In this document: positions 1 through 22,597 of the stretch, piece after piece
Position numbering within the stretch: position 1 is the stretch's first letter
Layout of the letters: each line of letters opens with the position of its first letter
From: Candidatus Eiseniibacteriota bacterium
GTDB lineage: Bacteria > Eisenbacteria > RBG-16-71-46
DNA: 22,597 bases
Direction: 5' to 3'
NCBI GenBank assembly: GCA_044222065.1
Contig: JBGAOA010000068.1
Span: forward strand, 1-22,597
The notes under the pieces: generated by a model
What the model was told of the DNA's origin: nothing
Database searches by the model: none
What the model saw: only the letters and a program-made list of their open reading frames with translations
Position numbers and translations under genes: made by a program

Positions 1-2
1 AT

Positions 3-200
3 CGGAGCGTCATCCCGTGGTTCCGGCATCTCGGCTGCACGCTCGAGAGGGCGCGGGCGCTGGCGGCGACGTGCGACGCGCTCGAAGGCGAGTCCGTCAA
101 AGTTCGGCTGAAGCACGCGCTGAGTTCGCTCGCGCCGGCGCGCCCGCAGCCGGCGTTCTCGGGAACGGAGTCCGTCCCGCAGCGCCTCAGCGCCCCGTGA
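3..200 (+). CDS. Partial CDS (3' end only); C-terminal helical tail resembling that of some HNH-endonuclease/DUF222-like proteins
   Basis: Own translation of frame +3, open from the window edge to TGA 198-200: RSVIPWFRHLGCTLERARALAATCDALEGESVKVRLKHALSSLAP...; convergent 14-bp overlap with the FRG gene. Family assignment is from recalled resemblance only. Confidence 0.4.
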   Translation, partial: RSVIPWFRHLGCTLERARALAATCDALEGESVKVRLKHALSSLAPARPQPAFSGTESVPQRLSAP

Positions 201-969
201 AATCCGCCTTCAGCTCGCGGCAGAGGCCGGACAGTTCCGGGAACACGAGCGACTCGTTGATCCCCGAGATCGAAAGCTCGCGCCGGATCTCGGACACGCA
301 CTCGCGCGGGATGCGAATGCGCGAAAGGCACGTCTTCGAACGCCCGCGCCGCGCGGCGAGCCGGTCGAGCGCGCCGCGCTCGGTGCCGTGGATCGTGAAC
401 GCGCCGCGTTGCGCCACGATGCGCGCGTTCGCGTGGACCGGGCGGATCGCGAGCGGCAGCCGGCCGCGGAGCGGCTTCGCGTCGGCGCGCGGGGCGAGTC
501 CGTTCGCAAGCGGATCGTCGGCGCGGAACAGATCGTATTTGCCGGTCGTCTGCTTGTTGAGCCACCACGGGCTCATCGCCCACACCGCCGCGTCGGTCGT
601 GCCGTCGTTGTCGCGCACGGCGAAGTAGAGCGCGATGAGCGAGCCGTCGGTCCAGTCGAGCAGTCGCGTCGTGAGCCCGTAGTGCTGCATCAGGAACAGC
701 CACTCCCAGTCGCTAGCCGGGATGCGCTCCAGGAACATTGGCGCGCGCAGCTTGAACTGCGAGAGCAGCTCGGACTCGGTGTAGTAGTCGCGATCGCTCG
801 CGCGCGTGCCGCGCGGCTGCCGGTAGGCGCCGGGCTCGAGCGCCCACGCGGCGTCGCCGTGGCCGCGGAACCACGGCTGCACGTACCAGTCCTCGCCCTT
901 CGGCGTCCATTCCGAAATCAGGCGGTCCACGGCCGCCACGTATTCGACGACGCTGTTCACTCGCATCAC
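187..969 (-). CDS. FRG domain-containing protein
   Basis: Motifs WFRGH, MQHYGLTTRLLDWT, ALYFAV, NARIVAQRGAFTIHG, LGINE-like SGINESLVFPEL; AGGAG 6 nt before the GTG. Confidence 0.92.
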   Translation of the reverse strand: MMRVNSVVEYVAAVDRLISEWTPKGEDWYVQPWFRGHGDAAWALEPGAYRQPRGTRASDRDYYTESELLSQFKLRAPMFLERIPASDWEWLFLMQHYGLTTRLLDWTDGSLIALYFAVRDNDGTTDAAVWAMSPWWLNKQTTGKYDLFRADDPLANGLAPRADAKPLRGRLPLAIRPVHANARIVAQRGAFTIHGTERGALDRLAARRGRSKTCLSRIRIPRECVSEIRRELSISGINESLVFPELSGLCRELKADFTGR

Positions 970-1000
970 GGCCGGCTCCTTCGCGGCGCTTCGCCGCGGT

Positions 1001-1282
1001 TCACAACTGCGGCGCCACGCGCTCGCGCGCCTCCTGCGACGTGATCACCGGGATCACCTCGAAGTCCACGAGGTCGCTCCAGTTCGCGATCCAGCGGTCG
1101 AGCAGCGCGCGGTCGTGCGTCTCCATGATCTGCCAGCAGCGGCCGAGCGGCTCGTCGATCCAGCTCGACACGTACTCGATGCCGTCGGGCATGAGGCGCC
1201 CCTGGTCGCGGAAGCGGCGGTACACGGGCAGCGCGTCGCCGTTCCTGAAGCGCTCGATCACGAGGTAGAGGCGTTTCGACAC
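1001..1282 (-). CDS. DUF3303-like small protein (93 aa)
   Basis: Real gene is the C-terminal part of track ORF 1001..4771: LYLVIERFRNGDALPVYRRFRDQGRLMPDGIEYVSSW...CWQIMET...WIANWSDLVDFEVIPV; GGAG 7 nt before GTG at 1282. Confidence 0.8.
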   Translation of the reverse strand: MSKRLYLVIERFRNGDALPVYRRFRDQGRLMPDGIEYVSSWIDEPLGRCWQIMETHDRALLDRWIANWSDLVDFEVIPVITSQEARERVAPQL

Positions 1283-1347
1283 GTCGGGTCTCCGGCGTTC
1301 GCGCGGCGCCGCGCCGCACGCTCGGCGCGCAGCATAGGCGCGCGGCG

Positions 1348-4872
<3,525 letters not shown>

Positions 4873-4899
4873 GCGCGGCGGGTCCCGGGCTCCAAGCAC

Positions 4900-4928
4900 G
4901 AAAAGCCGCCGTGGAGATTCCACGGCGG
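4900..4928 (-). terminator. Intrinsic terminator-like hairpin between the tlpA-like gene and mfd
   Basis: Perfect 10-bp stem CCGCCGTGGA/TCCACGGCGG (4906-4928, 3-nt loop), followed on the minus strand by CTTTTCGTGCTT. Confidence 0.65.
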
Positions 4929-4976
4929 GTGCGACCGAACGATTTCGGCCCCGCGCCGGTGGCGCGAGGCCGGTGG

Positions 4977-5004
4977 AAACTAGCAGAGCGACCCGCACGC
5001 GCAA
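4977..5004 (-). promoter_or_regulatory. Putative sigma70-type promoter upstream of mfd
   Basis: Minus strand TTGCGC-N16-TAGTTT with an extended -10 TG (TGC TAGTTT). Confidence 0.4.
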
Positions 5005-5008
5005 GCGC

Positions 5009-5734
5009 TCAGCGCAGCGCGCTCACCTTCTTCTCGGACAGCACCTGCGCGAGCACGCGCTCGAGTTCCTGCGCCTCGAGGTCGCAGCGGTGGTGCATCA
5101 CGTCGTCCGTGTGGTGGTACTCGCCGCCGCCGTGCACCCAGCGCACGATCCCATCGCGGTCGATCAGGAACGACACCGACGTCCAGCTGCGCTCGGGGTG
5201 GCCGTCGAGCCAGTAGCGGTTGAGCGTGGACCAGCGCCGGTCGAAGGCGACCGGCCCGGCGTACTTCATCTCTTTCGCGAGGTCGAGGATGTGCGCGTCC
5301 TTCACGTTGCCCGTGCCCTCGCGCGGACGGAACGCGCACACGACGGCGAAGTCGTCGCCCGCGTGCGCCGCGCGCAGCGATTCGAGGTAGGGGAGCGTGT
5401 GCGTGCAGTAGCGGCAGTCCTCGGTCCAGAAGCGCAGCAGCACGACCTTGCCGCGCAGCCCCGCCAGCGTGAGCGGCCCGCCGCGCACCCAGCGGTCGAA
5501 CGTCCAGGACGGCGCCGGCCTGCCGAGCATCGGCGCGCCCGAGTCGGGATCGTTCGCGGCGTCGAAGCCCGAAGGCGCGGGGCAGGCGGTCGCGCCCTTT
5601 TCCCCCGCGGCGACCGGGGAGGAGCACACGGGGGCCGAGCCGTCTCCGGCGCGGGCGGGAAGGGCGAGGGCGAGCGCCGAGGCGAGCGTGGTGACCGCGA
5701 GGGCGGTCCGGATGTCCATCGAGCGGTGATTCAT
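5009..5734 (-). CDS. Exported TlpA/redoxin-family thioredoxin-fold protein
   Basis: Signal peptide (TALAVTTLASALALALPARA), PAPSWT, LRGKVVLLRFWTEDCRYC (CxxC), FLIDRDGIVR. Start at ATG 5734 or 5719. Confidence 0.88.
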   Translation of the reverse strand: MNHRSMDIRTALAVTTLASALALALPARAGDGSAPVCSSPVAAGEKGATACPAPSGFDAANDPDSGAPMLGRPAPSWTFDRWVRGGPLTLAGLRGKVVLLRFWTEDCRYCTHTLPYLESLRAAHAGDDFAVVCAFRPREGTGNVKDAHILDLAKEMKYAGPVAFDRRWSTLNRYWLDGHPERSWTSVSFLIDRDGIVRWVHGGGEYHHTDDVMHHRCDLEAQELERVLAQVLSEKKVSALR

Positions 5735-5839
5735 GGCGGCGGAGCATAGCCGATAGTCCACGCCTGTTGTATAAGTCCCCCCCTCGGTCACCTCGATGGG
5801 GGCTCGAATCCCCAGACCCCTTCCTCAGGAGGTTCATTC

Positions 5840-6658
5840 ATGAAGCAGACGTTCGCCGCCCTCGCGGCCGTCCTCGCGCTCGCCGCGCTCGTCGCGCCGA
5901 ACGCGGCGCACGCGCTCTCGGGCCCGGCCGTGGATCCGAAGGCGCCGTGCTTCCGCTGGCCGGCCGTGGACTACGACGGCGATGGCGTGTACGACCGCGT
6001 GGACAACTGCGTGGACACGCCCAAGGGCTGCGCGGTCGACAAGTTCGGCTGCGAGTACGACACCGACGGCGACGGCGTGTGCGACGGCATCGATCAGTGC
6101 CTCAACACGCCGAAGGGCGCCAAGGTGAACGCGACCGGCTGCAGCGAGTCGCAGCTCGGCCAGAAGAGCACGCCGCCGCCGCCCCCGCCGCCGGCGAAGC
6201 CGGTCGAGACGCCGAAGCCGGCGCCGGTCGAGACGCCGAAGCCCGTGAGCGAAGTCGAGCGCAAGCTCGTCGAGACCGGCCGCATCCGTCTCGAGAACAT
6301 CTACTTCGAGACGAACAGCGCGAAGCTGCTGCCGGAGTCCGAGGCGACGCTCAACGAGGTTGGCCAGACGCTCGAGAAGTTCGGCGAGCTGAAGATCGAG
6401 ATCCAGGGCCACACCGACACGCGCGGCGCCGCGGCGTACAACCAGCGCCTGAGCCAGTCGCGTGCGGAATCCGTGCGCGCGTACCTGCTCGAACACTTCC
6501 AGCTCAAGCCGGACAACTACGTCGCGAAGGGCTACGGCGAGTCGAAGCCGGAGACGCAGGAACGCAACGACGAGGAACTGCTGCGCAACCGCCGCGTCGA
6601 GCTGCAGGTGCTCAACCCGGACGCGCTGCCGCACGGCATCCAGGTCGAGAAGAAGTAG
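5840..6658 (+). CDS. OmpA-family peptidoglycan-binding protein with thrombospondin type-3-like Ca-binding repeats
   Basis: AGGAGG RBS; signal peptide ending AHA; two DxDGDGVxDxxDxC repeats; Pro-rich linker; OmpA_C motifs IYFETNSA, IQGHTD, YNQRLSQSRA, GYGESKP, NRRVE. Confidence 0.95.
   Translation: MKQTFAALAAVLALAALVAPNAAHALSGPAVDPKAPCFRWPAVDYDGDGVYDRVDNCVDTPKGCAVDKFGCEYDTDGDGVCDGIDQCLNTPKGAKVNATGCSESQLGQKSTPPPPPPPAKPVETPKPAPVETPKPVSEVERKLVETGRIRLENIYFETNSAKLLPESEATLNEVGQTLEKFGELKIEIQGHTDTRGAAAYNQRLSQSRAESVRAYLLEHFQLKPDNYVAKGYGESKPETQERNDEELLRNRRVELQVLNPDALPHGIQVEKK
6199..6243 (+). repeat. 24-bp-period coding tandem repeat (PVETPKP x2) in the OmpA linker
   Basis: GCCGGTCGAGACGCCGAAGCC at 6199-6219 and 6223-6243. 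Confidence 0.85.
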
Positions 6659-6684
6659 CGCACGCGCGGCTCGCCGCGCATGAA

Positions 6685-6721
6685 GAAGGCCCCGGATCCA
6701 CGATCCGGGGCCTTCGTGCTT
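6685..6721 (+). terminator. Intrinsic terminator after the OmpA-family gene
   Basis: Perfect 14-bp stem GAAGGCCCCGGATC-cac-GATCCGGGGCCTTC (6685-6715), followed by GTGCTT; 26 nt after the stop codon. Confidence 0.8.
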
Positions 6722-6840
6722 CGTAGCGCCGCCCCGACCCTCCCGGGTCGCGTCCACGTTTGCCCTTGCCTGACGTCCGTGAACGACGACGCCGGGCGAC
6801 CGAGGCGGCTTCAGAGTCCGTCGCGGGAGTACCAGAGCCC

Positions 6841-6967
6841 CCGGGCCCCGTTTGAAGAGCCGACGGCCGCGTTGGCTCGGGCGCTCGTCACTGCGGAGCA
6901 TCCTGCGGATGCACCTCGCTCCTCGCTCCCTCGCCGCCTTGCATTCGGTTCTTCAAACGAGGCCCGG
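6841..6967. repeat. 127-bp imperfect palindromic (REP/MITE-like) element
   Basis: Terminal arms CCGGGCCCCGTTTGAAGAGCCGA (6841-6863) and TCGGTTCTTCAAACGAGGCCCGG (6945-6967) are 21/23 complementary; central hairpin GCATCC-tgc-GGATGC (6898-6912). Confidence 0.7.
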
Positions 6968-7082
6968 TCCCGTTGCGGCGGACTCGAGCTTCTGGACCAC
7001 GAAGCGCTCTCCATGGTCACAGACAATCGCGCGCGTCGTCGTCGTGACTCGATCCGCAGTCGCGCGACCGCGTCGGCGCGCG

Positions 7083-7937
7083 CTACTCCTTCTCGATCGC
7101 CTCGATCGCGCTCAGCGCATCGATCCGTTTCTGAAACACGTCCTTGTCGCGCTCGGCGGCGTCGGACGTGCGATCGGCGCGCGCCTTCATCGCGGCGAGC
7201 GTCTGGCGCTCGAGCTCGCGCACCTGCTTGCGCAACCGGAGCGCGCGCGCGGCGACGTCCGCGCTCGAGGCGCCGCCCGTCGCCTCGAACGCCGCGCGCG
7301 CCTCGGCGAGCTTGAGCTCGAGTTCGCCCGCGCGCGCCGTCGCCTCGCCCGCCGACTTCACGGCATTGAGCCGCGCGATCTCGGCGGTCTCGACGTCGGC
7401 GAGGCGGCCGAGCAGCTTGAGCTCGAGTTCGGCGGCGTCCGAGAGGCGCTGCTGCTCGCCGCGCGTCACCTCGTCCTTCGCCTTCTTCGCCGCCGCCACC
7501 TTCGCGCGCAGCGCCTCGAGCTCGCGCTTCTTCACCTGCACGCGGCCCTTCGCCGCGGTCTCGCGGATGCGCGCCTCGCGCACCGCGCCCTCGGCGGCGC
7601 TCGCCGAGGCGCGCGCGCCGTCCATCTCGCGCTGCACGTCGCCTGCGGCGCGCGGCACAATCACGCGCCGCAGCGCGTCCTCGACGAGATCGGGCGAGAA
7701 CGCCGGAGCGGGCGCCGCGGGCGGCGCGGCCGGGGCCGGCGTCGAGACCGTGATCGGCGCCGGAGCGGACGCGGCGGCGCTGTCGGCCGGCGCCGGCGTG
7801 TCGGTCGCGCCCTGCGCGAACGAGCGCGGGGCGACGAACAGCATTCCGAGCGCGAGGGCGGCGAGCAGCAGGCCGAGCGCGAGCGCGATGCGGCGCGCCC
7901 GCCGGGCGAGCGGGGAGGCGTTCGAGTTCTGCGTCAC
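7083..7937 (-). CDS. Hypothetical exported or membrane-anchored coiled-coil protein
   Basis: GGAGG RBS, GTG start; basic N-terminus plus hydrophobic segment ending SFA; Pro/Ala linker; ~190 aa of A/E/K/R/L-rich helical sequence. Confidence 0.75.
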   Translation of the reverse strand: MTQNSNASPLARRARRIALALGLLLAALALGMLFVAPRSFAQGATDTPAPADSAAASAPAPITVSTPAPAAPPAAPAPAFSPDLVEDALRRVIVPRAAGDVQREMDGARASASAAEGAVREARIRETAAKGRVQVKKRELEALRAKVAAAKKAKDEVTRGEQQRLSDAAELELKLLGRLADVETAEIARLNAVKSAGEATARAGELELKLAEARAAFEATGGASSADVAARALRLRKQVRELERQTLAAMKARADRTSDAAERDKDVFQKRIDALSAIEAIEKE

Positions 7938-7968
7938 GGCGATGAACCTCCGAAAGGGCGCCGGCCGC

Positions 7969-8808
7969 TCAGGCGGCGGGCGCGTCGAGTCGGCGAACGA
8001 CGGAGTCGAGGAACGCGCTGTTCGGAACCGCGAACGTGCTGCCGCCGGACTCGAGCAGCGTCTGCGTGGCGCTGATCGCGCGCACGCGACCGCGCGTGCC
8101 GGCCATCTCGACGTCCTGGCCGACGGCGAAGTGGCGGCGCGCGTAGAAGCCGGCGACGAGGTTGCGCGTCGTGTCGCGCGTGCCGAGCCCGAACGTGAGC
8201 CCGAACGCGAGTGCGGCGCCCGAGAACACGACGATCGTGAGGATGTTCAGGATGCGCGTGTCCACCTGCAGCTGGCCGAGCGCGATGATCACCGCCACGA
8301 ACACCGTGAAGCCCGAGAGCGCGCTGCCGAGCGAGCGCGCGAACGCGAGCCCCGAGTCGCGCGCGTAGGCGACGACGGCGCGCGCGAGGAACTGCCCGAG
8401 CGCGTTCCCGAGCAGCAGGATGAGCGCGGCCGAGAGCAGGTTCGGGAGGAACGCGAAGAACGCCGTGATGCCGTTCGCGATCTGGGCCAGCCCGACCATG
8501 CCGGCGGCCGACTGCACGAAGACGAGCATGACGAGCCAGAACAGGAGCCGCGGCACGAAGTCGCGCGAGAAATCGTGGATGCCGACGCGCTGGAGCCCGT
8601 CGAGCAGCCCCGACTTCTCGAGCGCCGTGTCGAGCCGCGCGCGGTACAGCACCTGGCCGACGACGACCGCGAGCAGCTTCGCGATCACGAGCGCGATCAG
8701 CACGAGCACGATTGCCGTGACGAGCCGCGGCGCGTAGTGCACGGCGCTCTGCGCGAGGTCGCGCAGCACCTGCATCACCGCGCCCTGAATCGTGAAGTTC
8801 GAGTCCAT
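7969..8808 (-). CDS. Small-conductance mechanosensitive channel family protein (CmpX-like, conserved TM-helix repeats)
   Basis: Two TM_helix-type repeats (HYAPRLVTAIVLVLI, AFLPNLLSAALILLLG); ALGQLQVDT; pore-helix-like ALAFGLTFGLG; NLVAGFY; beta domain FAVGQDVE...GRVRAI...VPNS. AAGGAG RBS before ATG 8808. Confidence 0.9.
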   Translation of the reverse strand: MDSNFTIQGAVMQVLRDLAQSAVHYAPRLVTAIVLVLIALVIAKLLAVVVGQVLYRARLDTALEKSGLLDGLQRVGIHDFSRDFVPRLLFWLVMLVFVQSAAGMVGLAQIANGITAFFAFLPNLLSAALILLLGNALGQFLARAVVAYARDSGLAFARSLGSALSGFTVFVAVIIALGQLQVDTRILNILTIVVFSGAALAFGLTFGLGTRDTTRNLVAGFYARRHFAVGQDVEMAGTRGRVRAISATQTLLESGGSTFAVPNSAFLDSVVRRLDAPAA

Positions 8809-8810
8809 GC

Positions 8811-9050
8811 TCAGCTCCTTCCGTCCTCGTCCTTGACCCCGAGCGCGCGGAACAACGACTGGAGCAGTTCCGCGACGAACCCGGTGAGACCCCACCACGA
8901 GAATTCGAGCGCCTGCGCCGTCGCCTGCCGGCGCTGGATGCCGTCGAGCACGTTCGAGAGGAAGCGGTCCGAGGGCGCCTCCGCGAGGTCCGCGAGTTCC
9001 GCAACCGGCTCGCCGGCTTCGGCGTCGCGCGCGCCGTCGTCGGTCGTCAT
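8811..9050 (-). CDS. 79-aa hypothetical protein, putative anti-sigma factor
   Basis: GGAGG RBS, ATG 9050, 10 nt after the sigma stop; LAEAPSDRFLSNVLDGI resembles the P..F...V helix of anti-sigma domains; amphipathic C-terminal segment FSWWGLTGFVAELLQSLF. Confidence 0.7.
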   Translation of the reverse strand: MTTDDGARDAEAGEPVAELADLAEAPSDRFLSNVLDGIQRRQATAQALEFSWWGLTGFVAELLQSLFRALGVKDEDGRS

Positions 9051-9060
9051 CGCGCCTCCC

Positions 9061-9645
9061 TCAACGCGCCACGGGCTCCGCTCCGCGGTCGAGACGCGCG
9101 TAGCGCCGGCGGAAGTCCTCCCGCGCGCGCGCGATGCGCATCTTCGTCGCCGACAGCCCGAGCCCGAGCGTCTCCTGGATCTCGCGGTACGAGAGCCCGT
9201 CCACGTCGCACAGGATGAGCGGCACGCGCAGCGAGTCCGGCATCGCATCGAGCACCGCGCGGATGCGGCGTCGCTCCTCGTCCGCCTCGACCGTTGCCTC
9301 GGCCTCGGGCGCGACGCGCAGCGCTTCGTCCGTCTCGAGCGCCGGATCGCCGACGTCCACTTCGGTGCGGCGGCGGCGCGATTTCAGGTAGTTCAGACAA
9401 TGATTGACCTTGATGCGCTGGACCCAGGTGCGGAACGACGAGCGTTCCTCGAACGTCGCGAGCCGGAAGAATGCCTTCACGAACACGTCCTGCGCGAGGT
9501 CTTCCGCGTCGTCGGGCGAGCGCGTGAGGTAGCGGCAGTTCGCGACGACGGACGCCTGGTGCCGACGCACCAGCTCCTCGAACGCAGCCGTATCGCCTTC
9601 CGATGCCAGCTTCGCCGCGCGCACCAGCTCTTCGTCGGGCTTCAT
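9061..9645 (-). CDS. ECF-type RNA polymerase sigma-70 factor
   Basis: GDTAAFEELV; region 2 DAEDLAQDVF and SFRTW; region 4 GLSYREIQETLG...TKMRIARAR; 194 aa with no region 3; GGAGG RBS. Confidence 0.96.
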   Translation of the reverse strand: MKPDEELVRAAKLASEGDTAAFEELVRRHQASVVANCRYLTRSPDDAEDLAQDVFVKAFFRLATFEERSSFRTWVQRIKVNHCLNYLKSRRRRTEVDVGDPALETDEALRVAPEAEATVEADEERRRIRAVLDAMPDSLRVPLILCDVDGLSYREIQETLGLGLSATKMRIARAREDFRRRYARLDRGAEPVAR

Positions 9646-9659
9646 GCGCCCACCTCCGT

Positions 9660-9686
9660 CCGACCATCGCGCCGGGCAAAAGTCAC
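9660..9686 (-). promoter_or_regulatory. Putative ECF promoter for the sigma operon (autoregulatory)
   Basis: Minus strand GTGACTTTT-GCCCGGCGCGATG-GTCGG immediately before GGAGG and the ATG; twin of the motif at 9805. Confidence 0.65.
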
Positions 9687-9804
9687 GCGACTTCGGGCCG
9701 CGAACGCGGACGCACGACGGGCGCCGTTCGAGTTGGGCCGGAGCGCGAGGGGCAAGGGCACGGGGAACCTAGCCGGAATTTCTTGGACGAGGAAGGACGA
9801 TTGT

Positions 9805-9831
9805 GTGACTTTTCGCCTCCGCCCTTGTCTG
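9805..9831 (+). promoter_or_regulatory. Putative ECF promoter for mscL
   Basis: GTGACTTTT-CGCCTCCGCCCTT-GTCTG, same boxes and same 13-nt spacer as the motif at 9660-9686. Confidence 0.65.
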
Positions 9832-9947
9832 TGCCCCCGGAGCGGGCGGTTCGGGACCCCGTCGACGCGCTGCATCTCGCCAACACGACCTGACCCCGGC
9901 GGACTCGACCGCTCGTCTCCATCCCGCTCGCATCGGAGACCCCGCAC

Positions 9948-10349
9948 ATGCTCGAAGACTTCAAGAAGTTCCTGCTGCAGACGAACGCGCTCGCCCTCGC
10001 GGTCGGCGTCATCATCGGCGGAGCGGTCGGCAAGGTCGTCGGCTCGCTCGTGAGCGACGTCCTCATGCCGCTGATCAGCACGGCGCTTCCGGGCGGCGGC
10101 TGGCGCGAGGCGAAGTTCGTGCTGGCGACGAACGACAAGGGCGACGTCACGAACGCCGTGACCTACGGCGCGTTCTTCGGCGCCATCGTGGACTTCGTCA
10201 TCATCGCGGCCGTCGTGTTCATGATCACGAAGGCGCTCTTGAAGCCCGCGCCCGCCGCGCCGGCGCCGCCGACCAAGGTGTGCAACGCCTGCAAGGAGAC
10301 GATCCCGGCGGACGCGACGAAGTGCCGCGCCTGCACGTCGGCCGTCTGA
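9948..10349 (+). CDS. mscL: Large-conductance mechanosensitive channel with C-terminal CxxC...CxxC tail
   Basis: MLEDFKKFLLQTNALALAVGVIIGGAVGKVVGSLVSDVLMPLI; YGAFFGAIVDFVIIA; GGAG RBS. Confidence 0.96.
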   Translation: MLEDFKKFLLQTNALALAVGVIIGGAVGKVVGSLVSDVLMPLISTALPGGGWREAKFVLATNDKGDVTNAVTYGAFFGAIVDFVIIAAVVFMITKALLKPAPAAPAPPTKVCNACKETIPADATKCRACTSAV

Positions 10350-10442
10350 CCGGCGGCGCGTTTCCAGCCCGTTGACGTTCGCGCCGCGAGGCGGCGGCGC
10401 CCGGAGAGGTTCGCTCCGGCGCGCGCACCTCGCGGCGTTTTC

Positions 10443-10469
10443 TTGACCTGCCCGCAACTCCACCGTCCG
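10443..10469 (+). promoter_or_regulatory. Degenerate third copy of the ECF-like motif
   Basis: TTGAC-N17-GTCCG, 38 nt before the GTG at 10508; lacks the T-tract. Confidence 0.3.
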
Positions 10470-10507
10470 GCGCCGCCGGCGCCGGCGTTCCCTTTCGAGG
10501 AGCAGCC

Positions 10508-11551
10508 GTGAGATTCGTGCCCGTCATTCTGATTGCCGCCGTTCTCGCCTCCCCCGCACTCGCCGAGGACGCGAAGAAGCCCGCGGAGCCGGGACCGTGG
10601 AAGCTCGGCAGCACGCTCGGACTCAACCTGTCGCAGAGCTCGTTCAGCACGAACTGGGCGGGCGGCGACAAGGGCTCGATCGTCTGGGTGCTGAACACGA
10701 ACACGACCGCCGAGCGCCAGTTCACGAAGACGTTCAACCTGCAGAACGTGCTGCAGCTCGCCTACGGCCAGACGACGCGCCAGGTCGTGCCCGATGCCGC
10801 GAAGCCCGACGAGCGCGTGTGGGACGAGCCGGACAAGACGACGGACCAGATCGCGTTCGAGTCCACCGGCCGCTTCACGTTCGGCGGCTTCGTGGATCCG
10901 TACCTCGGCCTGCGGCTCGACTCGCAGTTCCGCGACGAATCGTTCGAGCCGATCGGCACGATCGACTTCAACCCGGTGAAGCTCAAGGAGAGCGCCGGCA
11001 TCGCGCGTGTGCTCGAGAAGACCGACGACAAGGAGACGATCACGCGCCTCGGCTTCGGCTTCCGCCAGACGCTCGCGAAGAGCTTCACCGACCCCGTGGC
11101 GAAGACGAAGGCGAGCTACACGACGAACGACGGCGGCCTCGAGTGGGTGACGACGGCGACGCGGCCGATGTTCGAGAAGAAGGTGCTCTACAAGGGCTCG
11201 CTGCTCGTGTTCCAGCCGGTGTTCTATTCGAAGTCGGACGCGCTCGAGCAGTTCGACGCGCGCGTGAAGACGGGCGAGGGCGCGGTTCCCGCGAACCCCG
11301 CCGCCGAGGCGGTCGCCGACTTCTGGAAGGCGACCGACGTGAACTGGCAGAACACCTTCACCGCGCAGATCACGAAGCACATCGGCGTCACGCTGTTCGC
11401 GCAGTGGGTGTACGACAAGTTCGACGCCGCGGCGAACGTGGATCCGAAGCTGCCGCTCGCGGTGCAGATCGCCGAGGTGAAGCGGAACACGCGCAAGGCC
11501 GGCCAGTTCAAGGAGACGCTCGCGCTGTCGTTCACGTACGCGCTGTTCTAG
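10508..11551 (+). CDS. Outer-membrane beta-barrel protein, DUF3078-like
   Basis: GAGGAG RBS; signal peptide ending ALA; W...LNLSQSSFSTNWAGG, LQLAYGQ and KTTD motifs; BAM-type C-terminus LALSFTYALF. Confidence 0.82.
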   Translation: MRFVPVILIAAVLASPALAEDAKKPAEPGPWKLGSTLGLNLSQSSFSTNWAGGDKGSIVWVLNTNTTAERQFTKTFNLQNVLQLAYGQTTRQVVPDAAKPDERVWDEPDKTTDQIAFESTGRFTFGGFVDPYLGLRLDSQFRDESFEPIGTIDFNPVKLKESAGIARVLEKTDDKETITRLGFGFRQTLAKSFTDPVAKTKASYTTNDGGLEWVTTATRPMFEKKVLYKGSLLVFQPVFYSKSDALEQFDARVKTGEGAVPANPAAEAVADFWKATDVNWQNTFTAQITKHIGVTLFAQWVYDKFDAAANVDPKLPLAVQIAEVKRNTRKAGQFKETLALSFTYALF

Positions 11552-11556
11552 GCGCG

Positions 11557-12084
11557 TCAGTTCCGGACGCGCCAGCGCGTCTGGACGAGGCCGCTCGGGT
11601 AGGTCCGTGACGAGACCGGCTCGAGCGGCCGGCGCGCCGGGACGCGCGCGAACAGCGGCAGACCGTCGCCGAGGACGACCGGGATCGTGGACAGCAGGAT
11701 CTCGTCGAGCGCGCCGGCCTCGAGGAACGCGCTCGCGAGCGCGCCGCCGCCGACGAGCCACACGCGCTCGTAGCCGCGCTTGGCGAGGCGCTGCACGACC
11801 GCCGCGACGTCGGCGCCGAAGAACTCGAGCCCCTCGCGATCGCTCGCGAGCGGGTGCGAGGTCATGACGATCGCCGGCTTGCCCGGGTAGGGCCACGGGT
11901 CGAAGTGCCGCGTCACGTCGTACGTGCGGCGTCCCATCACGCACGCCTGCACGGAGGCGTAGAACTCGCCGTAGCCGTAGTCCTCGCCCTCGCGCTCGAC
12001 GGCCTTGAGCCAGTCGAGTCCGTCCTCGCGATCGGCGATGTAGCCGTCGAGGCTCGCGGCGACGTAGTAGAGGATGCGCGGCAC
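11557..12084 (-). CDS. Dihydrofolate reductase / RibD C-terminal family protein
   Basis: YVAASLDGYIA, MGRRTY, VWLVGGG, LDEILLSTIPVVLGDGLPLF, SGLVQ. Confidence 0.93.
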   Translation of the reverse strand: MPRILYYVAASLDGYIADREDGLDWLKAVEREGEDYGYGEFYASVQACVMGRRTYDVTRHFDPWPYPGKPAIVMTSHPLASDREGLEFFGADVAAVVQRLAKRGYERVWLVGGGALASAFLEAGALDEILLSTIPVVLGDGLPLFARVPARRPLEPVSSRTYPSGLVQTRWRVRN

Positions 12085-12093
12085 CGCGGCACC

Positions 12094-12588
12094 TTACTCC
12101 TTCGCGCGCCACGCACGCTTCCCGCCCGGGGCCGCCGGGCCCGGTACGCCGGCGAGCGCTCCGGCGTGGCGCCCGAGCAGCGCCGCCCACGCGAGCGGCG
12201 GCGCGACCCACGGGAACGACGCCGCGACGCCGTTGCGAACGCCGAGCAGCGCGGCCGGCAGCGGGTGTCCCATTTCGCCGCGCAGGAACATCCAGGTCGC
12301 GAGCGTTGCGAACGCGACCTCGGCCGCGACGAGCGCCGGCACGCCGACGAGCAGCGCGAGCGCGCGTTCGGCGCGCGGCGCCCGCGTCGTCGCGAGCACC
12401 ATCGCGACGAAGAACGCGAGGTCGTAGGGCGCGAGCAGGTCGAGCGTCTGGACTTCGAACGGGATGCCGAGCGCGCCGACGCCCCACGACACCGCGGGCA
12501 CGAGCAGCGCGTGCCAGCGGTCGAGTCCGAGCCAGGCGAGCGGGAAGAGCAGCAGCGCGAACAGCGCGAAGCGCGCCCAGCCGTTCAT
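12094..12588 (-). CDS. Exosortase-associated membrane protein (164 aa)
   Basis: ATGA overlap with the upstream exosortase; about 4 hydrophobic segments; LAFFVAMVLAT..PRAERALALLVG parallels the exosortase helix pair but has no Cys. Confidence 0.65.
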   Translation of the reverse strand: MNGWARFALFALLLFPLAWLGLDRWHALLVPAVSWGVGALGIPFEVQTLDLLAPYDLAFFVAMVLATTRAPRAERALALLVGVPALVAAEVAFATLATWMFLRGEMGHPLPAALLGVRNGVAASFPWVAPPLAWAALLGRHAGALAGVPGPAAPGGKRAWRAKE

Positions 12589-13085
12589 GCCGGACGCGGC
12601 GCGGCCGCGCGCGCCCACAGCAGGAACAGCCCGAGCAGGAACACGATCGTGAACGCCTGCCACAGCACGCCGTGGACGAGATCGAACAGCGCCGGCCTCG
12701 TCGCGAGCACCGCGAACGACACGAGCACGCGCACGACGTTGTAGACCCAGAGCAGCGGCAGCGCGGCCGCGAGCCCGACGAGCCGCGCGCGCCACGTCGC
12801 GGGGAACGCGAGGATCGCCGCGGCGAGTGTGGCGAACGGGAACACCGGCGTGCAGTCCGGGATGATGCGCACCTGCGCCGCGCCGGCCGCGAGCACGTCG
12901 GCAAGGATGTGCGCGCGGATGCCGAACAGCGCGAGCGCGGCGCGCGAGGAATGCAGCGTGCCGGTGATCGCGCCCGACAGGATCGCCGGCACGAGCGCCA
13001 CGACGCCGAGCAGAACGCCCCAGACGACGAGGAAGCGCAGGATGAAGCCGAGCGCGGGATTCGGTGCCGGACGGGGCGCGGACAT
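12585..13085 (-). CDS. Exosortase/archaeosortase family transpeptidase, exosortase H-like
   Basis: VRIIPDCT (Cys), AILAFPATWRARLVG, NVVR (Arg), FDLVHGVLWQ (His); compact 166 aa as in XrtH. Confidence 0.85.
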   Translation of the reverse strand: MSAPRPAPNPALGFILRFLVVWGVLLGVVALVPAILSGAITGTLHSSRAALALFGIRAHILADVLAAGAAQVRIIPDCTPVFPFATLAAAILAFPATWRARLVGLAAALPLLWVYNVVRVLVSFAVLATRPALFDLVHGVLWQAFTIVFLLGLFLLWARAAAPRPA

Positions 13086-13182
13086 GGGCGGCGAGTGTAG
13101 CGGGACCGCTTTCGCCCCGGGGTGAAAATCTGGCGCGCTCGGGCAGCGGACGGCGCCGCGCGGATCGTGGCGGTGAACGGGC

Positions 13183-13647
13183 CTAGAGCGCGAGCCCCAT
13201 GTAGCGCGTGCCCGGAACCGGATTGGGCCGGTAGGGCGGGATGTCGCGGAAGCCGAACCGCTCGTACATCCGCTGCGCCGGCTGCATCGAGGGCAGCGTG
13301 TCGAGCCGCATCTCGCGGAAGCCGAGGGCGCGCGCCTCGGCGATGACGCGCGTGACGAGGTCGCGGCCGAGCCCGCTCGCGCGGTGCGCCGGACGCACGT
13401 AGAGGCGCTTCATCTCGCACGTCGCCTCGTCCACGGGCTTCAAGGCCACGCAGCCCGCGAGCGCGCCGTTCGCGTAGGCGAGCAGCAGGCGTCCGCGCGG
13501 CGGCGCGTAGTCGCCCGGGAGTGAGGCGAGTTCGGCCGCGAACGACTGGAAGCACAGGTCCACGCCGATCTCGGCCTCGTACTCGCGCAGCATCGCGCGC
13601 AGCGCGTCGAGGTCGTCGGCGGCGGTGAGGTTCGCGATCGGGATCAC
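13183..13647 (-). CDS. GNAT family N-acetyltransferase
   Basis: FQSFAAELASLPGDYAPPRG, CEMKRLYVRP, GLGR, MRLDTLPSM, YERFGF; AGGAG before GTG 13647. Confidence 0.93.
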   Translation of the reverse strand: MIPIANLTAADDLDALRAMLREYEAEIGVDLCFQSFAAELASLPGDYAPPRGRLLLAYANGALAGCVALKPVDEATCEMKRLYVRPAHRASGLGRDLVTRVIAEARALGFREMRLDTLPSMQPAQRMYERFGFRDIPPYRPNPVPGTRYMGLAL

Positions 13648-13673
13648 GGCGAGGGCTCCTCGGCGGCGCGGGA

Positions 13674-14162
13674 TCAGTAGACGAGCGGCACGAACTTGCG
13701 CACGCGTGCGCGGTAGGCAGCGTAGCCGGGGAAGCGTTCGAGCAGCCAGCGCTCTTCGCGCGCGGCCTTGCGGTCGAGGAGCAGCGCGATGACGAACGCG
13801 ACGGCGAGGACGACGCCGCTCTCGCGCATGGCGGCGACGCCGAATGCGGTGAGGAGCGCGCCCGTGTAGATCGGGTGGCGCATCCACGCGTAGACGCCCC
13901 GCTCGTGGAGCGTCGCGCGTTCGCCCGGATGCGGGAGCGGCGTGAGCCGCGACCCGTGCATCAGCGCGGCTGCGAGCACCAGGGCGGCGCCGGCGAGACC
14001 GAGCGCGAGCCCGGCGGCGAATGCGGCGCCGGAGTGCGGGAACGGCCAGAATGCCCGCCCCACGATCGTGCGCGGACCGAACGCGACGAGCGCGAAGAGC
14101 GCGAACTGCGCGACGACGTACCACTCGCCGCGAGCGCCGCGGTGCCAGGGCGGGCGGGTCAC
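13674..14162 (-). CDS. Isoprenylcysteine carboxylmethyltransferase / PEMT-family membrane methyltransferase
   Basis: LTPLPHP, GVYAWMRHPIYTG, KAAREERWL, FPGYAAY...KFVP; GTGA overlap with the upstream stop. Confidence 0.9.
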   Translation of the reverse strand: MTRPPWHRGARGEWYVVAQFALFALVAFGPRTIVGRAFWPFPHSGAAFAAGLALGLAGAALVLAAALMHGSRLTPLPHPGERATLHERGVYAWMRHPIYTGALLTAFGVAAMRESGVVLAVAFVIALLLDRKAAREERWLLERFPGYAAYRARVRKFVPLVY

Positions 14163-14710
14163 GGCGCCGCTGCCCGATCGCGAGCGAGTTTCGCGAGCGC
14201 GGCCGCGTCGGGCTGCGGCCGCGCTCGCCCGCCGCCCGTCAGGCGCCTCAGCGCGCGCACCCACGGCGACCACGGCCGCACGTCCGGCGCGAGGCCGAGT
14301 GATGCCTGCGCGAGCGCCATCGAGTCTTCGAGCACCGCGTCGTGGAGCGGCCGGAAGACGAGCGGCCAGCTCAGAAGCGCCGGGCCGCGCGCCGCCATCG
14401 CGAGCGTGTGGCGCAGCACGCACGCGTGTTCGCCGCGCGCGATCACCTCGAACGCGTGCGTGCCCTCGAACCCGGCCGGGCCCTTGAAGCGGAAGCGCAC
14501 CGATGCGCCCGGCTCGTAGCCGATGACCTCGTATCGCACGGGGCCGTGCCCGCCGTCGGCGCCGATCGAGAGCGGGCGATCGAGCGCCATCTTCGGCCAC
14601 GAGTGACGCGGCCACAGCGCGTCGCTCGCGCCCGAGAGCGAATCGAGCAGGGCGCCGGCCCGCGACGGCGGAACGGGCAGCGAGCGCTCGTGGACGTTGA
14701 GGACGTTCAT
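14159..14710 (-). CDS. SRPBCC-like protein
   Basis: NVHER, LWP..WP, GGHGPVRYEV..YEPG, GTHAFEV, LRHT, WPLVFRPLHDAVLED; ATGA overlap with the HD gene. Confidence 0.75.
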   Translation of the reverse strand: MNVLNVHERSLPVPPSRAGALLDSLSGASDALWPRHSWPKMALDRPLSIGADGGHGPVRYEVIGYEPGASVRFRFKGPAGFEGTHAFEVIARGEHACVLRHTLAMAARGPALLSWPLVFRPLHDAVLEDSMALAQASLGLAPDVRPWSPWVRALRRLTGGGRARPQPDAAALAKLARDRAAAP

Positions 14711-15165
14711 CGCGGTTCCGTGAGGTGCGAGGCGACGCCCGATTCGAGGTGGCGCAGGTACGCGATCGCGCGGCGATAACGCTCCACGCGCTCGAGGTCG
14801 TGCGCGGTCGGGTTCGCGAGACGAGACAGGTCGCTGTTGTCCTCGAGGTCGGCGAGCTTCACGCGGCGGCCGATCGGATCGCGACCCGCGCGCTCGACGA
14901 ATTGCTCGTAGCTCTCGTCCTCGCGCCGGGTCACCGCGTCGATGCCGGCGATCGCGGCGTCCGGGAACCCCATCGCGCGCAGCTGATCGAGCGTGACGTC
15001 GGTGTCTTCGATCACGTCATGAAGCACGCCCGCGATGCGCTCGTCGTCGGTCGAGAGCCGGGGCATGACGCGCAGCGCGTGCAGGATGTACGGCGCGCCG
15101 GCCTTGTCGGTCGTGCCCGCATGCTTCTCGGCGGCGAGGACGATGGCGGCGCTGAGCGTGGGCAT
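14707..15165 (-). CDS. Stand-alone HD-domain phosphohydrolase (RelA/SpoT hydrolase-like)
   Basis: HAG..DKAGAPYILH, VLHDVIEDT, VKLADLEDN. Confidence 0.88.
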   Translation of the reverse strand: MPTLSAAIVLAAEKHAGTTDKAGAPYILHALRVMPRLSTDDERIAGVLHDVIEDTDVTLDQLRAMGFPDAAIAGIDAVTRREDESYEQFVERAGRDPIGRRVKLADLEDNSDLSRLANPTAHDLERVERYRRAIAYLRHLESGVASHLTEPR

Positions 15166-15178
15166 GGCGGGCCGGAGC

Positions 15179-17352
15179 CTACGCCCCCTTCCCGCGCCCC
15201 GCGAGGCCCCATCTGCCGACGATCGTCTCGATGACGAGCAGCGCGATCGCCGCGATCACGAACGCGCTCCACAGCTCGCGGCCGTAGCGCGCCTCACGCA
15301 CGCGGCGCGCGAGGTCGTCGCCGGCGTGGATCAGCTGCGCGCGCCCGCGCGGGAACGCGGCGGCGAGCGCCGCCTCGGGCAGCGAGGCGAGATCGGACTC
15401 GGCGGGATCGGCGTTCACGGCAAACGTGCTCCGGAGCGTCGCGCCTTCGTACACGCGATAGAGCCCCGTCGCGGCGAGCGGCGCCGACACGAGCCGCGTG
15501 CCGCGAGCGCCGCCTCGGGCAGCGAGGCGAGATCGGACTCGGCGGGATCGGCGTTCACGGCAAACGTGCTCCGGAGCGTCGCGCCTTCGTACACGCGATA
15601 GAGCCCCGTCGCGGCGAGCGGCGCCGACACGAGCCGCGTGCCGCCGCTCTCGACGCTGAGCGCCGACACGACGTCGCGGCCGTCGGGCCCCGCGATGCGC
15701 CACTCGCCCGTGGTGGCGGGCGCGCTCCAGCGGTCGCCGGGCACGAGCGATTGCGCCGCCGTGCCGCGGCCGAGCACGCGCACGCACTGGTGCACGAGCG
15801 GCAGGAACGCGCCGCTCACGACGAACTCGCTCGCCTCGACGTCGAGCGGCGACGTCCACACGAAGGCGTGCGGCGCCTCGACGAGCGCGGGCAGCGCGGC
15901 GCCGAAATCGAGCAGCACGCGCGCGCCCGCCGCGGGTCGGAAGTCGCGGGTCACGAAGAAGCGCGCGGCCGAGAGCGGCTCGCCGGGCCGCTGCGCGAAG
16001 CCCGCGAGCGCCGCGTGCCCCGCGACGCGCCGCGTGAGGCGCCACGATCCGCCGCCGCCCGTCTCGCGCAGTCCGCCGAGCGCGCCCGCGCCGAGTTCGG
16101 CGAGCAGCGAGGCGTTCCACGCCGCGGGGTCCGCGTGTCGGCCGGCGACGAGGAACAGCGCGCCGCCCGCGCGCCAGAAGTCGAGCACGGCCTGGAGTTC
16201 CGCGGCGCCGAAGCGGTCCACGTCGTTCATCACGAGCACGTCGCACTCGCCGATGCGCGACGGCAGCGACGCGCCGTCGGTCACGGTGACGGCGAGACCC
16301 GAGGCGGGTGAGCCCGCTTCGAGCGCGAGCCTGAGCGGCGACGGCCCGCCGTCCTCGCGCAGCAGCACGCGGATCGTCCCCGCGCGGCCGGCCGCGAACC
16401 AGCGGTGGTTGTCGAGTTCGAGCGCGTCGGCCGGCAGCCGCACTTCGCCGCCCTCTTCGGGCACGCGCGCGATCGGCAGCAGCGCGGTCGCTTCGCCGCG
16501 CTCGGGCAGCGACAGGAATCCGCGCCCGAGTTCGCCCGCGCGGTCGGCCGCTTCCAGTGCGAGGTCGCCCGCCGGCGTGCCGAACGCAGCACCCCCGACT
16601 TCGAGCGCCGGGTCGCCGTCGCTCGGCGCGAGCGTCGCGCTCGTGAGCGCCGCGTTCGCGCGGTTGCGCGGGGCGAGCGGCACGAGGTACACGCGCGCGC
16701 GGTCCCACGGACCCGGAGGCGCCGTGAGCGCGCGCGCGGCGCCGAAGCCGCTCGCCTGGAAGTCCGAGACCCAGAACAGCTCGCGGTTCAAGGCGTGCGA
16801 TTCGCCGAGCGCCTTCGCGGCGAGTTCGAGCGCCTTCGCGTGATCGGTGCCCGCGGCGCTCGTGCCGAGCGCCTGCGCCGCGGCGCGCAACCGCGGCACG
16901 TCGGCGCTTGGGCTCGGCGTCACGGGCGCCGGCGTGCGGTCGTAGGGCACGAGCAGCAGCTCGTCCTGGGATCCGAGCGTCGTGAACAGGTCCTCGACCG
17001 TGCGCCGCGCCTCGTCGAACAGCGCTCCGCCGCGCCCGGCGGCGGCGGTGCTCGCGCTGCGGTCGAGCAGCACGACGACGGTCGTCGCGGCGCTCGAGCG
17101 CGGACCGAGGCTGCCCTTGACGGCCGGCCGGCTCATCGCGAGCGCGATGCACGCGATCGCGAGCGTGCGCAGCAGCAGCAGCAGCCACTGGCGCAGCTTG
17201 AGGCGGCGGATCTCGCTCTGGTTCACCTCGGCGAGGAACTCGAGCGACGGGAACTTCACCTCGCGCGGGCGGCGGCGCGTGAAGAGGTGGATCAGGATCG
17301 GGATCGCCGCGGCCGCGAGGCCGAACAGGAACGCCGGATTGAGGAAGTTCAC
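15179..17352 (-). CDS. BatA N-terminal / vWA domain membrane protein, frameshifted by a 140-bp duplication (677 aa if one copy is removed)
   Basis: MNFLNPAFL...PILIHL...FPSLEFL...LLLLLR..ALAMSRP; MIDAS-like LLDRSAST, GTD, SDFQ; the TM C-terminus (RELWSAFVIAAIALLVIE) lies in another frame ending at 15179. Confidence 0.88.
15363..15644. repeat. Exact tandem duplication, period 140 bp
   Basis: 15363-15502 equals 15503-15642, and identity extends 2 more nt (GC). Confidence 0.97.
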
Positions 17353-17485
17353 GCGCGCTCTCCCGCGAGCCGCGCGCGCGCGTCGAACGCGGCGAGGCCG
17401 CGCGGCGCACGCGCCTGCCCGGCCGCGCTACGAATGCGCGCGGTGCGCCGCACCGCGATGCGCGCGATGCCGCGCGGCGCGCGGC

Positions 17486-18115
17486 TCATCGCGGCACCTC
17501 GACCCACGCGCTGTCGGCGTCGTTCCAACGTTCGATCTTCGTCACCGGATGGATCTCCCAGCCCGTCGCTCGCGGCGCCGCGTGCTCCTTCTGCCAGGGG
17601 CTCGGCTCGCCGTCGTACTGCCAGTCGTACAACAACCAGCCGGTGAGGCGCACGCGCGACGGACCGCCGGGCCACGGCGCGCGACCACCGCGGTTCGGGC
17701 GGAACAGCGCGAGCAGGCTCGCGTAGCTCCAGCGTTCGGAGCCGCGCCACATCGGCGGCGTGACCTCGGCCGTCACGTACAGCGTGTCGGGCCCGCCCGG
17801 GAGCCGCGGCGTCGCGACGAGTTCGAGGTGCGTGTCGCCGTCGGGCGCGCGCAGCATGCGCTGCACGTAACCCTCCATGCGTACGCCGCGCCGTTCGAGC
17901 GCGGCGTACTCGGCGAGCGGCCGGCGGTGCGGCAGGTCCTCGAACGACACGGTCGTCGCTTCGAACGGGTTCGCGGGCGCGCTCGTGCGGTCCTTCATCG
18001 CGCGCAGGTGCTTCATCTCGCGGCTCGACCACGGCGCGAGCCCCATGATGCCGAGGTAGACGAAGAACGCCGCGAGCCCGGCGAGAAGGCTCACGAGCGC
18101 CGCGAGCCGGAGCAT
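17486..18115 (-). CDS. Membrane-anchored hypothetical protein with DGDxH and WEIHPV motifs (OB-fold-like)
   Basis: TGATG overlap with the DUF58 stop; N-terminal TM helix; VRMEGYV, PDGDTHLEL, VTAEVTP, VRLTGWLLYD, GWEIHPVTKIE. Confidence 0.78.
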   Translation of the reverse strand: MLRLAALVSLLAGLAAFFVYLGIMGLAPWSSREMKHLRAMKDRTSAPANPFEATTVSFEDLPHRRPLAEYAALERRGVRMEGYVQRMLRAPDGDTHLELVATPRLPGGPDTLYVTAEVTPPMWRGSERWSYASLLALFRPNRGGRAPWPGGPSRVRLTGWLLYDWQYDGEPSPWQKEHAAPRATGWEIHPVTKIERWNDADSAWVEVPR

Positions 18116-19044
18116 CACAGCAGGCGCGCCCTCTTCTCCAGGTACGCTAGCAGCGCGCGGTCGAACGGCGTGCGCGTGTCGAGCAGCACGTAGTCCACGC
18201 GCTGTTCGCGGCACGCCCGCCGGTAGCGGTCGGTCCAGGCGGCGAGCTTCTCGCGGTAGCGCTTCGCGATCTCCCACGGCTCGGTCGTCAGGCGCTCGCC
18301 GCTCTCCATGTCCACGAACGTCGCCGTGTCGGTGAACGGGAACTCGCGCTCGTCGGGATCGAGGATGTGGAACACGATCACTTCGTGGTTGCGGTGGCGG
18401 AAGTGCTGGAGTCCCGACAGCACTTCGTCGGGTTTGTCGAGCAGGTCCGAACACAGCACGACGAGGCCGCGGCGCTTGATGCGCTCGGCGAGTTCGTGGA
18501 GCGCGGGGCCGAGCTTCGTGCGGCCGTGAGGCGCCGCGGCCGACAGCGTCTTCAGCAGCACGTCGAGGTGCGAGCGCACCGCGCGCGGCGGCACGTACTC
18601 GAGCGGATGCTCGGCGAACAGCATCGCGCCGACCGCGTCCTGCTGGCCGAGCATGAGGTACGCGAGCGAGGCGGCGAGCGACTGCGCGTACTCGAGCTTC
18701 GACATCGCCGCGCGCTCGGAGCGGAACCCCATCGAGCCCGACAGGTCCACGAGCAGGTGCGCGCGCAGGTTCGTCTCCTCGGTGTACTGCTTCACGAGGT
18801 AGCGGTCGCTGCGCGCCCACACCTTCCAGTCGAGGTTCTTCAAGGGATCGCCGGGCATGTACGGCCGGTGCTCGGCGAACTCGACGCTGAACCCGTGGAA
18901 CGGCGAGCGGTGCATGCCGGCGATGAACCCTTCGACGACGAGGCGCGCGCGCACGTCGAGGTGCGCGAGCTTCGCGACGACGCCCGGGTCGAGGTACTGG
19001 CGCGCCTCGCCCGGCGCGGGGCGCGTGAGGCCGGAGGGCGTCAC
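18115..19044 (-). CDS. DUF58 domain protein (MoxR-associated vWA-like)
   Basis: GMHRSPFHGFSVEFAEHRPYMPGD...DWKVWARSDRYLVKQYTEETN, VDLSGSM, QDAVG, SDLL. Confidence 0.96.
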   Translation of the reverse strand: MTPSGLTRPAPGEARQYLDPGVVAKLAHLDVRARLVVEGFIAGMHRSPFHGFSVEFAEHRPYMPGDPLKNLDWKVWARSDRYLVKQYTEETNLRAHLLVDLSGSMGFRSERAAMSKLEYAQSLAASLAYLMLGQQDAVGAMLFAEHPLEYVPPRAVRSHLDVLLKTLSAAAPHGRTKLGPALHELAERIKRRGLVVLCSDLLDKPDEVLSGLQHFRHRNHEVIVFHILDPDEREFPFTDTATFVDMESGERLTTEPWEIAKRYREKLAAWTDRYRRACREQRVDYVLLDTRTPFDRALLAYLEKRARLL

Positions 19045-19045
19045 G

Positions 19046-19834
19046 TCAGCTCCGCCACGCCCACGCGACCATCTGCTGCGACGGATCGGTGAAGGGCTTG
19101 CCTTCGAAGTCGCCGAGGATCTGCCAGCGCGTGAACCCCGCCGCCTGGAACAGCAGCTCGAGTTCGTAGCGATAGACCCAGCGCTGCTGCGTCGTCGAGA
19201 CGTGGCGCGCGACGACGCGGCCGTCGGCCGTCACCTCGCGCACTTCCATCTCCGAGAGCTGGCGCTGGCCGGCGACGTCCTTCGTGCGCTGGTCCCACAC
19301 CTGCAGCGTCGTCAGGCGCTCCGGGTGGCGCACTTCCGATTCGAGCACGGGATCGCCGTCGGGCTCGGACCAGTAGCGCGGGCTCGGGTAGCTCATGTGC
19401 ATCACGAGCGCTCCGCCCTCGAGCAGGTGCTCGCGCACGCACCGCAGCGTCGCGATCTGGTCGCGCGTCGAGGCGCAGTGCGCGAACGAATTGAAGGCGC
19501 AGATCGCGCGCGCGTACTTGCGCCGCATCGTGAAGTCGCGCATGTCGGCGACGAGCGCCGTGGTCTTGAGCTGCTTCGCCGCGGCGCGCGCGCGCAGCCG
19601 CTCGATCATCGGCTCGGCGAGATCGATGCCGTCGGCGTCCGCGCCCGCCTCGAGCAGGCGCAGCAGCACGCGCCCCGTCCCGCAGCCGATCTCGAGCACG
19701 GGCCCGTTCGCGTCCTTCGCCACGGCGAGCCAGTACGGCACGTCGAAGTCGAGCGTGTCGTAGATCGCGTCGTAGATCGCGGGATCGTCGTAGGGCGAGC
19801 CGCTCGGTTCGTTCGGGGCGAGGCGCCGGGTCAC
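19046..19834 (-). CDS. Class I SAM-dependent methyltransferase
   Basis: VLEIGCGTGR, GIDL, ADMRDF, HLLEGG; start taken at GTG 19834, 4 nt after the paralog's stop. Confidence 0.92.
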   Translation of the reverse strand: MTRRLAPNEPSGSPYDDPAIYDAIYDTLDFDVPYWLAVAKDANGPVLEIGCGTGRVLLRLLEAGADADGIDLAEPMIERLRARAAAKQLKTTALVADMRDFTMRRKYARAICAFNSFAHCASTRDQIATLRCVREHLLEGGALVMHMSYPSPRYWSEPDGDPVLESEVRHPERLTTLQVWDQRTKDVAGQRQLSEMEVREVTADGRVVARHVSTTQQRWVYRYELELLFQAAGFTRWQILGDFEGKPFTDPSQQMVAWAWRS

Positions 19835-19838
19835 GGGG

Positions 19839-20624
19839 TCAGTCCTTCCACGCCCGCCACGCGAGGACGGCCCCGGCTTTCGGGGGCTCGGGCGGATCGA
19901 GCGGGCCGTCGGCATCGTAGCGCGCGATCGGAGTGCACGCCTCCCAGCGCGAGAAGCCTGCGAGCCGGAACAGCAGCTCCATCTCGGGGCCGAACACGTA
20001 GCGCAGCTCGAAGCCCGACTCGACCGTGCGCTCGACGGCGCCGGCCGGATCGAGGATCTCGACCGTGCGCGCGACGCGCGTCACCTGCGCGTACGTGTCG
20101 GACGTCGTCGCGTCGGTGACGCGCACGCGGCCGCGGCCGTCCGGCCGGTCGTGCTCCATCGTGACCTTCGGCGTGCCGTCGAGGCCCGCGAGCACGGCGA
20201 CGCTCGGGTGGAACGCAACGATCGTCAGCGAGCCGCCGCCTTCGAGGTGTTCGCGGCAGCAGCGCAGCGTCGCGAGCTGATCGTCCTGCGTGAGGTTGTG
20301 GTAGAAGCTCGTGAAGCCGATCAGGATCCAGCGGTAGCGGCGCGGCATCGTGAAGTCGCGCATGTCCCCCACGACGACGTTCGCGCGCAGCCCTTTCGCC
20401 GCGAGCTTCGTGCGCGCGCCCTCGGCCATCGCCGGCGTCAGGTCGAGGCCGTCGGCGTCCACGCCCGCCTCGACCATCGGCACGAGCAGTCGGCCGTCGC
20501 CGCACGCGACCTCGAGCACCGGCCCGTTCGCCTCTTTCGCGAGCCGCACGACGTACGGGATGTCGGCGCGATACGGCGCGTAGATCAGGTCGTAGAGTTC
20601 CGGGGTCGCGTAGTAGTCGCCCAT
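19839..20624 (-). CDS. Class I SAM-dependent methyltransferase (paralog)
   Basis: VLEVACGDGR, GLDL, GDMRDF, HLEGGG. Confidence 0.92.
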   Translation of the reverse strand: MGDYYATPELYDLIYAPYRADIPYVVRLAKEANGPVLEVACGDGRLLVPMVEAGVDADGLDLTPAMAEGARTKLAAKGLRANVVVGDMRDFTMPRRYRWILIGFTSFYHNLTQDDQLATLRCCREHLEGGGSLTIVAFHPSVAVLAGLDGTPKVTMEHDRPDGRGRVRVTDATTSDTYAQVTRVARTVEILDPAGAVERTVESGFELRYVFGPEMELLFRLAGFSRWEACTPIARYDADGPLDPPEPPKAGAVLAWRAWKD

Positions 20625-20628
20625 CGCG

Positions 20629-22023
20629 TCATCCGCGCGCGGCGCGCCGTCCGCGCCACAGCCAGTACACCGGGAGCCCCGTCGCCGCGATCAGCACGCC
20701 GGCCATCGCGCGCGGCACCGGGAGGCCGAGCTTCGCGAGGCCCTCGAACGGCGCGCTCGATGAGAAGTCGCTGTAGATGATCACGGCCGTGACGAGCAGG
20801 AACACGATCGGCGTCACCGGATGGAGAGGCGTGCGATAGCTCGCGGGGCCCTGCTCGCCGCGCGCCTCGCGCGCGCGCTGAACGAAGATCGTCGCGGTCG
20901 AGACGCCGTAGAAGAGCCACGACGTCGTGACGAACCAGCCCGACACGTCTTCGAAGCCGTTCGCGGCCCAGAGCCACACGCACGAGAGCAGGGCCTGGAT
21001 CCACAGCGCGAGCGACGGCGTCTCGCGCTTCGGATCGAGTGCCGCGAGCGGCTTCCACAACAGCCCGTCCGCCGCCATCGCCTGCGTGACGCGCGGGCCG
21101 GTGAGGATCGCGCCGTTCGTGGTGCCGAACGTCGAGATCGCGACGAGCACCGCGAGCGCGCGCGCACCCCAGTCGCCGAGCAGGCGGTGGATCGTCTCGG
21201 AGCCGACGGCCTCGTAGCTCGCGACCTCGTTCGGCGACAGCACGTGGTAGTAGGCGAGGTTCGTGAGCACGTACACGCCGATCACGAGCCACGTGCCGCC
21301 GAGGATCGCGATCGGCATCACGCGCTGCGGGTCCTTCACCTCGCCCGCGACGTAGGTCGAGTCCGTCCAGCCGTCGTAGGCGAACAGGATGCCGATCATC
21401 GCGAGCGCGAGCGCCGTCATCGTCGCGTGCCCGGCGTTGCCCGCCGCCGTCAGCTCGACCGGCGTCGCCGGGTGCGTGCCCGGCAGCACGAACGCCAGGC
21501 CGCACAGCGCGAGGATGCCGATCACCTTCGCGGTCGTGAACAGCGACTGAGTGCCCGCGCCCTCGCGCACGCCGAGCCAGTTCACGAACGTCAGCAGCAC
21601 GATCGCGCCGCAGCCGACCGGGAACTCGGCCGCATTGCCGAGGCCGAGCACCTGGCAGAGGTAGAGCGCGAACACGCTCGTGATGGACGCGATCACGGTC
21701 GGCTTGATGACCCACAGGTTCGCCCACCCGAACAGGAACGCCCACGCGTCGCCGAAGCCCTCGCGGATGAACACGTAGAGCCCGCCGGTCTTCGGGTGGC
21801 GCACCGCGAGTTCGGTCAGGACGAGCGAGCCCGCGATCGAGAGCACGCCGCCGACGATCCACGCGAGCAGCACGAGGCCGAGCGTCGGCAGTTCCTGTGC
21901 GACGCCGTGAGGCGAGCGGAAGATTCCCGAGCCGATGATGTTGCCGACGGTGATCGCCGTTGCGGCGTAGAGGCCGAGAACGCGATGCGGCTGGACGGCG
22001 GACGGGCGACCGGTGGCGCTCAT
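20629..22023 (-). CDS. APC-superfamily amino acid permease (LAT/SteT-like)
   Basis: IIGSGIF, EL....PKTGGLY, FAYDGW, AGEVKDPQR, ~12 TM helices. Confidence 0.95.
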   Translation of the reverse strand: MSATGRPSAVQPHRVLGLYAATAITVGNIIGSGIFRSPHGVAQELPTLGLVLLAWIVGGVLSIAGSLVLTELAVRHPKTGGLYVFIREGFGDAWAFLFGWANLWVIKPTVIASITSVFALYLCQVLGLGNAAEFPVGCGAIVLLTFVNWLGVREGAGTQSLFTTAKVIGILALCGLAFVLPGTHPATPVELTAAGNAGHATMTALALAMIGILFAYDGWTDSTYVAGEVKDPQRVMPIAILGGTWLVIGVYVLTNLAYYHVLSPNEVASYEAVGSETIHRLLGDWGARALAVLVAISTFGTTNGAILTGPRVTQAMAADGLLWKPLAALDPKRETPSLALWIQALLSCVWLWAANGFEDVSGWFVTTSWLFYGVSTATIFVQRAREARGEQGPASYRTPLHPVTPIVFLLVTAVIIYSDFSSSAPFEGLAKLGLPVPRAMAGVLIAATGLPVYWLWRGRRAARG

Positions 22024-22098
22024 GCGGAGGTCCTCGGGTGCGGTCGGACGGTGGCGGGGACCGTCGGGCGGGCGACGGCCGCGGTGGCGAGCGGCGGG

Positions 22099-22107
22099 AC
22101 GCTAGCA
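22099..22107 (-). promoter_or_regulatory. Possible extended -10 element for the permease operon
   Basis: Minus strand TGC TAGCGT, ~75 nt upstream of the ATG; no clear -35. Confidence 0.25.
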
Positions 22108-22230
22108 CAGCGGGTCAGGTGGCCCCGCATGACGCGCGAACGTGCGAATCGCACGGTGGCGCCTTGCGGACGGCGTGTCGGGCGGCGTGGGCGCCGCGCG
22201 GAAGTCCGCGAAATCCGAGGTCCGGACTCG

Positions 22231-22247
22231 CGGCACTCCACGTGCAT
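22231..22247 (+). promoter_or_regulatory. Possible sigma54 (-24/-12) promoter
   Basis: CGGCAC-TCCAC-GTGCAT: GG-N10-GC spacing, versus consensus TGGCAC-N5-TTGCW. Confidence 0.35.
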
Positions 22248-22325
22248 TTCCGTAGGGTTGGAAGTGTGCCCCTCGCAGGTCGCGCACGGCGACGATGCCG
22301 TCGCGCACGAGATCGGAGGAATTCG

Positions 22326-22597
22326 ATGAGGTCCCCGGCAAGAGCTCTGTGGCGCGAGGTCGCTCTGAGCGTTCCGGTGCTTCTGCTCGTCGTGTCGTCC
22401 GCCGGCGCAAAGCCCAGCGCCCCGCAGACCCCCATTCGCCCGCAGCGTGAGTTCTCCAGCGTGATCGACGGCCGCGTCGGCGGTGTCGTGCAGGGTGGCA
22501 ATTGGAACCTCGTCGTTCCGGCGGGTGCGTTCAACGGCACGACGCGCATCTCTCTGGTCGAGACCTTCGGTGGCTTCCCGACCGTGGACCTGCACAT
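22326..22597 (+). CDS. Partial CDS (5' end), secreted protein with ZU5-like segment; not in the ORF track
   Basis: GGAGGA 5 nt before ATG 22326; open to the window edge: MRSPARALWREVALSVPVLLLVVSSAGA-KPSAPQ...IDGRVGGVVQGGNWNLVVPAGAFNGTTRISL. Confidence 0.75.
   Translation, partial: MRSPARALWREVALSVPVLLLVVSSAGAKPSAPQTPIRPQREFSSVIDGRVGGVVQGGNWNLVVPAGAFNGTTRISLVETFGGFPTVDLH

Follow-up and report, generated by a model that had tools for sequence, protein, structure and literature searches.

A probable SigX-CfrX-CmpX-type (ECF102-like) envelope-stress switch in an uncultured Eisenbacteria lineage

The locus studied here probably encodes an envelope-stress switch of the SigX-CfrX-CmpX (ECF102) type in an uncultured lineage, a reading to which we assign a probability of about 0.8. 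The window, i.e., the whole 22,597-nt stretch of DNA that was analysed, comes from a Candidatus Eiseniibacteriota bacterium (contig JBGAOA010000068.1). The combination of sigma factor, small protein and CmpX is the described SigX-CfrX-CmpX (ECF102) arrangement, an architecture already known; the original prediction had tentatively taken it to be undescribed, which is not the case, given that it is the 'mechanosensing' arrangement of Pseudomonas. What is new is a promoter consensus with hold-out support, a predicted regulon of envelope and turgor genes, and a model of the clamp between the sigma factor and a 79-aa protein.

Gene layout

The features of the locus are the following.

7083..7937 (-): exported coiled-coil protein, 284 aa, accessory, of a family without a Pfam name
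7969..8808 (-): CmpX-type MscS-like membrane protein, 279 aa (PF05552 twice, PF00924)
8811..9050 (-): 79-aa putative anti-sigma, positional equivalent of CfrX
9061..9645 (-): ECF sigma factor, 194 aa, of a SigX/ECF102-like clade (PF04542 and PF08281)
9659..9687 (-): predicted autoregulatory ECF promoter, -35 GTGACTTTT, -10 GTCGGA
9804..9832 (+): predicted divergent ECF promoter toward mscL-DUF3078, -35 GTGACTTTT, -10 GTCTGT
9948..10349 (+): MscL large-conductance channel, predicted target and variable neighbour (PF01741)
10508..11551 (+): DUF3078 protein, probable outer-membrane protein, predicted target (PF11276)
5840..6658 (+): OmpA-domain/TSP3 protein, convergent neighbour (PF00691 and PF02412)

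The tight four-gene minus-strand operon, with intergenic gaps of 10, 2 and 31 nt, was found again with the genes and coordinates originally claimed. Its back-to-back placement with mscL and the DUF3078 gene is likewise borne out by the coordinates and Pfam matches: the sigma gene lies 302 nt from mscL, which is followed by the DUF3078 gene after 158 nt.

Conservation of the core

The sigma-small-CmpX core is present in all nine loci with a sigma identity of at least 53% and in none of 71 other ECF loci, in 17 of 20 CmpX regions taken from the phylum, and also in metagenome loci; the Bacteroidota loci have the same order (sigma-small-cmpX). Among 39 related loci CmpX is present in 37, the two misses being short contigs or a region that was not reached. 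The remaining neighbours of sigma in these 39 loci are far less constant, with mscL in 7, DUF3078 in 8, OmpA in 6 and the coiled-coil gene in 3-4. Hence, the expected conservation of the neighbourhood stands for sigma, small ORF and CmpX, and fails for mscL and the coiled-coil gene; a fixed, self-contained six-gene module is not supported. Instead, a conserved three-gene core is accompanied by a varying set of passengers, namely mscL, DUF3078, OmpA and the coiled-coil gene. Even so, mscL or a full MscS adjoins sigma in 11 of the 39 loci vs none of 134 control ECF loci.

CmpX homologues without any sigma were also found (L111, L129, L199, L200). The Pseudoalteromonas CmpX (L111) adjoins MgtE-like genes, and sigma is absent there.

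Promoter motif

As originally proposed, the same motif, with consensus GTGACTTT-N13/14-[G/T]GTC, points into both arms, with one copy facing each. Using a weight matrix trained on 26 sites from relatives, with the window left out, the site at 9804-9832(+) yields 32.0 bits and ranks first in the 4.2-Mb genome, and the site at 9659-9687(-) yields 22.2 bits and ranks second. The latter stands directly before the sigma operon, ending 13 nt ahead of the sigma start codon, a position which is the same in relatives; this agrees with the autoregulation predicted for the ECF. At 21 bits or more the genome contains three sites, vs one and none in two shuffles, and below 17 bits it shows no excess of matrix sites over shuffled genomes. 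The genome matches ranked fourth and fifth (C78 and C66) lie inside genes, at shuffle level, and were rejected.

In the hold-out set, 11 of 17 signature-bearing metagenome loci reach at least 20 bits (one of the 11 nearly duplicates a training site), vs none of 59 other ECF loci. Back-to-back motif pairs occur at 10 of 24 loci and at 7 of 17 hold-out loci, and the distance between the two facing-away copies varies among loci. Tallied by hand over 201 genomes, the strict motif has 40 matches in the 18 genomes with the triad (17 of them positive, 25 matches lying away from sigma) and 24 matches in the 183 without it, while the reversed-pattern control has 20 matches in all 201. A like promoter, GTGAC[CT]-N-CGTC, stands upstream in five of nine Bacteroidota homologues vs none of 29 controls, the pattern having been picked after inspection of those same sequences. 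The consensus passes the hold-out test and is also present in the Bacteroidota homologues; ECF102 is described as lacking one, with reports that its promoter motifs are not conserved and that the SigX consensus lacks a precise definition (PMC7641640, PMC7826278, PMC8999054).

Of 16 triad genomes, three have the motif immediately ahead of mscL, as do 3 of 4 metagenome loci and none of 29 non-triad genomes. The 158 nt between mscL and DUF3078 contain no strong motif site, so transcription of DUF3078 would start at the mscL promoter and continue through mscL. A sigma-70 promoter scan found none, and terminator matches are only at chance level.

A rival explanation sees no more than coincidence in the placement of mscL and DUF3078 next to the operon, and treats the motif as an operator or a chance match rather than a sigma promoter. 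This would suit two observations: 156 of the phylum's 201 genomes have mscL, in most cases without sigma or motif, and G050 has an mscL-DUF3078 pair at a locus (L234) apart from such a triad. However, the motif has two blocks with ECF spacing just ahead of a start codon, the varying distance of the facing-away copies is unlike a dimer operator, and the motif tracks sigma across genomes, also in its occurrence upstream of mscL, which makes this explanation very improbable.

Predicted targets and other genes

The window mscL is the sole mscL match in the genome, and its product scores 99.6 bits against PF01741 (cut-off 27.4) and 83.3 against TIGR00220 (cut-off 71), with a CxxC...CxxC ribbon at the C-terminus (weak PF12773). 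In relatives the motif precedes such turgor and envelope genes, in agreement with the targets predicted originally: it is found upstream of DUF3078 orthologues in G001, G071, G198 and G056, and several relatives have barrel-OmpA genes following it. DUF3078 also comes after cmpX in Bacteroidota. The window OmpA/TSP3 gene has no barrel match and its upstream site is only at background level (14.0 bits at 5690+); its place in the regulon of the window sigma is doubtful.

The coiled-coil protein presents a signal-peptide-like N-terminus, a Pro/Ala linker and, in the model, a three-helix coiled-coil bundle. Homologues are found at loci L003, L112-L114 and L130, with 36 database matches. A fold search against the PDB returned nothing at E<=0.001, and a weak BAR-type three-helix likeness (best E 6e-3) was not accepted. 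Aquaporin was rejected as a conserved target, given none of 29 orthologues (six of them from triad genomes) has a site; these orthologues carry a TTGAC-type promoter at the corresponding place. In four sludge metatranscriptome assemblies, several genes are covered by short near-identical pieces, and none of the four has a piece over 9576-9779; the contigs give neither strand nor start, and the pieces are not taken as a sign of expression.

The sigma factor and ECF102

The sigma clade is separate in a quick tree (SH-aLRT 100). All 24 clade members and all nine Bacteroidota CmpX-linked sigmas share a KM[RKI] signature within region 4.2, which occurs in none of 96 other ECFs. Against the NCBIfam SigX model NF007222, the window sigma scores 89 bits, under the cut-off of 194 and below RpoE-type models; it is the best of the genome's 24 ECF matches, though only narrowly (89 vs 85). 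The Bacteroidota CmpX-linked sigmas also remain under this cut-off (81-103 bits), and genome searches with the model gave 0 of 21 and 0 of 401, the 401 being a Bacteroidota sample. No Pseudomonas-type SigX/CfrX/CmpX locus was among the 80 loci kept from the metagenome scan, and the Pseudomonas genes were not found in the plasmid collection. One viral scan gave no such locus and another gave 10 matches, with no sigma among them.

The unconstrained quick trees do not join the window and Bacteroidota clades, nor do whole-profile scores mark them as nearest neighbours. Together with the sub-threshold SigX score, the weak similarity of the small proteins and a gene order unlike that of Pseudomonas, this would fit an independent ECF group outside ECF102, convergent through a recruited CmpX-family gene. 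We consider such convergence unlikely, since the region-4.2 signature, the gene order, the GTGAC -35 and the DUF3078/MscS passengers are common to the window and Bacteroidota, and the tree constrained to join both clades is better by 25.7 lnL (p-AU 0.84). Formal ECF102 membership is likely, with likeness to the Pseudomonas genes set by published descriptions and gene order.

The putative anti-sigma

The 79-aa ORF belongs to a family for which 57 cluster representatives were found (E<=0.001), almost all of them 75-99 aa long, and is therefore taken as a real gene; the family has no match in Pfam, NCBIfam or the named Atlas families. Its proposed role as anti-sigma is backed by the sigma/79-aa complex model, which yielded 0.69 vs 0.02 for the best of three controls, with runs agreeing in at least 91% of contacts and a partner pLDDT of at least 70. 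The mark applied to such models is reached by 116 of 157 solved pairs and 2 of 215 mismatched pairs, counts that hold roughly here because our own alignments were used. In the model, residues 9-42 contact sigma, and the protein is predicted to clamp sigma regions 2 and 4. Hydropathy indicates an amphipathic, non-spanning helix at residues about 53-71. Position and size match CfrX (79 vs 84 aa), while the window and Bacteroidota small-protein families match weakly (hhalign 13.5%, E 0.002).

The CmpX-type protein

The structure model of CmpX (pLDDT 85) has MscS as its best Foldseek matches (E 7.5e-7). In comparison with the canonical MscS plan (TM1-3, beta-domain, C-terminal alpha/beta domain), the fold matches and the C-terminal domain is absent: the chain ends after the beta-domain, with no PF21082. 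The 37 aligned homologues have the same length, and all lack this domain. The annotation of PA1775 is that of a TM-helix-repeat protein.

We infer that CmpX may signal to sigma. Alternatively, with the same regulon, CmpX could be an output valve only, the signal reaching the anti-sigma by another route, e.g., proteolysis or direct sensing through its own amphipathic helix. This is possible, though clearly the less probable option. In its favour, CmpX folds like MscS, some homologues stand without sigma, cfrX-cmpX is a SigX target in Pseudomonas, and cmpX overexpression there left sigX (1.1-fold) and cfrX (1.3-fold) nearly unchanged. Yet CmpX is the invariant partner while the presence of the true valves, MscL and MscS, varies between loci, cmpX starts 2 nt after the small gene, and the MscS C-terminal domain is consistently missing.

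Proposed mechanism

The SigX-type switch proposed here builds on the observed gene order, conservation and motif. At rest, the 79-aa protein would hold sigma through the modelled clamp on regions 2 and 4, and its amphipathic C-terminal helix would tether it to the membrane, probably against co-translated CmpX. When membrane tension or fluidity changes, CmpX may be altered and sigma freed; both stimulus and relay are conjectural here, as in Pseudomonas, where they are proposed and unproven. Free sigma is predicted to transcribe from promoters of the consensus above, i.e., those of its own operon (feedback) and, divergently, of mscL-DUF3078, and perhaps of an aquaporin gene located elsewhere. 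In the lineage as a whole, this motif precedes turgor and envelope genes, in a set that changes between members.

As a tentative extension, the ancestral job of SigX-type sigmas, as seen in this clade, might be a dedicated tension-feedback circuit. A truncated MscS (CmpX) without the cytoplasmic cage would act as the receptor, holding and releasing a CfrX-type anti-sigma; tension would directly induce the valves and wall anchors of the cell, i.e., MscL, MscS, aquaporin, OmpA and L,D-transpeptidase, from one cross-phylum consensus, and the link between channel and envelope would be made by the coiled-coil protein.

Significance

The points at issue in the SigX literature are CfrX as anti-sigma, the SigX-type promoter and CmpX signalling. 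The window locus offers a compact test kit for them: the two promoters predicted here, an interface between sigma and anti-sigma modelled at residue level, and a small regulon, which is not masked, in contrast with the hundreds of genes affected by SigX in Pseudomonas. While ECF102 is listed for Bacteroidetes and Gammaproteobacteria, the range of the system now also takes in Eisenbacteria, Acidobacteriota, Gemmatimonadota and Myxococcota.

Comparison with known systems

The RpoE promoter has a -35 GGAACTT and a -10 TCAAA (PMC12153292). In comparison with RpoE/RseA (ECF02), the window has a related promoter shape and an anti-sigma likewise predicted to clamp regions 2 and 4. However, its -35 is GTGACTT, its anti-sigma lacks both a membrane span and a periplasmic domain, and an RseB-like gene is absent.

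In Pseudomonas aeruginosa the cluster is cmaX-cfrX-cmpX-sigX-oprF, SigX being ECF102s1, with CorA-type and aldolase neighbours; a CmpX/CfrX membrane-stress response and mechanosensing have been proposed there and are unproven (PMC7641640, PMC7826278, PMC8999054). The window shares the ECF sigma with a putative anti-sigma of about 80 aa, the CmpX-type MscS-like protein and an OmpA-domain neighbour, its OmpA/TSP3 gene being an echo of OprF, and the small gene and cmpX are predicted to be under sigma control in the same way. Unlike Pseudomonas, the order is sigma-small-cmpX-coiled coil rather than cfrX-cmpX-sigX, with the coiled-coil gene added, and the window has a clear autoregulatory motif and mscL and DUF3078 as predicted direct targets. 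Neither the ORF list nor the Pfam scan of neighbours shows a cmaX/CorA-type gene near the operon, so the ECF102s1 order is absent, and the top genome motif matches give no sign of the fatty-acid regulon of Pseudomonas SigX.

The closest likeness in gene order is with the Bacteroidota loci, which we infer to be ECF102s2/s5 from descriptions of Bacteroidota ECF102 subgroups and Flavobacterial SigX homologues (PMC7826278 supplement; PMC7776599). Their sigma clade is separate, their small proteins are only faintly alike, and the -10 differs (CGTC vs [G/T]GTC in the window). Nevertheless, the order sigma-small-cmpX is identical, often with MscS or DUF3078 next, the KM[RKI] signature and a GTGAC-type upstream -35 are shared, and the predicted regulon of the window is small and local, as predicted by Todor et al.

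Organization of the locus

The genes of the locus are listed below, the first six being taken from the ORF list and their translations. The original prediction described a tight minus-strand operon lying back-to-back with mscL and a DUF3078 gene, and both the gene order and the intergenic gaps of 10, 2 and 31 nt agree with it.

9061-9645, minus strand: ECF sigma factor
8811-9050, minus strand: 79-aa ORF
7969-8808, minus strand: CmpX-type membrane protein, 279 aa
7083-7937, minus strand: 284-aa protein (coiled-coil gene)
9948-10349, plus strand: mscL
10508-11551, plus strand: DUF3078 gene
5840-6658, convergent to the sigma operon: OmpA/TSP3 gene

A purine-rich stretch precedes the start of each of the first six genes, none of which has a close paralogue in the source genome, and the sigma factor clusters with same-family genomes and Candidatus Eisenbacteria records.

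Between ompA and the end of the operon (6841-6967) lies an element of about 130 nt bounded by inverted repeats, a REP/MITE-like dispersed repeat with 24 genome-wide matches at 79-91% identity. The C-terminus of MscL (10279-10340) carries a CxxC...CxxC double zinc-ribbon-like tail, and full-length matches including this tail are common in the MscL family. The window also contains an FRG-domain gene (PF08867, 187-969), mfd (1348-4870), and two small membrane proteins (12094-13085) that read as split-exosortase-like, of which 12585-13085 has no Pfam match.

Conservation of the neighbourhood

Among 80 fetched loci, sigma identity was 53-64% in nine and at most 39% in 71. In all nine close loci, which span Eisenbacteria, Acidobacteriota, Gemmatimonadota and Myxococcota, cmpX lies downstream of the sigma gene with the small gene (recognized by profile) between them, whereas a sigma-linked cmpX and small gene occurs in none of the 71 others. 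In a metagenome set of 80 loci, 17 sigmas bear a KM[RKI] signature in region 4.2, and cmpX is matched in 15 of these 17 loci versus 0 of the 63 others. CmpX is matched in 26 of 201 genomes of the phylum; wide flanks, fetched for 20 of the 25 genomes besides the window's, contain the full triad (sigma, small gene and cmpX) in 17, CmpX alone in one, an unrelated ECF in one, and a cmpX 3' fragment accompanied by the coiled-coil gene in one, where the sigma is missing. In this last, relic locus (L130/L282; genome G099, C69:32000-36500) the coiled-coil gene is intact, the small gene is also missing, and the strict motif described below is absent from the genome.

Passenger genes were tallied over 39 clade loci, with near-duplicates counted and many contigs short. 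Near the sigma gene, mscL is found in 7, a full MscS in 5, DUF3078 in 8, OmpA in 6 and the coiled-coil family in 3-4, at least one such envelope gene being present in 19. Of the 134 control ECF loci, two have an OmpA match and none has mscL or MscS. The predicted conservation hence holds for the core, but not for mscL and the coiled-coil gene as fixed members.

Three loci (L296:3496-6332, L318:1-2485 and L002:8321-9568) have either two CmpX-like genes or cmpX 5' of a signature-bearing sigma, nearer to the Pseudomonas gene order. In Pseudoalteromonas (L111:4746-7772), a CmpX-like gene opens an operon that has no sigma and whose other genes read as MgtE-like, which is reminiscent of the CorA-type cmaX next to Pseudomonas cmpX. 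The label of locus L042, Alphaproteobacteria, is probably wrong: in the tree its ECF is identical to those of Bacteroidales, and a Bacteroidota genome belongs to the same phylum sample.

Encoded proteins

Relatives of the 79-aa protein are 75-99 aa long and form with it a family that has no name. The modelled complex of the 79-aa protein with the sigma factor scores 0.69, versus 0.02 for the best control. The mark of this complex was attained by 116 of 157 solved complexes and by 2 of the 215 mismatched pairs; this is a predicted contact, not a binding measurement, and its score may be helped by likeness to solved sigma/anti-sigma pairs. Contact agreement between runs is at least 91%, and partner pLDDT at least 70. 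In the model, residues 9-42 contact sigma residues 16-60 and 124-182, i.e., regions 2 and 4, which anti-sigma domains contact in such a manner. The C-terminal part is amphipathic and too polar for a membrane span.

The CmpX model matches MscS structures, and its chain, like those of aligned homologues, ends after the beta-domain. In the 284-aa protein, an N-terminus resembling a signal peptide, with an A-Q site that is conserved, leads into a linker and a three-helix bundle; homologues were found, and the structure search gave no significant match.

Promoter motif and predicted regulon

The motif TGAC-N17/18-GTC, on both strands, is common to the upstream regions of 24 sigmas, ten of which have a back-to-back pair; in locus L003, the 284-aa homologue is preceded by a copy of its own. 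A weight matrix was built from 26 sites after removal of the window, of two loci that are near-duplicates and of two sites judged doubtful. With it, the two top ranks in the source genome go to the window's sites, in line with the claim that one promoter-like motif points into both arms. Rank 3 precedes an aquaporin gene (contig C28). In hold-out metagenome loci, a site of at least 20 bits occurs in 11 of 17 signature-bearing loci and in 0 of 59 other ECF loci (of 63, four lacked enough flank); four of these 59 controls score 14-17 bits via RpoE-type sites.

The strict pattern has 40 matches in 18 triad genomes, and 25 of these matches lie at a distance from the sigma gene; 183 other genomes give 24, and a reversed control pattern gives 20. 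Matches were counted by hand, and related genomes are not independent. Twelve of the 25 distant sites precede envelope-type genes or the aquaporin: DUF3078, L,D-transpeptidase and peptidoglycan-binding proteins (two each), and MscS, a long CmpX, OmpA, an efflux barrel, an SdrD-like protein and aquaporin (one each). The others precede an M28 peptidase, DUF4332 (two), DUF937, a TPR protein and five proteins without a Pfam match, or are apparent chance sites (three).

Three of 16 triad genomes have the motif directly 5' of mscL (one of these sites was used in training), compared with 3 of 4 metagenome loci and 0 of 29 non-triad genomes. Because so few triad genomes have it there, and the aquaporin site is found in the source genome and not in orthologues, a regulon of fixed content is disfavoured.

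At the aquaporin gene (C28:3115-3887), the ECF motif occupies the place of the TTGAC-type promoter seen in orthologues, which may reflect a recent switch of promoter. DUF4332 (L166, L172, L002) and a lipoprotein-like peptidoglycan-binding family (L275, L279, L002) are found behind the motif repeatedly, in different genomes, and DUF937 follows it in L178; these three unnamed families are candidates for functions in envelope tension. A second motif, CGTGAT[CT]TT...GGTCTCA, recurs among lower matrix matches (C60:37870, C123:1505, C126:111487, C87:12772, C87:1258, C3:36207), several shortly 5' of start codons, and is probably the regulon of a different ECF sigma of the source genome.

Comparison with SigX and ECF102

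In the available text of PMC7826278, PMC7641640, PMC8999054, PMC8871633 and PMC10965496, P. aeruginosa SigX, the sole studied ECF102 member, is co-encoded with CfrX (84 aa, putative anti-sigma), CmpX and OprF. The text available from PMC7826278 lists ECF102 members in Bacteroidetes and Gammaproteobacteria; three subgroups conserve the channel, while promoter motifs are reported to lack conservation. Todor et al. predicted Flavobacterial SigX homologues to control only nearby cmpX and oprF homologues (PMC7776599, in part), and the accessible part of PMC4362757 gives the SigX motif as a figure only.

Bacteroidota loci, with 11 of 151 genomes matched, served as a bridge to ECF102. Nine of 13 have the full sigma-small-cmpX order, and two more have the small gene before cmpX. 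The KM[RKI] signature is shared by 24/24 clade and 9/9 Bacteroidota CmpX-linked sigmas versus 0/96 others, and GTGAC[CT]-N-CGTC, a pattern fixed after viewing the Bacteroidota sequences, occurs in 5/9 Bacteroidota loci versus 0/29 controls. A free quick tree separates the two clades, but a tree constrained to join them scores better. Given this agreement in order, signature, motif and joined tree, we hold with high confidence that the system operates like SigX-CfrX-CmpX; membership in ECF102, judged by sequence through Bacteroidota rather than Pseudomonas, is probable. It is not ECF102s1.

With the genes, linkage and motif statistics observed directly and the contact of the small protein with the sigma modelled, we place a probability of about 0.8 on a SigX-type autoregulated switch. 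Most likely, the small protein would keep the sigma sequestered at the inner membrane, close to CmpX, until altered tension or fluidity set it free, with both the stimulus and a CmpX-driven release conjectural; the freed sigma would raise transcription of its own operon and of mscL-DUF3078. The odds that CmpX is the sensor rather than an output are about even.

In a literature set with few subscription journals, covering ECF102, SigX/CmpX/CfrX, ECF with mscL and mscS, Eisenbacteria sigmas and mechanosensitive channels, and DUF3078, this lineage is absent, mscL is not reported as a target of a SigX-type sigma, and the promoter consensus described here does not occur; a SigX motif resembling it may still be published. 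The arrangement itself, which the original prediction suggested might be undescribed, is of the known SigX-CfrX-CmpX kind (PMC7826278, PMC7641640, as far as their available text goes). The locus is thus a real system of an already known kind in a new lineage, and provides useful additions to the SigX-type system that are open to testing.
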